From IMG/VR virus record IMGVR_UViG_3300028608_000006, positions 62,001 to 126,000 of that record: a DNA stretch of 64,000 nucleotides. One strand, written 5' to 3'. The notes beneath the pieces were generated by a model. The model had not been told where the DNA came from. It was given only the letters and a program-made list of their open reading frames with translations, and did no database searches. Both the position numbers and the translations under genes were made by a program. Position 1 is the first letter of the stretch. Every line of letters begins with the position of its first letter. Below are positions 1 to 64,000 of the stretch, piece after piece.

Positions 1-689
1 ATTGGGTCCTTCTCGAACATCGGTGTCTGGTAGAACGACATCGGATACTCTATAGGGAGCTTGGATACGTTCAGCATGAAGCCACGGTCTTTCATGCTTT
101 GCAGGGCTTGTGGTTGCACGCACCACTCGATGGTCGCGTCGTCCAGCACAGCTTCCATCCAGCGCTCGAAGCGGGATTCACGTACCACGAAGGTGTGGGA
201 GTTGGCCTCGGTCTGGAAACGCACGTAGCGAACTTCTTCTTCGTCAACCAGACCTTGGTAGGTGTAGATAGACAGTTGTTCAGGCGGTGTTGGTACCAAG
301 TCCATGAAGAACTTGACCAACCCGGCGTTACGGCGCTCAGAGACCGAACTCAGGACGCTGGAGTAGTTCGCTGGGCGTACGGCTGGCGGGTAGATCATGG
401 TCATGGCATTAACCACGAGGCCGTCGTGTGGGATCTCCTGACCCTGCCAGATTGCCGGGACGTCAACGAACTTGCCAGCTGTCAGATCCATTGGCTCGGA
501 GTAGCCTTCTTTAGGGAGGCTCGCCAGATACTCGTCACGGAACGCATTCCAGTCTTCGGCGCTGCCCTCGTAACCTTTGCTGGCGGCTGTCTCGTAATTC
601 ATGCCGGGGTTCGCTGCGAAATCGGCGATCGACACGCCGTGTTTAAGTTGTTCTGCGGTCAGGTCGATAGGGGTCAGTTGTTCAGTCAC
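1..689 (-). CDS. Hypothetical phage protein, 3' end runs off the window
   Basis: Read manually: GTG at 689 preceded by AAAGGAG (7 nt spacer). Frame VTEQLTPIDLTAEQLKHG...FEKDP stays open to base 1 with phage-like codon usage. Absent from the ORF track because it is truncated. Confidence 0.8.
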   Translation of the reverse strand, partial: MTEQLTPIDLTAEQLKHGVSIADFAANPGMNYETAASKGYEGSAEDWNAFRDEYLASLPKEGYSEPMDLTAGKFVDVPAIWQGQEIPHDGLVVNAMTMIYPPAVRPANYSSVLSSVSERRNAGLVKFFMDLVPTPPEQLSIYTYQGLVDEEEVRYVRFQTEANSHTFVVRESRFERWMEAVLDDATIEWCVQPQALQSMKDRGFMLNVSKLPIEYPMSFYQTPMFEKDP

Positions 690-865
690 TTCATTGCTCC
701 TTTCGTGGAATCGTGTGCAGGGGATGTCCCGCATGGGGTAACTTTGTAAATGTTGCCGCCGTAAGGTGATGGTGTCTTTGTAATCTCGATACGGCTAAGC
801 TGCGGTGGAATCTGTATAGATACAAACCCCAGTTCCGCAGTATTTGTTTTTGGTTTGTTATCCAT
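686..865 (-). CDS. Small hypothetical protein (59 aa, MDNKPKT...GAMK)
   Basis: GGAG RBS before the ATG; TGA overlaps the GTG start of the next gene (GTGA coupling). Confidence 0.6.
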   Translation of the reverse strand: MDNKPKTNTAELGFVSIQIPPQLSRIEITKTPSPYGGNIYKVTPCGTSPAHDSTKGAMK

Positions 866-895
866 TTGTTACTCCAAGATTAGGACAAAAAGATT

Positions 896-3748
896 ATGTA
901 TAACCCATTCTCGGTTGGCGTAAAACAAACCGGAGTCTACGTTCATGTGACTGGCGTTTCGTTTTACAACCTAGCCAAGGACATCGAGAAGTTCTACAGC
1001 ACGGCGCTGGTCACAAAGTATATGATTCGCCGTGAAAGCTGGGACACAATCAAAGTCCATAATTTCTACTTGGTTGAGCTGCACTTCTTGTTAGGTGAAT
1101 TGCTCAAGCTGAAAACACTGCGTAGCCGTCGTCGTTCTCTTAATGAGCTGCGTCAGCTGTTGGAAACTGATACGTGGATCAAGGACACGGTCACGCCTTC
1201 TGGTAAACCTTTCGACTTTAAGCGACTGGATGCCTTTACCAAGAGCCCTTTCCCTAAACAACGGGAGTTCTTGGAACAGTATCCCCTGATCACCAAGAGT
1301 TACCACCTTAAAGGCATCCTGCTGGACTCTGTACCGGGTTCGGGTAAAGCGATGCCCAAGAGTACCAAGGTTAAGGTACCGGGCGGCTGGAAGGCTCTGG
1401 GAGCGATTCAGGTAGGCGATCAGGTCATGACCCCTTCAGGTCGTGTGTCTGATGTGTCGGGTGTGCATGATCAAGGTGTAACTGACGTTTACCGCTTCTA
1501 CTTCGAAGACGGTCGTTGGGCAGACTCTCACCCTGAACACTTGTGGCATGTGGATGAGGTCAGTGTTGTAGATGGCGAAGTGGTCATTAGCCCTGACAAC
1601 GTAACCACGACGCAAGACATCCTCGATCACTTCCAAGACTACGAGTATCAGATCCCGCTGGTTAGCAAGATCGATGGCTTGTTGTCGGGTGAAGGTTTCG
1701 CTTCCATTGAGGTGGCTGAAGAACTGTTGCTGTCAAGTATAGCAATAGACGATCCAGTCCTAGAATTACCGTATTCAGAACGCTTTAATATTGCCAAGGC
1801 GATGTTGGGTCGTTCCGGCTGTCAGATCTCTGCGGGGAGTGTTGCCTTTGTTACTTCTAACACCATGGCGGCATCTAACTTCCAAGCCTTGATCTGGAGC
1901 TTGGGTGGTATTGCTGAGAAGACGGCTATTGTTGACGTCGGTTACCGGGTAGATGTTTACCACGGCGAGATCGAAGAACTGGTGGCTGATCTGGTAGGCC
2001 CTGGGCTTAAGCTGGAAGAGTTGCTTGACCTAGACATGTACAAGAACCTGCGTCTGAAGATCGTGGGTGTGGAGAAACGTGATCGTGAAGAAACCCTGTG
2101 TATTACAGTTGACGATCCTGATCACCTGTTTGTTGTGGACGACTACATTGTAACCCACAACACATTCACTTCGCTGATGTGGTCTCACCTGCTGGGTAAC
2201 GGCAAGACGATCATCATCTGTCCGCTCAACATTGTGGACAGCGTGTGGATGACCCAGATCAAGGAACACTTCAAAGTGACGCCTCGTATCTGGAACAGCA
2301 AGACGGGTCTTCCGTTAACGGATGCTTACGACTACTACATCGTGCATTACGACGCGTTGGTCGGTCCTCGCTTTGCTTATCTGCGGGAATGGATGAAGAC
2401 CACCGTCAAAGCAGACAAGCAGAAGTTTAAGTTGATTGTCGATGAGTCGCAGAACTTTAACGAGATCTCGGCTAAACAGACTCAGAACCTGATTGAGTTA
2501 GCGGACTTGCAATTGTTCGCGGATGCTCTGCCAGTCTCTGGGACTCCGTTTAAGGCACTGGGGAGTGAGATCTACCCCATGCTGTGCATCTTCGATTTGC
2601 ACTTCGACAGCATCGCTAGGGAGTTCTTTAAAGCGTCTTACGGGCGTAACCGTCCTTCACTCATGGGAATGTTGTCGCACCGCATTGGTCGCAGCAAGTT
2701 TACCATCCCTGAGTTGCTCGGCTTGGGTGATCCTCCGCCAATTGAGATCGTTAAGGTACAAGTCCCGAACAGCGACAAGTACACACTCGACTCGATCAAG
2801 CTGGAGATGCAGGTGTACATCCAAGAGCGCTTTGCGTTCTACGAAGAACACATGCCTCAGTACGTCACCTTCTTTAATGAGATCCTTCAGGACTACGAGT
2901 ACGACAACCAGAAGAATCCTAAGGAGCTAGAAGACCTAGCGAAGTACCGGAAGATTGTTCAACGGTTCCGTACCCAGGGTTACAGCAGCTTTACCGATGC
3001 GCAAGACAGCATGTTCTGTAAGCGTGTTGAAGAAGACATTGAAAGCAGGCTCCGTGGTAAAGACCTCTCGGATTTCCGTAACGTTAAGTCGGCGGTGAAG
3101 TATCTGGGTCTGAAGCTGCGTGGGGAGGCACTCGGTAACGTACTCGGTCGCGCTCGCATCAATGCGATCAAGGAAACCATCGAACACGCCAACCTTGAGC
3201 ACTACATCGATGACGTTGAAAAGAAGACGGTGATCTTTACCTCTTACGTTGACGTTCTGAAGCTCTGTGACGAGTACCTGACGAAGAAAGGTTACACTGG
3301 GATCACGGTGTACGGTGAGAACAGTAAGGACCGTGACGCGGCTATTAAACGCTTTGCAGAAGATCCACGTATCAACCCATTAACTGCGGTGTACGACTCC
3401 CTTAAGGAAGGGTACCCTCTGTTGATGGCGAACCAGGAACTCATGCTCAATGCCCCATGGCGTGACTTTGAACTGAAACAAGTTCAAGCACGTATCTGGC
3501 GTACTGGTCAGACTTCCCCTTGCTTCTTCCGTATGTTCGACATGGACACAGGGGACAAGGTTAACATCACGACGCGCAGTATCAACGTGATGGAATGGTC
3601 GAAGGAACAAGTCGATGCATTGTTAGGTCGTGCTGAAGGACACATCATGCTGGCTGATGTTACCGGCGAAGAGATGTTCGACATGAGCGATGAAGCCTTT
3701 ACCCAACCGCTGACCAGAAGTAACAGCGTACTGGATCTGTTTAACTAA
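896..3748 (+). CDS. SF2/SNF2-like helicase interrupted by an intein (about 679 aa after splicing)
   Basis: Walker A DSVPGSGK|T is split by the intein; Walker B LIVDESQ; motif III VSGTP; C-terminal helicase motifs (TVIFTSY, SLKEG, QVQARIWRTGQ). Confidence 0.9.
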   Translation: MYNPFSVGVKQTGVYVHVTGVSFYNLAKDIEKFYSTALVTKYMIRRESWDTIKVHNFYLVELHFLLGELLKLKTLRSRRRSLNELRQLLETDTWIKDTVTPSGKPFDFKRLDAFTKSPFPKQREFLEQYPLITKSYHLKGILLDSVPGSGKAMPKSTKVKVPGGWKALGAIQVGDQVMTPSGRVSDVSGVHDQGVTDVYRFYFEDGRWADSHPEHLWHVDEVSVVDGEVVISPDNVTTTQDILDHFQDYEYQIPLVSKIDGLLSGEGFASIEVAEELLLSSIAIDDPVLELPYSERFNIAKAMLGRSGCQISAGSVAFVTSNTMAASNFQALIWSLGGIAEKTAIVDVGYRVDVYHGEIEELVADLVGPGLKLEELLDLDMYKNLRLKIVGVEKRDREETLCITVDDPDHLFVVDDYIVTHNTFTSLMWSHLLGNGKTIIICPLNIVDSVWMTQIKEHFKVTPRIWNSKTGLPLTDAYDYYIVHYDALVGPRFAYLREWMKTTVKADKQKFKLIVDESQNFNEISAKQTQNLIELADLQLFADALPVSGTPFKALGSEIYPMLCIFDLHFDSIAREFFKASYGRNRPSLMGMLSHRIGRSKFTIPELLGLGDPPPIEIVKVQVPNSDKYTLDSIKLEMQVYIQERFAFYEEHMPQYVTFFNEILQDYEYDNQKNPKELEDLAKYRKIVQRFRTQGYSSFTDAQDSMFCKRVEEDIESRLRGKDLSDFRNVKSAVKYLGLKLRGEALGNVLGRARINAIKETIEHANLEHYIDDVEKKTVIFTSYVDVLKLCDEYLTKKGYTGITVYGENSKDRDAAIKRFAEDPRINPLTAVYDSLKEGYPLLMANQELMLNAPWRDFELKQVQARIWRTGQTSPCFFRMFDMDTGDKVNITTRSINVMEWSKEQVDALLGRAEGHIMLADVTGEEMFDMSDEAFTQPLTRSNSVLDLFN
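1349..2161 (+). mobile_element. Intein (271 aa), Ala-1, class-3 type, with a degenerate LAGLIDADG-like region
   Basis: GSGK|AMPKSTKVKVPGGW...HPEHLW...TLCITV...YIVTHN|T. Terminal His-Asn and +1 Thr are present; removing it restores GSGKT. Confidence 0.9.
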
Positions 3749-3770
3749 ACTTACCTATCGGGGATTCCCT

Positions 3771-4826
3771 ATGTGCTACAACATCGACACCACTGATCAG
3801 TTCGACTCCGTGCCGAGCGAGCAACACGTAGAAACCGTTATGACCGGCTTGATGGACTCGCTGGGCGGTAACGAGGGCATGGACTTGAGCGCTGCTCAGG
3901 TGTACGTACAAGGCGTTCTGTTCGCTGATGGTTCGGTACGTGGTCTGCCTCTGCCGGAAGTCGCCGGCAACGAAGAAGGTGGTTTCTTCAGCAAGGTGGG
4001 CGACGGCATCAAGAAGGTCTGGGAGTACATCAAGAAGATGTTCGCCTCGATCTGGGGTGTCTTCTTCAAATCGGACAAGAAGAAGATGGAAGAAAAGGTA
4101 GACGCTGCCTTGGCCGACGCGGAGAAAGAACTCGAAGCCATGGAGAAGGCTGCTCCTGCACCGGCTGCTGTCCCGCAGGTCGTCCACAAGGCTGAAGCGG
4201 CTATCGCCAAGCTTGAACCGAGCCCAGAGAAGACCAAGCTGGAAAAGGTAGTGGAAGAGATCAAGGAAGCCAAGGCTGAACCAGCTAAGCAGGCCAAAGA
4301 ACTCCACGAGCTCCTGCCGGAAATCTTCAAGGCTGACGTGCTGGACAACGGCAAAATCAAGCGCGCAACCGACAAGCTGAAAGGTGCTGTGGGTCGCTTG
4401 CAAGCCAAGAAGGTTGAACTGGATAAGGCCGAGAAAGATGGTCACTCCATCAACGGCCAAGAAATCCAGCAATACCTCAACGGTTTGATCGGTCTTCCTG
4501 ACGCTTCCCTGGGCATCAAGGACATCGCTTCTGCTCGCGGTTGGATCCAACAGTCCAAGCGTTGCAAGACGGCTATGGGTAACACTCTCGGCGGCATGCT
4601 CAGTGACCAAGCCCGTTACCGTCAACGGATCGAAGAGTGTGAGAAAGGTATCAACGCTTACGCTGGTCCGAAAGACAAAGGCAACAAAGAGCTGAGCAAG
4701 AAGATCGAAGCACTCAAAGCTGACTTTGCTTGTATCAGTGGCATCATCGCCATCACCGACACGGTTTCCTTGGCCATCATCGAAATCAGTGAGACCATTG
4801 AAAAAGCCTGCGTAAGCGTCGTCTAA
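3771..4826 (+). CDS. Probable virion inner-head/ejection-type protein with an acidic propeptide; paralog of 50388-51581
   Basis: Acidic N-terminus with G-N-E sites, then GGFFSKVGDGIKKVWEYIKKMF; helical K/E/A-rich body; strong codon bias. Confidence 0.6.
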   Translation: MCYNIDTTDQFDSVPSEQHVETVMTGLMDSLGGNEGMDLSAAQVYVQGVLFADGSVRGLPLPEVAGNEEGGFFSKVGDGIKKVWEYIKKMFASIWGVFFKSDKKKMEEKVDAALADAEKELEAMEKAAPAPAAVPQVVHKAEAAIAKLEPSPEKTKLEKVVEEIKEAKAEPAKQAKELHELLPEIFKADVLDNGKIKRATDKLKGAVGRLQAKKVELDKAEKDGHSINGQEIQQYLNGLIGLPDASLGIKDIASARGWIQQSKRCKTAMGNTLGGMLSDQARYRQRIEECEKGINAYAGPKDKGNKELSKKIEALKADFACISGIIAITDTVSLAIIEISETIEKACVSVV

Positions 4827-4849
4827 AACAAAAAAGAAACCCCCAACCC

Positions 4850-4884
4850 ATAACCTACCACTCCGCAATGGAGTGGTAGGTTAT
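4850..4884. terminator. 15-bp perfect hairpin at a convergent gene junction
   Basis: ATAACCTACCACTCC-gcaat-GGAGTGGTAGGTTAT. Confidence 0.8.
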
Positions 4885-4896
4885 AAAGGAGTAGTT

Positions 4897-5142
4897 TCAA
4901 TCGAATGCCTGCATCTTGATCATTGCTGCGTTGATGTTTACTTGGCACTGCTCAGCTTCAGCAGTCAGCCGGTTGTAGTCACTTACGTCGTCACGTTCCA
5001 AAGCAACCCAAGCGGCTTTGGTAAGACGGTACGATTCTTCTTCCAGCTCTGCAATCTGGTCTTGTAGCATGAAGCGCATGCGAACGAAGTTCACTTGTGC
5101 ATTCATTTGTACATCGCTGTAACCTGGGATGATGCGAATCAT
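4897..5142 (-). CDS. Hypothetical helical protein
   Basis: 81-aa ORF, AAGGAG RBS. Confidence 0.75.
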   Translation of the reverse strand: MIRIIPGYSDVQMNAQVNFVRMRFMLQDQIAELEEESYRLTKAAWVALERDDVSDYNRLTAEAEQCQVNINAAMIKMQAFD

Positions 5143-5155
5143 TTGTTGCTCCTTG

Positions 5156-5419
5156 TTAGATAGCGAGGGCGCCGTACAGACCGACGTACTCGGCGATCAT
5201 GTTGTCCAGCTTGAGTTGTTCTTCTTTGACCATGGAACGTGCGGTGAACTGATCACGCGGGTCAGGCATCGAAGTGACACAGTCTTTGTAGCACTGCAAG
5301 GTGAAAGTTTGTTGCTCGATCTTCCAGCGCAGTTCCAGAGGGCTAGCGCCAACTGGGTACTTTGGCAGGGAGGCTTTAACGGCTTTCTTTGCAACAGGAA
5401 ACTGGATAACATTATTCAT
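5156..5419 (-). CDS. Hypothetical protein (MNNVIQFP...)
   Basis: Start moved to ATG 5419 because of a GGAG RBS; the track start at 5530 overlaps the upstream gene. Confidence 0.7.
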   Translation of the reverse strand: MNNVIQFPVAKKAVKASLPKYPVGASPLELRWKIEQQTFTLQCYKDCVTSMPDPRDQFTARSMVKEEQLKLDNMIAEYVGLYGALAI

Positions 5420-5478
5420 TTGAAACTCCAAAGCGATCGGGTAAAGCATTATTGCCTTACCCTTATTAGTTAAACGGA

Positions 5479-5841
5479 TCAACCGAACCAGTGGTCCTGC
5501 ATGAAGGTAGGACCCAGGTCCCATTCCCACACAGAGATCTTCGCCTCGTTGTCTTCAGACTTGGCCCACTCACGGTAGCTCTCGATATGGGCATCGAGTT
5601 CTTCCTTGGACTTGAAGTACGAGGTGTAGTCTTCCCGATCCCAACCCATAGGCCAGGTCTTGGAGCGGGTGATCGTCTTGTACATGTCGTCCGGTGCCCA
5701 GCCTTCACCCTCGGCAATGACCTTGGCGAAGTGAGCTTTGAACACATCACCGACCCACGCTGAAGTGAGTTCCCCATCAGGAGTCACAACATGGACAGCG
5801 GTCTTACCAGCAACTTGACTCAGGTGCATTACATTGGACAT
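5479..5841 (-). CDS. Hypothetical protein, first gene after an early promoter
   Basis: AAGGA RBS before ATG 5841. Confidence 0.8.
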   Translation of the reverse strand: MSNVMHLSQVAGKTAVHVVTPDGELTSAWVGDVFKAHFAKVIAEGEGWAPDDMYKTITRSKTWPMGWDREDYTSYFKSKEELDAHIESYREWAKSEDNEAKISVWEWDLGPTFMQDHWFG

Positions 5842-5888
5842 GATCAATTCCTTGTAGGACAGAAAGATTTGTATTACTTACTAAACTG

Positions 5889-5920
5889 GTAATATAGGCC
5901 TGAAAAGAAATGTAAGTTAA
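5889..5920 (-). promoter_or_regulatory. phiKZ-type early promoter
   Basis: Minus strand TTAACTTACA-n5-TTTCAGGCCTATATTAC. Confidence 0.8.
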
Positions 5921-5924
5921 ACGA

Positions 5925-5959
5925 ATACCCCTCCCTACCACTGCGGTAGGGAGGGGTAT
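5925..5959. terminator. 15-bp perfect hairpin
   Basis: ATACCCCTCCCTACC-actgc-GGTAGGGAGGGGTAT. Confidence 0.8.
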
Positions 5960-5972
5960 AACGTCCGTGTTC

Positions 5973-6353
5973 TTATTCCGCAGCTGGACCTTCTAGCAAC
6001 TGGGTCATTCCTGTTAGGCAGAGTTCAGCAACTACCAGACGCGACCTGAACCGAGTGTCCAGCCATTTCATCAACGGCAGGAAACCTTCTTTGCTTTCAG
6101 CATGGAGCACGGCTGGATCATGGCTGTCGGCATCGATATAAAGCATGATCGACGCACGCTCGAAGAAGGTGCCCGGAGCTACACCACGCTCGTCAGCATC
6201 CAAGAGTTCCAAATGACGCAGACTTTCACGCGAACCAACAATCTTGATACCGTCGTGAATAACCGCCACCTTCCGACGCTCAACAGAGATCAGTCGACCA
6301 GAAGCGGTTTGCACTACAACACCCGGGATTTCGTTTTGATCTTCGTGTTGCAT
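5973..6353 (-). CDS. Hypothetical protein
   Basis: 126-aa ORF, AAGGAG RBS. Confidence 0.75.
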   Translation of the reverse strand: MQHEDQNEIPGVVVQTASGRLISVERRKVAVIHDGIKIVGSRESLRHLELLDADERGVAPGTFFERASIMLYIDADSHDPAVLHAESKEGFLPLMKWLDTRFRSRLVVAELCLTGMTQLLEGPAAE

Positions 6354-6363
6354 TTGTTTCTCC

Positions 6364-6948
6364 TTAGCTGGCTTGCTTCATTTGTTCACAGTACGCTTCA
6401 ACACGCGCAGGCGATACACCCTGTTCGTGCAGGCTAGCAAAGAACTCAGCGGTGAATTCTTGGTTAACCTTACGCGGAATACCCGAGAAACCGAAATCAC
6501 GGAACAACAGGATCTTGCCAATGAAGGCTTTGATCTTCTGCTCTTCCATCCAGTTCTCTACGACGGTGTTCATGATCTCGTCTTCGTCGTCCGGGTTCCA
6601 CTTGTCGTTCTCACGCAACCACTTAGGGTTAGCCTTGATCTCGATCCCGTACAACTTGGAGCCATCCATGATCATGCCATGGTTCCCATCATCCATCAGT
6701 TGTTTCATGATGATAGGAAGGTCATGCATTTCCCGGAAAGCTTCTTCTAGGAACTTCACCGGAAATTTTGCAGTGCACACGTTGTAAATGATGCTGCGCT
6801 GGATGAAATCCGGAATACCAGGTGCGATACGCTTGGCCATCTTTACCAACTTCTTAGGGTTGGTGGTCCAGTTGTCCTGGAAGTAACGCAGCACCTGGTT
6901 CTCTTGTTCCAGAGCCGGGAGTGTTTCATCTACCTTGAAGTCAGTCAT
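6364..6948 (-). CDS. Hypothetical protein; paralog of 44599-45120
   Basis: Shared TTNPKKL, G(N/D)HGMI, IKANP(K/R)WLR, WNPDDE, FGFSG. Confidence 0.85.
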   Translation of the reverse strand: MTDFKVDETLPALEQENQVLRYFQDNWTTNPKKLVKMAKRIAPGIPDFIQRSIIYNVCTAKFPVKFLEEAFREMHDLPIIMKQLMDDGNHGMIMDGSKLYGIEIKANPKWLRENDKWNPDDEDEIMNTVVENWMEEQKIKAFIGKILLFRDFGFSGIPRKVNQEFTAEFFASLHEQGVSPARVEAYCEQMKQAS

Positions 6949-7346
6949 TACAAGTCCTTAGGCTGCTGAGACTCTGCCCAGTTTTTGATAGCCGCATGAA
7001 ACGCGTCGATAAAGTTGTTGAAGTCCCTGTCCGTCATAATGGGGGACTCGTTGGTGGCGTAGTGTTCCCTGGACGCGTGACTTTCTAACTTCCCAAACTT
7101 GTATTCCCCCAACTTATTTTCGTCATCAGGTCCGGAGAAAGTTAGCACAAAATTCCCCACAATGAAGTCGCCTTCAAACAACGCGGCGGAGAACTGCTCA
7201 GGGGTGGAACCCTGAGGTATTACTTTGACTTCTTTCTCGACACCGTTACTGTTCTCGAACTTCACAGCGAGAAGATAAGGTTGTTGCTCCGCGGTGTACG
7301 AAAGAGCGGTCCATTCGGTAAACAGTTTGTTCAGAGCATCAGACAT
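6948..7346 (-). CDS. Hypothetical protein
   Basis: 132 aa, stop/start coupled to the downstream gene. Confidence 0.75.
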   Translation of the reverse strand: MSDALNKLFTEWTALSYTAEQQPYLLAVKFENSNGVEKEVKVIPQGSTPEQFSAALFEGDFIVGNFVLTFSGPDDENKLGEYKFGKLESHASREHYATNESPIMTDRDFNNFIDAFHAAIKNWAESQQPKDL

Positions 7347-7357
7347 TGCGCGTGTCC

Positions 7358-7747
7358 TTACGAAAAGAGGTGATCGATGATTTCACTGAGGGTACGACCG
7401 CCGGACGGTTCGTCGTCATGCAATTTGTTAGCCCCGGTGATATTGGCGAAGTGCACGTCAGCGAGGGTGTGAGTAACAAAGAACAAACCCTTGTCGATCC
7501 CAGCATGCTCACTGTACACCACGTACACAGTACGGGCGTCATCACGACGATCTTTACCGCGAACGTTCACCAGTTCCTGACGGCGCAGGATGGTCTTGGA
7601 CTGGGTGACGCAGTCGATACCTTCTTTCAGCATACCGATGTCAGCAATCTTCAATTGAGGTCCTGACAGGTCACCCTCCTTCAAACCGCCCAGTGCTTCC
7701 AGCTTTTCGTTCAGGCGCAGGAAACCTGTTGGAATGTTGTCGTTCAT
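7358..7747 (-). CDS. Hypothetical protein with a DnaB/RecA-like N-terminal segment and no P-loop
   Basis: IPTGFLRLNEKLEALGGLKEGDL; no GKT follows. Confidence 0.65.
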   Translation of the reverse strand: MNDNIPTGFLRLNEKLEALGGLKEGDLSGPQLKIADIGMLKEGIDCVTQSKTILRRQELVNVRGKDRRDDARTVYVVYSEHAGIDKGLFFVTHTLADVHFANITGANKLHDDEPSGGRTLSEIIDHLFS

Positions 7748-7748
7748 T

Positions 7749-7976
7749 TCAAAGCCCTTGTCTAATTTTGTCTTCACGGCGCCCTACTTCCATCTGCAAC
7801 CAGCCGATGCGGATAACTGCCGCTTCACGGTCGATGTACGAGGCGTAGGTGCTAACGGTATGGCGGAGGGTTACAATTTGTTTCTTCAGGATGTCAAGTT
7901 CCACCATTTCCCGCATGCCCGGCATCGAGTTGCCTTTACGCTCACGATACGGAAGGATGTTTACTACTTTGCCCAT
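7749..7976 (-). CDS. Small hypothetical protein (MGKVVNIL...)
   Basis: AAGGA RBS; 75 aa. Confidence 0.7.
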   Translation of the reverse strand: MGKVVNILPYRERKGNSMPGMREMVELDILKKQIVTLRHTVSTYASYIDREAAVIRIGWLQMEVGRREDKIRQGL

Positions 7977-7978
7977 GA

Positions 7979-8245
7979 TCAGTTTTCCTTAAAGGACCCC
8001 GGTGTGTAAAGCCTAGGTGGGGATGCCTTACCCTGGCTCTTGAAATACAGCTCCCTACGTTCGTTGGCTTCTGTTAGAAACTCAACAGCCCGTTTTACTA
8101 TCGCATCCCGATAAGCGTAACTCATTGCGGGATTAAGAGACGAGAAGAGTTGTTCCGCCTTAATCAGCAGATCGCCAATGGCTTGCAACTCTTCGAGACG
8201 CTTAAGGTTACAATAGACGTTCTGGAGCGGAACAACCTTTCCCAT
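7979..8245 (-). CDS. Small hypothetical protein (MGKVVPL...)
   Basis: AAGGAG RBS before ATG 8245. Confidence 0.7.
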   Translation of the reverse strand: MGKVVPLQNVYCNLKRLEELQAIGDLLIKAEQLFSSLNPAMSYAYRDAIVKRAVEFLTEANERRELYFKSQGKASPPRLYTPGSFKEN

Positions 8246-8255
8246 GACTCTCTCC

Positions 8256-8468
8256 TTATTTAGTGAAGTATTGCCAAAGATCATGAACCGCTAGCATTAC
8301 CGGAACCAACAACAACGTAGAACCTAAGCAGAAGACCGCGGTGTTGGCAAATTGAGCCGACTGCTTATCCCGTGCTTCTTGGTTGGACGTATACCACGCC
8401 CACCAAGCGTCACGCTCTTCCTTAGTGCCATCATGCTTACAACCGGGCGGAGCTTTATAAAGACTCAT
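8256..8468 (-). CDS. Small protein with a C-terminal hydrophobic helix
   Basis: 70 aa; AVFCLGSTLLLVPVMLAV. Confidence 0.65.
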   Translation of the reverse strand: MSLYKAPPGCKHDGTKEERDAWWAWYTSNQEARDKQSAQFANTAVFCLGSTLLLVPVMLAVHDLWQYFTK

Positions 8469-9694
8469 TAGAACTTCGCTCGTTCAATCCAATCTTCGTT
8501 GCAAGCGAAGAACTCTTCAGGCGACTTGTACTCCTGAATGACTTCGCCGTTTTCCCAGATCTTGAGGTTAGCCGACATGAAGTTGGCCTGCACTTTGTTA
8601 CCACGCTTCGACAACAACCGACCGATATCGTTGATGTCTTCCTTCTCCAGTGCATAGAGCGGGCAGAAGTTCGTTTGCTCGCCTACCTTCCAGTTTACGA
8701 AGAGAGCGATGTCGCGGTTGAACTTCGGTGTCTTCGAGATATAGATCGCCGGTAACCCTAATTCACACAGGTCGTCGATATCACCCACGAATGGAATACC
8801 ACCCACATTACTCACCGCCAAGCGACCATAGTTCCTCTCATCGATGATCACGGGTTGGCAGAGACGCTGAGCAGATTCGATATCGGCGTCGTACCTTTTC
8901 AGCACGCTACCCGGTGCTGGGACGATTTGGGGGATCTCGTCCAACTCAACTGGGGTCAGTTTCACATAACGACGCAGGACGTTGTAAAGACCGCCGTTGC
9001 GCTCAACCCACTTTGTCAAAGCTTCCACCTGACCTTCACGAGAGGAGTTAGCGATCTCCGCCATTACCTGTTCAAGCGTATCAGGACCGTGAAGGATGGA
9101 GCGCACGCGAATGGGATCGTCACCATCAAAGTCCAGATTAGGACGCTCAGGATCGATGATAACTTTGGTTCCCCGTGGGACCTCACCAGTCTCCAAGAGC
9201 TCGTCCAGTTGCTCAGGGGTAATACGGTGAACCTCTCCGGTGTGAAGGTTGGTGGCCTCTATTTCGGCTCTCCTTTCCTTCTTTGCCTCCTCAATGATTG
9301 GATAGAGGGTTTCGGGCAGAGGATCGTCGATAGCCCTGTGATAACAGACCGGGGTGAGTATCCGGGGCATCTCGTCAGGGAAAGCGCAAACGAAACTGAT
9401 TTCTTCACCAGCAACCAACAGGCGATGAATGAACAACCCACGACGCGTGGTAATGTACGCCACCAGATTGCCAGTGCATTCGTGCTTGTTATGCACCACC
9501 AACGCAATGTGCGCAAGGGTGTTGTTGCGGGTGTCAACCAACGTACGGAGGTAACGATCACCCTCGTTCAAAGGCGGTGGTGTGAAGTCGTACTCGTCAT
9601 AGGGAATGCCATCACTGTCACGCCCTTTTGCGCACTTGTAGTCCATGTACGGATTAGGGGTTACGTTCTTGCCATCATTTTTACTAGTGGTCAT
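8468..9694 (-). CDS. Hypothetical 408-aa protein, first gene after an early promoter
   Basis: Long ORF, coupled to the next gene; no recognised motif. Confidence 0.85.
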   Translation of the reverse strand: MTTSKNDGKNVTPNPYMDYKCAKGRDSDGIPYDEYDFTPPPLNEGDRYLRTLVDTRNNTLAHIALVVHNKHECTGNLVAYITTRRGLFIHRLLVAGEEISFVCAFPDEMPRILTPVCYHRAIDDPLPETLYPIIEEAKKERRAEIEATNLHTGEVHRITPEQLDELLETGEVPRGTKVIIDPERPNLDFDGDDPIRVRSILHGPDTLEQVMAEIANSSREGQVEALTKWVERNGGLYNVLRRYVKLTPVELDEIPQIVPAPGSVLKRYDADIESAQRLCQPVIIDERNYGRLAVSNVGGIPFVGDIDDLCELGLPAIYISKTPKFNRDIALFVNWKVGEQTNFCPLYALEKEDINDIGRLLSKRGNKVQANFMSANLKIWENGEVIQEYKSPEEFFACNEDWIERAKF

Positions 9695-9742
9695 GTTAAA
9701 TTACTCTCGATGGGAATTAAAACGAATTGTTCTTACTTGGTA

Positions 9743-9774
9743 ATAATGTAGGTCTGAGTTTTATTACAAGTTAA
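9743..9774 (-). promoter_or_regulatory. phiKZ-type early promoter (variant)
   Basis: Minus strand TTAACTTGTA-n5-ACTCAGACCTACATTAT. Confidence 0.65.
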
Positions 9775-9832
9775 ACCCGTTACGAATAAGAAAATAGGAT
9801 ATGCGAAGCCAGTTTTTAAACCATGTGATTTT

Positions 9833-10450
9833 ATGTTCTACCCCACTCACCCGGTAACTACCTGTGGATTTCCTATGGCCTTCCCAAATCAACAATTGTT
9901 TTTGGAACGGTTCGTCGCTACTAACAAAGTCAGATATAGTGATAAACCACAATTCATCGCACAACTCGACCAACTGACACTCGCCCAGATCACCTTCACT
10001 AACCCCCGGACGGAAACCAACGGCGGTGTGACGAAGCATCTGGTCGACATGGCAGTCCCCGGGGTTTTCAACGCCTTAAACCAGAAGTTCATCCCTGGGA
10101 ACTATCCAGACCACGGTGTGGCCAATTTGGTTTCCCCCGACCCCTTGAGTGCAGCCGAACTACCCCTGGAGCTGACGCCAGGGATCTACTGGCAACTCAC
10201 TGGCGTAGGCGCGCAGAAGCAGGGTGCTGTGCTCATCCCCAAGGAAGGCAAGACCAAGGCTGCCATTATTTCGCTTATTAAGGAAAATTGTCTGTTCGCC
10301 CTTCTGGATGCAGACATCACGGTAGCCACTGATCTGTCCACCGCAACAATCGTATCCTCAACGATCATCGGTTCTTTGGTGGTGGTCGAAATGGGCGAGC
10401 CGATTCATGACGGTACTTATCTCCACGACGGCACGATTACCTACGGTTAA
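9833..10450 (+). CDS. Probable tail-associated protein; paralog of 30758-31345 and 31492-32067 (start may be ATG 9875)
   Basis: Directly upstream of the tail fibre; LFLERFVATNKVRYSD matches LFVDRFVAFNLDRYKD. Confidence 0.75.
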   Translation: MFYPTHPVTTCGFPMAFPNQQLFLERFVATNKVRYSDKPQFIAQLDQLTLAQITFTNPRTETNGGVTKHLVDMAVPGVFNALNQKFIPGNYPDHGVANLVSPDPLSAAELPLELTPGIYWQLTGVGAQKQGAVLIPKEGKTKAAIISLIKENCLFALLDADITVATDLSTATIVSSTIIGSLVVVEMGEPIHDGTYLHDGTITYG

Positions 10451-10493
10451 GTGACGTTACATTTTTAAAGGTTAATTCCTAAAGGGAAGAGTT

Positions 10494-13400
10494 ATGCCTA
10501 CCAACATCACAGAAGTAAGTGAATTTCCGGAAGACATCCCCCTCATCGAAACAGGGGAACCGGTCCGTGGCGGTCCTACCGGCGCTGACAACCGTGCGGC
10601 CATCCTGCTGGCCAACCGTACTCGTTACCTGAAAGACCTCGTCGAGACGCTCAGCGCTCAAGGCATCAAGGTTGTCGGCACGCTGACCACTGAAGACGAG
10701 CTGCTCGAAATCGATACCAATGGCATGATGGTTGGCACCGGTTACTTCGTCGAAAACCACCTGCGTGTCTGGAACGGCAGTGGTTGGGCTGACTCGGGTA
10801 ACCTCGCTGGCCAACGTGGCATCACCTTCCTCGGTGTATGGCCGGACAACCAACAGCTGCCTGACCCATCGCTGAACGAAATCGGCGACGCATACGTCTG
10901 GCAGCACGACATCTTCCTGCTCCTGCCGACTCCTGACAACTGGGTCAAGATCGGTATCCCGGGTGCTGAAGGTAAGGACGTTTACGAAGTAGCCGTCGAA
11001 GAAGGCTTCACCGGCACCAAGACCCAGTTCCTGACCTCGCTGATCGGTAAAGATGCATTCAAGATCGCTCAGGACAACGGCTACGCTGGCAACCAAGCGC
11101 AATGGCTCGCCAGCCTGGTCGGTAAGTCCACTTACCAGATCTGGCTTGATCGCGGTGGTATCGGTAGCGAGGATGCATTCCTCACCGCGATGAAAATCAA
11201 AGGTGATAAAGGCGACAAGGGTAACACGGGTGATCAGGGTATTCCTGCTCTGGCGTTCACTGTAGCGGGTGTCAAGGCTACTGTTGGCGCACTGCCTCGT
11301 CCTGGTAACGCGGCAGATGCCTGGTTCGTAGGCACTACTCTGTACGTCTGGACCAATGGCGATTACCTCGCACTGCCTGGCATGGGTGGTCAGAGCGCCT
11401 ACGATCTGGCCGTCCTCGGTGGCTACGGCGGTACTCAGTCCCAGTGGATCGCGAGTCTGACCGGCAAGTCGGTTTATCAGACTTGGGTCGATGCTGGTGG
11501 CACGGGTGGTACTGCCGCTTTCCTGACCGCTATGAAGGTCAAGGGTGACCAAGGTATCCAAGGTATCCAGGGCGAGACCGGTCCTTCCGGTAAGAACCTC
11601 CAGGTTCTCGGCACCGTGGCAGACCAATCGGGTCTGGCGGGCAAACCACTCGTCGACCAAGCGGCCTACGTCACACTCGACACCGGTCACCTGTGGGTAT
11701 ACGTGCTGGCTAGCACTGGGTGGGTTGACCTCGGCAAGTTCCGTGGCGCTGATGGTACCAACGGTATCAACGGCACTAATGGTCTGGCGGGTCTCAGTGC
11801 TTACCAAGTTTGGTTGGCGGCGGGTAACGTCGGTTCTCAGGCTCAGTTCTTGGCTTCCCTCAAAGGAACCAATCTGGTCATTAAAGGTGCTGTAGCAACT
11901 CAGTCGGCACTGCCAGCTTCCCCAGCTGATCAGGACGCTTACGGCGTTCGTGATACCAACACCGTTCAGCTCTGGACGAACGGTCAGTGGAACAACCTGG
12001 GTGCCTTTAAAGGTGAACAGGGTGAAGAAGGTCCTGAAGGCCAAGCTGGTCACTCGTTCGCTCTCCTGGGTAGCTTTGCCAACATGGGTGCGTTGCAAGC
12101 AGCCCACCCTACTGGCGCTCTGGGTGATGCTTACCTGATCGGTTCGAACGTCGCCATTTGGAGTACGGCGAGCGGTGGTTCGTGGATCGATGGTGGTCCA
12201 GTTCGTGGTCCAGAGGGTAAGTCTGCTTATCAGCTCTGGAAAGATGCGGGTAATTCCGGCACTGAAGCCCAGTTCCTGGCGTCGCTGAAGGGTACTGACG
12301 GCGAGAACGGTGAAGACGGCGCTGATGGCCTCAACATGGTTATCACCGACGTTGTAAACACCTACAGCGCTCTGCCACTCGCTCCAGCTGACAAGTCGGT
12401 TTATGCGGTGCGGGATGTCAACAAGCTGTACGCGCGCATCGGCAGCTCCTGGAAAGACATGGGTACCTTCAAAGGTACTGACGGTATCAATGGTACCAAC
12501 GGTACTGATGGTAAAGATGGCCAGTCCGTCGAAATCGTCAAGGTCCTCACCGTAATCGATCCGAACGTTCCGTCGGTTGCCGGTAACAACGGCAAAGCTT
12601 ACGTTGACATGGACGGCAACATCTACTTCTGCATCGCTGGTTCTTGGGTGCTGGGTGGTAAGGTTGGTGCGACGGGCGACAAGGGTGAAGCCGGTACGGG
12701 TCTCTCGCTCCGTGGTACCGTGGCTACTGTGACGGCACTCCCTGCCAAAGCAACTGCTGAAGATGGCGACGGCTGGTTCACCCAAGATGACAAGATGCTG
12801 TATGTCTTGACTGACGGTGAGTGGGCGGGTCCGTTCGACATCAACGGCATGCAGGGTATTCAGGGTGAACAAGGTCCTGAAGGTCAGGCTGGTAAGTCGA
12901 TCTCGATCCTGGGTGCATACGCTACTCTGGGAGCACTGGCTGCGGCACATCCAACTGGCGCGTTGGGCGATGGTTACTTGGTTGGCAACAACCTAGCAAT
13001 CTGGACTACCGCTGGTGGTGGTCAGTGGATCGACATCGGTCTCATCCGTGGTCCTCAAGGTATTCAGGGTATCCCTGGTCCGCAAGGTATCCAAGGTGTT
13101 CCGGGTCCTCGTGGTCTGATCGGTAGCCGTTGGTTGAAGCTGCCTGTGGGTGTGGACGTTCCAGAAGTGGGCTTCACCGGTAACGTGGGTGACTGGGCGG
13201 TTTCCGAAACGTTCAAGGTCTACTACAAAACCGCTGACCAAGGCTGGATCTTCTGGGGTGAGTTGGTGGCGGGTGATGTTAACTCTCCATTCCTCGGCCA
13301 AGGCAAGGTTGTACGTTACGGTACTCAGTGGATTCCACTGCCTGTTGACGAAGTTCCGCTTCTGGTTGATGGCAAGCTGTACGTCCGTCAACTGGTCGAC

Positions 13401-14402
13401 GGTAGCGACGACAATGAAGGTGAGTGGGTAGAGCTTCCGAACTACGTTGTCGATGTTCCTACCGACAGCAACACCTACATGCGTAAAGGCGACCATACCT
13501 GGTTCCAGTACACCCCACCTACGCTGACCAGCTTGGGCGGTGTGCCGACTACGGCGTTGGGCGATACCGTTGCCACACTGGTAGCTGGTAAAATCCCGGC
13601 GGGTCAACTGCCTAGCTACGTCGATGATGTGTTGGAGTTTGCTAACCAAGCGGCCTTCCCGGCGACTGGTGAAACAGGGAAGATCTACATCTCCCTCGCA
13701 ACCAACGCTCAGTTCCGCTGGACGGGTAGTGTCTACATCGGTCTGGTGGCTTCGCCTGGCACCACGGATGCTGTTGCAGAGGGTACTACTAACCTCTACC
13801 ACACTCCTGCTCGTGTGCGCGCCGTTACACTGGCTGGCGTCTCCTTCGGTACTGGTGGCGCTATCACCGCTGCGGATACTGTCCTCACGGCCTTCGGTAA
13901 AATCCAGGCGCAGATCACTGCGTTCGTACCTGGGTTCGCCGATGTCCCAACGGACAGCAACTTGTACGTTCGTAAGGGCGACAAGACCTGGGTGGTTCTG
14001 CCAGCTCAAGGTATCGCGGCACCTGCGAACGACGGTAAACAATACGTCTACAAAGGTACCGGCTGGGTTTCCTTCGACCGTTACGACGTACCGATCCTGG
14101 CTCTGTCTGCAACTGGCGGTATCGACCCGAACGTTAACCTGTTCGCTCGTATCGACAACAGTGGTGCAACTGCTAAAACCATTACGCTGGCCGACGGTCC
14201 GAAAGGCGCCTCTGCTCGTGCTCTGGTACTGGTAGTGAAAGTCAACGGTGCTGCTGGTGTGATTACCTTCGCTCCTACTGGTGCAACCGCATTGGTTTGG
14301 AACACCGGTTCTCCTCCGGCCTTGACTGGCAGCCGTACTTACCTCACGTTCACCTGGGATGGTGTCGAGTGGGTGGGTGCGGCAGGTGCAGTAGTGCCTT
14401 AA
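10494..14402 (+). CDS. Tail fibre protein with collagen-like Gly-X-Y repeats and repeated modules
   Basis: N-terminal GEPVRGGPTGADNRAAILLANRTRYLK fibre anchor motif; GxQG/GxxG triplets; GKSAYQxW...QFLASLKG repeats; GKIPAGQLPSYVDDVLEF module; C-terminal DxPxDxxxYxRK repeats. Confidence 0.88.
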   Translation: MPTNITEVSEFPEDIPLIETGEPVRGGPTGADNRAAILLANRTRYLKDLVETLSAQGIKVVGTLTTEDELLEIDTNGMMVGTGYFVENHLRVWNGSGWADSGNLAGQRGITFLGVWPDNQQLPDPSLNEIGDAYVWQHDIFLLLPTPDNWVKIGIPGAEGKDVYEVAVEEGFTGTKTQFLTSLIGKDAFKIAQDNGYAGNQAQWLASLVGKSTYQIWLDRGGIGSEDAFLTAMKIKGDKGDKGNTGDQGIPALAFTVAGVKATVGALPRPGNAADAWFVGTTLYVWTNGDYLALPGMGGQSAYDLAVLGGYGGTQSQWIASLTGKSVYQTWVDAGGTGGTAAFLTAMKVKGDQGIQGIQGETGPSGKNLQVLGTVADQSGLAGKPLVDQAAYVTLDTGHLWVYVLASTGWVDLGKFRGADGTNGINGTNGLAGLSAYQVWLAAGNVGSQAQFLASLKGTNLVIKGAVATQSALPASPADQDAYGVRDTNTVQLWTNGQWNNLGAFKGEQGEEGPEGQAGHSFALLGSFANMGALQAAHPTGALGDAYLIGSNVAIWSTASGGSWIDGGPVRGPEGKSAYQLWKDAGNSGTEAQFLASLKGTDGENGEDGADGLNMVITDVVNTYSALPLAPADKSVYAVRDVNKLYARIGSSWKDMGTFKGTDGINGTNGTDGKDGQSVEIVKVLTVIDPNVPSVAGNNGKAYVDMDGNIYFCIAGSWVLGGKVGATGDKGEAGTGLSLRGTVATVTALPAKATAEDGDGWFTQDDKMLYVLTDGEWAGPFDINGMQGIQGEQGPEGQAGKSISILGAYATLGALAAAHPTGALGDGYLVGNNLAIWTTAGGGQWIDIGLIRGPQGIQGIPGPQGIQGVPGPRGLIGSRWLKLPVGVDVPEVGFTGNVGDWAVSETFKVYYKTADQGWIFWGELVAGDVNSPFLGQGKVVRYGTQWIPLPVDEVPLLVDGKLYVRQLVDGSDDNEGEWVELPNYVVDVPTDSNTYMRKGDHTWFQYTPPTLTSLGGVPTTALGDTVATLVAGKIPAGQLPSYVDDVLEFANQAAFPATGETGKIYISLATNAQFRWTGSVYIGLVASPGTTDAVAEGTTNLYHTPARVRAVTLAGVSFGTGGAITAADTVLTAFGKIQAQITAFVPGFADVPTDSNLYVRKGDKTWVVLPAQGIAAPANDGKQYVYKGTGWVSFDRYDVPILALSATGGIDPNVNLFARIDNSGATAKTITLADGPKGASARALVLVVKVNGAAGVITFAPTGATALVWNTGSPPALTGSRTYLTFTWDGVEWVGAAGAVVP

Positions 14403-14416
14403 CCCCTGAGCACATG

Positions 14417-14442
14417 GAGCCTCCCTTTCACGGGGAGGTTTC
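14417..14442 (+). terminator. Hairpin after the tail fibre gene
   Basis: GAGCCTCCC...GGGAGGTTTC, imperfect stem. Confidence 0.55.
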
Positions 14443-14471
14443 CTGTGTGCTTATTTAAAGGAGTTGCAGTT

Positions 14472-15443
14472 ATGTTTGAAGCACTCGTGGGGATAGGTTC
14501 AAGAGGACAGACACTTTTCCCTGACTCTGGTCCTGGCTCCAAGAACCTTCTTTACGGTAATGAGCAATTAGGTTACTTCGGCTCCGTTGCTCAAGTCGAC
14601 ATGGTCAATGCCGGCAAGATACGAAGTCTTTTTAACTTCTACGCTGGTGTCGACGACAGTAATGTATTCGTTTGGCACAAAATGTTTTACAAGGGTCGGG
14701 TGTTGTTTATCCCTAGCCAGACACTCGCGTACAACCTCAGCTGGAACCAGCTGTATAACGCCGGACTAGTTTACGGTGTGGATGGTAACGGTTACGCGCC
14801 AACCGCCACTCCGACGAACCAATTTAAGATTCTCAACGTTGGCACAGATGTCTTGAAGATTAGACTCCTCTCTGCCGACTCGAACCCCGATCCCACCACC
14901 TTTGTTTCGCAACAACTGTTAACAAGCGGACCGGCGAACGTTACCGGATCTGAATGGGTTTCTTTGGTTTACGCTTTGATCCAAAACGCACCGGTTGGTT
15001 ACTCTGGACCTAAGTGGAGTTTGATCTCTCCAAACTCCTTTGCTTGGGGTGGTCGCAAGGTTCATACACAACGGACCATTAACAACAGTCCAAGTAGCGC
15101 GCAACATGTGGATAACGTATATTCGTACGCCTCGCCTAAGACGGAGGCTAACTATTGGCTCCCCGTACTTGAGTTGATTCCAGGTAACGAACTCCCGCTG
15201 CTGCCGTACATTGATTTGGCTGCTCAGCTTGATCCGCTTCAACCGATATCGGTCACACAGATTGTCCAAGACGTCGGGTTAACGAAGTACAGAGTGGTAA
15301 ATACCACCGTAGTGATTCATGAACCCCCAGTGGTGACCGATATCACTTACCCTGTACAGATTCAAAAGATCCGACGCACCGAGATCCAAATAGAGACCAC
15401 ACCTCTTCAGAGTTTGGTGGTTACAGACTTCGTTTATTCCTGA
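14472..15443 (+). CDS. Virion structural protein, phiKZ gp131-135-like family
   Basis: DSGPGSKNLLYGNEQLGYFG...WLPVLELIP; AAGGAG RBS before ATG 14472. Confidence 0.75.
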   Translation: MFEALVGIGSRGQTLFPDSGPGSKNLLYGNEQLGYFGSVAQVDMVNAGKIRSLFNFYAGVDDSNVFVWHKMFYKGRVLFIPSQTLAYNLSWNQLYNAGLVYGVDGNGYAPTATPTNQFKILNVGTDVLKIRLLSADSNPDPTTFVSQQLLTSGPANVTGSEWVSLVYALIQNAPVGYSGPKWSLISPNSFAWGGRKVHTQRTINNSPSSAQHVDNVYSYASPKTEANYWLPVLELIPGNELPLLPYIDLAAQLDPLQPISVTQIVQDVGLTKYRVVNTTVVIHEPPVVTDITYPVQIQKIRRTEIQIETTPLQSLVVTDFVYS

Positions 15444-15453
15444 GGTATAGTGA

Positions 15454-16413
15454 ATGTACGTCAAACTTAAATGGCTGAACCGTAACCAAGTTCCGGTGAC
15501 GACCAAGGTTTACAGAAACGATACACAAAAGCCCAATGACCAATTGGGTACTGCGTTGGCAACCCTCGACGGCTCGATCCTCACCTGGACCGACAACACC
15601 GTGGTGAGCCGTAGTACGTACTGGTACACCCTCGAAACCATCAACGGCGGTCAGAGTGTCTACTCAGCGCCGATAAAGGTAGTGGCTGATTATAACAATG
15701 GGCCTGGTCCTCGTGATCTGCAATGGGGTGATTCCCAGCTGGGTTACTTCGGTACGATTCTCTCGGTTGACTTCATTAACCCTGCCGACGTTACTGCGCT
15801 GCTTAACGTTCCGCCACAAGTTAACACCTCTTATCCGATGCCTGCATGGAGTAAGTGGATTCGACGGGGGAAGATTCTCTACATCCCGGCCGCGCCTATC
15901 CACCTGTACGCACCATACGACACGTACTACAAGTCGGGTGTTCACTTCGGCACCGATGACAATGGTCCTTGGATGCCGAGCACGGTAACAGTTCCGGTTA
16001 ACCAGCGAAAAATCATCACCAAAGGTTTCGACCAGTTCATTGTTCGTCTTCCCACAGGTGCTGATGACCGGAACAATCCAACGGACAGCATTATTGCGGC
16101 GCCCGCGGATAGTCTGCGTCGTTACAGCGAAGTGGCGGACCTTATTTACCCAATGGTTAACTCAGTGGTGTGTCCAAGTGCAAGGGTTCCCAAGCTCCCT
16201 AACGCGGTAACCCCCAACATCATGAACGGTGGTCGAGAAATAGCCTTGTCTACTCGCATGGGTACGACTGGATTTACTCGTGCGTTCCCGACTTCTCCAC
16301 CGACCGATCCGGTAGCTTTTGAGAAGTTGTTCGCCAGTCCATGGTCCACCGCCTGCGTTTGGATGCCGGTATTGGAAATGATCCCTGATAAAGGCATTGA
16401 GGTGGTAATATGA
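15454..16413 (+). CDS. Virion structural protein: FN3/Ig-like N-domain plus gp131-like family domain
   Basis: VKLKW...KVYR...WTD...YWY, then GPGPRDLQWGDSQLGYFG...WMPVLEMIP. Confidence 0.75.
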   Translation: MYVKLKWLNRNQVPVTTKVYRNDTQKPNDQLGTALATLDGSILTWTDNTVVSRSTYWYTLETINGGQSVYSAPIKVVADYNNGPGPRDLQWGDSQLGYFGTILSVDFINPADVTALLNVPPQVNTSYPMPAWSKWIRRGKILYIPAAPIHLYAPYDTYYKSGVHFGTDDNGPWMPSTVTVPVNQRKIITKGFDQFIVRLPTGADDRNNPTDSIIAAPADSLRRYSEVADLIYPMVNSVVCPSARVPKLPNAVTPNIMNGGREIALSTRMGTTGFTRAFPTSPPTDPVAFEKLFASPWSTACVWMPVLEMIPDKGIEVVI

Positions 16414-17309
16414 GTATCACAATCAAGTGGGTCAATCCAAACACCACGTTTGATGAGGTTCAGGTTTTCCGTTCTGACACCAAACTGGCCGCCGGGGCAA
16501 TCCCTACCAACAAGATCGCCACGATCACGGACAGCGGAATCCTCCAGTACGAGGACACCACTGCGCTTCAGAACAAGTACTACTGGTACGTGATTGCGGT
16601 TAAGAAGGGAACTGAGGTTGTGTACGCGCCCCAGTCTGTGGCCATCAACATGCCGTACACCGGTCCTGGTCCGTCGACCCTTCAGTCGGGAACGTGGGAG
16701 CGTGGATTCTTCGGGATCATGCAAGCGGCCGATTTGGTGCTTACTCAAGAAATCCAAGCAATAACTGGCGGTACCGCCAACGCCACCCAAGGAGAATGGG
16801 GTAAGTTTATCCTGAAGGGTAAAATCTTGTTTGCCCCTCTTCGGCATGTTTTAACCATTAGCTGGAATGCCTTGTACAGTGCCGGCTGCATGTACGGGGT
16901 GGCTGGGAATGGCCCCGCAACTGGCCACGGGTTGACTGGTGTGGACCAACTCAAGATCCTCAGCAAGGGAGAACATGATTTCATTATCAGAACCCCTCGT
17001 TGCCAAACGTCTGCTGATTACGTCTACAATTCTGGCGTTCCAAAGGACTACGATAGCGAATGGTTCCACTGCTTTGTTAGCATGTTTAACCAGAACAACC
17101 CGTTCCCTAGTAGCGACGTGGCGAGTTATGACCCCGCCATTTACTTCCTTCAGACAAGTAGTTACAACACTGTGTTTGCTGAGTTCAATGGCGCTAACGC
17201 CGCTTCTCAATACGCCGGCAGTAATCCAGGACAGGTCATGGCACCAGGCTCTGGTACCCCTCGCGCCAGCGCCTTCATGCAGCGCATGATCCTCGAACTC
17301 GTTCTTTAA
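16410..17309 (+). CDS. Virion structural protein: FN3/Ig-like N-domain plus gp131-like family domain
   Basis: ITIKW...QVFR...YED...YYWY, then GPGPSTLQSGTWERGFFG; ATGA overlap with the previous gene. Confidence 0.75.
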   Translation: MSITIKWVNPNTTFDEVQVFRSDTKLAAGAIPTNKIATITDSGILQYEDTTALQNKYYWYVIAVKKGTEVVYAPQSVAINMPYTGPGPSTLQSGTWERGFFGIMQAADLVLTQEIQAITGGTANATQGEWGKFILKGKILFAPLRHVLTISWNALYSAGCMYGVAGNGPATGHGLTGVDQLKILSKGEHDFIIRTPRCQTSADYVYNSGVPKDYDSEWFHCFVSMFNQNNPFPSSDVASYDPAIYFLQTSSYNTVFAEFNGANAASQYAGSNPGQVMAPGSGTPRASAFMQRMILELVL

Positions 17310-17336
17310 CACAACCCCTCCTTTAAGGAATTGATT

Positions 17337-17987
17337 ATGTCTCTTGTTACCCGCAATACCAAACTGATCCACGCTGAAACCATGGCTTACCCACTGTTCT
17401 TGTCGGACATGCCGCGGTACGCCCCTAACACCGTGTTCCCTGCCAGCGTCGATTCCGACTGCCTGATCGACTTCGAAATCGAAGTGGTCCATGACGTCGC
17501 TCAACCAGAAGGCGATATCATCTCTGAAGGCGTCCCAGAGTTCCGTGACGGCGAATGGTACCAGACCTGGACCGTCCGTAACTTCAGCGACGAAGAGAAG
17601 GCTGCAAAGCTTGCAGAGCGTAAATCCGTTATGCAGGGAGAAGCCGAGCAACTCCGTCTGAACGCCTTCGCTTTTGGCTTCCCGTACCAGTTCGGTGAAA
17701 ACGTTTACCACGTACAAGTACGTACTGGTGACCGTGGCAACATCTCCGACCTGCGCACCATCGCCAAGGAAGTGATCGCTGGCGGCGGTGAGATGACTTT
17801 CGATTTCCGTACGCTGGAAAACGTTGAAGTTCCACTCACTGCTCCAGAGATGGTAGCGCTGGCCGACAAGACCTTCGTGCAAGTGGTTGCCGGCTACAAG
17901 GTGATCTGGGCTTACAAGAAGGCCATCGATCTCGCCACCACCATGGAAGAGCTCCCTACAGCACCGGGAACCTTCTTCACCCTGTAA
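17337..17987 (+). CDS. DUF4376-like tail fibre assembly/chaperone protein
   Basis: N-terminal YPL...WYQTW segment plus C-terminal FRTLENVEVPLTAPEMVAL...KAIDLATTMEEL, typical of tail-fibre-linked DUF4376 proteins. Confidence 0.65.
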   Translation: MSLVTRNTKLIHAETMAYPLFLSDMPRYAPNTVFPASVDSDCLIDFEIEVVHDVAQPEGDIISEGVPEFRDGEWYQTWTVRNFSDEEKAAKLAERKSVMQGEAEQLRLNAFAFGFPYQFGENVYHVQVRTGDRGNISDLRTIAKEVIAGGGEMTFDFRTLENVEVPLTAPEMVALADKTFVQVVAGYKVIWAYKKAIDLATTMEELPTAPGTFFTL

Positions 17988-17995
17988 CCCTCAAC

Positions 17996-18015
17996 CCTCC
18001 CTCTTCGGAGGGAGG
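17996..18015 (+). terminator. 8-bp hairpin with a UUCG tetraloop
   Basis: CCTCCCTC-TTCG-GAGGGAGG. Confidence 0.7.
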
Positions 18016-18038
18016 ATTAACCACATGGAGTTTTAACG

Positions 18039-18497
18039 ATGAGTGACTTTACAAGGTTCAGTGCAGTTGAGTCTTTGAGTTACGACCAGGGTGCTAGTCG
18101 TTTCTACGGCAAGGACTTCTGGAAGGTGGCCGCAGGATATCGTTATTACATCGGGTTCAAGGGATCTTCTCGGTACATTGACGTTCCGACTGGGTTCCTA
18201 ACTGATGGCGCTACCATCCCACGGTTCTTGTGGTGGCTGCTTCCTCCTTTGGGCGAATACAGTCAGGCCACCACCCTTCACGATTACCTGTGTAGAACAT
18301 ACAAAATCATCGAAGTGATCGATGGTGTTCCAACGGAGGTGGCGGTAACCCGTAAGGAGATTGACGGGATCTTACGCGAAGCAATGGAAGTGCTTGAGGT
18401 AGCGGCTTGGAAACGCTTCCTGATCAATTGCGGCGTTGAAGGTTACCGGGTAGTGACTAATCCCACTAAACCCAAAGGACTCGCACTCGCTGAATAA
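18039..18497 (+). CDS. DUF1353-family protein
   Basis: VPTGFLTDGATIPRFLWWLLPPLGEYSQATTLHDYLC signature. Confidence 0.85.
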   Translation: MSDFTRFSAVESLSYDQGASRFYGKDFWKVAAGYRYYIGFKGSSRYIDVPTGFLTDGATIPRFLWWLLPPLGEYSQATTLHDYLCRTYKIIEVIDGVPTEVAVTRKEIDGILREAMEVLEVAAWKRFLINCGVEGYRVVTNPTKPKGLALAE

Positions 18498-18526
18498 CAA
18501 CATATTCCTTTGGGGGAGAACACATC

Positions 18527-19717
18527 GTGTTCGAATCTCTTCTATTTACAGCCGCGTTGGCTGGAGCTGACGACAACTCTGATTTGGCATTTCCAGGAGG
18601 AACGATTTACAGAGGGGTCGTTAAATCTGCTAACTTTATTACGGGCGACGTCCTGGCACAAGCCATCGGTCTGACAGACGGTACCCCTCACAACAACGCA
18701 GCGGGTTGGTTGCATTTCATTGAAGCCGACGGCACCGAGCTTTACATCTCGAAAAAGACCCTGCGGTATGGTCTGACGTATCAGTCGATTGACACGGCAC
18801 AATCCGGTAACAGCAAAGAAGTTACAATTGGTGGCGAAGTTTACATCGTCAGATTTATCAACGGTAATGAGGGCGCCACTAAGTTTGCTTACCAGCGTTA
18901 CATGTTGCCGTTGATTGATCCACCAAAACGGAATTCCTACCCAACAGACCCGGTGGTCCCAACATGGGGTTACTACACACCACTCATGATGGGTAACAAC
19001 GAACCAGACTACACCCAGCCTGGTTCTCAAACCATGTGTGCGGAAGCATATGGAGCGGGCTGGCTGACGCGCGGTTATCCTAATTTTGCATCCGTATGGT
19101 ACCAAGACAACCTCACCCCTCAGCTGTACCATGGCTGGCGCCCCCTGCTTATTAAGAAGTCTAGCCTACCGGTATCGGCCTACAAAGGACTGGTGAACCA
19201 AGCTAACTTTATCACGTTTGCAGCACTGGCTACAACGATGGGGGTTACCGAAGGCACACCGAGCAATGACACAGTGGAGTGGCTGCATTTCGTCGAAGAG
19301 GGTAAAGAAGTTTATATCCCCCGCATGGGTATTCGTCACACCATCAGTTGGGAACAATTGAATGCTAGAAACTTGATCACGGGTAACCGAACCATTGACA
19401 TTGGCGGACAAACGTTCAAGGTTCGCCTCATGACAGGGTGTGAACAAGACCCAGGTATCGCTGGCGGTGGTTTAGCGGCGCGGGAATGGAAGAAGTACAT
19501 CGTTGGTCTGACTGATGGGACGTACGACTCTCAAACAGCAGCTTGGGCGGGCGTGGGTAACGACGGAATCAATATTAGTATTTTGCAGGAAGCGTCTGCT
19601 AACGAAACGGGTGCCCACTCGGGCGCGGGTTATCCTGGTATCGCTGACATTTGGTATATCTCCGCCGATCAACTACACCCGTTCTTCAACTGGCGTCCAT
19701 TGCTGGAAAAGGTATGA
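18527..19717 (+). CDS. Virion structural protein with two tandem gp131-like family domains
   Basis: Y(R/K)G(V/L)V...NFIT...GT(P)...WLHF(I/V)E occurs twice, each ending WRPLL. Confidence 0.75.
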   Translation: MFESLLFTAALAGADDNSDLAFPGGTIYRGVVKSANFITGDVLAQAIGLTDGTPHNNAAGWLHFIEADGTELYISKKTLRYGLTYQSIDTAQSGNSKEVTIGGEVYIVRFINGNEGATKFAYQRYMLPLIDPPKRNSYPTDPVVPTWGYYTPLMMGNNEPDYTQPGSQTMCAEAYGAGWLTRGYPNFASVWYQDNLTPQLYHGWRPLLIKKSSLPVSAYKGLVNQANFITFAALATTMGVTEGTPSNDTVEWLHFVEEGKEVYIPRMGIRHTISWEQLNARNLITGNRTIDIGGQTFKVRLMTGCEQDPGIAGGGLAAREWKKYIVGLTDGTYDSQTAAWAGVGNDGINISILQEASANETGAHSGAGYPGIADIWYISADQLHPFFNWRPLLEKV

Positions 19718-19779
19718 GTTAATAACGATACCCTCCCCTCTAGGGAGGTTTCTACATCGCTTTCTCCATGGGGAATACC

Positions 19780-21984
19780 ATGATTGAACAATTAGTCTCG
19801 ACAGGGAGTCAGGTAGAAATACCATTCGTTCCACCTGCTGTAGAGCCAGGCAACCCGTTTCAAGGATTCGTCAGCTCTGACGATCTGATCGACGGCGCTG
19901 CACTGGCTTCTTTACTTGCGCTGACCTCGGGCACTCCGTTCAACAACAAAGCAGGTTGGCTGAAATACATCGATGCGGGCAAAACGTTCTACATCGCACG
20001 TAAGCCACTTCGTTACGGAACTACAGTTGCTGCTTATAAAGCGGCTGCGTTGTTGGCTGGTAAGAACGTTACCATTCGTGGCGACATCTACAAGGTCCGC
20101 TTGATGTCTGGTATGGCCGCGGATCCGTTCAACTCCATTATCGGTATTGCCGGCGGCGGAGAGTGGAACCAGTACTTGTACCCGATCTTTGCAGCGGCTA
20201 ACCGTCCTACAGCGGCTGTGTGGTCGTATTACACGGCGGCTGATCTAGGACTCGCGCTCAACGATAGTCTCTATGGACAAAAGGGTTGGGTCACGGTCAC
20301 CAAAGATCAGCACAACACCATCACTACCGCTTTGGCTGCTCGCGGCTGGGACTACTCTGGTGGGACGAGTGTTAACCCTATCGACCGACGCACCGTTATC
20401 AACGATGCTAACGTGAACGAAGGTAACGGTACAGCTAGTCTGGACGTCTATGGTTTCCGACCTTTGTTGGAATTCATTGGCGTGGCTCCTCCTGAAGACC
20501 TGTACTACGGTGAAATTGCCGACGCGGACTTCATCACTCCGAGCGCGCTTGCTGCTGTGGTGAACTTAGCGTCTGGGGGTACTGTAACCAACGCCACGTC
20601 CAATTGGTTGAAGTATCGTTATAAAGGCAAGACCACGTACCTCGCGAAGAAGCCCCTGAGACACGGAATGACTTGGGAGCAAATGGATGCGGTAGGCGTC
20701 GTTAAGGGGAATATCCCCTATCTGTTCGGTGGTAAACGCTACGCGTTGACTCTTCCAACAGGTTCTGATACCGACCCAACTCCTAGCTACGGGTCTATTG
20801 CAACGGCTGGGTCTTTCAACGACCTGATTTACCCTGTGTACAACGGCGCGGCTGGTGGTCAGGCTGAGGTTATTGCCTATCCTCGTTGGGCTGCGTTTAC
20901 GGACGCCGACTTGGGCTTCGCAACAAATAAAGCCGCAGCTTCCGGAGGACTTGGTACGCTGACCTGGTGTAAAGAGGTTATCACCGGTGGGGCTAACCAC
21001 TTACTGCGTGGTTACAACGATGCTGACAACGTCGGTAACCGACAGATACTGGCGGGTTGGTACGTCGCTAACGGTGGTACTCAGCAGTACGCAGGGTGGC
21101 GTCCGCAGATCGAAGAGTTGACCGATCTGTCGAACGCTTGGTCAAGGGTGGCTAACCTTCCTGCCACACGGATGAACATTGGTTCAGCTTCGGTTGGCGG
21201 AAAGATTTATACCTTCGGTGGTGATGCGAACGATGGCAGTAACCCCACGGGAGCCTTGAGTGTCTACGACCCTGCGTTGGGAACATGGACCGCTAAAGCG
21301 GTGGGCCCTGCTATCCGTACTTGGCACTGCATGTGCGAAGGGACTGACGGTAAGGTCTACGTGCACGGTGGCTATAACTCCAGTGGCGTCTTTAGTGACC
21401 TGTGGGCTTATGACCCAGTAGCTAACACTTGGGCGCAAAAGGCTAGTGCCATCGACCGGTACGACGGTGTTATGACGTCTTACGGTGGCAAGTTGTACGT
21501 TGTTGGTGGTTATACCAACACCTACGCGAATGACCTGCGTTGCTACGACATCGCTACCAACACATGGAGTGTTAAAGCGAGCTTTGTAGGTGGTCGTCGT
21601 CACATGACGTTAAATGCTGTAGACGGGAAGCTGTACATGTCGGGCGGCAACGTGGGTGGTACCGAATTCTGGTCTTACGATATCGGTACTGATGTCTGGA
21701 CAAAGATGGCCGACCACCCAATGGGGAACATCGTTCAACACAGGTCCACGGTAGTGGGTGGGAAGATCTACTTCTTCGGCGGTAACGCCGGCGGGACGAT
21801 TGTCAAGAAGCTGTGGGTCTACGATCCTGTTGGTAACACGTGGACTCAACTGGCGGATATACTGACCACTAATGGCAGGACTACGCCGTTCATGACAGCC
21901 CCAGGCGACGGCCGCATTTACGTAGGCGGCGGTTATTATCCTGGCGTTGGTGTGTTGTCTGACGTCTGGACGTACAAACCATAA
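19780..21984 (+). CDS. Tail-tip/receptor-binding-like protein: two gp131-like domains plus a C-terminal six-bladed Kelch propeller
   Basis: Domains end FRPLLEF and WRPQIEE; six Kelch repeats follow (KIYTFGG, KVYVHGG, KLYVVGG, KLYMSGG, KIYFFGG, RIYVGGG, each followed by Y/W-D-x-W). Confidence 0.8.
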   Translation: MIEQLVSTGSQVEIPFVPPAVEPGNPFQGFVSSDDLIDGAALASLLALTSGTPFNNKAGWLKYIDAGKTFYIARKPLRYGTTVAAYKAAALLAGKNVTIRGDIYKVRLMSGMAADPFNSIIGIAGGGEWNQYLYPIFAAANRPTAAVWSYYTAADLGLALNDSLYGQKGWVTVTKDQHNTITTALAARGWDYSGGTSVNPIDRRTVINDANVNEGNGTASLDVYGFRPLLEFIGVAPPEDLYYGEIADADFITPSALAAVVNLASGGTVTNATSNWLKYRYKGKTTYLAKKPLRHGMTWEQMDAVGVVKGNIPYLFGGKRYALTLPTGSDTDPTPSYGSIATAGSFNDLIYPVYNGAAGGQAEVIAYPRWAAFTDADLGFATNKAAASGGLGTLTWCKEVITGGANHLLRGYNDADNVGNRQILAGWYVANGGTQQYAGWRPQIEELTDLSNAWSRVANLPATRMNIGSASVGGKIYTFGGDANDGSNPTGALSVYDPALGTWTAKAVGPAIRTWHCMCEGTDGKVYVHGGYNSSGVFSDLWAYDPVANTWAQKASAIDRYDGVMTSYGGKLYVVGGYTNTYANDLRCYDIATNTWSVKASFVGGRRHMTLNAVDGKLYMSGGNVGGTEFWSYDIGTDVWTKMADHPMGNIVQHRSTVVGGKIYFFGGNAGGTIVKKLWVYDPVGNTWTQLADILTTNGRTTPFMTAPGDGRIYVGGGYYPGVGVLSDVWTYKP

Positions 21985-22005
21985 AGCAAAAAAAAGAGAA
22001 GGAAC

Positions 22006-22041
22006 TATAACCCTCCTACCCTTGCGGGTAGGAGGGTTATA
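22006..22041. terminator. 16-bp perfect hairpin at a convergent junction
   Basis: TATAACCCTCCTACCC-ttgc-GGGTAGGAGGGTTATA. Confidence 0.85.
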
Positions 22042-22050
22042 ACTGCTTGG

Positions 22051-22275
22051 TTACAATTCGAGTTCCGCTTCCATGGCTTCGAGTACAGTGTCGAAGTCAC
22101 CGGAGTGTTCCTCGGCTACCAGACCGCCCATGCCCAAACCGGTGATGTCGTCCAGAGAACCATGCCATTGCTCATCGGTAGGATCGAAGAACAAAGAGAT
22201 GGGTGTACTGTGATCAGCGCAATGACGCACCAGCTTTTCCAAACGTTCTTCAAGCGAAACTTTTACATGAGGCAT
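22051..22275 (-). CDS. Small acidic hypothetical protein
   Basis: 74-aa ORF. Confidence 0.7.
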   Translation of the reverse strand: MPHVKVSLEERLEKLVRHCADHSTPISLFFDPTDEQWHGSLDDITGLGMGGLVAEEHSGDFDTVLEAMEAELEL

Positions 22276-22290
22276 AAGAGCTACCCATTG

Positions 22291-22668
22291 TTAGAATTTA
22301 GATTTAGCGTTCAGCGTGTTATTGATTTCAACCCCAAGATCTTTCAAAGAACGCTGCCCAATAACAACTTGCCCACGATGCCAACCCTTCAGCGTTTGAA
22401 AGGAATCCTTACACACCACCTTTACTTCGGTTTGTGCGATTCGGGACAACATCTCACATAGAGTATTAAGGTCGGCTTTGTCGTAAGCATGGAAGTAATG
22501 AACACGGGAGGTTGTCCGTACAACATGGATCGTCAAATAATCATCAAGGTCAGCAGGCGCTTTGTTCTCGAGCAACTTGATCCCGTACTGAGGGAAGAAG
22601 TCAGGGCGTCCGATAATCCTTAAGCCATCTAACGATCCCAGAGCAGGTTTCGGGATCAGCTTGCTCAT
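22291..22668 (-). CDS. Hypothetical protein
   Basis: GAGGT RBS before ATG 22668. Confidence 0.7.
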   Translation of the reverse strand: MSKLIPKPALGSLDGLRIIGRPDFFPQYGIKLLENKAPADLDDYLTIHVVRTTSRVHYFHAYDKADLNTLCEMLSRIAQTEVKVVCKDSFQTLKGWHRGQVVIGQRSLKDLGVEINNTLNAKSKF

Positions 22669-22670
22669 AA

Positions 22671-23165
22671 CTACCTCGGTGTTTTCGTAGCAAGGTACTG
22701 CCACGGTCCATTGGTCCAGAAGGTGTAGTCTTGTGGAAGGTCGATCAGAATCAAATCTAACGAAACATCCAACACCGTATTACCATGCTGATACTTGACC
22801 GTTACCTTCTGTTTATTGCTACGCGCTCTACCGAGCAGTGTCACCTTATAATAAACGGGCGCACCTTGGTTCTTCGAAGAAGGATGTTGCTGCCAGACTT
22901 CTTTACCAGCGTACCCCTCCAACAGCTTACGGATACGCGCACGCTCTTCGTTACGAGCACGAAGTTCGATCTTCAGTTCAGCTTGCCTCTCCAAGTGGAG
23001 GTTAGTGTTGAACTTCCTGGCATGCCACTGGATTTTTTGAACAGGCGTGAGTTCTTCATGCTCGTAGGAATAACTTTTCTCAGCGCCAACCTTTGCCCAA
23101 CCCAAAAGATCACTGTACATCTCACGACTGAGAACGATCTGATGGGGATCATTATTTACTTTCAT
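22671..23165 (-). CDS. Hypothetical protein
   Basis: GGAGGT RBS before ATG 23165. Confidence 0.75.
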   Translation of the reverse strand: MKVNNDPHQIVLSREMYSDLLGWAKVGAEKSYSYEHEELTPVQKIQWHARKFNTNLHLERQAELKIELRARNEERARIRKLLEGYAGKEVWQQHPSSKNQGAPVYYKVTLLGRARSNKQKVTVKYQHGNTVLDVSLDLILIDLPQDYTFWTNGPWQYLATKTPR

Positions 23166-23544
23166 GATCACCTCCGACAACTTGGACCGCAGGCGCACGG
23201 TTAAATGCGAAGTCCTGAAGAGGGATGCCTAACAGGAACTGACGCAGGGCGGTCTTGGTCAGACGGAAGTCACGAGCGCCATCTTCGAACTCCGCCACGG
23301 GCTTAACGCGCAGGGTGTGAGTAAACGCATCGGCCACAATCTCGATCTCGGCGATGGGGTTACCTTTCTTGCCTTCGATCTTGATCACGGTACGCCCATC
23401 GATGTTGTAGTGGTTGTACGTGAGGACAAAACTGGAAACAACATACTTCTCTTTGGACGGATGTACAGCTTTAATAGCCTGAGCTAGAGCAGCGCACTTC
23501 TCGAACTCGGACAGTTTGTCTTTGCCGTACGCAACTTCTTTCAT
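23152..23544 (-). CDS. Hypothetical protein
   Basis: 130 aa, overlaps its neighbours in operon style. Confidence 0.75.
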   Translation of the reverse strand: MKEVAYGKDKLSEFEKCAALAQAIKAVHPSKEKYVVSSFVLTYNHYNIDGRTVIKIEGKKGNPIAEIEIVADAFTHTLRVKPVAEFEDGARDFRLTKTALRQFLLGIPLQDFAFNRAPAVQVVGGDHESK

Positions 23545-24077
23545 GATTGCAACTCCACCGAAGAATGGTCATCACCGAGATCCAAGCCAGCCTGTTCTTC
23601 CAGCTCTTTGATACGAGCCTGAAGTTCAAGGACCTGAGCTTGGAGCGCCTTCTCGTTACCCAGAGACGCTTCCAGATGACGGGACAGCCAGCGGATACGT
23701 TCTTTACCAGCAGTCAGGTAAACGATGGACGAAGGCTTACCCGACATGATTGCCCGGTGTTTATCGTCGGAACTCATGTCCCCGTAGAGGAACACCTCGT
23801 TCGCCAACTCGTCATCGGTGTGATCACCCAGACACAGATCACCACGTTCTTTGTTGATCAGGTTAGGGAACGTATCTTCCCGACCTTCCAAGAACCAACG
23901 CGACGAAGGAGTAGGGCCTGCCAACAAGACAGGTACACCCAGTTCAGCCAAGACATTTGCCCGAGTACTGGATTTAGTGATTTCGAGAACTTGCTCGAAG
24001 CTCAACTCTGGCATACGGAACTCTTCACCACGAATACGAAGAGTACGGCCTTTAACTGGATTAGGACGGTCACCCAT
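23541..24077 (-). CDS. Hypothetical protein with a C-terminal coiled coil
   Basis: 178 aa; TDDELANEVF...KERIRWLSRHLE segment. Confidence 0.75.
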   Translation of the reverse strand: MGDRPNPVKGRTLRIRGEEFRMPELSFEQVLEITKSSTRANVLAELGVPVLLAGPTPSSRWFLEGREDTFPNLINKERGDLCLGDHTDDELANEVFLYGDMSSDDKHRAIMSGKPSSIVYLTAGKERIRWLSRHLEASLGNEKALQAQVLELQARIKELEEQAGLDLGDDHSSVELQS

Positions 24078-24109
24078 GAAATAATTCCTTGTGCAAAAAT
24101 AGAGGTAAG

Positions 24110-24137
24110 CCCCTGTCCCCGGTTAGGAAGACAGGGG
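24110..24137 (-). terminator. 8-bp hairpin
   Basis: CCCCTGTC...GACAGGGG. Confidence 0.6.
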
Positions 24138-24143
24138 TAGTAA

Positions 24144-24950
24144 TCAAGCTGGTTGTAGCACTGACTCGAGACGTTGCGCCAGTTGTTGCTTCTCGCGTGC
24201 GTTCATGTGTTCCACGCTGCGAGGGGTCGAACGGCGATCACGCTTTTCTTGCTTTTCGAGTACCCGCAATGTACGGTTGATTTGCGACTTTGGATACTCG
24301 TTCAGATCGTAGGCGTAAACGTAGCCGTCAACGCTGATCATGTTCTTGCTGGCGTCTTCAGGATCGATGTAGATCTTGCACGGCAGGTCCAGCTTATCGG
24401 CGGAACGAATGGTCGTCCGCAGGATAGTCAGTTCCGAGTGCACGGCGCTCATGATCTTCGGGAAGAAGTCAGCAATGATAGCTGCGGTCTTCTCGTAGAT
24501 ACGAGGGCCTTTGATCAGGTTGTTGGTCAGCAGTTCGAAGACTGCCTCTTCGATGGTGATCGAAGAACGCGGGACGTAGAAAGTGAAAGATACACTGCCC
24601 CGCACAACAACGTAGTGGGTACGCTCAGTACAGCCGATCGTAACCAGACGGAAATCCCCATTGTTACCCTCGATCATGCCATACGAAATGATCGGGTGAT
24701 TCAGTACAACTTTAACCACGCGGTCGCTGTTCTCTTCCGCTGGTGTGCGGAACGAGGGCTTACCGGTCTGCGAGAGCACAACCAGTGTGCGCTCCTCCGT
24801 GGATTGGGCGAACTCTTTGTCAATGCCGAGGTCCGACAACAAAGAGAAAGCTTCGCCATCTCCTGGGTGGTTGGTAGCTTGCAAGACGATCCCAAGCGGA
24901 CTCGGGGTGTATTGGTGGCTGATTGCATTCTTCTTAGCTTGAGACGTCAT
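24144..24950 (-). CDS. Hypothetical protein
   Basis: 268 aa, GGAG RBS. Confidence 0.8.
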   Translation of the reverse strand: MTSQAKKNAISHQYTPSPLGIVLQATNHPGDGEAFSLLSDLGIDKEFAQSTEERTLVVLSQTGKPSFRTPAEENSDRVVKVVLNHPIISYGMIEGNNGDFRLVTIGCTERTHYVVVRGSVSFTFYVPRSSITIEEAVFELLTNNLIKGPRIYEKTAAIIADFFPKIMSAVHSELTILRTTIRSADKLDLPCKIYIDPEDASKNMISVDGYVYAYDLNEYPKSQINRTLRVLEKQEKRDRRSTPRSVEHMNAREKQQLAQRLESVLQPA

Positions 24951-24989
24951 CGTTAAAACTCCATGATTAACAACAAATATAAGCGACGC

Positions 24990-25511
24990 TTACACCCACT
25001 TAATAGTGACGTCGCTCGGGCCAACACTTTCTTCTGGGTTCTTTACATCGTTAAATGGATGTGTCATCCTGGTACTGGACTTGTTAGTGTTCAGCACTTC
25101 GATTTCCCCGACACGAGCCATATGAACTCTGTCCAAAATACGGTGTTCCTGTGTAATATGAGCATCCCAGACTAATTTGTCTGTAGTGAGTGTCACAGGT
25201 TTTACAACGCGTTCCTGTCCTTCGAATACAGGTTGGTACACAAAGAAGTTCATGTGAGGGAATTTATCCTTCTCAAAGAACCTCGCGACATTAGGAAACA
25301 CCCCAATGAAGCATGCCTCAACCGTAGGAGATACTGAGATCGCCTTCATAGGAGGTTCTGGATACGCCCAGGAGGAGTCTTCTGCTTCCCCCGGAGTATC
25401 TGAGCCCGCCTGTGTCCCCGGCGTCCAGATCCCCTCTAGATCTCCGTTAAAGCTGATATGGTACAAGGAGAGACCTAGCAACAAGCGGCTACGAACAAAC
25501 CGAACGTTCAT
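24990..25511 (-). CDS. Hypothetical protein, possible ADP-ribosyltransferase-like fold
   Basis: LYHISF...AISVSPTVEACF pattern; the fold call is speculative. Confidence 0.4.
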   Translation of the reverse strand: MNVRFVRSRLLLGLSLYHISFNGDLEGIWTPGTQAGSDTPGEAEDSSWAYPEPPMKAISVSPTVEACFIGVFPNVARFFEKDKFPHMNFFVYQPVFEGQERVVKPVTLTTDKLVWDAHITQEHRILDRVHMARVGEIEVLNTNKSSTRMTHPFNDVKNPEESVGPSDVTIKWV

Positions 25512-25756
25512 AGTTGTTGCACGAACTGGTGGTTAGCGATAGTAAGCAGACCTACGCAACGAGCGTTATCCAACCCACCTCCACCGGCCACCAACGTGTG
25601 TACTTTGCTGTTGTGCTCAACAACCAACAACAGGGTCTTGATGTTACCCCATTCGTTGTTCTCGATACCGTCAGCCATCAACCGCAAGAACTTAACTGCG
25701 TCCTCGTTGGAGTTGATCTGACCGTTGTTGGGCAGTTCGTGGATCTTAGCTACCAT
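25508..25756 (-). CDS. Hypothetical protein
   Basis: 82 aa, coupled to its neighbours. Confidence 0.7.
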   Translation of the reverse strand: MVAKIHELPNNGQINSNEDAVKFLRLMADGIENNEWGNIKTLLLVVEHNSKVHTLVAGGGGLDNARCVGLLTIANHQFVQQL

Positions 25757-26324
25757 GACGGAGGTCCTTGAGCTGCTGGACGATAACAGGACCCGACATC
25801 GCTTCGATCTCCGCCTTCGTCAGTCCGTGATTCAGGCCGCGCTCAGGGAACTTGAACCCCACGCTCTTGTTCGGGTTGGTGAACGCTGAGACGCCCGGTT
25901 CTTGTCCACGACGGAAACCGCCACCAAACGGTTTCACCACGACAACATTCTTCGCCGGCTCTTGACCGGGGAACGACGGTTTTCGGGAAATCGTACCCGA
26001 GCTATGGTGATACCACGGACGGAGGAAATCCACAATCTTCTTGCGCAGACCACGACGATCGACCTGAACACGGTCTTGGTTAAGGATACGTTCAGGTTCG
26101 TTGATACCGAGATAGTCGCCGTGGATTGCATGGTGGTACATATGCTCGACATCGTTATCCATCATGACCTTGCCAGCGAAGTCACCGGCGAAGTAGTAGC
26201 GTGGTCGGGTGATCATTGCCTTGCTCCCATCGCGGGATTCAAAGCCGAGATTGACACCTGGAATAACAAATCCGCCAACCACCAATTGGTTAAAGCGGAT
26301 GCCCAGACCGGTTGCGCCTTTCAT
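25746..26324 (-). CDS. Hypothetical protein
   Basis: GGAG RBS before ATG 26324. Confidence 0.75.
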   Translation of the reverse strand: MKGATGLGIRFNQLVVGGFVIPGVNLGFESRDGSKAMITRPRYYFAGDFAGKVMMDNDVEHMYHHAIHGDYLGINEPERILNQDRVQVDRRGLRKKIVDFLRPWYHHSSGTISRKPSFPGQEPAKNVVVVKPFGGGFRRGQEPGVSAFTNPNKSVGFKFPERGLNHGLTKAEIEAMSGPVIVQQLKDLRHGS

Positions 26325-26535
26325 AATAGTTCTCCAAAGCCTTGTCAATATGTTCCCGAGAGGGATGAGTCATTTCACGATGCTTCCTGCTCCGATAATC
26401 GAAGCCACCATTCCACACAACAAAATCTGCAACAATTAACCGACTCTGGATAAAGTACACCGTAGTCGGTTCATGGTTGGCGCTGCGGGAAAGGAGTTGA
26501 CAAATAGCAAGCCCTAACGTGTTTTTAAGTTTCAT
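26290..26535 (-). CDS. Small hypothetical protein
   Basis: Fills the gap in the operon and overlaps both neighbours. Confidence 0.5.
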   Translation of the reverse strand: MKLKNTLGLAICQLLSRSANHEPTTVYFIQSRLIVADFVVWNGGFDYRSRKHREMTHPSREHIDKALENYYERRNRSGHPL

Positions 26536-27025
26536 CGCCCTTACCAAAGTACCTAGCGACCACAACCTTTACATACTCCTTAGGCGGGAGTACCCATTCA
26601 GCAGCCTTCTTGTGAAAGCGTCTGTATTCCTTATCGGCCAGAATCCAGATCACCCGATCAGCCACAACCAAACCACCGTTATCAAAACCCAAGTAGGGTT
26701 CTTTCAGCTTACGGCATTTGCTGAACGTTTCTTTGATAGCGGTCTCTTCGGTGTGCCCTTCCAAGATCTTGTCGAGGTAGTGCCGATACAAACCGATCAT
26801 TTCCAGATGGTCGTAGTCCACCCAGCGGTTACGATAATGACTGATGCTGATGTGGGGCGTTGACCAACTGATATCTTTCATATCAGGTTGGTAGCCGTGA
26901 CGACCCCAATCAACATGACCGATAGTCCCCACGTTTACAACATCACCGTAATTAACCCGACCAGTGTAACGAAGAACACGTTCGTTATTACCGACAGTGA
27001 GGGAGTTCATTCGAATCGACTTCAT
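26525..27025 (-). CDS. Hypothetical protein
   Basis: GGGGAG RBS; ATGA overlap with the upstream gene. Confidence 0.75.
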   Translation of the reverse strand: MKSIRMNSLTVGNNERVLRYTGRVNYGDVVNVGTIGHVDWGRHGYQPDMKDISWSTPHISISHYRNRWVDYDHLEMIGLYRHYLDKILEGHTEETAIKETFSKCRKLKEPYLGFDNGGLVVADRVIWILADKEYRRFHKKAAEWVLPPKEYVKVVVARYFGKGDET

Positions 27026-27471
27026 ACGCTCCCCCAAATATCGTTAAGTAGCGAGAGTACGCCCCGCAACTTCGCCAGGTTCTCGTCCGTTTCAGGGAGA
27101 TCATGAGAAACCATACCGATCTCTTTAGCCGCCGAGAATACTTGTGTTTTGGTGCCGTGCAACAACATAACCTTGAGTTGTTGTTTCTCGGTTGCTTTGT
27201 TGACCCAGACATAGCTGTTGTGAACCGGGGCTAGAGGCTGCTTTCCGTCGCGAGCATCCGCAATGGCCCGCGCGATCCACCGGAAATAACCGGGGTATTT
27301 CCTCGCGAGAGGCATAATGATCTCCTCATATGCCTTCTTGAAACCAGCCGTAGGCGCATTCACGTCTTGGTTGACTGGTTCATTTTCAGTCGCCTTAAGG
27401 AACCGGGCGATTACGTCTTTGGCCTCGTGTTGAAGAACGCGGAGTTGTTCTTCATTTAAAATGTCGTTCAT
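27022..27471 (-). CDS. Hypothetical protein
   Basis: 149 aa, AAGGT RBS. Confidence 0.75.
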   Translation of the reverse strand: MNDILNEEQLRVLQHEAKDVIARFLKATENEPVNQDVNAPTAGFKKAYEEIIMPLARKYPGYFRWIARAIADARDGKQPLAPVHNSYVWVNKATEKQQLKVMLLHGTKTQVFSAAKEIGMVSHDLPETDENLAKLRGVLSLLNDIWGSV

Positions 27472-27480
27472 TTCAATACC

Positions 27481-27726
27481 TTATTTAGCCACGTAATCCG
27501 GCATAGGGAGTCCCAGGAAATGATTGTGGATCGCTTCACGCAACCATTCCTCATGTCCTGGTTCCCCGTGTTTGATTTTCGCAAACAATTCAGGAATCAA
27601 CTTCAACAAATCAATCGCCATTGCACCTGAGTCTGCGTGTGGGGTGTCGTGCGAGATTGCATGACCGACAACCCATTCCAGTTTCTCAATAACCTCGCCA
27701 ATGTGATCCTTCAGTTCTTGCGACAT
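27481..27726 (-). CDS. Small helical hypothetical protein
   Basis: 81 aa, AGGT RBS. Confidence 0.7.
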   Translation of the reverse strand: MSQELKDHIGEVIEKLEWVVGHAISHDTPHADSGAMAIDLLKLIPELFAKIKHGEPGHEEWLREAIHNHFLGLPMPDYVAK

Positions 27727-27756
27727 AACCTATCCTAAATCCAGCGTTGAGTTATA

Positions 27757-28341
27757 CTATCTCAACGCCAGATGGAGAACAGGTTTATACAGGCGGCAAC
27801 CCCCGCCTTTATTACCCGGATAGAGGACGTAATCGATCATGCCCGGTTGAGTATCTTCGGTAACCGACAAGGTAACGTCAACCGACTCACCCTTCCATTT
27901 ACCCACAAGGTGAGCGTGATACTCGCCCCGTTTGTTGTAATCCAGCAGCTCAACAAAGAACGGCCATACCACGCGGTAGAAATGGAAGGCACTAGTACGA
28001 GAATCCAAAACCAAGGCCTCGTACAGGTTCTTCCAAGCCGTCTCAAAATCCCGACTAGGTTTGTCAACGACGTACGTGCTATATCGAAGCAGACCCAGCC
28101 AGTAGTAGCGAGTTTGCCGGCCATCGCTGATCGAAATCAAACGATGACCGTTACACTGAGTGACAGCGTAGAAATTGATCGGGCCCTTCAAACCGTGACG
28201 AGCGCGGATAACACCTTCTTTGAAACACCGGCGGCGGAGTTGGGTACATTGGGTTGGAATGCCGGAATCAAAGCGGATGTTCAGTTGTTGGTTGTTGCGT
28301 GCTTGGAAAACGCCGGTTACCAGATACTCTTTTGAAAGCAT
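27757..28341 (-). CDS. Hypothetical protein
   Basis: GGAGGT RBS before ATG 28341. Confidence 0.75.
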   Translation of the reverse strand: MLSKEYLVTGVFQARNNQQLNIRFDSGIPTQCTQLRRRCFKEGVIRARHGLKGPINFYAVTQCNGHRLISISDGRQTRYYWLGLLRYSTYVVDKPSRDFETAWKNLYEALVLDSRTSAFHFYRVVWPFFVELLDYNKRGEYHAHLVGKWKGESVDVTLSVTEDTQPGMIDYVLYPGNKGGGCRLYKPVLHLALR

Positions 28342-28364
28342 GGCGTTACCTCCTGGGTAGTTAA

Positions 28365-29663
28365 TCAATCGATAATAGAACGCTCTGCCGCCTTGGGATC
28401 GTCTGCGACCTCCTGCTTGTCAACAGGTTTGCAGAAACCACCGTAAGTTGCCATGATGAGCCCCTTGTCAGTGAAGAAGGTGTACTTGATTGCGGGTTTG
28501 AGGATTTGTGTACCCCGCTCGCCGTCAGAGAAACGGTAAGCCCAGTACTTTGGTTCAGCATCACCAATGATGTCCAGTCGAACACCCGGCAGGTTCACCA
28601 CGGTAACTTCTTGTACATCACTTTCCTGTACCCAGCGCTGACCCCACAAAGAGTACGCCGGATAGCTGTAAGTGCGCTTACCGGTGATGGTAAGGTTGCC
28701 CACTTTGATCGAGCATTCACGAGCATCGGAATACCGACCGATCTTGAGATCTCGCTGGATGTACGCATACCCCGCAACAACGAACGCGGACACAATCAAC
28801 AGGATCATGAACCACAGATAGCAGAGGTATTTGATACGAGCACGACGCAGGGTCTTGACTAATGCTTTCTCGGTCATGAGGTCGCGAGCCATCGCACCCT
28901 TGTCCTCGACAGGAACGTCAGGAACAGGTTCAGGTTGAGCCTTTACTTTCTGCCGCTCGTCGTACAGGCGGATTTGCTCCTTGACCAACTGCGGCATGTA
29001 AACCTGTTTCCAGATAGCCTGACCATCGAAATCCCTGATCCAAATCTCGTCGCGCACAATAAAGGCGTCGTGCTCGGCGTAGAGCGCCGGCATAGGGAGA
29101 CAATCTGTACGACCCACGATGTTGAACAACCCATCTTCCTTGAATGCACTCGCCAGTTGGGTCACCAGCGCATCATACTGCTCAAGAGGAACAGTAGGCG
29201 TAGGAGGAACAGAAGTCCCCGCTACGTCCTGATGCTCCCACTTGCCATTCAGCATTACCGCCAGCCGACCTTTCCAGAAGTAAGCGTCCAGGTGCTTATA
29301 CCCCTCGGGTCCTGGGAACTCCTGATCGTGAGGCCACGTACCGAGCATATGGAGTGAGTCGTTTTCCGGAAGTACATCTTCCAGAAGCCCCTCAGTGTCG
29401 ATTTCAGCAGGCTTGTCTTCATGCCAGGCTAAGTCAGGACCGTAAATCAAATGCTGCCCACGAAAAGTGACAGCGTCCCCAATTTGAGGATTTTCGATAT
29501 CGAGCAGGCTGGCCGTAGACGGTAGGTCACAAAGGAACCTGCGCGTCTGTTTACCCGAAGCCAGATCCTCAAAGAACTGTTTCGACTCGATCCCCCAATC
29601 TGGGTATTGCGGAGTGGTGGTCTTAGCGTTCAGATCAGTATCGTCTTGACTGCTAATGATCAT
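28365..29663 (-). CDS. Single-pass membrane protein carrying three tail-fibre-type modules
   Basis: AAGGA RBS before ATG 29663; LGTWPHDQEFPGP...DAYFW matches the tail fibre LGVWPDNQQLPDP...DAYVW; TM helix YLCYLWFMILLIVSAFVVAGYAYI. Confidence 0.75.
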   Translation of the reverse strand: MIISSQDDTDLNAKTTTPQYPDWGIESKQFFEDLASGKQTRRFLCDLPSTASLLDIENPQIGDAVTFRGQHLIYGPDLAWHEDKPAEIDTEGLLEDVLPENDSLHMLGTWPHDQEFPGPEGYKHLDAYFWKGRLAVMLNGKWEHQDVAGTSVPPTPTVPLEQYDALVTQLASAFKEDGLFNIVGRTDCLPMPALYAEHDAFIVRDEIWIRDFDGQAIWKQVYMPQLVKEQIRLYDERQKVKAQPEPVPDVPVEDKGAMARDLMTEKALVKTLRRARIKYLCYLWFMILLIVSAFVVAGYAYIQRDLKIGRYSDARECSIKVGNLTITGKRTYSYPAYSLWGQRWVQESDVQEVTVVNLPGVRLDIIGDAEPKYWAYRFSDGERGTQILKPAIKYTFFTDKGLIMATYGGFCKPVDKQEVADDPKAAERSIID

Positions 29664-29751
29664 AATTAAATTCCTTGTTTTAGGCAAAAAGTAAAATAAC
29701 CCCACCTACTCCATCAGGGGCTACCTAATGGAGTAAATGGAAGTTAAGTGT

Positions 29752-30324
29752 TTAAGCATCGTCAAGCCGTACCAGGTGGAACGGGAACATTACCACGGTT
29801 TCTTCGTTGTAGTTGTTGTACGTCAACAACCCAAACTCGGGGTGTGGTGAAAACCGTTTCAGGCTGATCTGCACGCTCTCGTTATCAAGGGTGAGCATGA
29901 GGGATTCGCGCTTGAAGTGTTTAACCACGGTGGCGAGCACGCGCAGGTAACCGGTTTCCATGAACTCTTTTACGAGGTCAGCGGTTTCAGCGCCAACAGC
30001 GCAGCCGTACATGGAAGGTTCGTGGGCACGCTTGGCGAAATCATTGAACACGCAAACTGCCGCCGAACCAGTTGTAATAATGTCCTCGGTGTTCAGCAGG
30101 CGATTTTGTGGGTAGTTCGGGGTCCGGGTGATATCTTTGAGGAGATCCAGCGCGAAGACCAGTTCATCCAATACTTCTTTGTTGAGCTGCGTTTGAGCGA
30201 ACTCTCGTACGAACCCGATATTGAGAGATTCAACAATCTCTTCGTGTGTTACCGGTTTGTGTTCCTTTTCAACGACGAGAGGTTTCACTTCATTGACAGC
30301 CTCCGCTTTTAGTGCTAAGTTCAT
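29752..30324 (-). CDS. Hypothetical protein, first gene after an early promoter
   Basis: 190 aa, AAAGGA RBS. Confidence 0.8.
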   Translation of the reverse strand: MNLALKAEAVNEVKPLVVEKEHKPVTHEEIVESLNIGFVREFAQTQLNKEVLDELVFALDLLKDITRTPNYPQNRLLNTEDIITTGSAAVCVFNDFAKRAHEPSMYGCAVGAETADLVKEFMETGYLRVLATVVKHFKRESLMLTLDNESVQISLKRFSPHPEFGLLTYNNYNEETVVMFPFHLVRLDDA

Positions 30325-30425
30325 AAGGGTGTCCTTTAAAAGAGCGGTGATGTTGCAATTAGATACAAACGTGGGTTATATTAAAAATCAATTTACAAGT
30401 GTTAGACGCTCTGTCCATCATGTAA

Positions 30426-30442
30426 GTAATATAGGTTTGACT
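30426..30442 (-). promoter_or_regulatory. phiKZ-type early promoter
   Basis: Minus strand AGTCAAACCTATATTAC. Confidence 0.75.
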
Positions 30443-30469
30443 TATTGCTTGATGTAAGAGCGCCTAGGT

Positions 30470-30646
30470 TTAGGATGGAAAGTTCCAGCCGATCAACGCA
30501 CCCAGAACAACAGCACACACCGCCAGTGTGAAGATCGTGATCTTGATGCGCTTGCGGCGTTGGGCTTGTTTCTTCAGGATGTCGGTGTGCATGTTCTCCA
30601 TGAAGTTGCAGTCTTCTTCTTTACCCTTGATTTCCGGATTTACCAT
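30470..30646 (-). CDS. Small membrane protein (58 aa)
   Basis: Read manually: MVNPEIKGK...RRKRIKITIFTLAVCAVVLGALIGWNFPS; AAGGAG RBS. Confidence 0.7.
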   Translation of the reverse strand: MVNPEIKGKEEDCNFMENMHTDILKKQAQRRKRIKITIFTLAVCAVVLGALIGWNFPS

Positions 30647-30718
30647 GACTGTCTCTCCTTAGTCGGTTTGTCGGTATAAATGCGTCTTCTTGTGAAATTG
30701 CAAATATAAGCCTAGATC

Positions 30719-30744
30719 GGAAGAGCACCCGGAGGCACTCTTCC
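30719..30744 (-). terminator. 7-bp hairpin
   Basis: GGAAGAG...CTCTTCC. Confidence 0.55.
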
Positions 30745-30757
30745 TTTCTGGTATTGG

Positions 30758-31345
30758 TTACAGGTCTTCTGGATAAGTCAGTTGACCGTAGTCGGTGTCA
30801 GGGATGGTGATGATGGCTTCGGAGGCGAGGGCAAAAGGAATCACCCCGTAGATGCATGGACCGTCAACCGTCAGCTTAGTAGCGTCAGAAACGATCTCGC
30901 TGCCCGATACAACCACGCGAACTGCGGTGGTGAAGGCAGTCTTGGCGGCGGCCTGTTGGCTACCTACGGCCATACCGTAAGGCAACAGAACCATGATTCG
31001 ATCAGTGGTACTGTCAGTGTCTTTGTAGCAGTAGACACCCGGAACACTTTTAGCCAGCACAGCGGCTTTGTTGGGTTGCGTGAGCGGGTCAACCAGGTCG
31101 TAACCATTCACGTCATGCAGGTCCGCCGCATGGTACGTTTGGTTAATACCGATGAAGTTACGCGACGCGGATTTGACGGTAAGGGAACGTACACCTGTTC
31201 CAGAACCGGTGAGGGATTCGAAAGTCAGTTCACTTTCGGTAAGACCCGTAAACAGCGCTTTCATCGGAGCGTCGTCTTTATAACGATCCAGGTTGAAAGC
31301 GACGAAACGGTCAACAAACAAACCCATACGGGTAGCTTTGGCCAT
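30758..31345 (-). CDS. Paralog of 9833-10450 and 31492-32067 (probable virion protein)
   Basis: GGAG RBS before MAKATR; shared RYKDD...SRNFIG and GVYCY segments. Confidence 0.75.
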   Translation of the reverse strand: MAKATRMGLFVDRFVAFNLDRYKDDAPMKALFTGLTESELTFESLTGSGTGVRSLTVKSASRNFIGINQTYHAADLHDVNGYDLVDPLTQPNKAAVLAKSVPGVYCYKDTDSTTDRIMVLLPYGMAVGSQQAAAKTAFTTAVRVVVSGSEIVSDATKLTVDGPCIYGVIPFALASEAIITIPDTDYGQLTYPEDL

Positions 31346-31431
31346 TTGTAGAACTCCGGGAGGTGATGAAAAGGTGACGAAGTAAAAACCCCGTGACATA
31401 GTATCCCCACCGGTTTCCCGGGCAAGCATAA

Positions 31432-31472
31432 ATAACCCCTACCCCAGCCAGTGACGGTGGGGTAGGGGTTAT
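31432..31472. terminator. 15-bp perfect hairpin
   Basis: ATAACCCCTACCCCA-n11-TGGGGTAGGGGTTAT. Confidence 0.8.
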
Positions 31473-31491
31473 CCGCGTTACTTACCGAACC

Positions 31492-32067
31492 TTACAGGTC
31501 CAGCGGTTCAGCGTCTTCTTCCAGCTCGTCGACCGGCGCCTTGGCAACGGCGTATTCGATTTCGCCAGCGATGAAGTCGCTGCTGACCACGATGGTGCTA
31601 GTGCCGTCGCCCAGGGTAATGTCGCTACCCGCTACGTCGTACTTCAGAGCCGCGATCAGAGCAGAGACCGCTTCCTCGCCAACGTCGGCGCCTTCAACGT
31701 CAGGAACCACGACGATCAGTTTGGTTTCGCCGTCTTCGCCCAGGTAGGAGAACACGCCGCCTTCGACTTGACCCAGAGCAGCGGTCTTGTCTTCCAGCAC
31801 TTCGTCGGAAGTCAGGGTGATCACCTTGTCGCTGTGAACATCCACCGGACGCCATTTCTGGGCAGGACCCTGGAACGAACGGGAAACCGATTTGATGCTG
31901 GCGCTGTGAATGCCGCCGGATTTGGTGACCACGCCGAGTTCCAGATCTTCCAGACCGAGGTTGTCGAACTTCGCCAGCATGCGAGGATCGTCTTTGTAGA
32001 TCTGCTGGTTCTTCTGGACGAACGGGGTGAGCAGGAGCAGCATAGCAGCAAGTTTAGCTTGTGACAT
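31492..32067 (-). CDS. Paralog of 30758-31345 and 9833-10450
   Basis: YKDDPRMLAKF...KSVSRSFQG...GVFSY; GAGGA RBS; strong codon bias. Confidence 0.8.
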   Translation of the reverse strand: MSQAKLAAMLLLLTPFVQKNQQIYKDDPRMLAKFDNLGLEDLELGVVTKSGGIHSASIKSVSRSFQGPAQKWRPVDVHSDKVITLTSDEVLEDKTAALGQVEGGVFSYLGEDGETKLIVVVPDVEGADVGEEAVSALIAALKYDVAGSDITLGDGTSTIVVSSDFIAGEIEYAVAKAPVDELEEDAEPLDL

Positions 32068-32102
32068 CGGAGTTTCCTCAATGGAGAGATGTGGTTACTG
32101 CG

Positions 32103-32321
32103 TTACAATACAATCGCTTTTGCCCCAAGCCCTATGAGCATGAGCCAGAACAAAACCCCACCCGTTTTGTACGGGGGAAATCTATTCACCAGTACGAGAC
32201 CGGTATACCCTAAAATGGTTAGCAGATAGATGTAGTTCTGTGTCGCCATGCCAATCATGAAGATAACGAACATGGCAAACACGCTACGTACGTCAAGCAA
32301 TAAACGTAATTCTGGTGTCAT
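32103..32321 (-). CDS. Small multi-pass membrane protein
   Basis: 72 aa, about three hydrophobic helices. Confidence 0.6.
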   Translation of the reverse strand: MTPELRLLLDVRSVFAMFVIFMIGMATQNYIYLLTILGYTGLVLVNRFPPYKTGGVLFWLMLIGLGAKAIVL

Positions 32322-32350
32322 GCTTGATCTCTTTCTAAACAAAAAAGAAA

Positions 32351-32376
32351 AGGAAGGGTTAAACAACACCCTTCCT
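32351..32376 (-). terminator. Canonical intrinsic terminator of the chaperonin gene
   Basis: AGGAAGGG...CCCTTCCT stem followed directly on the minus strand by a U-tract. Confidence 0.75.
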
Positions 32377-32385
32377 CGCCTAGAG

Positions 32386-34089
32386 TTAACGCTTAACGGC
32401 TACTGCCGACAACTTGTCACCCAGCAGGATGCTGCTTGCATTGGCCAGAATTTTGGCTGTTTGCAAACCACCACGAAGCGCAGTGATAGTTGCGTAGGCA
32501 GTGTCGTAGACGCCCAGCTCCTCACTGGTACCCTTCTCCCCGGTAGCCAGGTTGGTGCAGACTGGAACAACGTCACCCTCTATAGAGTTCCAGGTAAGTT
32601 CTTTGAATGGACTTACCTCGTCGGAGGTCTGCTGCATCAGGTGGTTGTACGAGGCGTAGCAGATCTTGCCGAGACCAGAAATGATGCTGGCTTTGACAGT
32701 GGTATGACGTTGGTCTTCTGGGGATTCCTGGATAAACCCAGTGTTGTCGTTCAGAGCACGATGCAGAGCCGACAGGACGCGATGACCGGAAATAACCAAC
32801 GACGATCCAACACCTGGCAAGATACCATTCACCAGAGCGCTCTTGACCGCCTTCACAACGTCTTCGAACCGGTCAATGCGTTCTTTTACGTCCGAGTAGG
32901 TTTCGCCGCCCACAAAGATCGTGACGAGTTCACCGCGCAGGTTACGGATACGGGTCTCGTTGAACTTCGCCCGCACACTGAAACGATCACCCATTTCGTA
33001 GCTGCTCAGCTCACCGACAATTGCATCGGCACGCTTGTTCAGCTCCAGACGAACGTCTTCAGGAATATCACTCAGGATAGAACGAGTTCCATTGACGGTC
33101 AGTTTGGAGCGGACCGGATTGATAACAGTGTTGCCGACGTCTTCTAGGTTGGTGAAGATCGGCGCTTGGAACATGGCCGCGATGTCTTGCATCAACAGAG
33201 TGCCGACAGAACCACCGGCGTTGGTATTGATAGCCACAAACGTAGCGCCCGGGATACCTTTGGACGGTTGACCGGCTGCTTCTGCCTGACGCTGCTGCAT
33301 GGTGCTGTTGTTGATACGCGCCATGACTTGGCAGGCATCGTGTTCGACCGAACGACCGATCACCACGACAGTTTTGCCGGAATAACGAATAGCAAGCTCG
33401 ATCATCACTTCAGTCGCATCACCACCACGACCGACGTTACCGTCAATGATGATAGGGTAGAACTCGGTGAAGTCAGTGTCGCCGCCGTTGCCGTTCTTGG
33501 CGAAAGCTGGGTTACTGAAGTGCATATTGATCGGCAGACCATTGCTGCGAACCACCTTGTCAGTGGAAGATTGGCCTTCCTTGAGTTCGATCTCAGGGTA
33601 ACGATCGCCGGACGCCTTATAGATGTCGGTAACGATACGGCTGAGTTCTTCGTCGTTGTTGGAAGAGGTCAACGCCAACTTGAACAGACGAGGGTCATCA
33701 ACCTTAACCTGGATGGTCATGGCTTTCAGTTCTTCGACGATCAGGTTCATGCACTCTTCGATGTACTTCTGTTCACGGAAGCTTGGGTGAGCAGTGAACA
33801 GTTCGTACAGCAGAGAGGTCAGCATTACGGTGGTAGTGGTGCCGTCGCCGCATTCGTGGTCGGTCTTGATGGCCGCTTCAGTGATCACACGATTGATCAG
33901 TTCGTAGCGTGGGTCATCGAAACGAATCGACTTGGCCACAGTCACACCATCTTTGGTAACCTTTACAGCGGTGCCGTTGGCGATGTACGCCAGTTTGCCG
34001 TTTGGACCCATGGTGGCCACAACAGCTTTCTTGACCTGGCTAACCACGTCTTTTACGAATTCTTGGGTATCATCGATTGTCAACATCAT
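32386..34089 (-). CDS. groEL: Phage-encoded GroEL-like chaperonin
   Basis: TMGPNGK, VTKDGVTVAKSI, GDGTTTT, VGGETYSDVKERIDRFED, GILPGVG, GVYDTA motifs; 567 aa. Confidence 0.95.
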   Translation of the reverse strand: MMLTIDDTQEFVKDVVSQVKKAVVATMGPNGKLAYIANGTAVKVTKDGVTVAKSIRFDDPRYELINRVITEAAIKTDHECGDGTTTTVMLTSLLYELFTAHPSFREQKYIEECMNLIVEELKAMTIQVKVDDPRLFKLALTSSNNDEELSRIVTDIYKASGDRYPEIELKEGQSSTDKVVRSNGLPINMHFSNPAFAKNGNGGDTDFTEFYPIIIDGNVGRGGDATEVMIELAIRYSGKTVVVIGRSVEHDACQVMARINNSTMQQRQAEAAGQPSKGIPGATFVAINTNAGGSVGTLLMQDIAAMFQAPIFTNLEDVGNTVINPVRSKLTVNGTRSILSDIPEDVRLELNKRADAIVGELSSYEMGDRFSVRAKFNETRIRNLRGELVTIFVGGETYSDVKERIDRFEDVVKAVKSALVNGILPGVGSSLVISGHRVLSALHRALNDNTGFIQESPEDQRHTTVKASIISGLGKICYASYNHLMQQTSDEVSPFKELTWNSIEGDVVPVCTNLATGEKGTSEELGVYDTAYATITALRGGLQTAKILANASSILLGDKLSAVAVKR

Positions 34090-34144
34090 TACAAGGTTAC
34101 TCCGTTACAAGGTTACAAGGGATAATTGCTGTGCATCTAAACTA

Positions 34145-34161
34145 GTAATATAGGTTTGAAA
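34145..34161 (-). promoter_or_regulatory. phiKZ-type early promoter driving the chaperonin gene
   Basis: Minus strand TTTCAAACCTATATTAC. Confidence 0.8.
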
Positions 34162-34178
34162 ATATACAAATAAATAAA

Positions 34179-34201
34179 GTCCTCCCGGTTTAGGGGAGGA
34201 C
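34179..34201 (-). terminator. 8-bp hairpin
   Basis: GTCCTCCC...GGGAGGAC. Confidence 0.65.
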
Positions 34202-34215
34202 CTTACTTAAAGAGG

Positions 34216-34500
34216 TTACTTACGTTCCGGTGGATCCATTTGCACGAGGAAGAACTTCCCGTCGTGTTCCTGGAAACGGAAGATGGATTGCTCCACGAAG
34301 CGGTGGTGGTGTTGCAGTTCCACCGAGGCCACCAGCTCAACACTGGTGTTCTTCAGTTTGGTGACTGGGCCGATGATGTCGTCGATGTGAGGACCGTCTT
34401 CATCAGGTTGCATCACCAACATCAGCCGGCGGATAGCCAGTTGATCCAACGCCCGGTTCAGTTGTTCAGGGGTGAGGTTGTTGGGAGTCTTCAGTTGCAT
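34216..34500 (-). CDS. 94-aa beta-rich protein; tandem paralog of 34500-34793
   Basis: IIGPV...FRFQEHDGKFFLV versus VIGRV...FRFAQAGNVFYLV. Confidence 0.75.
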   Translation of the reverse strand: MQLKTPNNLTPEQLNRALDQLAIRRLMLVMQPDEDGPHIDDIIGPVTKLKNTSVELVASVELQHHHRFVEQSIFRFQEHDGKFFLVQMDPPERK

Positions 34501-34793
34501 TACAGGTCCCCTTTACGAACCAGGTAGAACACGTTGCCAGCCTGAGCGAAGCGGAACTCGCCTTCGATCTTGGCCTTGCCATTCCAGCCTTTCATGTCCA
34601 GGTACACGTCAAACTTTTTACCGAGGGGATAAATGCCCTGGACACGGCCGATCACGTTTTCGGTGGTAACAGCTTGAGCGGTTGGATCAATGCCGCAGAC
34701 GACGTGAACGCCTTCAGTTTTCTGCTGCTCCTGCAAACGCTTGACTGCGTCGGCGCTGAGCTTTTGTACAACTTTCACGTTGGGGTTAGCCAT
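34500..34793 (-). CDS. 97-aa beta-rich protein; tandem paralog of 34216-34500
   Basis: Same shared segments as above; AAGGA RBS. Confidence 0.75.
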   Translation of the reverse strand: MANPNVKVVQKLSADAVKRLQEQQKTEGVHVVCGIDPTAQAVTTENVIGRVQGIYPLGKKFDVYLDMKGWNGKAKIEGEFRFAQAGNVFYLVRKGDL

Positions 34794-35283
34794 TTACGTT
34801 TTCCTTGTCGTCGAGGTTTTGTTTCTTAAGGTGGGTGAGCAGTTTGTTAAGGGTATGCCGAATGTCGTCTTCGGTCATGAAAGAGTTTCGATTATCCAGA
34901 CGCATGGACGTGGCAGAGATCACCACCGTTGCTTGTTTCGAGACGACCGGTAGGACATAGAGAAACAACTCACGGGTGTCACGGCGAGCGATTATCCAAC
35001 AGGTATTCGACGACCCGGTGGTGTCAGCCTCTCTATGGAACACCCCAGCGTCTACCAGATCCTTAAAGATCTCTGGAGTTGGAGCGGTTGGGTTGAACCG
35101 GATGCGGTCGACCTTCCCCGAAGCTTGTCGAAGCGCTTCTGCTTCTTGCCGATGGCGATTGCCGGAGAACGTCATCTCCATCATGCCGAATGGTGCATCA
35201 CGGATTTCTTTAGAACGTGTATCACCGGCCAGCTGAAGAACCCGCTCCTTCAACCAGCCACCAATCTTTCGCAAGTGCTTCAT
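34786..35283 (-). CDS. Hypothetical protein
   Basis: 165 aa, AAGGAG RBS. Confidence 0.75.
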   Translation of the reverse strand: MKHLRKIGGWLKERVLQLAGDTRSKEIRDAPFGMMEMTFSGNRHRQEAEALRQASGKVDRIRFNPTAPTPEIFKDLVDAGVFHREADTTGSSNTCWIIARRDTRELFLYVLPVVSKQATVVISATSMRLDNRNSFMTEDDIRHTLNKLLTHLKKQNLDDKENVNG

Positions 35284-35294
35284 TGCAACGCTCC

Positions 35295-35891
35295 TTACTT
35301 ACGTTCGGAAATCACGATCGATTGAATCGTGTTTGAATACACGTTCGGCCAGTCTTTCGGCATAGCTTTACGACTGAAGATGGTCAGAGGAAGATGACTA
35401 ACCCGAGGATCGTCAAAGCTCTCGAACTGATCGTCCGGGATTTCTTCTTCATCATCAGGCTCATCGTCTGGACCGTGTTGATCGAACCAGTCATCCTGAG
35501 CATCTTGGTCGTGGGACTTCTCTTCCTCATCCACCTCCAAACGACGGAGATGTTTCGGACCCGTCTGACATTCCTTACAGATTGTCTTGGTCCACTTCTC
35601 TCGTGGGTACTCATCCACGAAATAAGGAGTGTGAGAGATCGTGTCACAGCGGGGTACTTCTTTCCCGCAGTCAGAACAGTCGACCGGTTCAGTCCGTCGT
35701 TCTTCCAGATGGTTCATGTAGCAGGGATTGCAGAGCAGATACATCTCCGAACCCATGCTGTCATTCTCAGACGTGTGACCGTACGCTTGGTCACCCGGCT
35801 GAAGATGTTCGCAAGCACCGCCTTCGCAAACACCACCCTCTTCGCCGAACCCCACCGATTTGGAGGTTCTCCCGTGAGTAAACCAATTCAT
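35295..35891 (-). CDS. Cys-rich, probable Zn-binding protein with an acidic tail
   Basis: CEGGACEH, CNPC, CSDC, CKEC, then a D/E-rich stretch. Confidence 0.75.
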   Translation of the reverse strand: MNWFTHGRTSKSVGFGEEGGVCEGGACEHLQPGDQAYGHTSENDSMGSEMYLLCNPCYMNHLEERRTEPVDCSDCGKEVPRCDTISHTPYFVDEYPREKWTKTICKECQTGPKHLRRLEVDEEEKSHDQDAQDDWFDQHGPDDEPDDEEEIPDDQFESFDDPRVSHLPLTIFSRKAMPKDWPNVYSNTIQSIVISERK

Positions 35892-36409
35892 GACACCCTC
35901 CTGACTGCTTTCGGTAGCTTGGTCACCTGGGTCTTACCACCGGTATGAGGATCCATGACCTTAGCGAGTTTGAGGGCTTTCTTGGCGCTCTTACCCATCT
36001 TCAGGGCAGCATCCGCATAAACACCACCCGACCCGATAGAGGTCGGCGCAATGATGTTCGTGATGAGGAAACTGTCCGGGACGTTGGGGCCTTGTTTATA
36101 AGCCCCTTGGACCAGCCAACCGTTGTGGAACTCGTCGACAATGATTGCCGTGAAGTTCATTTTGAAAGGGATCTTCAAGTCAGTGCGGTGGGTAAGTCCT
36201 CCGTCGCTCATCAATGCTTCTTTGATGAACAACTCAGAACCCGCCATGCCGGAACGACCAAAGGCAATGGCCCTGTGACCCATGATCTTCCATTCCTCAC
36301 CTTCGGTCGGAGTGAGAACCTTTTTTGCCGGGGTGTTAACCTTAGTCCCGTTGCGAGTACGCAACGAATCAGATACCAATTTACCCTTTACCCAGACTAC
36401 TGTGGTCAT
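35888..36409 (-). CDS. Ntn-hydrolase, HslV/proteasome-beta-like peptidase
   Basis: M-T-T N-terminus (Thr1), LVSDS, KKV, FGRSG, SIGSGG, MDPHTGG. Confidence 0.75.
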   Translation of the reverse strand: MTTVVWVKGKLVSDSLRTRNGTKVNTPAKKVLTPTEGEEWKIMGHRAIAFGRSGMAGSELFIKEALMSDGGLTHRTDLKIPFKMNFTAIIVDEFHNGWLVQGAYKQGPNVPDSFLITNIIAPTSIGSGGVYADAALKMGKSAKKALKLAKVMDPHTGGKTQVTKLPKAVRRVS

Positions 36410-36543
36410 ACCCTTCTTCCTTCCCTTTCAACCAGCGCGCGGCGGAAATCTTCTTCCACGGTTAATACTTCACCCAGGATTGGTTTCTTGGGTAGTTGGT
36501 TAGCGGCACGCTTAGCGCGCAGCTTCTTGTCTTTGACTTTCAT
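36406..36543 (-). CDS. Small basic protein (45 aa)
   Basis: AAGGAG RBS before MKVKDKK. Confidence 0.6.
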   Translation of the reverse strand: MKVKDKKLRAKRAANQLPKKPILGEVLTVEEDFRRALVEREGRRV

Positions 36544-36553
36544 GTCGCACTCC

Positions 36554-37159
36554 TTACTGATACTGAAAGGTGGTGTCGAGTGTGATACGAACCAATTGAC
36601 GGTTGGTGTCTTGACTAACCACATGACCCTCGTGGACAAAGGTGGAGTTGCCCAGGTAGACCACGTTCTCCTTTAACCAGAAGCTTTCCATTTGGGAGAA
36701 CTGAGGTCGCAGGTGTTCACAGTCACCGCCATGACTAGCAACACCTTCGATAGTCCCGACGAAGGCTTCACAAGCAATAAAGCTACTTGCCATGATGACA
36801 CCACCGAGTTCCGACTGGTATTGCAGACGGTGTTGGTCTTCAGTCAACATACGACCAGGAGTACCGTTTAACCAACCACCACTGCTACCCCAGCTGAACA
36901 GGTAGTTACCGTCGATGTGCACACCACCCCGACGAAGTTTATTAGACTTCTTCAGGAACTGCTCATCGATGGTAACGTAGAACCCGGTGTGCTCCGGAAT
37001 GCCCGCATCGGCGAGCATGCTGTTGATGATGTCCTGATACTCATCAGGAACCCCTTGTAGCGGATGACCAGCAAGATTACGCGCCATGTAAACATGTGCA
37101 CCGGTGAACTCAGGAAACGTAATCTGGCCTACAGCACGAACTTTGGAATGCAGTTGCAT
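36554..37159 (-). CDS. 2OG-Fe(II) dioxygenase-like protein
   Basis: RRGGVHIDG (HxD), FVHEG (distal His), RQLVRIT (2OG-binding Arg). Confidence 0.7.
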   Translation of the reverse strand: MQLHSKVRAVGQITFPEFTGAHVYMARNLAGHPLQGVPDEYQDIINSMLADAGIPEHTGFYVTIDEQFLKKSNKLRRGGVHIDGNYLFSWGSSGGWLNGTPGRMLTEDQHRLQYQSELGGVIMASSFIACEAFVGTIEGVASHGGDCEHLRPQFSQMESFWLKENVVYLGNSTFVHEGHVVSQDTNRQLVRITLDTTFQYQ

Positions 37160-37169
37160 GGATAATCCC

Positions 37170-37535
37170 TTAATGCAAAGAACGCGAATGGCTACCGGCT
37201 TTCTTTAAGGCCGCTGTTACCAAGCTGTTCTGGCGAGTGTTGTCTTCGGTCATGAGTTTGAGCAGAGATGGGCTGGCTTTAACCAACGGACTCATCTCCA
37301 TCTCAAACCGACCGCCCTTGCGAATGTGCAGTACCCCGAGTTGATGACCAAACTCGACGCTGGCGAATTCAATGAAGTCGCCCTCGTTGCACTGCGTGAT
37401 AGCCAACTGCAACATCCGCGGCATGGCGGTGTCGAAGTAACTGTAGTGACGAGCCATGATGACGTCTTTCGACTTACCGCGATACATTACGGCTACAACA
37501 CGACGACGGCTTGGACTTTCGAAATCGTGGCTCAT
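37170..37535 (-). CDS. Hypothetical protein
   Basis: 121 aa. Confidence 0.75.
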   Translation of the reverse strand: MSHDFESPSRRRVVAVMYRGKSKDVIMARHYSYFDTAMPRMLQLAITQCNEGDFIEFASVEFGHQLGVLHIRKGGRFEMEMSPLVKASPSLLKLMTEDNTRQNSLVTAALKKAGSHSRSLH

Positions 37536-37777
37536 TGCGCGATCTCCAGAGCTTTAATCTGGGTTGGGTACATTAACTCCAGATCGTCTGGAGTACGAGG
37601 TGTAGTCGAGATCACACCGATACCCGCCGCCTTTTCACGACCCTTGTTGAAGTCGTCCATCGACATGGTCTTAACTGGTACCGGGGTGCTACGACGGATC
37701 ATTTCCTGGAACGCCAAACGTTCTTGCTCCAGTGCTGCGTTCAAGCGACGAATTGCTTTTGCTTTCTTACCGTTCAT
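37532..37777 (-). CDS. Small hypothetical protein
   Basis: 81 aa, GGAG RBS. Confidence 0.7.
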   Translation of the reverse strand: MNGKKAKAIRRLNAALEQERLAFQEMIRRSTPVPVKTMSMDDFNKGREKAAGIGVISTTPRTPDDLELMYPTQIKALEIAQ

Positions 37778-37854
37778 GCGGTGACTCCTAAGGCGTAGTT
37801 ATCGGCACCAAGGGTTAGTTGGTTACAAGAATGGGATCTTGGTGCCGTACAGGG

Positions 37855-38100
37855 TTATTGTTTAGCAGCTTCCTTTACAGCGCGGACGCTGGCAGGGCGG
37901 GTAACACGGTAAGGGTTCAGTTGGTGTACTGTTCCCTCGTGATCTTTGTAACTGAATTCAAAGACCAAGCAATCATCGGATTGGGGATGAGACTCCGAGA
38001 TAAACTCACCCATAGCGGTAACCATGAGTTGTTGTGTGTACACATCCATGGATGGCGAACCAGCAGTCAGCTGGATTTTTACATGCTTATTTCGCGCCAT
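37855..38100 (-). CDS. Small hypothetical protein
   Basis: 81 aa. Confidence 0.7.
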   Translation of the reverse strand: MARNKHVKIQLTAGSPSMDVYTQQLMVTAMGEFISESHPQSDDCLVFEFSYKDHEGTVHQLNPYRVTRPASVRAVKEAAKQ

Positions 38101-38102
38101 TA

Positions 38103-38849
38103 TTACTTCCTCGGAAGACTGAGAGTGCCTTTGCGTTCTTTCTCACGCGCCTCTACTTCGTCGAGCATGACCAAACGACGGCGAGCCGACTCAATGTTAC
38201 CTTTAACCAACTGCATTTCAAGCTCATCAGTGAGCGATGCGTATAGACGCTCTTGTTCACTGATGATCCTCTCGACGTGCACACGGGTTTCTTCCGTGGT
38301 CATCTTCGGCCGTGCGTTGCCGTAGCCTTGTTGCTCAAGAGCGCGGCGTTCGTCATTGGACGTAAATGCCAGAGGATCTTTACCCGTGTCCAGAATCGGA
38401 CCACCAAATGGAGCGGCTTCAACAGGAGGCATACCGGGACGCTGACCCGGCTCCGACCACTTGGTGTTCTTCCAGTCCTCGCGGATATTGGTAGAAGCCA
38501 TCGAGCGGTTGGCCGACCGAGACTCGTGTGGTAGTTCCAACAACGGGCCACCACGAACATCACCGATAGGAGTAACCGTCAGGCGATCGATCTTGCCCTG
38601 ACTGGTCATTACCATTGCTTCCACTTGCACTGTCTTTGGATGCTTGGCTTTCATCTCCTCGAAGGAAGCGTCCACAGCCTCCTGGAACTCCGGAGTGCTT
38701 TGATCCGCAGCAGCACCCGTCAACTTATCGGCCATCTCGTCCAGCGCATCGTGGGCGGTGTTGTGGTCACACTCGTGGATACGACGGTACAGCAAGATCC
38801 AACGATCCATGGACTGGTACAGGGAGTGTGCTTTCTTGTTGATGTTCAT
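38103..38849 (-). CDS. Hypothetical protein with one W-x14-A motif
   Basis: MDRWILLYRRIHECDHNTAH. Confidence 0.8.
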   Translation of the reverse strand: MNINKKAHSLYQSMDRWILLYRRIHECDHNTAHDALDEMADKLTGAAADQSTPEFQEAVDASFEEMKAKHPKTVQVEAMVMTSQGKIDRLTVTPIGDVRGGPLLELPHESRSANRSMASTNIREDWKNTKWSEPGQRPGMPPVEAAPFGGPILDTGKDPLAFTSNDERRALEQQGYGNARPKMTTEETRVHVERIISEQERLYASLTDELEMQLVKGNIESARRRLVMLDEVEAREKERKGTLSLPRK

Positions 38850-38981
38850 ACCAGGTTTTCCAATTTGACCAGACCAAAATAAACGTACGCGCAGACAATT
38901 GCCAGCGACACCAGTGTTGCGCCACCGAGGATAATAATCGCTCGGCGGAGATCAGCTTTATTAGTTTGCATGACAGATCCT

Positions 38982-39431
38982 TTAGAAACGGTAGACGACT
39001 TTAGTCATCTGCCCTTTGACCGGTACTTGCTCGGGTTGATTGATGTAAGTGCACTGAGTGTACACCGACTTATCTTCAAACCCAGCATCCGAATCCTTAA
39101 CGAGATGGCTTACACCGATGTTCACCATCCCGTTCTCTTGTTGGTAGATGTACAACACCCGATTGTGACTTGCCTGGAAGTAAGTCTTTGCGATACCTTC
39201 TTCCAAGCCGACAGCCTTTGGATTGATCTCCATGTAGGACGAACTGCCGTGCACAATACTCGAACCGCTCATCAAGAAAGCATTGGTGATCGGTTTCATT
39301 TCGATGCGGTCAAAATCTTCCGCACTGTCAACATGCCCATACTCACCACACAAAATACCATTTGGCATGTCATCAGCCACAGCAGACAACGACAACAACG
39401 AAACAACAACACCTACGAACAACTGTTTCAT
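38982..39431 (-). CDS. Secreted/periplasmic protein
   Basis: Signal peptide MKQLFVGVVVSLLSLSAVA-DD. Confidence 0.75.
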   Translation of the reverse strand: MKQLFVGVVVSLLSLSAVADDMPNGILCGEYGHVDSAEDFDRIEMKPITNAFLMSGSSIVHGSSSYMEINPKAVGLEEGIAKTYFQASHNRVLYIYQQENGMVNIGVSHLVKDSDAGFEDKSVYTQCTYINQPEQVPVKGQMTKVVYRF

Positions 39432-39955
39432 GCGGCTACTCCTTTAACCAGATCATTCATCGAAATGCCGTCGATATCACGCAGGTGGTCGGCAAATGTT
39501 TTACGCAGCTCACCCAACTTCTGTTTGAAGGAGTTGTGTTCACCAGCGCGGTTGAAGTCCCAACGGATTTCGAAGTCATGCAGACCTTCGCCGAAGATTT
39601 GAAGAATCAACGTATCTTTCCGGATGGAAGCGTGGAAGAACATTGGTTTCTCTTGAAGCAAGACATGACTGAACAGCGAAGGCTTCTTCGAGTCTGCCCA
39701 ACGCTCGATCTCTTCCAACACACCGATTTGCTCATACAGCTCATCACGGTACAGATCCAATTGCTTGGAGAAGTGCGCGATGTCCTGGGTGTGCGGAATG
39801 TCAATGCGGTTAGTCCACTTGCCATGCTTGCCGAAATCGAATTCGGTACTGAAGCGCAGATCCCCCAAACGGTTACGATGAGCTTCAGACAGGATCACAA
39901 CGTTACGGTTAAGGAACGCTTGACCCAGATTACGTTTGCTAAAGATTACAGCCAT
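39428..39955 (-). CDS. Hypothetical protein, first gene after an early promoter
   Basis: 175 aa, GGAG RBS. Confidence 0.8.
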   Translation of the reverse strand: MAVIFSKRNLGQAFLNRNVVILSEAHRNRLGDLRFSTEFDFGKHGKWTNRIDIPHTQDIAHFSKQLDLYRDELYEQIGVLEEIERWADSKKPSLFSHVLLQEKPMFFHASIRKDTLILQIFGEGLHDFEIRWDFNRAGEHNSFKQKLGELRKTFADHLRDIDGISMNDLVKGVAA

Positions 39956-40028
39956 TGCGGTATTGCTCCTAATAGTTCGAGTGCAGTTCTTTGCACCCGG
40001 TAAAAAGTTTGTGTTACATTACAGGTGG

Positions 40029-40060
40029 GTAATATAGGCTTGAAACCAACTGTAAGTTAA
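40029..40060 (-). promoter_or_regulatory. phiKZ-type early promoter
   Basis: Minus strand TTAACTTACA-n5-TTTCAAGCCTATATTAC. Confidence 0.8.
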
Positions 40061-40500
40061 ACGGGTTCGGTCATGCCAATCGAGATCGGAATAAACCCCA
40101 GCGATTGGTAGAACTTGAAGGACCCCTCATTGCCGTAGATGCTGTTTACCTTTAATGGTCCTTTGACCATGCTCTTCAGCTCGGTAAACAATCGACGACC
40201 AATCCCTCTTCTGCGGAACTCTGCGGACACAAAGAACTCCGAGATCGACTCCGGGTCATCCACAGAGGTAGCAATGAACCCTACAGACAAATCATTGACC
40301 TTCGCCAACACCAACATGTCAATCGACAAGAAGGCCTTGGTAGTCAGGTCTTCCATTACATCGGGTGCGATCACCATGCGTTCTTTAATGAACTGATAAT
40401 CGTAGTTCATCAGCTCGTGGTACATTCCAAACAAATCCATCAAGTAGATATTGGTTGGATCCACATTAGCTAACTTAACGTAACGTACTTCTTGAGACAT
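40057..40500 (-). CDS. GNAT-family acetyltransferase
   Basis: FFVSAEFRRRGIGRRL (motif A) and SFKFYQSLGF (motif B); AAGGA RBS before ATG 40500. Confidence 0.85.
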   Translation of the reverse strand: MSQEVRYVKLANVDPTNIYLMDLFGMYHELMNYDYQFIKERMVIAPDVMEDLTTKAFLSIDMLVLAKVNDLSVGFIATSVDDPESISEFFVSAEFRRRGIGRRLFTELKSMVKGPLKVNSIYGNEGSFKFYQSLGFIPISIGMTEPV

Positions 40501-40571
40501 CGAAAAATCCTTAATCGAAGTTAACCGAACGGTGGTAACAAATGCACAGCGAGGTAAAAATAAAGCCGTAC

Positions 40572-40603
40572 CCAACCACAGAACCCGAAGGCCCTGTGGT
40601 TGG
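40572..40603 (-). terminator. 10-bp hairpin
   Basis: CCAACCACAG...CTGTGGTTGG. Confidence 0.6.
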
Positions 40604-40617
40604 TTTGGCGTGGGTTG

Positions 40618-41079
40618 TTACTTGTCAGCTACACAGTCGGCTACAGTGACGAGACCCTTCACAGGACCTACACCATCTTTAGCGTGTGGTGAATCCGGAT
40701 TGTCGAACACGTAGACGATGAAGTAGGGTTTACCGCTACCGTCTTCCTGCTTGAGCAACAGCGTGGTTGGATCGCCAGCCATGACGTCGACCTGGCTGAG
40801 TTGGTTGTTGGTCAGGATGTGACGCTCAGGGAACGCCCGTCCTTTATTAAGGATGAAACCGTCCTTGGTCTGGATGACCGTGGTCTTGGCTTCAACTACC
40901 GGGTTGTCAGTGACGGCCTTCTTGTTCACCATGGTGTTGCTGGTGAACTTGCCACAGCTGAACGTGATGTCGTTCGAACTACGGATGACCGGGTTGGGTT
41001 TGTTTTCAACAATCGGTTTGTTAGAAGCGTGAGCGACGAAAGTCAGTGCCAACAGTGCAAGGATACTAAGTGCTTTCAT
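40618..41079 (-). CDS. Secreted/periplasmic protein
   Basis: Signal peptide MKALSILALLALTFVAHA-S; two Cys. Confidence 0.78.
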   Translation of the reverse strand: MKALSILALLALTFVAHASNKPIVENKPNPVIRSSNDITFSCGKFTSNTMVNKKAVTDNPVVEAKTTVIQTKDGFILNKGRAFPERHILTNNQLSQVDVMAGDPTTLLLKQEDGSGKPYFIVYVFDNPDSPHAKDGVGPVKGLVTVADCVADK

Positions 41080-41108
41080 GTCGTGTTACTCCGTTAACTG
41101 GTTGTGGA

Positions 41109-41528
41109 TTACTTGTTGTTTTTCTTGAGTTGCTTTTTCATCTGCTTCCGCCAGCCTTTAACCATGGCCTTGGAAACCATGTTGAAACTGTCCGACGCCA
41201 AGTCAGCGAAATGACGCTCAACTTTGCGGAATGGACCCTGCAACGCCAGTCGCATAAGGAACTGCGGACTGATCATAACCACGCTAGCCACACCACGCAC
41301 TTCAGACTCACCCATGTTGCGGATAGGCTTTAGGCGGGCCTCGTTCATCTCCTGACGAGCAGCGGACACCGGGAGATTAGGGATTACGGACGGAGTAAGC
41401 GAGATCGCCACATCCGAACGAGGTGGATCCATTGGATATTTCTTCCAGACGTCTTGCTGCTCCTTAGGAACGGGTTTCGCCAGCTCCTCGGCAATGCGTT
41501 TATCAGCGTAACTGGTGTCACGTTTCAT
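41109..41528 (-). CDS. Hypothetical protein, first gene after an early promoter
   Basis: AAGGA RBS before ATG 41528. Confidence 0.75.
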   Translation of the reverse strand: MKRDTSYADKRIAEELAKPVPKEQQDVWKKYPMDPPRSDVAISLTPSVIPNLPVSAARQEMNEARLKPIRNMGESEVRGVASVVMISPQFLMRLALQGPFRKVERHFADLASDSFNMVSKAMVKGWRKQMKKQLKKNNK

Positions 41529-41574
41529 AATCAAGTCCTTGTGTAACAGTTTAATTGCTTTGCTTACTGTCTTG

Positions 41575-41606
41575 GTAATGTAGACTTGAAGCAGACTGTA
41601 AGTTAA
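41575..41606 (-). promoter_or_regulatory. phiKZ-type early promoter
   Basis: Minus strand TTAACTTACA-n5-CTTCAAGTCTACATTAC. Confidence 0.75.
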
Positions 41607-41735
41607 TTACTTAGCTTTCGCTATTCCGCCCACACCGTTGTAGGCAGCCAACATCAAACCGCCGGCAGAACAACCACCGATAACCAAGATCACCGCAATG
41701 ATCAAACCACGAAACAGATTGGAACGCTTAGCCAT
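41607..41735 (-). CDS. 42-aa membrane peptide, possible lipoprotein
   Basis: Read manually: MAKRSNLFRGLIIAVILVIGGCSAGG...; lipobox-like IGG-C. Confidence 0.55.
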   Translation of the reverse strand: MAKRSNLFRGLIIAVILVIGGCSAGGLMLAAYNGVGGIAKAK

Positions 41736-42177
41736 TACTTTTGCTCTTGAACCATTGGTCTAAAGTTTTAGGACGACGCTCCGGCATGTAACCGATAGCA
41801 CCCATGTGGAAACCAAACCGCCCAATCGGTTTAATACGCGACTGGTTGCAGATCTCACGAAAGCGGTCAATACAGATAGGACGTGGGCTTAACTCCCCGG
41901 CCATCAACTTCTTGAGCGCGGCCTTTAGAACATCCTCGGCCAGACGCACGCGATTAGTTCCGTCTACTGTCGGGTAACCCATCCCAACGAATCCAGGTCC
42001 CCGTTGGTAAATAGATAACATCACCTGCTTCTCAGAGTAGTCCGAGTAGATGGTCAGTCCGCCGTCAGGAGTTGTGTGGATCTTGACTTCATGCCCGTCT
42101 AACAGTACAACCTTTTCAACGCCGTCAAACAATTCGTTGATAATCAACAAGCGAAATAGCTTGCGTAGCCTTTCCAT
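41728..42177 (-). CDS. Hypothetical protein
   Basis: 149 aa, AGGAG RBS. Confidence 0.75.
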   Translation of the reverse strand: MERLRKLFRLLIINELFDGVEKVVLLDGHEVKIHTTPDGGLTIYSDYSEKQVMLSIYQRGPGFVGMGYPTVDGTNRVRLAEDVLKAALKKLMAGELSPRPICIDRFREICNQSRIKPIGRFGFHMGAIGYMPERRPKTLDQWFKSKSNG

Positions 42178-42195
42178 AAAACGCTCCTACTAAAA

Positions 42196-42219
42196 CGCCT
42201 CCCCGGCTAGGAGGAGGCG
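42196..42219 (-). terminator. 7-bp hairpin
   Basis: CGCCTCC...GGAGGCG. Confidence 0.6.
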
Positions 42220-42225
42220 CTATCG

Positions 42226-42822
42226 TTACTGTTGCTTGCCGAACTTGATCACTTCCTGCTTGCCGGTGTCGAACGCGAGTTGCGTCTTGGCGTCAGAGAC
42301 CACTTGGCAGGATTTCACGATGTCAGCTTTGGGGAACCCGGCGAACGATAGGAGCATGCCGCGCCACAAATAACCGCGCATGTTTTCGTACGTGCCACAG
42401 GCTTCCAGTTTTCGCGATTGGGCAATTTGGAATTCTTTCCGGCCGCCTTCGATCACGTCTTGTATTTTCAGATACAGTTTGCTGTCAAGAGTGGGATTCT
42501 GTTCTTTGATCCACTGCATGGCCGCCTGACTGCCATTGGGTCCGTAACGCCCCTCGAAGGTCGCCTTGAGCGTATCCTTCAAATCACCCGCATACATCTG
42601 GGTGACGCCGGCGGTTTCCTGGATGGTCAAGGTGACCGTGCTTAGGACGTTTTCGGAGTCCTTGTTGAGCTTGTTGATGGTGGTCTCAGCCTGAATGGCC
42701 GAGTCATGCGCGCTGGTGTAAGTTCCCACTACCACAGCGCCGATCAAAACAATGCCTACCAGCAACACACCCAAAATACAAGCCACCAGCATACCGGTGG
42801 ACATTTTCTTCGTAGCAGTCAT
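42226..42822 (-). CDS. LemA-like membrane-anchored helical protein
   Basis: N-terminal TM, then a helical bundle (EGRYG...WIKEQNP...IEGGRKEF...YE...GF), in LemA-like order. Confidence 0.6.
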   Translation of the reverse strand: MTATKKMSTGMLVACILGVLLVGIVLIGAVVVGTYTSAHDSAIQAETTINKLNKDSENVLSTVTLTIQETAGVTQMYAGDLKDTLKATFEGRYGPNGSQAAMQWIKEQNPTLDSKLYLKIQDVIEGGRKEFQIAQSRKLEACGTYENMRGYLWRGMLLSFAGFPKADIVKSCQVVSDAKTQLAFDTGKQEVIKFGKQQ

Positions 42823-43928
42823 GCTCTTGCTTTCCTTACGTAGAAAACTTCTTCCTTAATGAAGAAGTAAGAGAGGCCAGCCGTCGCCGTGAGGTTCAGG
42901 AGGACCAGTAGTACAACCCACCAGGTTGGTGGATCGATCGCTTGCATCATGTAAGCGAATTCTTCGTTCGGCACACGGTTGAAATCTTTCATGATCAAAG
43001 CATATTGCTCTTTAACCACGTCGATACCAAACTCACGCTCGTACGTTGCCGATTGCAGTTGCTTCAGGAGGATCTGGTTGTTCTGACCGTCGGCGAAGGA
43101 CATTGCTTTCGCCCACTTGATCTGCTCGTTCTCATCAACACCGTACAACAAGATGATGTCGTTCTTCCGAGCCCCACGCCAGTACTCCATGAGTGCATAG
43201 AAATAGTCAGGGTCGTTTTTCGTTACGACCAAGATTATGTTCATCTGCTTCAACGCCGAATCTTTACGCAGCTTATTGTTAAGCCAGATATTGATCCCGT
43301 CGTAATCCTGCTTCGTGTCGTCGAGCACACGATAGTAGTTGTAGTAGTCGTACGGCATCGGGTAAGCCGGTAACGTCCCCGCATACTTAGCGGAGATAGT
43401 AGCATCCGTCTTGAACCGATCATCATCGACCAAGAGGTAGTTACGCACCGATTCCGTTTCCGATACAGGATCCCCTACTTCCACATCGCTCCAGCGCGGC
43501 GGCTCGCTCAATCCACGACGATCTATTCGGTCGATCGTGTGCAGCGTACCCAACGAGGTCCGCACGTCCCAGTCGACGTCATAGGAGTGCTCGTGACACC
43601 ATTTAGGGGAGCAAGACCGTGAGGTATGTGCTTTACCCTTGGAGTCGTAGGTAGTAGAAGAGGTACAGGTCTCGCCACACTGATACGAGTGGCTACACGA
43701 AACCTCGTCCCGCTCCTTCTTGACCACAAAGCCGTTGAGAATATCGAAGTCGTGAGTCTTCATCATCCCCGACAGCGCTAGCAACCCCATGCACAGAGCT
43801 GTCGAAAGAACCAATGCCCCTATTTGAGACACCCACTCTTTCCAGCAGATCTTGTGGTTCCAGAAGAACTTGCAAAACGTGATGAGGATGATGGAAGGCA
43901 CGGCCATTAAAGCGAGGTAGAATCCCAT
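42819..43928 (-). CDS. Membrane protein with a Cys-rich loop and a TPM-like domain; partner of the LemA-like gene
   Basis: Two N-terminal TMs, CSHSYQC...C...C...WCHEH segment, alpha/beta domain, C-terminal TM; coupled to the LemA-like ORF. Confidence 0.6.
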   Translation of the reverse strand: MGFYLALMAVPSIILITFCKFFWNHKICWKEWVSQIGALVLSTALCMGLLALSGMMKTHDFDILNGFVVKKERDEVSCSHSYQCGETCTSSTTYDSKGKAHTSRSCSPKWCHEHSYDVDWDVRTSLGTLHTIDRIDRRGLSEPPRWSDVEVGDPVSETESVRNYLLVDDDRFKTDATISAKYAGTLPAYPMPYDYYNYYRVLDDTKQDYDGINIWLNNKLRKDSALKQMNIILVVTKNDPDYFYALMEYWRGARKNDIILLYGVDENEQIKWAKAMSFADGQNNQILLKQLQSATYEREFGIDVVKEQYALIMKDFNRVPNEEFAYMMQAIDPPTWWVVLLVLLNLTATAGLSYFFIKEEVFYVRKARA

Positions 43929-43982
43929 TCCGTTATTCCTGGTCCTGTGAAAGACCCCAGCCGAAACTAGGGTCTGGTTGGG

Positions 43983-44606
43983 TTACGCGTTGAAGGTGGC
44001 TTCTTCGGCTCGGAGCAGTTGCTCGACACCCATAGCGTGTGCTTCCACCAGAGGAACGTCATGACGGAAGTGGCAGTCGATGACCCACTCCAGCGACGGC
44101 GTACCTTCCACGATAGAACCGATGTCCGGGACTTCTTGGTCCAGATCGTAGTCTTCCGCCTTCAGGTTGTTGATGGCGTGAACCACGAAGGTGAACAGCG
44201 GCGTCAGGTAGATCTCGCTGATGCCTTCACGGTCAGCAAACGACATACCCCACTGACGAACACCCACCGCGCTACCCGACGTAGCGAAGAGCGATGGATC
44301 ACCCTTGACGATACGTTCACGGTAATCGCCGTCACGGATTTCACGGAACAACTTGGTGGCCTTGAGGTATGCCTGGATATCGGCTTTCAAGTCCATCAGT
44401 TGGGTCCGTGCTTCTTCCGTCACGTCAGGTTTCTCAGTCGCCAGTGCAAACACACGCAGCATGACTTCCAGACCTTCGTTAGCCGCGGCGATGGCTTCGG
44501 CGGGAGTGCAGCCGACTTTGACTTCGTACTCGGCCAGCCAGCGCAGCGAAACTGCTTTGGTATGAGTGTCGAAGATTGGAGCGGTACGTTCTTGTTTATT
44601 AACCAT
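43983..44606 (-). CDS. Hypothetical protein with two W-x14-A motifs
   Basis: SLRWLAEYEVKVGCTPAEAI and SLEWVIDCHFRHDVPLVEAH. Confidence 0.8.
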   Translation of the reverse strand: MVNKQERTAPIFDTHTKAVSLRWLAEYEVKVGCTPAEAIAAANEGLEVMLRVFALATEKPDVTEEARTQLMDLKADIQAYLKATKLFREIRDGDYRERIVKGDPSLFATSGSAVGVRQWGMSFADREGISEIYLTPLFTFVVHAINNLKAEDYDLDQEVPDIGSIVEGTPSLEWVIDCHFRHDVPLVEAHAMGVEQLLRAEEATFNA

Positions 44607-45120
44607 TGATAAACTTCCCAAAGACACGTTGTTTACGAATTCGGCGGAACAAGCCCGAAAAACCGAAGAAAGGGAACAAAGCAATCTTCCCCTTGAAATG
44701 TGCTACGTTGTTCTCGATCATCCAAGCCTCGATGAGGTTGTGCTGAATATCCAGCTCGTCATCGGGGTTCCAACGATCGGATTGACGCAACCAACGCGGG
44801 TTAGCTTTAATCCGCACTGGACTTACTACATCACCCACCACAATCATGCCGTGGTCACCCTGTTCAATGAACTCTGCGATAATCTGCGGGTAAACCTCGG
44901 CCTGACGGAAACACTCTTTGACATAACCCACAGGATCACGCGAACGAAGAATGGAAGAAACCAGCCCTTCCACTGTTTCGCTGCGATGATTCTTCGCTTC
45001 CCGAGCTGCCATTTTCTGCAACTTCTTGGGATTGGTGGTCATGTTCTCTTTCAAGAACTTGAGGAACGCAGCTTCCTGCTGAATAGGAGTCAGCTGCGCC
45101 TTTGCATCTACTTCATCCAT
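44599..45120 (-). CDS. Paralog of 6364-6948
   Basis: TTNPKKL, GDHGMI, IKANPRWLR, WNPDDE, FGFSG. Confidence 0.85.
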   Translation of the reverse strand: MDEVDAKAQLTPIQQEAAFLKFLKENMTTNPKKLQKMAAREAKNHRSETVEGLVSSILRSRDPVGYVKECFRQAEVYPQIIAEFIEQGDHGMIVVGDVVSPVRIKANPRWLRQSDRWNPDDELDIQHNLIEAWMIENNVAHFKGKIALFPFFGFSGLFRRIRKQRVFGKFING

Positions 45121-45126
45121 ACTGCT

Positions 45127-45444
45127 TTACACCCGAGTTCTTTCGACGTGGTAAATGTAGATCTCGACGTCTTCCCGACCATCGATGTTTTGGTTGGGTG
45201 CGCAGACCGGTTCTTTATTCAGCCAATCAGCTTCGGCGAACTCTTCCTGGACCAAACGTCTAGCAGCATGAGCCACAGCAGAAGTCGGACCAGTAACCCA
45301 CGGTTTGATACCCTCGTACTTCTCGAGGTACCAGTCAATCCATTCCCGGGTAATAAAACGCCGAGGAGCGCCAAGACCACAATCAGCGCCAGGCAGGATA
45401 CGACTGAAGTTCGGTTCAGGAACATCTTCTTCTTTCGTATCCAT
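45127..45444 (-). CDS. Hypothetical protein, related to 45448-46053
   Basis: RRFITREWIDW...AHAARRL. Confidence 0.7.
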   Translation of the reverse strand: MDTKEEDVPEPNFSRILPGADCGLGAPRRFITREWIDWYLEKYEGIKPWVTGPTSAVAHAARRLVQEEFAEADWLNKEPVCAPNQNIDGREDVEIYIYHVERTRV

Positions 45445-45447
45445 TTC

Positions 45448-46053
45448 TTATACCCGGTGGGAGATTTGACGTTCAATGATGATTTCGTAAGGGAAGTACA
45501 TCACGCCCTTGCGCTCTTGTGGAGCAGGACCGATGTTCACCCACATCGAAATCCCCTTCTTGCTTTCAGGGGTTGGGAACAACCGCCTGACTGTAGCGTG
45601 ACCCGCTTGATCGATAACACGGTCCTTGTTGCTGTCGGGGTTTACTTTCATGAACCATTCGACCCAGTCCATGTTTACGAACCGACGATCATCAACAGCG
45701 CTGAACGGAGCGGGCTCGATGCCGAACTCAGGATGGCTACTCGGAAGTAGATGCATCATGTTCTCTTCATGGTCCTTGAAGACTTGAAGGCAAGCCTTGA
45801 CACGACTGGCAGGAAACTCATGCATCCCCAACCCAGATTCAAATGCCCGTAGACGCTCATGCAGCCAACGAAGACGCTCGGGGGTTGCACGCAAGATCTC
45901 AACGAGCCGGTCTGGGAGATCAGGATGCTTATCGACCTCGTGATCGATGAACGATTGGATGCTGTTACCGAGACCGCAATCGTGGATATCACCCAGTGGC
46001 AGGTCTTTACGCATTTGTTCTTTTTCAGCTTCGAAGTCAGTGCGAACGCTCAT
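45448..46053 (-). CDS. Hypothetical protein, related to 45127-45444
   Basis: RRFVNMDWVEW...GHATVRRL. Confidence 0.75.
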   Translation of the reverse strand: MSVRTDFEAEKEQMRKDLPLGDIHDCGLGNSIQSFIDHEVDKHPDLPDRLVEILRATPERLRWLHERLRAFESGLGMHEFPASRVKACLQVFKDHEENMMHLLPSSHPEFGIEPAPFSAVDDRRFVNMDWVEWFMKVNPDSNKDRVIDQAGHATVRRLFPTPESKKGISMWVNIGPAPQERKGVMYFPYEIIIERQISHRV

Positions 46054-46083
46054 GGTTGTAATCCTTACAAGGTTATAATTGAG

Positions 46084-46821
46084 TTAAGCGTGGTGTACGG
46101 TGACGGCGGTGCCAGCGAGGTGGGCTTCGTACCAGGATACTTGTTCGGTGTACTTGTAATGCAGCACCCAGTTCATGCTCAGCACCGTACGGTTAATCCC
46201 GGCGCTCTTGAACTCCGGATCGCTGATGAACTTCTCCGGATAGATATTCCGGTGTATAACCCGCGGAAGTTCGCGCTCCAGACCCCGCATGATCTCGCAA
46301 GCCACTTCATGCGCCTGCACAATACCGATGCCGAACTTCTTGGAGTGCCACAACAACCACTCGGTACTTGGTTGGGTGTCGCTTTGATTGCCGAAGATAC
46401 TCGGTTCGTCAGGAGAAGGTTCATACCGCACGGTATTCGCCACCTCTTTCAGCTCGTCGAGGTTACGCTTGAGTTGACCCAAACGCATTTCAACAATCTG
46501 TGCCACTTCACCAGCAGCCTTGACGATGTCGATGCCACGTGCTTTAGCGAGATGGGCAACGAACTCGCGGTTGATTTCAACACTGTTACCGAGGAACAGA
46601 CCTGGTTCATTGCCGAAACCGGATTGTTCGGCTTTAGCCGCCAGCCAAGCAAACCGCTCCATAATCGTTTGGATGGTGGTTTTATCTTCAGGGGTTTGTT
46701 CTTTAACGCGATCCAGCAGTTTGGCCATCTGATCGATAACCGTGGCATCAGCCCACACTGCAATGAAAAGATCTTTACGCGTTTTGCGTGCTACTGATTC
46801 TGGCGAAATGATTTGGACCAT
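46084..46821 (-). CDS. Hypothetical protein with three W/F-x14-A motifs
   Basis: NREFVAHLAKARGIDIVKAA, STEWLLWHSKKFGIGIVQAH, SMNWVLHYKYTEQVSWYEAH. Confidence 0.8.
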   Translation of the reverse strand: MVQIISPESVARKTRKDLFIAVWADATVIDQMAKLLDRVKEQTPEDKTTIQTIMERFAWLAAKAEQSGFGNEPGLFLGNSVEINREFVAHLAKARGIDIVKAAGEVAQIVEMRLGQLKRNLDELKEVANTVRYEPSPDEPSIFGNQSDTQPSTEWLLWHSKKFGIGIVQAHEVACEIMRGLERELPRVIHRNIYPEKFISDPEFKSAGINRTVLSMNWVLHYKYTEQVSWYEAHLAGTAVTVHHA

Positions 46822-47464
46822 GGTTCAATTCCTTAGAAAATTCACGTTCTTGACGAAGCTGGTTAATACGTCTGGCCGCTTCGTATACTTTAAGTGGGAA
46901 CTTGGTTTCATCGAACCAACCCCCAATGTAGATCTCAAGACAACGGTTACTTCGCACAGCCTCTTTAAAGACCATGTGAATCCCGTTATCCACTCTGAAA
47001 CTGATCAGCATTTTCCCCATGCCAATCAGCGTCTTCACCGTGTCCCCGATTACAACATTTGTTAAGCTACTGATGGAGGCACGGTATTTCAGCCGTTCGG
47101 AGATAACCGCGTGCAGCTCACGGACTACTCCCAACGAATGAAGCTTATCCCAATGTACTTCTCTTTCAACCCGCTTAACACTGAGGAAGGTCCCCTCGTA
47201 TTCTGGGGTCCGACTAACAATGCTAAACTCCCCTACCCCTAGGCGCAAACGTGGTCCCTTCTCCCAGGTAAACTCTGAGAGTGCTAACACAGGGTTGTCC
47301 TTGTGCTTATGTTTCAGCACACGGTCCGCGTAAGCTTTAAAGAAAGGAGCGATCCCACATCCCTCGTTAAGCGAGTTAACAACATAAGGATGGAGTCGCC
47401 CTAAAGTTTCATGCAAAACCTTCACTTGACGAACATTGCTTATTGGTGCAATTTTTCCGGTCAT
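46775..47464 (-). CDS. Hypothetical protein
   Basis: 229 aa. Confidence 0.75.
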   Translation of the reverse strand: MTGKIAPISNVRQVKVLHETLGRLHPYVVNSLNEGCGIAPFFKAYADRVLKHKHKDNPVLALSEFTWEKGPRLRLGVGEFSIVSRTPEYEGTFLSVKRVEREVHWDKLHSLGVVRELHAVISERLKYRASISSLTNVVIGDTVKTLIGMGKMLISFRVDNGIHMVFKEAVRSNRCLEIYIGGWFDETKFPLKVYEAARRINQLRQEREFSKELNHGPNHFARISSTQNA

Positions 47465-47477
47465 TCTAATCTACTAC

Positions 47478-47609
47478 TCAATACCACACTTTTGGGGCCA
47501 TCACGATAAAGACAGTTAAGAAGATCCCAACCACTGCTACCGCGACTATGCAGAAACCAGAGAGCTTATCCAAACAGCTCTCCCATCCTTTCCGGCCGTT
47601 CTTGTCCAT
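47478..47609 (-). CDS. 43-aa membrane peptide
   Basis: Read manually: MDKNGRKGWESCLDKLSGFCIVAVAVVGIFLTVFIVMAPKVWY; GAGGAG RBS. Confidence 0.65.
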   Translation of the reverse strand: MDKNGRKGWESCLDKLSGFCIVAVAVVGIFLTVFIVMAPKVWY

Positions 47610-47649
47610 GAGTGCTCCTCATCGAACTATAGAAAGTTCGGTGTGATGT

Positions 47650-48006
47650 TTAGCCCAGTGATTCACGTTCTTTTTCGGCCTGTTCTTTCGAGGTCTCGTC
47701 AAGAGTGATAGTAAGTTGGCCACACTTACCGCACTTGGTTTCTTTAACCACGTCAAACCCGTAGGACGAAATGAGAAGCGCACGGCCTTCTGCCAGGACT
47801 TGTGTAGTGATACATTGTCCCCTGCCTGGCAGTTTGACCTTACGCAGTTCGTGCATGACCGTCGTACCGAAGTTAGCCAGCGCGTAATCGTCGAAGAGCT
47901 CTTCTAAGGCCGCTTGAACGTTCTCCTTGGGCAACCCCTCAAAGAACACACCCAAGCGCTTACCGACCTCCTCAGCCACCTCATAATCGAATCGAGGCTG
48001 GTCCAT
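47650..48006 (-). CDS. Hypothetical protein
   Basis: 118 aa; coupled to the upstream gene. Confidence 0.75.
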   Translation of the reverse strand: MDQPRFDYEVAEEVGKRLGVFFEGLPKENVQAALEELFDDYALANFGTTVMHELRKVKLPGRGQCITTQVLAEGRALLISSYGFDVVKETKCGKCGQLTITLDETSKEQAEKERESLG

Positions 48007-48338
48007 CAGGCGATCATCGCTTTAAGCACGTTGGCGAAACGAATGAGGTCGTTCTCGTTGAAGAGTTCTTCCTCCATGTAGTCGGCGAGCATTTCGCCAT
48101 CAAGCTCACGGACGCTGACCAAGGCGCGGCTGGTTGAGCCTTCCTTGTTTACTTCGTTAATGGTAACCACGCCAGCGAGTGGAGCAAAGCACAGCGCAAA
48201 CCGGCTGAACTCTTCACGGTTGGCATCGGTGAACATGCTGACCCGGATGTGACGCTTGTCTGGGAGAGCAAACAAGGTCTTCAGTTCAGGGAACCACAGA
48301 CCGCCGGCCATCAAAGGTTTTCTGTTGATATTTCTCAT
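48006..48338 (-). CDS. Hypothetical protein duplicating the C-terminal domain of 48335-49063
   Basis: IRVSMFTD...FAP...ELDGE...F...DLIR versus VRVRAFVD...IAP...VLDGE...F...DLFR. Confidence 0.75.
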   Translation of the reverse strand: MRNINRKPLMAGGLWFPELKTLFALPDKRHIRVSMFTDANREEFSRFALCFAPLAGVVTINEVNKEGSTSRALVSVRELDGEMLADYMEEELFNENDLIRFANVLKAMIA

Positions 48339-49063
48339 CTGGCTTTATACCCAATAGAGGAAGAGAATGTTGTCATGACACGAAAGAGATCGTGCATACC
48401 GAAGTGTTCTTGGTTAACAAACTTAACCAAGGCCTCACCATCGAGAACTTGGAGCGTTGCTACCGGTGTTGCGATACGACCGTTGTCACCCACTCGTTTG
48501 TCAATGCGAATGACATTACTGCGCGGGGCAATGAGAAGCTGGAAGTCGTAGAACTTACCCCAGTCGCTGTCGACAAAGGCGCGAACACGAACATCCTCGG
48601 TGACTTCCAACCAACCCTTCCAGTTTGCCAAGTACCACGGTTGGTCGAATACCAGTTCGCCGTCCAGCGCCTTGAGTTCGTTTACTTCACCCATCACTTC
48701 ATCAGGCGTCTTGGCGAACTGTCGGCATTTGTGGATCAGCCACGCCAACGAAACATTCCGGGTGCCTTCCACAAACATTGCCGGAGCATCTAGCGGGAGA
48801 AGATGGGGTTCATCGATTCGCAGTTGACTAAGAATAAGCTTTCGAACCTTGTCCTGCTTTTCGAAGTGGTTGCTCGAGAAGTCGACAAACGGAACCAGAG
48901 ACCTTACCAAGATTCCTGGGTTCTTCTCTTTCTGCTCGGCGTAGTGCGCGTTGCTTCTTTGTTTCTTATCCCAGTTTGCCCACGCTTGGCTGAAAGGACG
49001 CTCTGCACCGGTAAACGGAGAAGGTTCATCGGCAGCCGGGATATACTCTTTTACTTCACTCAC
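48335..49063 (-). CDS. Hypothetical protein with a W-motif and a duplicated C-domain
   Basis: SLAWLIHKCRQFAKTPDEVM. Confidence 0.8.
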   Translation of the reverse strand: MSEVKEYIPAADEPSPFTGAERPFSQAWANWDKKQRSNAHYAEQKEKNPGILVRSLVPFVDFSSNHFEKQDKVRKLILSQLRIDEPHLLPLDAPAMFVEGTRNVSLAWLIHKCRQFAKTPDEVMGEVNELKALDGELVFDQPWYLANWKGWLEVTEDVRVRAFVDSDWGKFYDFQLLIAPRSNVIRIDKRVGDNGRIATPVATLQVLDGEALVKFVNQEHFGMHDLFRVMTTFSSSIGYKAR

Positions 49064-49066
49064 TGC

Positions 49067-49900
49067 TTATTCCTCTTCAGCAAACCAAGGGTCATCGGGA
49101 TTGAGAACCTTATCGTGGTATTTGATTTTAACCTTGCACGGGTCAGTGGGCTCCCAAGGTAGGATCTCTACGTTACCTCGCATCTTGCCATCGAACTCAC
49201 TGTCGATCATGGACTTAGCCCCAATCTCCCACGCCTGTTTAGGGGTGAGGTTATGAACCCCGCTACACCACATCACCCAACCCATGGACAACTTGCGTAT
49301 ATGGGCAGGATCCAGTAGATCGGGTTCTGCGCCATAAGTCCGTGTGTCAGTAGTAGCGCCGACGTTATCAACTACCAATTGCGGTTTGAGTTTGGCTTCG
49401 AGATAGTCTTGCAACTCCTCGGGAGTTTTATCCCGCATGAGCTTCAGGACCTCGTAGTTGTTCACACCCAAAAGGCTTGGTGTATGGGGACGCACTCGAT
49501 TACCGCGAAGATCGAACCCCGGCTCTGGTCCTATCGCGGTTGGCTTGGTTCTGCCGTAAAAGGCATCACGAACAGAATCGACAATCTTCTCGACATCCTC
49601 CGCGTGCGGATCTTGGCGGAGGATCTTAGATGGGTCTTGAAGCGGTTGGATAGGGTGCCAAGGGTTTTGAGTAACCTGCCCGATACTTGCATTGGGGTCG
49701 GTGTAGAAACCCAACTGGGCGGCCCTACGACATGCCGAGTGACCCACATCCTTTTCCCTAGGACCCTGACCCATGAAACCTGGATTAGGTTGTTTCACTT
49801 GAACATCCAGGAACTCGGCTACTTCTTTGCTTACGATCTGACAACCCGGACGCTCCAGCTTAAGGAAGATCCGGAGTTTACGAAAGGCTTGTCTTAACAT
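49067..49900 (-). CDS. Hypothetical protein with one W-x14-A motif
   Basis: SMGWVMWCSGVHNLTPKQAW. Confidence 0.75.
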   Translation of the reverse strand: MLRQAFRKLRIFLKLERPGCQIVSKEVAEFLDVQVKQPNPGFMGQGPREKDVGHSACRRAAQLGFYTDPNASIGQVTQNPWHPIQPLQDPSKILRQDPHAEDVEKIVDSVRDAFYGRTKPTAIGPEPGFDLRGNRVRPHTPSLLGVNNYEVLKLMRDKTPEELQDYLEAKLKPQLVVDNVGATTDTRTYGAEPDLLDPAHIRKLSMGWVMWCSGVHNLTPKQAWEIGAKSMIDSEFDGKMRGNVEILPWEPTDPCKVKIKYHDKVLNPDDPWFAEEE

Positions 49901-50265
49901 GGCTTGGTCCTTAAAGGTATAAAGCTGTTCTTGATATGTTCTTCAAGCTCAGAGGTGGGATCGAATGTAAACGCAATGTCCTGAGCCCCGAGGCTCCCCA
50001 TTGGCGCGCTAAGGCACTTGGGAAGATTACCGAAGTTGATGGTGTACGTTTCGTCTAACGGACTTTTAAGATCCCCCACTGCCGCGACGATATCAGCAGG
50101 GTCGTGACGGAGTACATCGCCCCACGACTTTAGCCAGCGATGTAGCGGGCTGTTAGTGTGGTCGATTTCTTCAAACGTCATCTTGATATCTGGTCGTCGC
50201 TCAATACGACGGATACCACCGCACGGCATTACTTCTGTACGCGGAACAATCTTACCTGCCATCAA
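49894..50265 (-). CDS. Hypothetical protein, first gene after an early promoter
   Basis: 123 aa, GGGAG RBS. Confidence 0.7.
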   Translation of the reverse strand: MMAGKIVPRTEVMPCGGIRRIERRPDIKMTFEEIDHTNSPLHRWLKSWGDVLRHDPADIVAAVGDLKSPLDETYTINFGNLPKCLSAPMGSLGAQDIAFTFDPTSELEEHIKNSFIPLRTKPC

Positions 50266-50302
50266 ACTGTTCTCCCATTAAAAGAATTGGATTTACACCT
50301 AA

Positions 50303-50319
50303 GTAATGTAGGTTTGAGT
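50303..50319 (-). promoter_or_regulatory. phiKZ-type early promoter
   Basis: Minus strand ACTCAAACCTACATTAC. Confidence 0.75.
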
Positions 50320-50348
50320 TATTGTAAAAATCAATTTATCAAACATAA

Positions 50349-50379
50349 CCCTGCTCCGCCCTTTCGGCACGGAGCAGGG
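50349..50379 (-). terminator. 10-bp hairpin
   Basis: CCCTGCTCCG...CGGAGCAGGG. Confidence 0.7.
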
Positions 50380-50387
50380 GTAGTCGT

Positions 50388-51581
50388 TTACTTGCTTTGT
50401 TTCAGCTCGGGGCATTGGTCGCCGAGAGCGTAGGCGATGTTGCCGACAGCAGAGCTCGTGATGTTGAGGAAGGTAAGGATGCCGGATGTGGCGTTCAGAC
50501 TGCAACTGAGATCAAACAGATCGTCTTCCAGTTCGTCGTGCTTCTTCTCATCCTGGTTCTTGGTAAGCTCACTCCTCAGCTTGTCCATCTTGCCTTTCAC
50601 ATCAGTGTGGATCTCCTTGATCTTCTTCTTGCTGCCCTCGGCCTGATCAAGGGCGCGCTTACTGTCTGCGAGCCAGGACTTACACGCACTGATACTTTTA
50701 AAGTGCTCAGGACGCGAACCGTTAGCAAAGCCTTCAAGGGCCTCGATAACGGCACCAGTTCTGGTGGACATCTCTTTGTAGATGTTTCTAGCGCGTTCAC
50801 TGAACGACTTATCGTCAGCACTTTCTTCGAAAGACTCTTTGCGGGTCTTGATGGTGGCGAGGGCCTTTTCGATGCTTTCGCAGTTTCTTTTGATGTTGTT
50901 GGCGTTGATCACGGAGAATTCGAACACCTCCTTAACCAACTCAGCAACCTGAGGCACAGCTTTTGCAACTTCGGCCGGGGTTGGCTTACTGGCTTCAGCA
51001 GGCTTGGAATCAGGCGCCTTGGAGTTGTTGTCAGACCCGCTCTTGGACGGCTCGGACTTGGCAGGTTCAGCCTTGGTGATCTTGAGATCTTCCTTGACAT
51101 CCGCAACCTTCTTTTCCAGCTTGGTCTTTTCAGGACCGGCCGGGAGCTTTTCAACCTTGGCTTCAACAGCCTTCACGGTAGCCACAACGTTATCCGGTGT
51201 AACCTTTGGAGCGTCCATCGCCTTTACCGCGACTTCAGCCTCGGCAACAGTCGCCTTGATCTTTGCGTCCTTTTCGGCAGCCGGTTTACCGAAGAGGAAT
51301 TCCCAGAGAGATTTGAACATCTTCTGAATGTATTCCCACATCTTCGCGATGCCTTTACCGATGGCGCTAAACAGGCCACCTTCTTCGTTACCGGTAATCT
51401 CGTCGAGACCAGATTCCAGGCCAGCAGCATACATGACACCGTGCAAGTAATGCTGCGCTGCGGAGAGGTTCATACCTTCACTACCGCTAACGGTATCCAT
51501 GAAGCCTGCCATTACTTTCTCGACATGTTCCGGAGCCGGAATGTCGTCGTAATCATCGGCGAAGTCAACAATGTGATTCAT
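50388..51581 (-). CDS. Probable virion inner-head/ejection-type protein; paralog of 3771-4826
   Basis: EHVEKVMAGFMDTVSGSEGMNLSAAQ...GNEEGGLFSAIGKGIAKMWEYIQKMF closely matches 3771. Confidence 0.65.
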   Translation of the reverse strand: MNHIVDFADDYDDIPAPEHVEKVMAGFMDTVSGSEGMNLSAAQHYLHGVMYAAGLESGLDEITGNEEGGLFSAIGKGIAKMWEYIQKMFKSLWEFLFGKPAAEKDAKIKATVAEAEVAVKAMDAPKVTPDNVVATVKAVEAKVEKLPAGPEKTKLEKKVADVKEDLKITKAEPAKSEPSKSGSDNNSKAPDSKPAEASKPTPAEVAKAVPQVAELVKEVFEFSVINANNIKRNCESIEKALATIKTRKESFEESADDKSFSERARNIYKEMSTRTGAVIEALEGFANGSRPEHFKSISACKSWLADSKRALDQAEGSKKKIKEIHTDVKGKMDKLRSELTKNQDEKKHDELEDDLFDLSCSLNATSGILTFLNITSSAVGNIAYALGDQCPELKQSK

Positions 51582-51661
51582 ACATCCCCCAGTGGGCTTA
51601 GTGTTATAAGGTGTCTATAGCATATGGTTTCTGGGAGAAGCAAAAAAATAAAGGTAAGTAA

Positions 51662-51687
51662 CCAACGGAGGCCGAAACCCCCGTTGG
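51662..51687 (-). terminator. Hairpin
   Basis: CCAACGG...CCGTTGG with a displaced U-tract on the minus strand. Confidence 0.55.
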
Positions 51688-51695
51688 CTCACTAC

Positions 51696-52214
51696 TTATT
51701 GATGGAAAGGAATTACGGTTGCGGTACACCCTGTATCTCCGTCGCGGCTAACTTCCAGAAAATCGTATCGACCCGGTATAGACTGGGGACCGAACAAGTT
51801 ACTGTAGCCCATTGTGTATGCCACTTGAAAACTCACGTTGTACCGGTGCCGGTAGTCCATTACAAATGCCATGGATACCAATGCTTCGTCCTCCAACGAA
51901 ACGGCGGGCGGTACTGTGTCGAAATCAATGTGACGTTGCGGTTCAGCGGTAAGATGAGCGTGTAAGGTAGTGCCGATGCTCATGGCCATTTGATGATTCA
52001 GGCCATACTTCATCATAAACCAGCGCACCCAACGAGGATGCACTCCTCCACCCCGAGTAAACAAGCTAGGTTCTGTAGGGTCAGGTTTATACTCCGACTT
52101 ATCTGTGATTTGAAGCATCGCAGCTATCGGATGTATATTCATGAACAATGGCATTGCCAAAGAACGCATTGCCCCTACGAGCCCAATTTTTGCGGAAGTA
52201 GCTTTATTAATCAC
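51696..52214 (-). CDS. Hypothetical protein with two W/F-x14-A motifs
   Basis: HPRWVRWFMMKYGLNHQMAM and SMAFVMDYRHRYNVSFQVAY. Confidence 0.8.
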   Translation of the reverse strand: MINKATSAKIGLVGAMRSLAMPLFMNIHPIAAMLQITDKSEYKPDPTEPSLFTRGGGVHPRWVRWFMMKYGLNHQMAMSIGTTLHAHLTAEPQRHIDFDTVPPAVSLEDEALVSMAFVMDYRHRYNVSFQVAYTMGYSNLFGPQSIPGRYDFLEVSRDGDTGCTATVIPFHQ

Positions 52215-52264
52215 AAGCTTTACCTCACATTTATTTTATCGTTGAATTGGTTTTCAGAAACGTC

Positions 52265-52708
52265 CTAGTGTTGTAGCAGTAGCTTAGCCATATCGCGGCG
52301 TTTTTCCTTAAGACGCTCGATGTCGACATGGTCTTGCTTTACTTTCAACGGAGATCTGTCCAACGACTGAATCAAGGCCTCTTTTTGTCTGATCAAGTCA
52401 TCTAACGAATACACTCTCACGCCATTCACCACTTGAATGGCGACTCCCATGGGTAACTTTTGTAAGCTTACCTTCTCGTTATAATCCAGAAACGTACCGT
52501 GCTCCGTTACACGCTCCTTATCTGAACCCAGCAAGTAACGTTGGAACTCGTAAGTATCCGACGGTATCGACAAGTCCAGGTCATTGGTGCTGTCCCTTAA
52601 ACCCAACATCAATAAAGCGCCACCCGATGATACAACCACTTCGGACGGGCGTAATCCAATCTCGCTACAGAAATTGAAGTACTCCCGTTCAAACTCTATC
52701 AGGTCCAT
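52265..52708 (-). CDS. Pol-beta-superfamily nucleotidyltransferase (AbiEii/MenT-like motif)
   Basis: VVVSSGGALLMLGLRDSTNDLDL (GG...R..T.DxD), C-terminal QK...K...D; GAGGA RBS before ATG 52708. Confidence 0.7.
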   Translation of the reverse strand: MDLIEFEREYFNFCSEIGLRPSEVVVSSGGALLMLGLRDSTNDLDLSIPSDTYEFQRYLLGSDKERVTEHGTFLDYNEKVSLQKLPMGVAIQVVNGVRVYSLDDLIRQKEALIQSLDRSPLKVKQDHVDIERLKEKRRDMAKLLLQH

Positions 52709-52719
52709 GTGGGAAATCC

Positions 52720-52905
52720 TCAATTGAAGATGTTTACCACTGTACTTCGTAGGGCCGTGACCATTCGCTTTAACCAGGAGGATCTCCGAGGTAATCGGTT
52801 GCGAGAACCAACTATGTATTGTTGGTAGTCGGCGCTCCCCGAGGAATGGCCACGGTAGTAACTACGAGGTAACGGAGCAACAATGCGGTTACGTGCATTC
52901 AGCAT
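52720..52905 (-). CDS. Small basic hypothetical protein
   Basis: AGGA RBS before MLNARNR; short ORF. Confidence 0.45.
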   Translation of the reverse strand: MLNARNRIVAPLPRSYYRGHSSGSADYQQYIVGSRNRLPRRSSWLKRMVTALRSTVVNIFN

Positions 52906-52961
52906 AACTAATAGTCCTGTTGAGTTAAATAATAAATTGAGACGAGTAAAACAAAGAAAGG

Positions 52962-52989
52962 CTAACCCTGCCCGCAAGGGCAGGGTTAG
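52962..52989 (-). terminator. 12-bp perfect hairpin
   Basis: CTAACCCTGCCC-gcaa-GGGCAGGGTTAG. Confidence 0.8.
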
Positions 52990-52997
52990 TTTATTGC

Positions 52998-54245
52998 TTA
53001 GTGCTTGAAGCCCAGCATTTGAGCCATGGATGCATTCGGCGTTACGGCCGGCACAGACATGGTTGGAGCAGGCAGAGCAGCTGGGAGGCCGTCTGCGTTC
53101 GAGTTCAGCTTGCCAGCGATTGCGGTGTGAGCCATACGACCCAGGCCGGAACCCAGTGCACCAGCAGCCAGACCCAGAGTACCAGCGGCGGTGTAACGAC
53201 CGAACTCGCTACCGATGTGCTCGTCGAGCATGTCAGCGGCGAAGAAGGAACCGGCGATCGCTGCAACTGCACCGATACCCGAACCGATGCTCAGGCTACC
53301 GCTGTGACCGGTTTCCAGAGCTGCGCCCAGCAGAGCACCGCCAGCTGCAATCCAGCCAGAACGGATGCCTTCGTCACGCTCACCACGCAGGGAGAAACGC
53401 GAACGTGCTTCGACCGACTGACGCGCCGGTTTGAAACCTTCAGCGAACTTGATGAAGGCGGTCAGGGTTTCAGGGGTCTTGCTAACGAACGCGTAGAACT
53501 GTTCGTCGTTGCTCAGCTTGTCATTGGCAACAGCCTGAGCCTGAGGTTGCAGTTCCAGGTTGGCAGTCAGGAAAGCGTTGTACAGCTCGTTACGCTTGGC
53601 TTCGGTGTCGTAACCGATGGCCACTACTGCGGCCAGGTGCAGTTGGAACGGAGTTGGTTGGGCGGCAGTGTTCATGGTGTCTTCCTTAGCGGCAGTAGTG
53701 GTGGTGGAGTTGGTGGCGGTAGTGGTAGCGGTGTCTTGCTTGATTTCTTGACCCAGTGGCATTGCTTGTTGCTCCAGCGAAGTTGGTTGAGTGTCGGCGG
53801 CTTGCTCGAGTTCTACAGACTCGTTGACAGCCGGTGCAGCTTGTTCGGTTACTTGGGCGGCGGCAGGATCCACCCAGTTCTCTTTGACATTGTTGACATA
53901 GGTCTCGGCTGTTTGTTCAGCCAGTTCCAGTACACCAGTACCATGCAATTCATCAACCGGGATCAAGGTACCTTGGATCACGGGTGCATCAGAAGCAGGA
54001 TCGTTAGCCAGAGCCGGATCGGCTTTGCGAACCTGGTTCATGCTGAAGTCTGTTTCCAGCGCTTCGTTAACACGTTTCAGGAAAGCCTGACGTTGTTGCT
54101 TCTCCAGAAGCTTCTCGTCAAACATCACTGCACGGAGTACAGCTTGCAGCCGGCGTGGATTACCGCCGTTTGTTCTGATGGTCTTCAGAGCCTCGATAGT
54201 GGCTTCGAGGTTTGCTTCGTAGTCAGGAACGGAAATCGAATTCAT
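52998..54245 (-). CDS. Monocistronic early protein with an acidic linker and a C-terminal glycine-zipper membrane region
   Basis: AAGGAG RBS; its own promoter and terminator; GGALLGA, GSGIGA, GLAAGALGSG GxxxG helices. Confidence 0.8.
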   Translation of the reverse strand: MNSISVPDYEANLEATIEALKTIRTNGGNPRRLQAVLRAVMFDEKLLEKQQRQAFLKRVNEALETDFSMNQVRKADPALANDPASDAPVIQGTLIPVDELHGTGVLELAEQTAETYVNNVKENWVDPAAAQVTEQAAPAVNESVELEQAADTQPTSLEQQAMPLGQEIKQDTATTTATNSTTTTAAKEDTMNTAAQPTPFQLHLAAVVAIGYDTEAKRNELYNAFLTANLELQPQAQAVANDKLSNDEQFYAFVSKTPETLTAFIKFAEGFKPARQSVEARSRFSLRGERDEGIRSGWIAAGGALLGAALETGHSGSLSIGSGIGAVAAIAGSFFAADMLDEHIGSEFGRYTAAGTLGLAAGALGSGLGRMAHTAIAGKLNSNADGLPAALPAPTMSVPAVTPNASMAQMLGFKH

Positions 54246-54321
54246 TTGGTGTAACTCCTTGTCGGGAAAGTATTAGATTCTTTTAAGCAACACAAAGATA
54301 TTTGTATTACTTACTGTGATA

Positions 54322-54353
54322 GTTATATAGACCTGAAACAAACTGTAACTTAA
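54322..54353 (-). promoter_or_regulatory. phiKZ-type early promoter
   Basis: Minus strand TTAAGTTACA-n5-TTTCAGGTCTATATAAC. Confidence 0.75.
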
Positions 54354-54373
54354 AAATAAAAGCAAGCGGACAT

Positions 54374-54410
54374 ATACCCCCTTACCCCACATCAGTGGGG
54401 TAAGGGGTAT
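54374..54410. terminator. 16-bp hairpin with one bulge
   Basis: ATACCCCCTTACCCCAC-atca-GTGGGGTAAGGGGTAT. Confidence 0.75.
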
Positions 54411-54413
54411 TAG

Positions 54414-54845
54414 TTACTTACCGAGGCTGTACGCTTCGTTGGTAAAGGTCAACTTACGACCTGCCCAATCAGACAACACTTGATTGCACGCGAGGATGTC
54501 GTATTGGTTAAAGTCGTAGGTCAAACTCATGTGCGGGATGTACCCATTATAAGGAGTTTGATAACCACAGGCTTTTAACCGCAAGTGTTCCTCTTGCAGA
54601 TCCTTACTGGTCAAGCGAAAGATCAAACCGTCACCCAATACTTCGATAGCCACAACATGCGCTTCGAAGATACGGGTAGGGTCCAGCTTGGCCAGAGGTT
54701 CTTTGACATCACGCTCATCATAGATCAACGTGCTGTGGAAGTCGTGTTTCGGGGATGGAGCGATCCCAGCGCCACTCAGGAGAGTAATCAGCTCTGCTTC
54801 GAAGTCACTGGTCAGATCAACCGAGATGTAGCTGTAATCGGCCAT
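54414..54845 (-). CDS. acb1: Acb1/T4 gp57B-like 2H phosphodiesterase (anti-CBASS candidate)
   Basis: FHSTLIY and YIPHMSLTY 2H motifs, with spacing and context matching T4 57B as recalled (HSTICYS / YTPHITLSY); GAGG RBS before ATG 54845. Confidence 0.75.
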   Translation of the reverse strand: MADYSYISVDLTSDFEAELITLLSGAGIAPSPKHDFHSTLIYDERDVKEPLAKLDPTRIFEAHVVAIEVLGDGLIFRLTSKDLQEEHLRLKACGYQTPYNGYIPHMSLTYDFNQYDILACNQVLSDWAGRKLTFTNEAYSLGK

Positions 54846-54852
54846 GGCTGCC

Positions 54853-55572
54853 TCAGGAAGGATTAGGGGTGTCCAATACAATCCCTTGGCGGTTGTCGAT
54901 GATGTCCAAACAACGGAACACAGCAAAGACGCCTTGGTGTTCGGTCGACAGACGGTTCGCTTCTTCGAATGCCAGCGCCTTGGTCTGGTGACGGAACGGT
55001 ACATTGTGGAAATTCACCGCACCAGTCGGACCTACCTTGGAGATCACGTAGCGTCCCAAGGTCTTCGCGTACTTCGGCTTATAGCTGTTGGTGCCGGCGA
55101 TGGTCAGTTTGTTGTGGTACATCTGGAAACCTTCCCAGCGCGCATTCACCCACTGCATGACGTACTTATCCCGCGAGTCACGGTCCAGCACCTTTGGATC
55201 AAACGAGCCTTCTTCAAACAGCAGGTTCTCAAACTCCTCCCGCAGCGAACATTCCTTACGATCGGGACGTGCGGCTACAGGAGGCATCCCCTGACCCTGT
55301 TGCAACTCACGGGTGGTGCGGCGGGTCAGGGGAATGGCCACGACGTAAGGATCCGTGTCGTTAGCCGGGGTGAAGACCATTACCTGAGCATCTTCTTTTA
55401 CGTTTGGACCAATGCGTTCGTGCAGGACTTCTACCGCTTCTAGCAGGGCGGCTTCAACGTTAGGTTGCCCCAACTCTACGGTGCGCTTGTTTACCCATGC
55501 TTGATCAATTGCGCGCAGCGAGAGTGGTTCGGTGGACAAGAAATCCACCGGAGTCAGTTCTTGAACAGTCAT
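54853..55572 (-). CDS. Hypothetical protein
   Basis: 239 aa; C-terminal RHQTKALAFEEANRL...FAVF. Confidence 0.8.
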   Translation of the reverse strand: MTVQELTPVDFLSTEPLSLRAIDQAWVNKRTVELGQPNVEAALLEAVEVLHERIGPNVKEDAQVMVFTPANDTDPYVVAIPLTRRTTRELQQGQGMPPVAARPDRKECSLREEFENLLFEEGSFDPKVLDRDSRDKYVMQWVNARWEGFQMYHNKLTIAGTNSYKPKYAKTLGRYVISKVGPTGAVNFHNVPFRHQTKALAFEEANRLSTEHQGVFAVFRCLDIIDNRQGIVLDTPNPS

Positions 55573-55592
55573 TGCTTATTCTTTCCTTGAGT

Positions 55593-56060
55593 TTATTCGT
55601 GGCTACCAGGCACATCGAAGTTTGGCAGTCCTGGAAGATCACCGTCCAGAATCTCGGAAACCCAGCGCCCGCCAGCCATTTCGATCGCGCGCCAATCAGC
55701 AGTACCGCCGATTTGTTTGGCGTATTCGTTCAGCAGACGAGGATGGTAGTTGTGGTCGCCCATGAGGCAATGGCCGAGACGATCAGCGATTCTGGAAAGG
55801 TCATCGTGATCAGCACCTTCTACCCGACCATCCGGGTGCAGGACTTGGACCCCGTACCACTTGCAATAGTTTTCCATCGTCACAATGGGTTTGCCGAAAG
55901 TAGACGGCGACTGGCACAGCAGTGGAATACCACGTTGGCTTACGTAGACCTTTGTCTTCGGTTGCCCCGGAACCGAGACCCACTGGATGATGTGTGGGTC
56001 ACTCTCTTTATTTCGCCCCGGAACTTCTGTGGGTGCTTCTGGTTGAATTTCGTTCGCCAT
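55593..56060 (-). CDS. Hypothetical protein
   Basis: AGGGGAG RBS. Confidence 0.75.
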   Translation of the reverse strand: MANEIQPEAPTEVPGRNKESDPHIIQWVSVPGQPKTKVYVSQRGIPLLCQSPSTFGKPIVTMENYCKWYGVQVLHPDGRVEGADHDDLSRIADRLGHCLMGDHNYHPRLLNEYAKQIGGTADWRAIEMAGGRWVSEILDGDLPGLPNFDVPGSHE

Positions 56061-56338
56061 CTTTGTTTCTCCCCTGAAGAAGGTTGTTTAGGTCCAAATA
56101 TCTTGTCGTGGAATTTCATCGAAGCCACCATACCGAACGCAGCCCCACAACCCGCACTTATCCCAATGGTCCAATCTCCCTTAACTACTAGGGTAATGGC
56201 GGCTACGTCAAATGCCGCCATTAAGAACGATGTGAAAAACACAGAGCGGGTGTGGTTACCAATCACGTTCTTGTACTGGAACCCTTTTAGAAATACCGCG
56301 CAGAACGAAGAGGCAAGGCTGAGTCCGTATAGCAGCAT
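55940..56338 (-). CDS. Membrane protein (about three TMs)
   Basis: Hydrophobic N-terminal 85 aa; TGATG coupling to rnhA; 3' end overlaps the next gene by 121 nt. Confidence 0.65.
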   Translation of the reverse strand: MLLYGLSLASSFCAVFLKGFQYKNVIGNHTRSVFFTSFLMAAFDVAAITLVVKGDWTIGISAGCGAAFGMVASMKFHDKIFGPKQPSSGEKQRWRTKFNQKHPQKFRGEIKRVTHTSSSGSRFRGNRRQRST

Positions 56339-56823
56339 CAGCTTAGTCCACTGTATTCGGTGTCATGGGTGGTAGGAGCAGCTGCCGCGTCTTTGGCAAT
56401 CTGGTCGGCCAGTTCGTTATCAGGGATACCGGAGTGAGCCTTGACCTTGAAGAACTTAACCTTGTTCGTCCTGAGCAACTCGTTCAGGATAATCCACAGG
56501 TCTTTGTTCTTGACCATATTGCCATCACGTGTTAGCCAATCGTTGCGGTACCAATTGCGGACCCACTTAGTAGATCCGTCAATCGTGTACTGTGAGTCGG
56601 TATAGATGTTGATCTTTGCATTCGGGCCGAATTCTTCCAATGTGGCGATCACGGCCATGATCTCCATACGGTTGTTGGTGGTTAAGAAATAACCCTTGGC
56701 GAGTGTGACCATCTGGTCTCCGCATCGCACCACAGCACCGTAACCGCCCGGGCCGGGATTGCCGAGTGCACTCCCGTCCGTATAGGCTTCGTAAACAATT
56801 GGAGCCTTTTTAGCTTTTGCCAT
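56338..56823 (-). CDS. rnhA: Ribonuclease HI
   Basis: YTDGSALGNPGPGGYG, TTNNRMEIMA, YTDSQY, KNKDLW, VKAHSG...NELADQIA. Confidence 0.97.
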   Translation of the reverse strand: MAKAKKAPIVYEAYTDGSALGNPGPGGYGAVVRCGDQMVTLAKGYFLTTNNRMEIMAVIATLEEFGPNAKINIYTDSQYTIDGSTKWVRNWYRNDWLTRDGNMVKNKDLWIILNELLRTNKVKFFKVKAHSGIPDNELADQIAKDAAAAPTTHDTEYSGLS

Positions 56824-56826
56824 TAC

Positions 56827-57765
56827 CTACACCGTGTTTTGTTCCTGTTTAGCTTCCATCATTTCAATCACCTTGACCCTCGACTTCACAGAGTCAATGA
56901 GATGTTCGACAGCCGCTTCGATCATGGGAACTTCCCAGAACTTGGTTTGTTTGAGCAGACGTTCAGAAAGCTCTGGATCCGCTACGTCAAGCTCCCAATG
57001 AGAGCCACTAATGGCGACCATATAAGAACCCTTTGCAGCACGATAAAAGTTGAACCCGCCGTACTCGTTAAAGTCAATGCGGAAGTAGCCGAATGGGTTG
57101 TCGAAATTCAACGCCCCCGCGGTGTCGATTTCAACCCCACCCAGTGTGCAGCGGTTGATGCGGACAGGTCCTTCTGCTTCGATTTTACCGCCCTTCAGTT
57201 TAGTGCTGGACAGAGTGACGTCATCTTCGCCGCACAACCAAACCCCTTTAAGCTCGCTGGCAATGACTGTGACCAAACCCTTTGCTTTAATGACGGTGCC
57301 TTGGAGGGTTGAGGACTCGGTAACCATGATCCCCGACGGCGTTTCCGAATTCTTCACGGTGGAGTTCTGGATCAGCGCGTCCTTTACCCCGTACGTTGCG
57401 TGCGCGTCTTCGAACTCGCATTCGATCGTGCAGTTATCAAGGGTGCAGTTGTTGGTGGCGACATACTCCAAGACAACATACCCATGGAACACGTCATTGT
57501 TGCTGAAGGCGTTCTCGAGGGTGACAACCGCGAACGCTTCCAGAGGGGTCTTGGTGAACCCCGCCAAGTTCTGGTACAACGACGGATCGAAGTCCACCCG
57601 GGAGAAAGGATCCAAGTAGAAATGGATCTTGTCCTTGTCGTTGAGTTTGACCTCATAAAGACACCACGCACCGGGAGTGTCCTCCGTGATCATGGAAATC
57701 CCTGCTTTATCAGGAACTCGTTTTGTGCCGTTGATAAACAGACCTGTTTCTTCTACTTCACTCAT
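56827..57765 (-). CDS. Beta-solenoid repeat protein, tandem paralog 1 of 4
   Basis: ETGLFING, FYLDPFSRV, S/N/T/C-rich short repeats, C-terminal LIDSVKSRVKV. Confidence 0.85.
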   Translation of the reverse strand: MSEVEETGLFINGTKRVPDKAGISMITEDTPGAWCLYEVKLNDKDKIHFYLDPFSRVDFDPSLYQNLAGFTKTPLEAFAVVTLENAFSNNDVFHGYVVLEYVATNNCTLDNCTIECEFEDAHATYGVKDALIQNSTVKNSETPSGIMVTESSTLQGTVIKAKGLVTVIASELKGVWLCGEDDVTLSSTKLKGGKIEAEGPVRINRCTLGGVEIDTAGALNFDNPFGYFRIDFNEYGGFNFYRAAKGSYMVAISGSHWELDVADPELSERLLKQTKFWEVPMIEAAVEHLIDSVKSRVKVIEMMEAKQEQNTV

Positions 57766-57788
57766 ATTGACTCACCTCGGTGTGTTGA

Positions 57789-58796
57789 TTAGCAGACAGC
57801 GCTTAGACGCAGGTACTCTTGGTGACGATACCGCTCTATCGCCGTCATTACCTTGGTCCTAGACTCAATGCTGTCGTAGATGTATTGCAGGCAGCTTTCT
57901 TCGCTACCCTGCCTACGGTCCCTGAGAACTTGTTGAAGCACGTCCTCAACATTGGGATTATCCACAAAGACAGAAAAACGATCACCCCGAATATCCGGAG
58001 CAATAGCCCACTTGCAACCACCGGTTTGGTAGACGTAGAACTTAACTTTCGGTAGCACCACTTCTAGGAAGTACATAGGTCCGGGTACATGGATGGATTC
58101 CCCAGTGATGCGAACCTTTGGCCAGTTAACACGCTGGATCGTTAACAACCCATGCATGTTAACATGGGTATTCCATGCGTAAACGTCCTCCAGCAGAATC
58201 TGTCCGTCTGTATTGAACTTGGAGAATTGCATATCACATTGATCAACCAGAACCGTGTTGTCAGTCCTAGAGATTACAGTGACATCCTGCAAGGTGCTCC
58301 CCATCACCACAGCATCTTTCGAGAATCGTCCGTCGATAACTTCTGACTCGAGCAGTTCTAGTCGGATGTAGATGTTAAACATCTTTTCATCTACATCCCT
58401 CAGAATAAGGATCGAGGCAGAAAGATGGGACTCTGCGATTATGACGTTAACGAGCGTGCATTCGCCCTCAAACGTACACCGCTGGCTAACGGTGTCTACA
58501 AAAACAGCCCGACAGTATTCGTTGTCGACTACATCCTTATCCAGATCTTTCTGGAGCGTCAGGAAACGTTCACTGTCGATTTCAACACAAGACTCAGGAC
58601 ACAAGTAGAATTCGAGATTGAACTTCCCCACAGGAATGCTGTAGTAGTCCAGAACAATATCTGGATCCACTACGCCCAATTCAAAGGCGGCGGGTTTCCC
58701 CGCGCCTACGGCAACCTGCTTCACGCCGTCGAGAAACAGCCCAGGGGGGCACTTCTCTTTAGCAGGTCTTAATCCAAGCTCTTCCAGCAAACTCAT
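57789..58796 (-). CDS. Beta-solenoid repeat protein, tandem paralog 2 of 4
   Basis: GLFLDG, FYLCPESCV, IYDSIESRTKV. Confidence 0.85.
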   Translation of the reverse strand: MSLLEELGLRPAKEKCPPGLFLDGVKQVAVGAGKPAAFELGVVDPDIVLDYYSIPVGKFNLEFYLCPESCVEIDSERFLTLQKDLDKDVVDNEYCRAVFVDTVSQRCTFEGECTLVNVIIAESHLSASILILRDVDEKMFNIYIRLELLESEVIDGRFSKDAVVMGSTLQDVTVISRTDNTVLVDQCDMQFSKFNTDGQILLEDVYAWNTHVNMHGLLTIQRVNWPKVRITGESIHVPGPMYFLEVVLPKVKFYVYQTGGCKWAIAPDIRGDRFSVFVDNPNVEDVLQQVLRDRRQGSEESCLQYIYDSIESRTKVMTAIERYRHQEYLRLSAVC

Positions 58797-59731
58797 ATTG
58801 GATCTCCTAAAGTTTTCTCAAACTCAGCCCACAACGCTTGAATGAGATTACGACGTGAACGGATCGAGTCCATCACGTACTTGACTGTATCGTCGGGTAG
58901 CAGCTGTTCGCAGTCCACCAAGAGTTCTTTCAGTTTCCCTCGGAACTCTGGATCGTCTACGTTCATATCGAAGCCACCGCCTTGACGGGTGATGGCAAAC
59001 GCCTCACTGCCGGTTTGGTAGCAGTACAACGTCAGGCTCGGGAAGTCGATGCTGAAGAAGTACAGACGATTCGGAATGTGGCAATCGTCAATCTTCATGT
59101 ACATCTCGTTCATACGGCTGTCACAGATGCGAACGAAGTTAATCGCGTGCACACTGGTCTCGTTGAACTTACAACCATTGAGGTACAACGTGCCTCTCGC
59201 CGAGAACGAAGAGTTCTTCAGCGTGGAGCCTTCAATCCACACGCCAGCAGCTTCTGTGATGACCGTGGAGTTGATTACCGATGAATTGAGGATCGTACTA
59301 CCGTCCGAGATCGTAGCGTTCTCCAAACGCGACCCAGAGACACTGAGGTTAACCAGCGGGTGCAATTCGGAGATCTTCAATGAGGATCTGGAGATGTCCG
59401 AGTTACTGACCTTGCAGTTATTGGTGACACTGTTGTACAGCGTGCAGTTTCCAGTGAATGCATCCCGGTAGCTGCTGCTGTTCCTCACAATCACCCAAGC
59501 GTGGTTATCATCGTCATTCTCTTCATCAATATCGAGGTCGAGATAGTGCGACGAATCAATCTTCACCACGGACATGTGATCAAGGAAGAAGTGAACAGTG
59601 AGGATCCCCACCACTACCCGGTACTGACTGAACTCGCCGTCGCCAGCGTCTTCGTCAATCGACGGATTAGTGTTAGTACGGACGGGGTCCAACTTGTGAC
59701 CATCCAAGAACAAACCGGTTTCATGCTTCAT
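58793..59731 (-). CDS. Beta-solenoid repeat protein, tandem paralog 3 of 4
   Basis: ETGLFLDG, FFLDHMSVV, VMDSIRSRRNL. Confidence 0.85.
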   Translation of the reverse strand: MKHETGLFLDGHKLDPVRTNTNPSIDEDAGDGEFSQYRVVVGILTVHFFLDHMSVVKIDSSHYLDLDIDEENDDDNHAWVIVRNSSSYRDAFTGNCTLYNSVTNNCKVSNSDISRSSLKISELHPLVNLSVSGSRLENATISDGSTILNSSVINSTVITEAAGVWIEGSTLKNSSFSARGTLYLNGCKFNETSVHAINFVRICDSRMNEMYMKIDDCHIPNRLYFFSIDFPSLTLYCYQTGSEAFAITRQGGGFDMNVDDPEFRGKLKELLVDCEQLLPDDTVKYVMDSIRSRRNLIQALWAEFEKTLGDPI

Positions 59732-59791
59732 CTTTTAGCTCCTAAGCAAAACATAATCCACCGGAGTTTCCCCCGGTGGATTAGCGTTCAG

Positions 59792-61291
59792 TTAGACTGC
59801 GTAGATGTCGTCCCAAGGCCTTGTGCGGTCACCAACTTCGCGGACAAGCTGTTTAGCTTCATCCAACAGGCGAACGACTTTCAAACGAGACGTGATCGAG
59901 TCAGTCAAGTAACTGGCAACGCTACGGGAAAGGGAAGTAGGTTGAGTGTAGAAACCTTCCGGGTCCAAAGACAACTGGCAGGCTACAACTTTTTCGATTT
60001 CTTCCTTCGGTGCATCCAGGCGTAGACGCTCCATGTTGTGCAGGTTCACGCCGAGATCGAAGTCACGACGGGTGGCACGAACCATGTACATTTTGTGCTG
60101 CGGGGTATCAATCTCCAGGTAGCAGAACTTGTTGGGGATGTAGATCGAGTTGGCCTTGATGTGAGCGCCAGTAAAGCGGGAGTACTTCAACAACAGTTCG
60201 CCTTCGCTGTTCACGCCGCACTTGGTCAGGTGGTTGCCCTTCAGTGTAACTCGAGTACCACGGATGTGGCAGTCGAAGATCTGGCAAGTGCCGACCTGAA
60301 CGTAGCCAGCGCTGCTGATCTGGCTGTCGTGAACCTGCGAATCACGGTACTCGCCCTTACTGATCGAGGAGTTGAAAACCGAGGTACGCTTGAACAGACA
60401 TTCCCGTACATTGAAGCGTTCTTTCACTTCTTTGCTAACCGGTGTCGGCTCGTCGCTCATGTGACCGAAACCACGCGGGTAGTTCGGATCATGTTCCTTG
60501 GTGCACGCCAACACGGCGTTGTTCAACAGGTTGTAAGCCGACTCGGTATTGATGAGGGTCGACTCACCCAGCACGATGTCGTCATTACTGGACGAGTTGA
60601 TCAGCACCAGCACGCCACGGTTGGGAACGTTCTGACGACGGTGGTAGTCCAAACGAGCATCACCGCCACCCACACTGACAGTGGAGTTGCTGTCCAGCAG
60701 GTAATACGCTTCCACATCACCAGCACGCAAACGATACAGAGAGAACACCTTGTCCGTGTACAGCTGGGAGATCGGGTGCGGCAGGTAGAACGGAGTTTCC
60801 AGGTGCTGGCTGCGGATACGGTTGTAGTCGACTTTCAACCCGGTTTCAATCGGATCTTGCAACACGCCTTCGTACATGAAGGTACCCTGAGCCTGAACCC
60901 GCATGACCGCATCAGCTACGGCTTCGGAGATCAGGCTATCCGGATCACGACCAGCCGCTTTCAACACACGCTCGGCGTTCTTGATCTGACGATCAGTTGG
61001 TGCTTCTTCGACCACCACATGTTCGAACACAGGAGAGAAGCCCAGCCCCTTGGACGGCTTGTGGTAATCGACGATCGGTGGTTGAGGCTCATCGACAATC
61101 AGCGCGAGATTGCGCTTCTTCTTTTCAGCGACGATTTCTGGCAGGGTCACGTAGCTGGTATCGCCCGCTGCCTTCTTCTGAGCATCGAGATCTTTGACAA
61201 TCTCAACGGTTTCATTCACAAGTTCCCCGACAATACCCTCGGGAGACTGAGTATCTTCCTTGATCTTTACAACTTTGTCCGTCTTACTCAT
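59792..61291 (-). CDS. Beta-solenoid repeat protein with an N-terminal extension, tandem paralog 4 of 4
   Basis: ETGLKVD, YLLDSNSTV, LTDSITSRLKV. Confidence 0.85.
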   Translation of the reverse strand: MSKTDKVVKIKEDTQSPEGIVGELVNETVEIVKDLDAQKKAAGDTSYVTLPEIVAEKKKRNLALIVDEPQPPIVDYHKPSKGLGFSPVFEHVVVEEAPTDRQIKNAERVLKAAGRDPDSLISEAVADAVMRVQAQGTFMYEGVLQDPIETGLKVDYNRIRSQHLETPFYLPHPISQLYTDKVFSLYRLRAGDVEAYYLLDSNSTVSVGGGDARLDYHRRQNVPNRGVLVLINSSSNDDIVLGESTLINTESAYNLLNNAVLACTKEHDPNYPRGFGHMSDEPTPVSKEVKERFNVRECLFKRTSVFNSSISKGEYRDSQVHDSQISSAGYVQVGTCQIFDCHIRGTRVTLKGNHLTKCGVNSEGELLLKYSRFTGAHIKANSIYIPNKFCYLEIDTPQHKMYMVRATRRDFDLGVNLHNMERLRLDAPKEEIEKVVACQLSLDPEGFYTQPTSLSRSVASYLTDSITSRLKVVRLLDEAKQLVREVGDRTRPWDDIYAV

Positions 61292-63252
61292 AGTGGGGCT
61301 CCAGCTTTGATCTGTTGAATGAGTGCGTCGATGCTCGTGGCAGCGGTTGCGTTAATCCTAGGAATATCTTGTTCAGTAGCTTTTAGTATCTTGCTCTGAC
61401 CAGGCTTCTCCCCAATGAGGAGGTAGTTACAATCCTTGGTGAGTTTATCCACCAGCTCAATACCATGATCCCCGAAGTAGCTTTCCAGTTCTTCTCGGGT
61501 TTGACCGATCGTACCTGTGATGCACACCTTCAGTTCAGTGATAGGGCCTTCCGGTTCAGTCCGCACAACGATGTTCTGCAACATGCGTTCGGCGTTTTCT
61601 TTGAACTCTTCACTTTCAAAGCTCAAAGCAATCGGAATCGACAACCCCGCAGAGAACCCAGGAATCTTGATCAGTTCGTCGGCATTACCCAACCACTGAA
61701 GTAAGTTCACATTCCCCGGCCATGCAGCAGCCAGCTTCTTGGCACGTGTCAGATCAACGCCCGGCAGACCCAGCGCCTTAATGACACGGGACAGTGGTTG
61801 ACCCTTACGCACTTCCTGAATGCGGTTGTAGATCTTCTCACCCACTACGCGTTCGTTTAGAAGAAGGATGTCCACCGGTGCCTTGATGTAACCCTGTTCA
61901 ACCAGCTCAGCGATGGTCACAGGACCCAGATCGTCGATATCCAGCGTGCGTTTGTGCGCAAGGTTCACGCAACGTAGCACAAGCTGTGCAGGACAGTCTG
62001 TGACGTTCGTACAGATGAGATCGGCGCTCTGCTTGGTGATACGCTTCTCCAGCGGCATCATGCAGCTAGGGCACTCCTCAGGTGCTTTGAAGAGCTCGGC
62101 TTCACCATGCTCGATCACACGATTCAGACGAGGAATCACGTCACCGTTACGGGTAACACCGATGACAGAACCTTTACGCAGCTCCAAAGCAAGGAACTGT
62201 TTATAGTTGTCCAGCAGCGTACGAGAACAGATCACCCCGCCGATACGAGTAGGGGTATAGATCCCCACCGGCACCACACGACCAGTGCGAGTTGTGTTCC
62301 ACTCGATATCGGTCAGACTGGTTGCCACTTCCACATCTGGATACTTGTACGCCAGCGCCCAGTTCGGGTACTTGTTGGTGACCCCCAGTTGATCTTGCAA
62401 GTCAAAGTTATCGACCTTGATCACAATACCGTCAGCAGGCCAGTCCTTGCTGTTGATGTTCTCCCGGATAGCTTCTAGAGACGCCACAGGTGCGCAGTGG
62501 AAGCCGAGCAGGGTCAGGTGGTTACGCAGTTGACTGTACTTCTGGAAACCCAGTCGACTGCTGCACGAGTAAGCGCCAAATCGCAGAAGACCTTTCACCG
62601 CCGGGTTCTGGTTCTCCGGCAGAGCACGCACCCAACCACTGACTGCGTTACGAGGGGTAGCAGCTTGTTTAACCGCCGTCTCGTTGTACAGTTCAAACTC
62701 GTGGTTGGCAATGTGACCTTCACCTCGGATAGAGATGGTGCCTGGCACAGGCACGTTGTGCAGGTCGGTTAACACCGTTGGGATATTCAGGCCAAACAAT
62801 GGCAGAGCATGAGTCACATCCTCACCCACCAGACCCGAACCCCGGGTAACCATGGAAACCAGTGGTCCATCCACGTAAGTCAGTTCCAGCGCCAGCCCGT
62901 CCAACTTAAGTTCATAGAAGAACTCAGTGTCTTCCGGAAACCGTGCGAGGAACTTATCAACCGCTTCTTGGTTCAGCCCTTTCTTCAGGCTGAGCATTGG
63001 CGAGTCAAAGGTCACCGCTTTCAAGCCTTCATTAGTAGGCTCGTGGATCGGCACAGGTTTGCGGGCAGTCTCGAACAACTCGGCAACTTCCGGGTGTTCT
63101 TCGGCCAACTCTTCGAAACGTTCTACCAGTTTGTCGTAGGCGTAATCGGGGATCTCCGAGGTGTCCTTGTTGAAATACAGATCCGCGTGGTACATGATGT
63201 CACGATTGAGATCGTTCATCTCGGCGAAGATTGTTTTGTGTTTTGCTTTCAT
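61288..63252 (-). CDS. ligA: NAD+-dependent DNA ligase
   Basis: N-terminal YF...EIPDYAYD, MLSL, ELKLDG (adenylation Lys), TRGSGLVGEDVT, PRNAVSG, DGIVIK, C4 Zn finger, HhH, C-terminal BRCT (CITG...GEKPGQSKILKA). Start set at MKAKHK. Confidence 0.97.
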   Translation of the reverse strand: MKAKHKTIFAEMNDLNRDIMYHADLYFNKDTSEIPDYAYDKLVERFEELAEEHPEVAELFETARKPVPIHEPTNEGLKAVTFDSPMLSLKKGLNQEAVDKFLARFPEDTEFFYELKLDGLALELTYVDGPLVSMVTRGSGLVGEDVTHALPLFGLNIPTVLTDLHNVPVPGTISIRGEGHIANHEFELYNETAVKQAATPRNAVSGWVRALPENQNPAVKGLLRFGAYSCSSRLGFQKYSQLRNHLTLLGFHCAPVASLEAIRENINSKDWPADGIVIKVDNFDLQDQLGVTNKYPNWALAYKYPDVEVATSLTDIEWNTTRTGRVVPVGIYTPTRIGGVICSRTLLDNYKQFLALELRKGSVIGVTRNGDVIPRLNRVIEHGEAELFKAPEECPSCMMPLEKRITKQSADLICTNVTDCPAQLVLRCVNLAHKRTLDIDDLGPVTIAELVEQGYIKAPVDILLLNERVVGEKIYNRIQEVRKGQPLSRVIKALGLPGVDLTRAKKLAAAWPGNVNLLQWLGNADELIKIPGFSAGLSIPIALSFESEEFKENAERMLQNIVVRTEPEGPITELKVCITGTIGQTREELESYFGDHGIELVDKLTKDCNYLLIGEKPGQSKILKATEQDIPRINATAATSIDALIQQIKAGAPL

Positions 63253-63321
63253 CGAAAAAACCTGCAAGCATAAATAAGGGTATATAAGGAGCCTGAGGAT
63301 AGTCCCCAAGCTCCTTATACT

Positions 63322-63657
63322 TCAGTGCAGTGTACGTGTAGTCGGTGCGCTGATAAACGACTCAGCTGACCCGATGATTCCACCCACCGTAATAACAGTA
63401 GGTCGGTCGAACATCAGGTGTAAATCTAAATGCCACAGGAAACTCCACATCACCGCTGTGTTGTTTGCTTCGTGTTCCATGATCTCAGCGGCGAAACGGT
63501 GTACGGTGGGATGCAACATCATGGACAGCTTCGGAGCCTCGCGAGCATGCCCCATGAGGACATCCATACAAGTCTTGTCAACTACCACTTCATCGGGTGT
63601 TAAATCGAACGCATGCAGAAAACTGCGGTACGTCCAAATCAATTGTTCTTTGTTCAT
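63322..63657 (-). CDS. Degenerate nucleotidyltransferase-like paralog (N-lobe only, GG and DxD lost)
   Basis: YRSFLHAFDLTPDEVVV...LMGHAR aligns with YFNFCSEIGLRPSEVVV...MLGLR of 52265; AAGGGG RBS before ATG 63657. Confidence 0.6.
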   Translation of the reverse strand: MNKEQLIWTYRSFLHAFDLTPDEVVVDKTCMDVLMGHAREAPKLSMMLHPTVHRFAAEIMEHEANNTAVMWSFLWHLDLHLMFDRPTVITVGGIIGSAESFISAPTTRTLH

Positions 63658-63760
63658 GCAGTCACCCCTTAGAAGGGTATCCGGTCTGTGGGCGGAGAGT
63701 TCCATTACGATGGTCAACCCAGTCATCAATAACGGTGTAATGGAACCCCACCCCAGAACC

Positions 63761-64000
63761 TTAGGCCATCCGCGCGGTTAGTCGGGGTGACCTCACTAGG
63801 GATTCCAGCTGAACGATCTCCATCAGATCTCGCTCACGCTTTCCCGGTTTACGGTTAGGCATGTTTGCCAGGTGCCGTTTCTGGATTAGCATTTCCCGTG
63901 CGCTGTAACAATACACGCCGTCAATGCATGCTAACCCGGTATCTTCGCTCAATTCGTGTAGATCGATAAACGGATCGTACACTATTCGCGGGCTTACGTT
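63761..64000 (-). CDS. 3' part of another nucleotidyltransferase-family paralog; 5' end lies beyond the window
   Basis: IDGVYCYSAREMLIQK...R.P.K...D matches VNGVRVYSLDDLIRQK...R.P.K...D of 52265; the frame is open to base 64000. Confidence 0.7.
   Translation of the reverse strand, partial: NVSPRIVYDPFIDLHELSEDTGLACIDGVYCYSAREMLIQKRHLANMPNRKPGKRERDLMEIVQLESLVRSPRLTARMA

What the first reader, a model, noticed from the sequence alone, without database searches (positions are those of the whole stretch)
52265..64000. Three-member nucleotidyltransferase family: one intact, one catalytically degenerate, one truncated by the window
Seen: 52265 has GG...R..T.DLD and the C-terminal QK...K..D. 63322 keeps the N-terminal scaffold (Y..F....L.P.EVVV....++G..R) but has lost GG and DxD. 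63761->64000 matches the C-lobe. Established: AbiEii/MenT-type NTases modify tRNA ends, and other pol-beta NTases (CD-NTases) make immune signals. Inference: a phage NTase acting on host tRNA or proteins, with a pseudo-enzyme paralog as regulator or as a decoy for host NTase-based defence. An Acb1-like gene lies 2 kb away.
Basis: partly seen in the sequence, partly recalled or inferred. Interest (0 to 1): 0.6.

Follow-up and report, generated by a model that had tools for sequence, protein, structure and literature searches.

The report
Jumbo-phage mini-nucleotidyltransferases with dead paralog
A soil jumbo phage related to Pseudomonas phage EL carries two apparently active copies and one catalytically dead but well-conserved copy of a very small, uncharacterised nucleotidyltransferase, a family spread through large phages whose target is still unknown.

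Summary
The window lies in a complete 231.8-kb phage genome that contains exactly three members of one family, all on the minus strand.

- **A** (52265-52708, 147 aa) carries the catalytic motifs.
- **B** (63322-63657, 111 aa) is degenerate.
- **C** (63761 to beyond the window) is cut only by the window. In the genome it is a full 145-aa gene with an intact GG...DLD motif.

A high-confidence AlphaFold model of A (pLDDT 97.8) has a pol-beta nucleotidyltransferase fold. Its nearest solved structures are LnuA, TM1012, MenT1, giant-virus poly(A) polymerase and ANT(2''), all at Z about 10. CD-NTases are far away (Z about 4).

B is a true paralog (hhalign 96%, E 1e-9). It has lost the GG, Arg and DxD residues and the whole C-terminal K/D helical lobe. 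It is nevertheless under purifying selection as strong as C and the neighbouring ligase (dN/dS about 0.08), so it is a pseudo-enzyme and not a pseudogene.

New findings:
- In every EL-like phage examined, C is followed by a degenerate paralog: B, or a DxN type called D here (EL gp121).
- A belongs to a different clade of the family.
- A is preceded by a conserved small basic ORF.

The family has more than 570 sequence clusters (phrog_12854), is absent from Pfam and has no literature. Substrate and role remain inferred.

The parts
52265..52708 (-). NTase A, 147 aa from ATG 52708 (the listed ORF starts at TTG 52723). Core motifs are intact (G29 G30, R38, T41, D43xD45, K109, R118, K122, D126, D129), but the family's D-L-H strand reads S-L-Q.
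   Evidence: AF2 pLDDT 97.8. NTase fold matches. phrog_12854 E 5.5e-20.
52720..52905 (-). Small basic ORF (61 aa, pI 11.8). Its stop lies 11 nt before A's ATG and overlaps A's ribosome-binding site. Conserved as a 53-61 aa ORF in all four relatives examined.
   Evidence: Indels are in frame and dN/dS is 0.23-0.70. No Pfam or PHROG hit.
52923..52934 (-). Invariant 12-mer TATTATTTAACT, 18 nt upstream of the small ORF. Candidate promoter or regulatory site of the small-ORF/A unit.
   Evidence: Invariant in 5 genomes. Unique in the window.
52962..52989 (-). Terminator-like hairpin (12 bp, 8 GC) after the 415-aa gene. It separates that gene from the small-ORF/A unit.
   Evidence: The stem is conserved with a changed loop in L025.
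63322..63657 (-). Paralog B, 111 aa. It has the NTase N-terminal core without GG, Arg or DxD and without the C-terminal K/D helices, so it is a pseudo-enzyme under purifying selection.
   Evidence: SD sequence AAGGGG before the ATG.
63282..63320 (-). Terminator-like hairpin (18 pairs) directly after B's stop and before the NAD-dependent DNA ligase gene.
   Evidence: L002 986-1024, converted to window coordinates.
63761..64000 (-). C-terminal 79 codons of NTase C. The full gene is 145 aa and runs on to genome position G000:C1:126198 (L002:1465-1902, minus strand). It is the canonical member, ortholog of phage EL gp120.
54414..54845 (-). Acb1-family 2H phosphoesterase, about 143 aa from M54 of the listed ORF. 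It carries two H-x-[ST] motifs. It is a neighbour, not shown to be functionally linked.
   Evidence: Pfam PF23474 48.2 bits against a cutoff of 27. phrog_755. Orthologs of 142 aa.

Best explanation
A and C are minimal (145-147 aa), metal-dependent pol-beta-superfamily nucleotidyltransferases. They belong to a large, uncharacterised and, as far as sampled, mainly phage-borne family (phrog_12854) that is distantly related to DUF6036 and to AbiEii/MenT.

Shown:
- the fold;
- the conserved G-G/R/DxD N-lobe and K...D..D C-terminal helices;
- exactly three copies in the genome;
- B is a diverged paralog that lacks every catalytic residue and the whole C-lobe, yet evolves under strong purifying selection;
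- in every EL-like jumbo phage examined, the canonical gene C is immediately followed by at least one degenerate paralog: D with DxN, B, or both;
- A comes from another clade of the family and sits in its own two-gene unit behind a conserved small basic ORF.

Inferred:
- C transfers a nucleotide from an NTP to a hydroxyl acceptor, most likely an RNA 3' end, as MenT toxins and viral poly(A) polymerases do;
- the dead paralog B (D in phage EL) is a non-catalytic partner or regulator of C, not a relic;
- A does related chemistry under separate control, possibly modulated by the small basic protein.
For: Fold. The AF2 model of A has pLDDT 97.8 and pTM 0.90. VIA-align gives LnuA Z 10.2, TM1012 10.2, MenT1 10.1, Megavirus PAP 10.1, ANT(2'') 9.6, TglT/MenT3 9.4 and MenT4 7.2. 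The Foldseek top hits are the same group.

Motifs. Across 138 family members the conservation is G29 93%, R38 96%, D43 91%, D45 93%, K109 89% and D126 99%. An N-terminal pol-beta Asp plus a C-terminal Lys and Asp are the residues required in MenT3 (D80, K189, D211; PMC7450476).

B as paralog. hhalign 96.4%, E 1.4e-9. The AF2 model of B has pLDDT 86.8 and the same topology minus the C-terminal helices, and it matches the same PDB neighbours at Z 5.3-6.5.

Selection. dN/dS is 0.07-0.12 for B, 0.06-0.10 for C and 0.06-0.10 for the ligase. B orthologs are all 110-111 aa.

Pairing. The arrangements are C+B in the window's genome and L022-L024; C+D+B in L003/L014; and C+D in L009, L010, L013, L015 and EL gp120/gp121. 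All six D sequences have D-x-N.

Lean towards nucleic acid:
- the locus is conserved next to an SMC-like gene, the NAD-dependent ligase and RNase H;
- structure-related Atlas clusters are fused to RNase III or RNase HII;
- viral poly(A) polymerases recur among the hits.

A's unit.. A soil metatranscriptome contig covers A, most of the small ORF and the next gene, but not the upstream hairpin. This is suggestive only.
Against: - No biochemical data exist for any member, and no literature was found.
- The best structural matches include small-molecule enzymes (LnuA, ANT(2'')) at the same Z as the RNA enzymes.
- Some family members are fused to GNAT and NUDIX domains.
- The proteins are acidic overall (pI 5.2-5.6; family median 5.75), which is not what one expects of an RNA binder.
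- Position 81, the candidate third carboxylate, is Ser in A and in 26% of the family.
- Gene neighbourhoods outside EL-like phages are uninformative.
- The B model rests on an alignment dominated by family members, so its fold is partly inherited from them.
- Physical pairing of C with B or D is inferred from adjacency and co-occurrence only.
Confidence: 0.5

Rival explanations
1. A and C are small-molecule nucleotidyltransferases like LnuA or ANT(2''). They would adenylylate or otherwise inactivate an antibiotic-like anti-phage compound or a nucleotide signal. B would be an inactive binder (sponge) of the same ligand.
For: LnuA (Z 10.2) and ANT(2'')-Ia (Z 9.6) tie with the RNA enzymes and are the same size. 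Family members are fused to GNAT and GNAT+NUDIX domains; from general knowledge, this recalls bifunctional aminoglycoside-modifying enzymes. The overall pI is acidic. An Acb1-family signal-degrading enzyme lies near A.
Against: The conserved C-terminal K...D..D motif is the DUF1814-type signature (PMC7450476) and was not compared residue by residue with LnuA or ANT(2''). Relatives found by structure are fused to RNase III and RNase HII. The conserved locus holds ligase, RNase H and an SMC-like gene. B lacks the C-lobe that would form half of any ligand pocket.
Confidence: 0.2
2. The small basic ORF plus A form a toxin-antitoxin-like module: a MenT1/MenA1-style NTase toxin held in check by a small protein. 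The phage would use it for host shut-off, superinfection exclusion or addiction. C+B would be a second such pair, with the dead paralog acting as antitoxin.
For: There is a tight two-gene arrangement, with a basic 53-61 aa ORF ending 11-36 nt before the acidic NTase in five genomes. MenA1 is a 68-aa protein that blocks MenT1 active sites (PMC10435456). MenT1 is among the best fold matches. AbiEi and Rv2827c-type antitoxin structures also appear among the fold hits (Z 7.7 and 6.5), which is a precedent for NTase-like non-catalytic partners.
Against: The small ORF has no detectable homology to any antitoxin. Its dN/dS is only moderately low (0.23-0.70). Most family members in other phages are single genes. 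No toxicity data exist. The C+B complex prediction gave no verdict.
Confidence: 0.15
3. A and C nucleotidylylate proteins, as MntA AMPylates HepT and GlnE adenylylates glutamine synthetase. The target could be a host defence or translation factor, or the Tyr-rich small ORF product itself.
For: Pol-beta NTases include protein-modifying enzymes (general knowledge). The small ORF conserves several Tyr residues (YYRG, DYQxY).
Against: No MNT or GlnE structure is among the top matches. No HEPN partner is present. This reading is purely speculative.
Confidence: 0.07
4. B is a decaying remnant of a tandem duplication with no function of its own.
For: It has lost every catalytic residue and the C-terminal third. 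It is absent from phage EL and from all deposited phage genomes.
Against: dN/dS is 0.07-0.12 at dS 0.75 to above 1.3, equal to C and the ligase. Its length is a constant 110-111 aa in seven genomes down to 48% identity. It has a good SD sequence. 56 columns are invariant among six orthologs.
Confidence: 0.04

Closest known systems
AbiEii / MenT (DUF1814, PF08843) nucleotidyltransferase toxins
   Same: Pol-beta NTase fold: MenT1 Z 10.1 over 130 residues, MenT3/TglT 9.4, MenT4 7.2. The layout also agrees, with an N-terminal G[GS]...DxD and a C-terminal conserved Lys and Asp, like MenT3 D80/K189/D211 (PMC7450476). Weak PADLOC AbiEii hits for A (E 3e-4).
   Different: No Pfam PF08843 hit even at E 10. 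About 145 aa instead of 190-290. Phage-encoded. No AbiEi/COG5340 or kinase antitoxin gene. Acidic. tRNA activity untested.
DUF6036 (PF19502) / Thermotoga TM1012 putative nucleotidyltransferase
   Same: TM1012 Z 10.2. A few family members and fusions give sub-threshold DUF6036 hits (E 1.4e-4 to 5e-3). Atlas neighbours carry DUF6036 in 12-13% of members. Both are of unknown function.
   Different: A, B and C give no DUF6036 hit at all. The phage family forms its own PHROG (12854).
LnuA and ANT(2'')-Ia antibiotic nucleotidyltransferases
   Same: Same size and fold (Z 10.2 and 9.6; Foldseek E 8e-4 to 3e-2). GNAT fusions occur in the family.
   Different: No sequence-level similarity (profile against PDB sequences found nothing). 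No resistance context. Encoded by a phage.
Mimivirus/Megavirus and poxvirus poly(A) polymerases
   Same: Top Foldseek hit (4wse, E 7e-4). Megavirus PAP Z 10.1 over 140 residues. Viral PAPs recur in BFVD. From general knowledge, the giant-virus enzymes combine an active and an inactive NTase-like module, which parallels the C plus dead-paralog pair.
   Different: Those are proteins of about 500 aa with both modules in one chain. Here the modules are separate genes of 111-164 aa. Polyadenylation by these phages is not known.
RlaP (PF10127), the RNA-ligase-associated pol-beta NTase of jumbo phages
   Same: A jumbo-phage pol-beta NTase proposed to repair RNA ends (PMC7824862). The family here also lies near a ligase and a 2H enzyme.
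   Different: No PF10127 hit. The adjacent ligase is an NAD-dependent DNA ligase, not an RNA ligase.
CD-NTases (cGAS/DncV-like)
   Same: Same superfamily fold at a distance.
   Different: Z is only 4.0-4.1 and Foldseek probability is low. There is no support for immune-signal synthesis.

Membership tests
Pol-beta nucleotidyltransferase superfamily | hG[GS]-x9-13-Dh[DE]h motif | tested here: met
   A has SGG-x12-DLD and C has AGG-x12-DLD. B does not meet it (K[TS] ... KLS).
Pol-beta nucleotidyltransferase superfamily | alpha-beta-alpha-beta-alpha-beta core fold matching solved NTases | tested here: met
   AF2 pLDDT 97.8. Seven PDB NTases at Z 9.4-10.2 covering 122-140 of 147 residues.
Pol-beta nucleotidyltransferase superfamily | third catalytic carboxylate on a neighbouring strand | tested here: inconclusive
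   The candidate column 81 is D in C, in B and in 56% of the family, but S in A and in 26% of the family.
AbiEii/MenT (DUF1814, PF08843) | match to the family HMM | tested here: not met
   No Pfam hit for A, B or C at E up to 10. Only weak partial PADLOC AbiEii hits for A (E 3e-4 and 2.7e-3).
AbiEii/MenT (DUF1814, PF08843) | C-terminal motifs III and IV (conserved Lys and Asp needed for activity) | tested here: inconclusive
   K109 (89%) and D126 (99%) are conserved in the C-terminal helices, 17 residues apart; MenT4 K171/D186 are 15 apart and MenT3 K189/D211 are 22 apart (PMC7450476). Equivalence was not checked by superposition.
AbiEii/MenT (DUF1814, PF08843) | adjacent cognate antitoxin (AbiEi/COG5340, MenA-type) | tested here: not met
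   Neighbours have no such domains. A small basic ORF precedes A, but its homology is unknown.
AbiEii/MenT (DUF1814, PF08843) | NTP-dependent extension of tRNA 3' ends; toxicity | not testable with these tools
   Needs biochemistry and expression tests.
DUF6036 (PF19502) | HMM match above the gathering score (23.6 bits) | tested here: not met
   0 hits for A, B and C. Three of 138 relatives hit at E below 0.01. The best fusion proteins score 18.4-22.1 bits.
phrog_12854 (unknown function) | HMM match | tested here: met
   A 5.5e-20, C fragment 1.5e-7, D-type P0042 4.7e-13. B is only marginal (0.0073, residues 1-50).
Pseudo-enzyme (for B) | homologous to an enzyme family, catalytic residues lost, sequence still under purifying selection | tested here: met
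   homology; residues lost; dN/dS 0.07-0.12.
Acb1 (PF23474), for the neighbouring gene | HMM match above gathering; two H-x-[ST] motifs | tested here: met
   48.2 bits against 27. HST and HMS are seen in the translation. Cleavage of cyclic nucleotides was not tested.

The most novel reading that the evidence does not exclude
EL-like (by kinship, presumably nucleus-forming) jumbo phages may use an obligate pair of a minimal NTase and a dead paralog (C with D or B). This would be a split version of the active/inactive two-module viral poly(A) polymerases, adding untemplated tails to RNA 3' ends (host tRNAs or phage transcripts). A second, horizontally acquired copy (A) would be gated by a small basic protein in a toxin-antitoxin-like unit. 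That would be a new phage RNA-tailing system built from pseudo-enzyme partnerships.
Probability: 0.15. Interest if true: 0.7.

Novelty: new variant of a known kind. Interest (0 to 1): 0.45.

Why it matters
The family is large: 571 clusters at 50% identity have E at or below 1e-3. It is present in well-known jumbo phages, by sequence in EL and Ralstonia RP12 and by predicted structure in 201phi2-1, PhiEaH1, Phabio and Noxifer. It is unannotated in Pfam and unstudied.

Its nearest characterised relatives either poison translation by tailing tRNAs (MenT) or inactivate antibiotics (LnuA, ANT). Either activity in a phage would be a new host-takeover or counter-defence mechanism.

A canonical enzyme next to a conserved dead paralog recurs across the EL-like phages examined. 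This gives a clean, testable case of pseudo-enzyme partnership in a viral genome. EL gp120/gp121 offer a cultivable system in which to test it.

Tried and rejected
- Pfam, NCBIfam and PADLOC scans of A, B and C gave nothing usable. The only hits were weak PADLOC AbiEii matches for A.
- A profile search against PDB sequences found only chance hits.
- Complex prediction of C with B scored 0.12 and 0.07, below the mark. The tool gives no verdict, so this is evidence neither way.
- The search for related loci with the B profile in viral contigs found nothing.
- In prokaryote genomes the A+C profile found nothing with a single narrow pattern, which says little.
- tblastn of B and of the D-type P0042 against deposited phages found no match.
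- Neighbourhood scans in non-EL phages gave only dark matter and one SspB-like gene. tRNA genes lie near one relative only.
- Literature searches for DUF6036, EL gp120 and phage minimal NTases found nothing relevant.
- The conserved leader before A was tested as a structured RNA. There is no Rfam hit, the RNAalifold consensus is weak and the covariation term is unfavourable, so this reading was rejected in favour of a small ORF.
- The invariant 12-mer is not a repeated promoter motif in the window and does not resemble the annotated EL promoter.
- The CD-NTase reading was rejected on fold distance.
- No other genetic code was used.


Full report
**Setting**

The window is positions 62001-126000 of a 231,788-bp virus record that CheckV rates complete. 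The nearest named phages are the Pseudomonas phage EL group (Elvirus): the C protein is 48% identical to EL gp120. More distant relatives are Ralstonia RP12/RP31/FLC and Pseudomonas D6 and RVTF4. Near-identical DNA occurs in soil, rhizosphere and digester metagenomes. Gene order matches EL: SMC-like gene, small gene, NTase(s), NAD-dependent DNA ligase, gp123-like gene(s), RNase H, then a 2H phosphoesterase.

**Observation**

Three minus-strand ORFs form one family.
- A is at 52265-52723. The real start is very probably the ATG at 52708, which follows an AGGA box, because all homologs are 147 aa and begin MD.
- B is 111 aa from the ATG at 63657, which has an AAGGGG box upstream.
- C is cut by the window end. 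In the genome it is a complete 145-aa gene with SAGGAL..R..T.DLDVD.

Pairwise and profile statistics:

| Comparison | Result |
|---|---|
| A vs C fragment, BLASTP | E 2e-6 |
| A vs B, BLASTP | E 0.012 |
| B profile vs A+C profile, hhalign | 96.4%, E 1.4e-9, B residues 1-94 |
| A+C family HMM on all six-frame ORFs of the genome | exactly these three |

One addition: 'truncated' applies to the window only.

**Fold**

An exhaustive profile search found 571 representative proteins at E at or below 1e-3, and 264 at or below 1e-10. Most are stand-alone proteins of 130-150 aa. With 138 of them as the alignment, AlphaFold models A at pLDDT 97.8 and pTM 0.90.

VIA-align against 48,161 PDB representatives gives a tight top group:

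| Structure | Z |
|---|---|
| LnuA | 10.2 |
| TM1012 | 10.2 |
| MenT1 | 10.1 |
| Megavirus poly(A) polymerase | 10.1 |
| ANT(2'')-Ia | 9.6 |
| 5UVD | 9.4 |
| TglT/MenT3 | 9.4 |

JHP933-like, AbiEi, MenT4 and Rv2827c follow. CCA-adding enzymes, TUTases, Pol X and CD-NTases come only at Z 4-5. Foldseek agrees. The refutation condition '52265 lacks an NTase fold' is therefore not met.

Family-wide conserved positions (A numbering, 147-aa form) are G29, R38, T41, D43, D45, H83, G96, Y100, K109, R118, K122, D126 and D129. This is an N-terminal pol-beta motif plus a Lys and Asp in the C-terminal helices. It is the arrangement described for DUF1814 toxins, where MenT3 D80, K189 and D211 are all required (PMC7450476; four motifs also in PMC10435456).

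By HMM, however, the proteins are not DUF1814 or DUF6036 members. They belong to phrog_12854, which has no assigned function.

**The dead paralog**

In B the GG is K[TS], the DLD is KLS, and the Arg column is not conserved. The protein ends just after the last core strand, so K109, R118, K122, D126 and D129 have no counterpart. B does keep the L-D-L-H strand.

Its AlphaFold model has pLDDT 86.8 and the same order of elements as A up to residue 97, followed by a disordered tail. It hits the same PDB neighbours at Z 5.3-6.5. The alignment behind this model is mostly family members, which is a caveat.

B is not a relic:
- orthologs in six other contigs are all 110-111 aa, at 48-91% identity;
- Nei-Gojobori dN/dS is 0.07-0.12, against 0.06-0.10 for C and 0.06-0.10 for the ligase in the same genome pairs.

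Alignment of the EL-like loci separates four types.
- C: canonical.
- D: GGGGA..R..T.D[LI]N.W. The second metal-binding Asp is Asn in all six sequences, and the DLH strand is replaced. Includes EL gp121.
- B: as described above.
- A: catalytic motifs kept, DLH strand replaced.

The gene after C is always a degenerate paralog:

| Genomes or loci | Arrangement |
|---|---|
| EL, L009, L010, L013, L015 | C + D |
| L003/L014 | C + D + B |
| Window genome, L022, L023, L024 | C + B |

Family members in other phages are single genes.

A quick maximum-likelihood tree recovers A, B and D each as a clade (SH-aLRT 98-100). It places A among proteins of unrelated phages, such as P0049 and P0050, rather than with C. 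This agrees with the identities: 43-48% to those proteins and 24-30% to C. The careful tree search did not finish, and the deep branches are weak.

A is therefore not a recent duplicate of C. B scores better against C-type than D-type sequences, so it probably arose from a C-like copy.

**A's own unit**

Between the 415-aa gene and A lies about 290 nt that is 85% identical to a relative whose A protein is only 71% identical. It contains three features:
- a terminator-like hairpin at 52962-52989;
- an invariant 12-mer at 52923-52934;
- an ORF of 61 aa at 52720-52905.

This ORF is present in all five genomes at 53-61 aa. Its indels are in frame, its pI is 9.4-11.8 and its dN/dS is 0.23-0.70. It ends 11-36 nt before A's ATG. 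It has no family match, and the stretch is not a convincing structured RNA.

A soil metatranscriptome holds a 1,170-nt contig that covers the next gene, A and the small ORF up to 52888, with nothing over the hairpin. This fits a separate transcription unit. However, contigs cannot show RNA ends, and DNA carry-over is possible.

The order Acb1-like gene, 415-aa gene, small ORF, A is conserved in relatives.

**What it does**

No member has been studied. Evidence leaning to nucleic-acid ends:
- the DUF1814-like motif set;
- MenT and viral poly(A) polymerases among the top matches;
- the conserved locus with ligase, RNase H and an SMC-like gene;
- structure-related Atlas clusters fused to RNase III or RNase HII.

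Evidence leaning to small molecules:
- LnuA and ANT(2'') at equal Z;
- GNAT and GNAT+NUDIX fusions within the family;
- acidic pI.

I rank an RNA 3'-end transferase with a non-catalytic partner first. A small-molecule transferase comes second and a toxin-antitoxin-like module third. The only direct test available here, complex prediction of C with B, returned no verdict and counts neither way.

**Comparison and novelty**

The proteins work like, and are folded like, AbiEii/MenT, LnuA and ANT-type minimal NTases, but they fail the HMM membership tests for DUF1814 and DUF6036. The superfamily is known. What is new:
- a 145-aa phage clade of considerable size;
- the systematic pairing of an intact enzyme with a conserved DxN or fully stripped paralog in EL-like phages;
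- the small-ORF/NTase unit.

Hence 'new variant of a known kind', with moderate interest.

**Limits**

Structural superpositions at residue level were not possible. The family's presence in bacteria is only hinted at by Atlas neighbours in Bacillota. Host and expression timing are unknown.

Noticed in passing
window 52720-52905 (-): Unannotated small basic ORF (61 aa; consensus PLP..YYRG..G..DYQ.YIV..R....LKR.V.AL.EL) directly upstream of NTase A. It is conserved in four relatives and called as a gene in only two of them. An invariant 12-mer, TATTATTTAACT, lies 18 nt before it at 52923-52934.
   Followed up: yes
window 56827-61291 (-): Four tandem paralogs (312, 335, 312 and 499 aa) between the ligase and RNase H, all related to the single EL gp123 (BLASTP E 1e-28 to 4e-5). 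They share a C-terminal DSI.SR.KV motif and have no Pfam family. This is a lineage-specific expansion of unknown function.
   Followed up: partly
L002:1847-1902 (genome side of the window end) and L022-L024: The 156-aa gene upstream of C overlaps C's start by 56 nt in another frame. The same overlap is kept in the relatives. This gene is absent from phage EL.
   Followed up: no
window 52998-54245 (-): 415-aa protein (phrog_29858, unknown function) with an acidic Thr/Ala/Gln-rich middle and a Gly/Ala-rich, membrane-like C-terminal third. It is conserved between the Acb1-like gene and the small-ORF/A unit in all relatives.
   Followed up: no
window 54414-55004 (-): The Acb1-family gene is listed as a 196-aa ORF, but orthologs are 142 aa. 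The likely start is M54 (window 54845). The long ORF overlaps the end of the 239-aa gene upstream.
   Followed up: partly
L003:6438-6911 and L016:6456-6950 (EL gp121): D-type paralogs have GGGG and D-x-N-x-W in all six genomes, a conserved substitution of the second metal ligand. This type is missing from the window's genome, where only B follows C.
   Followed up: yes
proteins P0086, P0147, P0108 (metagenomic relatives): Family NTase domain fused to GNAT acetyltransferase (two proteins) and to GNAT plus NUDIX (one protein). Other members of 215-347 aa carry extensions of unknown kind.
   Followed up: partly
BFVD hits W8CZP8 and W8CZZ7 (Erwinia phage PhiEaH1): PhiEaH1 has a 156-aa and a 117-aa structural match to A. 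This may be another long-plus-short pair in a different jumbo phage. Not examined at sequence level.
   Followed up: no

What the first reader, a model, noticed from the sequence alone, without database searches (positions are those of the whole stretch)
56827..61291. Four tandem beta-solenoid paralogs (4.5 kb) wedged between RNase HI and DNA ligase
Seen: four ORFs share (E)TGL(F/K), a (F/Y)(Y/F)L(D/C/L)..S.V strand, a central run of ~5-residue S/N/T/C-hydrophobic repeats, a (F/L/M)Y.Y/V strand pair and a C-terminal helix ..DS(I/V).SR..(V/L). They are otherwise strongly diverged and largely acidic. The ligase-proximal copy has ~150 extra N-terminal residues, and its start overlaps the ligA stop. 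Established: right-handed pentapeptide solenoids such as Qnr and MfpA can mimic DNA. Inference: a diversified array of DNA-mimic or decoy proteins protecting replication intermediates or titrating different host defence enzymes, or filament-forming scaffolds for the replication compartment.
Basis: partly seen in the sequence, partly recalled or inferred. Interest (0 to 1): 0.7.

Follow-up and report, generated by a model that had tools for sequence, protein, structure and literature searches.

The report
Swappable beta-helix gene array, jumbo phage

Summary
Four minus-strand genes (A 56827-57765, B 57789-58796, C 58793-59731, D 59792-61291) are true paralogs (pairwise E 1e-4 to 1e-28, 19-26% identity). 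They lie between RNase HI and NAD-ligase, and D's start overlaps the ligase stop. The genome is a 232-kb soil jumbo phage collinear with Pseudomonas phage EL.

The long form (D) is the ancestral gene. It occurs once, in the same ligase-X-RNase H slot, in EL, RisingSun, Miami and FishSpeaker. The short forms are an old derived clade present in 0 to 3 copies. Against a close strain, identity is 95-100% in D, 84-96% in C and 57-59% in the third gene, with dN/dS of 0.02-0.07.

Best reading (confidence 0.3): D is a non-enzymatic partner of the ligase/RNase H module, and the short copies are exchangeable binding modules. The Qnr-like DNA-mimic reading is weakly supported.

The parts
61288..63309 (-). 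NAD-dependent DNA ligase (LigA), upstream neighbour. Its stop overlaps the start of copy D.
   Evidence: Pfam DNA_ligase_aden 1e-37, OB, ZBD, BRCT. 46% identical to phage EL gp122.
63282..63320 (-). Stem-loop (18 pairs) just upstream of ligA. Together with the hairpin after D it brackets a ligA+D two-gene unit.
   Evidence: Terminator-like scan.
59792..61291 (-). Copy D, the long form (499 aa). It has a disordered Lys/Glu-rich N-terminus (about residues 1-89), conserved helices carrying PTDRQIKNAERVLKAAGRD (about 96-135), a beta-helix body (about 137-386), a beta/alpha C-terminal cap carrying NKF..L..D.P and DSI.SR, and an acidic-aromatic tip DDIYAV.
   Evidence: Model m58d0617bf698, pLDDT 78.5. 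Conserved motifs. Orthologues occupy the same slot in EL gp123 (5e-72), RisingSun gp111 (1e-47), Miami gp069 (5e-27) and FishSpeaker (4e-9).
59754..59783 (-). Conserved 13-bp-stem hairpin followed by a U-rich tract, between D and C. It is a probable terminator or attenuator and coincides with a recombination breakpoint.
   Evidence: z -6.2; kept with compensatory changes in L008, L010, L017, L036. Identity between strains steps down here.
58793..59731 (-). Copy C, short form (312 aa), subclade C.
   Evidence: Family HMM 6e-81. Orthologues in L010, L008 and L018. dN/dS 0.06-0.07 against strain alleles.
57789..58796 (-). Copy B, short form (335 aa), subclade B. It overlaps the end of C by 4 nt and ends with the peptide EYLRLSAVC, which is shared with other subclades.
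   Evidence: In a near-identical strain this slot holds a different allele (42% identity).
56827..57765 (-). Copy A, short form (312 aa), subclade A. It is absent from the closest large relatives L010 and L008.
   Evidence: Weak sub-threshold Pfam Beta_helix/NosD match (E 1e-3).
56338..56823 (-). RNase HI, downstream neighbour (3-nt gap after A).
   Evidence: Pfam RNase_H 5.8e-41. 59% identical to EL gp124.

Best explanation
The four genes belong to one jumbo-phage-specific family of non-enzymatic beta-helix proteins.

Each protein is a three-sided helix, probably left-handed, with coils of about 17 residues. A small N-terminal beta cap closes one end. A beta/alpha C-terminal cap closes the other, and its helix carries an invariant Ser-Arg.

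The long copy D is the ancestral, conserved gene. It is made together with the NAD-ligase from a hairpin-bracketed two-gene unit with overlapping stop and start codons. It most likely works as a scaffold or adaptor for the ligase/RNase H nick-processing module, using its disordered N-terminal arm and acidic-aromatic C-terminal tip as tethers.

The short copies C, B and A descend from an old duplicate that lost the arm and the tip. They persist as distinct subfamilies, vary in number (0-3), and are exchanged between closely related strains by recombination. They therefore most likely use the same rigid body to bind different, changeable partners, either host factors or phage factors, as adaptors or decoys.

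Shown: paralogy, family distribution, synteny, the predicted fold, the mosaic pattern between strains and purifying selection. Inferred: every statement about binding partners and function.
For: Paralogy is shown.

Fold:
- The AF2 model of D has pLDDT 78.5 and pTM 0.71.
- Model strands recur every 16-17 residues, and hydrophobic autocorrelation peaks at lags 5, 10, 16-18, 23 and 28 but not at 20.
- No known family matches in Pfam, PHROGs, NCBIfam or PADLOC, and no His is among the conserved columns.

D is the ancestral, conserved gene:
- It occurs as a single copy in the same slot in EL, RisingSun, Miami and FishSpeaker.
- The long and short forms separate in the tree with 96% SH-aLRT support.

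Coupling to the ligase:
- The stop/start overlap is seen in the window, EL, L008, L010, L013, L038 and FishSpeaker.
- Hairpins flank ligA+D.

Exchangeable short copies:
- Copy number runs from 1 to 4.
- Against L010, ligase and RNase H are 91% identical, but D is 67%, C 71% and B 38%, and A is absent.
- Against strain L036, nucleotide identity is 95-100% in D, 84-96% in C and 57-59% in the third gene. That third gene is 70% identical to L010's allele.
- dN/dS is 0.02-0.07.
Against: - There is no direct evidence for any partner.
- The homotrimer prediction gave no verdict.
- The fold rests on one AF2 model, and solenoid pLDDT is only 66-86. A low-confidence ESM model of C resembled right-handed helices instead.
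- The sequence profile resembles pentapeptide proteins, not hexapeptide ones.
- Fast divergence could simply reflect the low constraint on solenoid surfaces. Strain differences in C are evenly spread and conservative, with no hypervariable patch.
- In RisingSun and Miami small genes separate the ligase from the long copy, so the coupling is not universal.
- The family was not found in phiKZ, 201phi2-1 or Goslar. It is therefore not needed by all nucleus-forming phages.
Confidence: 0.3

Rival explanations
1. One reading: the proteins are Qnr/MfpA-like DNA mimics. In this reading, acidic solenoids imitate duplex DNA and so titrate gyrase, nucleases or defence enzymes.
For: - The family profile matches pentapeptide-repeat proteins in the PDB (MfpA 1.7e-7, QnrB1 2.5e-5).
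- The short copies have pI 4.3-4.8.
- The array is variable and an Acb1-like anti-CBASS gene lies close by.
- Phage RecBCD and restriction inhibitors often sit in replication or recombination modules (general knowledge).
Against: - The model superposes on EfsQnr only at 11.9 A, but on left-handed helices at about 3 A.
- Coils are about 17 residues, with no lag-20 signal.
- Pfam Pentapeptide is below threshold.
- The solenoid's net charge is about zero, and the acidity lies mainly in the caps.
- Long forms have a median pI of 6.4.
Confidence: 0.12
2. The four paralogs assemble into one hetero-oligomer. Left-handed beta-helix proteins usually trimerise, and non-enzymatic ones such as dynactin p25/p27, eIF2B gamma/epsilon and complex-I gamma-CA subunits form mixed complexes. 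In this reading the array encodes the subunits of a single machine.
For: - The predicted fold is a left-handed beta-helix, and a long C-terminal helix follows the helix body, as in LpxD.
- The subfamilies are old and retained side by side.
- The genes are tightly packed, with a 4-nt overlap between C and B.
Against: - Copy number varies from 1 to 4, so no fixed stoichiometry exists.
- One slot can be swapped for an allele only 42% identical while D stays 99.6% identical.
- The homotrimer prediction scored 0.01, which gives no verdict and is not evidence either way.
Confidence: 0.15
3. The proteins are virion, ejected or receptor-binding components. Tandem diverged beta-helix paralogs with cassette exchange are typical of tailspike sets such as CBA120 TSP1-4 (general knowledge).
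For: - The proteins have a beta-helix, exchange is mosaic, and copy number varies.
- Baseplate genes lie a few kb upstream in EL and relatives.
Against: - The genes sit inside the SbcC-ligase-RNase H replication/repair block and are co-oriented with it.
- The proteins are small (312 aa).
- The N- and C-terminal caps are conserved, rather than a conserved anchor being joined to a variable tip.
- RisingSun gp111 is not named anywhere in the text of the paper reporting the lysate mass spectrometry; this is weak evidence.
- Right-handed tailspike helices fit the model only at about 11-12 A.
Confidence: 0.07
4. The proteins are hexapeptide-type acyltransferases, or another enzyme built on a left-handed beta-helix.
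For: The best structural matches are GlmU, LpxA, LpxD and sugar N-acetyltransferases. Protein-language-model features point to YdcK/Hexapep clusters, with a score of 0.80, which is a lead only.
Against: - There is no Pfam Hexapep match.
- No His or other catalytic residue is conserved in the helix. The invariant residues are a Ser in the N cap and Ser-Arg in the C-terminal helix.
- There is no lag-6 periodicity.
Confidence: 0.05

Closest known systems
Pentapeptide-repeat DNA mimics (Qnr, MfpA, AlbG, EfsQnr)
   Same: Both are beta-solenoids built from roughly 5-residue units with an S/T/N/C-then-hydrophobic pattern. A weak profile match exists (MfpA E 1.7e-7). The short copies are acidic.
   Different: Qnr-type helices are right-handed and four-sided with 20-residue coils. 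Here the coils are about 17 residues, and the model is three-sided and left-handed. This family has N- and C-terminal cap domains, its solenoid is about neutral, and it does not reach the Pfam threshold.
Left-handed beta-helix (LbH) domains of GlmU, LpxA, LpxD and the uncharacterised YdcK (PDB 2f9c; Pfam PF18836, a 17-position repeat)
   Different: No Hexapep or YdcK HMM match was found, no catalytic residues are conserved, and the periodicity is 5 rather than 6. Trimerisation is not shown.
Non-enzymatic LbH scaffolds (dynactin p25/p27, eIF2B gamma/epsilon, GMPPA, complex-I gamma-CA-like subunits, CcmM) and the spruce-budworm antifreeze protein CfAFP
   Different: No sequence relationship is demonstrable. 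The setting is a phage replication module, the genes form a tandem diversified array, and the cap domains differ.
Phage EL gp123, RisingSun gp111, Klebsiella phage Miami gp069 and the FishSpeaker protein between ligase and RNase HI (all annotated 'hypothetical protein')
   Same: These are true family members, orthologues of copy D, in the same ligase-X-RNase H position.
   Different: They are single-copy. The window's lineage adds one to three short paralogs. None has been studied, as far as the searched literature shows.

Membership tests
Pentapeptide-repeat proteins (Pfam PF00805; Qnr/MfpA fold) | Match to the Pfam Pentapeptide models above the gathering score | tested here: not met
   C matches only Pentapeptide_4 at E 0.21 (12 bits against 38 needed). 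One of 108 family members matches Pentapeptide at E 9.5e-4.
Pentapeptide-repeat proteins (Pfam PF00805; Qnr/MfpA fold) | Unbroken 5-residue periodicity giving 20-residue, four-sided coils | tested here: not met
   Autocorrelation over 123 members is positive at lags 5 and 10, weak at 15 and zero at 20, with peaks at 16-18, 23 and 28. Model strands recur every 16-17 residues.
Pentapeptide-repeat proteins (Pfam PF00805; Qnr/MfpA fold) | Right-handed quadrilateral beta-helix | tested here: not met
   [not shown]
Pentapeptide-repeat proteins (Pfam PF00805; Qnr/MfpA fold) | Sequence similarity to solved pentapeptide proteins | tested here: inconclusive
   The profile against PDB sequences gives MfpA 1.7e-7 and QnrB1 2.5e-5, over 57-115 profile positions. 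Repeat composition can inflate such scores.
DNA-mimic proteins | Strongly and regularly negative surface on the rod | tested here: inconclusive
   Sequence-level only. Solenoid net charge is A -10, B -8, C +1, D +2, with a family mean of -1.3 per 100 residues.
Left-handed beta-helix superfamily (hexapeptide transferases) | Left-handed three-sided helix fold | tested here: met
   [not shown]
Left-handed beta-helix superfamily (hexapeptide transferases) | Hexapeptide motif [LIV]-[GAED]-x2-[STAV]-x (Pfam Hexapep) and 6-residue periodicity | tested here: not met
   No Hexapep match in any of 108 members. Autocorrelation at lag 6 is -0.004.
Left-handed beta-helix superfamily (hexapeptide transferases) | Conserved catalytic residue (usually His) and an acyl-CoA site at a trimer interface | tested here: not met
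   The 30 most conserved columns hold no His. The invariant residues are S203, S468 and R469 in D numbering. The trimer prediction gave no verdict.
YdcK-type solenoid (Pfam PF18836) | 17-residue solenoid repeat recognised by the PF18836 model | tested here: inconclusive
   [not shown]
Bactofilin-type polymerising solenoids | Pfam Bactofilin match and open helix ends for head-to-tail polymerisation | tested here: not met
   No Pfam match. In the model both ends are covered by cap domains. The only hits are a weak BFVD match (E 0.29) and a low-confidence Atlas match.
Phage tailspike or tail-fibre sets | Presence in the virion and location in the structural module | tested here: inconclusive
   The genes lie in the SbcC-ligase-RNase H block. 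RisingSun gp111 is not named in the text of the paper reporting the lysate mass spectrometry. No EL virion proteome could be read.

The most novel reading that the evidence does not exclude
EL-like jumbo phages carry a previously undescribed class of modular protein. One rigid left-handed beta-helix chassis is tied to the ligase/RNase H module. Truncated copies of it are shuffled between strains as cassettes to neutralise or hijack different host factors. This would be a counter-defence or host-takeover toolkit that operates beside DNA-nick processing and is unrelated to any known anti-defence family.
Probability: 0.2. Interest if true: 0.75.

Novelty: new variant of a known kind. Interest (0 to 1): 0.5.

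Why it matters
The long copy is a conserved but unnamed gene. It sits between DNA ligase and RNase H in a wide range of jumbo phages, including the culturable phages EL, RisingSun, Miami and FishSpeaker. No clamp or other lagging-strand accessory factors were noted for these phages in this work. A dedicated partner of the nick-sealing enzymes would fill part of that gap.

The short copies show a clear case of cassette exchange inside an otherwise conserved replication block. In phages that pattern usually marks genes that meet the host directly. Because EL and RisingSun can be grown, the function is directly testable.

The result also carries a caution: a five-residue repeat pattern read from sequence does not by itself identify a Qnr-type DNA mimic.

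Tried and rejected
- Folding C from its single sequence gave pLDDT 40 and was unusable.
It was repeated without them.
- Foldseek against the PDB, AFDB clusters, Swiss-Prot and Atlas shapes found nothing significant. Only RisingSun gp111 and a Vibrio phage VP4B protein matched in BFVD.
- The homotrimer prediction of C (3 copies, own alignment) scored 0.01. The tool gave no verdict, so this is not evidence either way.
- megablast and tblastn of the array against cultured phages found only EL-type gp123, for D.
- The search for related loci with the broad alignment failed for lack of conserved stretches. With the long-form alignment it returned few loci.
- phiKZ chimallin did not match the genome, so nucleus formation is inferred only from collinearity with EL.
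- The conserved N-terminal helix motif of D occurs nowhere else in this genome or in EL.
- The N-terminal extensions match no Pfam family.
- The EL promoter word does not occur inside the array.
- Literature searches for EL gp123, RisingSun gp111 and beta-helix or pentapeptide proteins in jumbo phages found no functional study.
- Amino-acid differences between strain alleles of C show no hypervariable patch, so positive selection on a surface is not shown.

Full report
THE OBSERVATION

The window carries four consecutive minus-strand ORFs:
- A, 56827-57765, 312 aa
- B, 57789-58796, 335 aa
- C, 58793-59731, 312 aa
- D, 59792-61291, 499 aa

RNase HI lies downstream (56338-56823) and an NAD-dependent DNA ligase lies upstream (61288-63309). 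D's start codon overlaps the ligase stop by 4 nt, and C and B also overlap by 4 nt.

The four proteins are homologous well beyond chance. BLASTP gives E-values from 1e-28 (C-B) to 1e-4 (A-B) at 19-26% identity. A-C are acidic (pI 4.7-4.8); D is not (pI 6.06). The whole 231,788-bp virus genome contains only these four copies. Contigs from independent soil, rhizosphere and digester metagenomes carry the same array, so it is not an assembly artefact.

WHOSE GENOME

The ligase's nearest cultured relative is Pseudomonas phage EL, at 46% identity. An ORF-by-ORF comparison shows the genome is collinear with EL almost end to end, with protein identities of 25-70%. It is therefore an uncultured EL-like jumbo phage. 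phiKZ chimallin did not match it, so I did not confirm a phage nucleus directly.

THE FAMILY

A profile of the four copies found 115 cluster representatives among 1.84 billion proteins. They fall into two size classes: about 303-387 aa, and about 415-554 aa with an N-terminal extension. No Pfam, PHROGs, NCBIfam or PADLOC family matches above threshold.

The family occurs once in each of these cultured phages:
- EL gp123 (E 5e-72)
- RisingSun gp111 (E 1e-47)
- Klebsiella phage Miami gp069 (E 5e-27)
- Shewanella phage FishSpeaker (E 4e-9)

In every case it sits between the NAD-ligase and RNase H. It was not found in phiKZ, 201phi2-1 or Goslar.

In uncultured relatives the copy number varies:
- one long copy: L038 (65.9-kb contig). 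L016 also shows only one, but its contig is only 6.8 kb and what follows the gene was not examined.
- one long and one short: L013
- one long and two short: L008, L015, L010, L017
- two long: L039
- at least three short: L018
- one long and three short: the window

A maximum-likelihood tree separates a short-form clade (51 rows, SH-aLRT 96) from the long forms. The window's A, B and C fall into three distinct subclades, each with orthologues in other phages. The paralogs are therefore old lineages, not recent duplicates. The long form is the ancestral and most widely kept gene.

THE FOLD

A single-sequence model of C was useless (pLDDT 40). An AlphaFold2 model of D built on a 106-sequence alignment reached pLDDT 78.5 and pTM 0.71. 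It shows:
- a disordered N-terminus (about residues 1-89)
- two helices (100-135)
- a long beta region (137-386) whose strands recur every 16-17 residues
- four further strands (391-424)
- two helices (429-440 and 453-486)

- LpxA: 3.0 A over 144 residues
- a sugar N-acetyltransferase (7s3u): 2.4 A over 122 residues

Right-handed helices, and the pentapeptide protein EfsQnr, aligned only at 11-12 A rmsd.

The sequence agrees with this. Over 123 members, hydrophobic autocorrelation in the solenoid peaks at lags 5 and 10, then at 16-18, 23 and 28, with nothing at 20 or at 6. That pattern fits coils of about 17 residues built as 5+5+7. It fits neither the 20-residue pentapeptide coil nor the classical 6+6+6 hexapeptide coil. 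The Pfam YdcK solenoid repeat is also 17 positions long, although its HMM does not match this genome.

Three results point the other way:
- The family profile matches pentapeptide proteins in PDB sequence space (MfpA 1.7e-7, QnrB1 2.5e-5).
- A low-confidence ESM model of C resembled right-handed helices.
- Solenoid pLDDT in the D model is only 66-86.

I take the three-sided, about-17-residue coil as well supported. I take left-handedness as probable but not proven.

No His is conserved. The invariant positions are a Ser in the N-terminal cap and Ser-Arg in the C-terminal helix, together with conserved Gly, Pro, Tyr and Asp. An acyltransferase is therefore unlikely.

CHARGE

The solenoid is nearly neutral: family mean -1.3 per 100 residues, C +1, D +2. 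The acidity of the short forms lies largely in the caps. Long forms have a median pI of 6.4. This weakens the DNA-mimic analogy. It is a sequence-level count, not a computed surface.

GENE ORGANISATION

The ligase stop overlaps the long copy's start in the window, EL, L008, L010, L013, L038 and FishSpeaker. In RisingSun and Miami one or two small genes intervene.

A 13-bp-stem hairpin with a U-rich tail follows D (59754-59783). It is kept, with compensatory changes, in four relatives. Another stem-loop precedes ligA (63282-63320). Ligase and D therefore look like a two-gene unit. The wider block is conserved across relatives: SbcC-like ATPase, small genes, ligase, the family, RNase H, and an Acb1-like gene.

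EVOLUTIONARY BEHAVIOUR

Against the 233-kb relative L010, ligase and RNase H are 91% identical and most neighbours are 83-99% identical. D is 67%, C is 71%, B is 38%, and A is absent.

A contig from a near-identical strain (L036) shows a stepwise mosaic:
- 95-100% nucleotide identity through the ligase end and D (dS 0.07, dN/dS 0.02)
- 84-96% in C (dS 0.43, dN/dS 0.06)
- 57-59% in the third gene, whose product is 42% identical to the window's B but 70% identical to L010's allele

The breakpoints lie near the D/C hairpin and at the C/B junction. The short copies are thus exchanged as cassettes by recombination, while each allele remains under strong purifying selection. Amino-acid differences between C alleles are evenly spread and conservative. 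I therefore have no evidence of a positively selected surface.

INTERPRETATION

What is shown: this is an uncharacterised, jumbo-phage-specific family of capped beta-helix proteins. It has an ancestral long member tied to the ligase/RNase H block, and derived short members that vary in number and are swapped between strains.

What is inferred: the long form is a non-enzymatic scaffold or adaptor of the nick-processing module. The grounds are conserved synteny down to 32% ligase identity, translational coupling, a disordered arm and an acidic-aromatic C-terminal tip. The short forms, which lack the arm and the tip, would be exchangeable binding modules (adaptors or decoys) for variable partners. 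I give this 0.3.

Rivals:
- Qnr-like DNA mimicry: 0.12
- a hetero-oligomer of the paralogs: 0.15
- virion or receptor-binding proteins: 0.07
- an enzyme built on a left-handed beta-helix: 0.05

The homotrimer prediction returned no verdict and counts for nothing. I found no published work on EL gp123, RisingSun gp111 or their relatives.

VERDICT

The more interesting facts are the conserved ligase-X-RNase H slot across many jumbo phages and the cassette exchange of the short copies. The function remains open, and it is testable in culturable phages such as EL.

Noticed in passing
window 54414-54866 (-) (the ORF extends to 55004): Acb1-like 2H phosphoesterase (anti-CBASS family PF23474, 49.3 bits against a cut-off of 27). 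The EL orthologue gp126 is annotated 'RNA ligase'. The gene is kept downstream of the array in all relatives examined.
   Followed up: partly
window 59754-59783 (-) and 63282-63320 (-): Two strong stem-loops bracket ligA plus copy D. The first is conserved, with compensatory base changes, in L008, L010, L017 and L036, and it coincides with a recombination breakpoint between strains.
   Followed up: partly
L036:1-2984 against window 58600-61500: Stepwise mosaic between near-identical strains: 95-100% nucleotide identity in D, 84-96% in C and 57-59% in the third gene. That third gene is closer to the allele of a different phage (L010).
   Followed up: yes
L039:1465-4286 (contig from the same metagenome as the window): A different phage in the same sample carries two long-form copies in tandem (482 and 439 aa) in front of RNase H. 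Long forms therefore also duplicate.
   Followed up: partly
C-termini of B (window 57789-57815) and of D (window 59792-59812): There are short conserved C-terminal peptides. EYLRLSAVC is shared by B and by members of other short subclades. Long forms end in DD(I/M)Y(A/S)V, and RisingSun gp111 ends in DHDDYLPF, which recalls the acidic-aromatic tip of bacterial SSB. These may be docking motifs.
   Followed up: no
window 50299-50315 (-) and about 9753 (-): Copies of the EL-type promoter word AAACCTACATTAyT. None lies inside the ligase-to-RNase H stretch.
   Followed up: partly
window 55593-56060 (-) and 55940-56338 (-): Two ORFs overlap by 121 nt, and both are 95-99% conserved with L010. The upstream ORF starts with three hydrophobic segments. 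The true start of the downstream gene may be internal.
   Followed up: no
window 52998-54245 (-): A 415-aa protein with Thr/Ala-rich low-complexity and Gly-rich hydrophobic stretches and no Pfam match. It is only 45-53% identical to its orthologues in L010 and L008, so it is another fast-diverging gene near the array.
   Followed up: no
[not shown]
   Followed up: no
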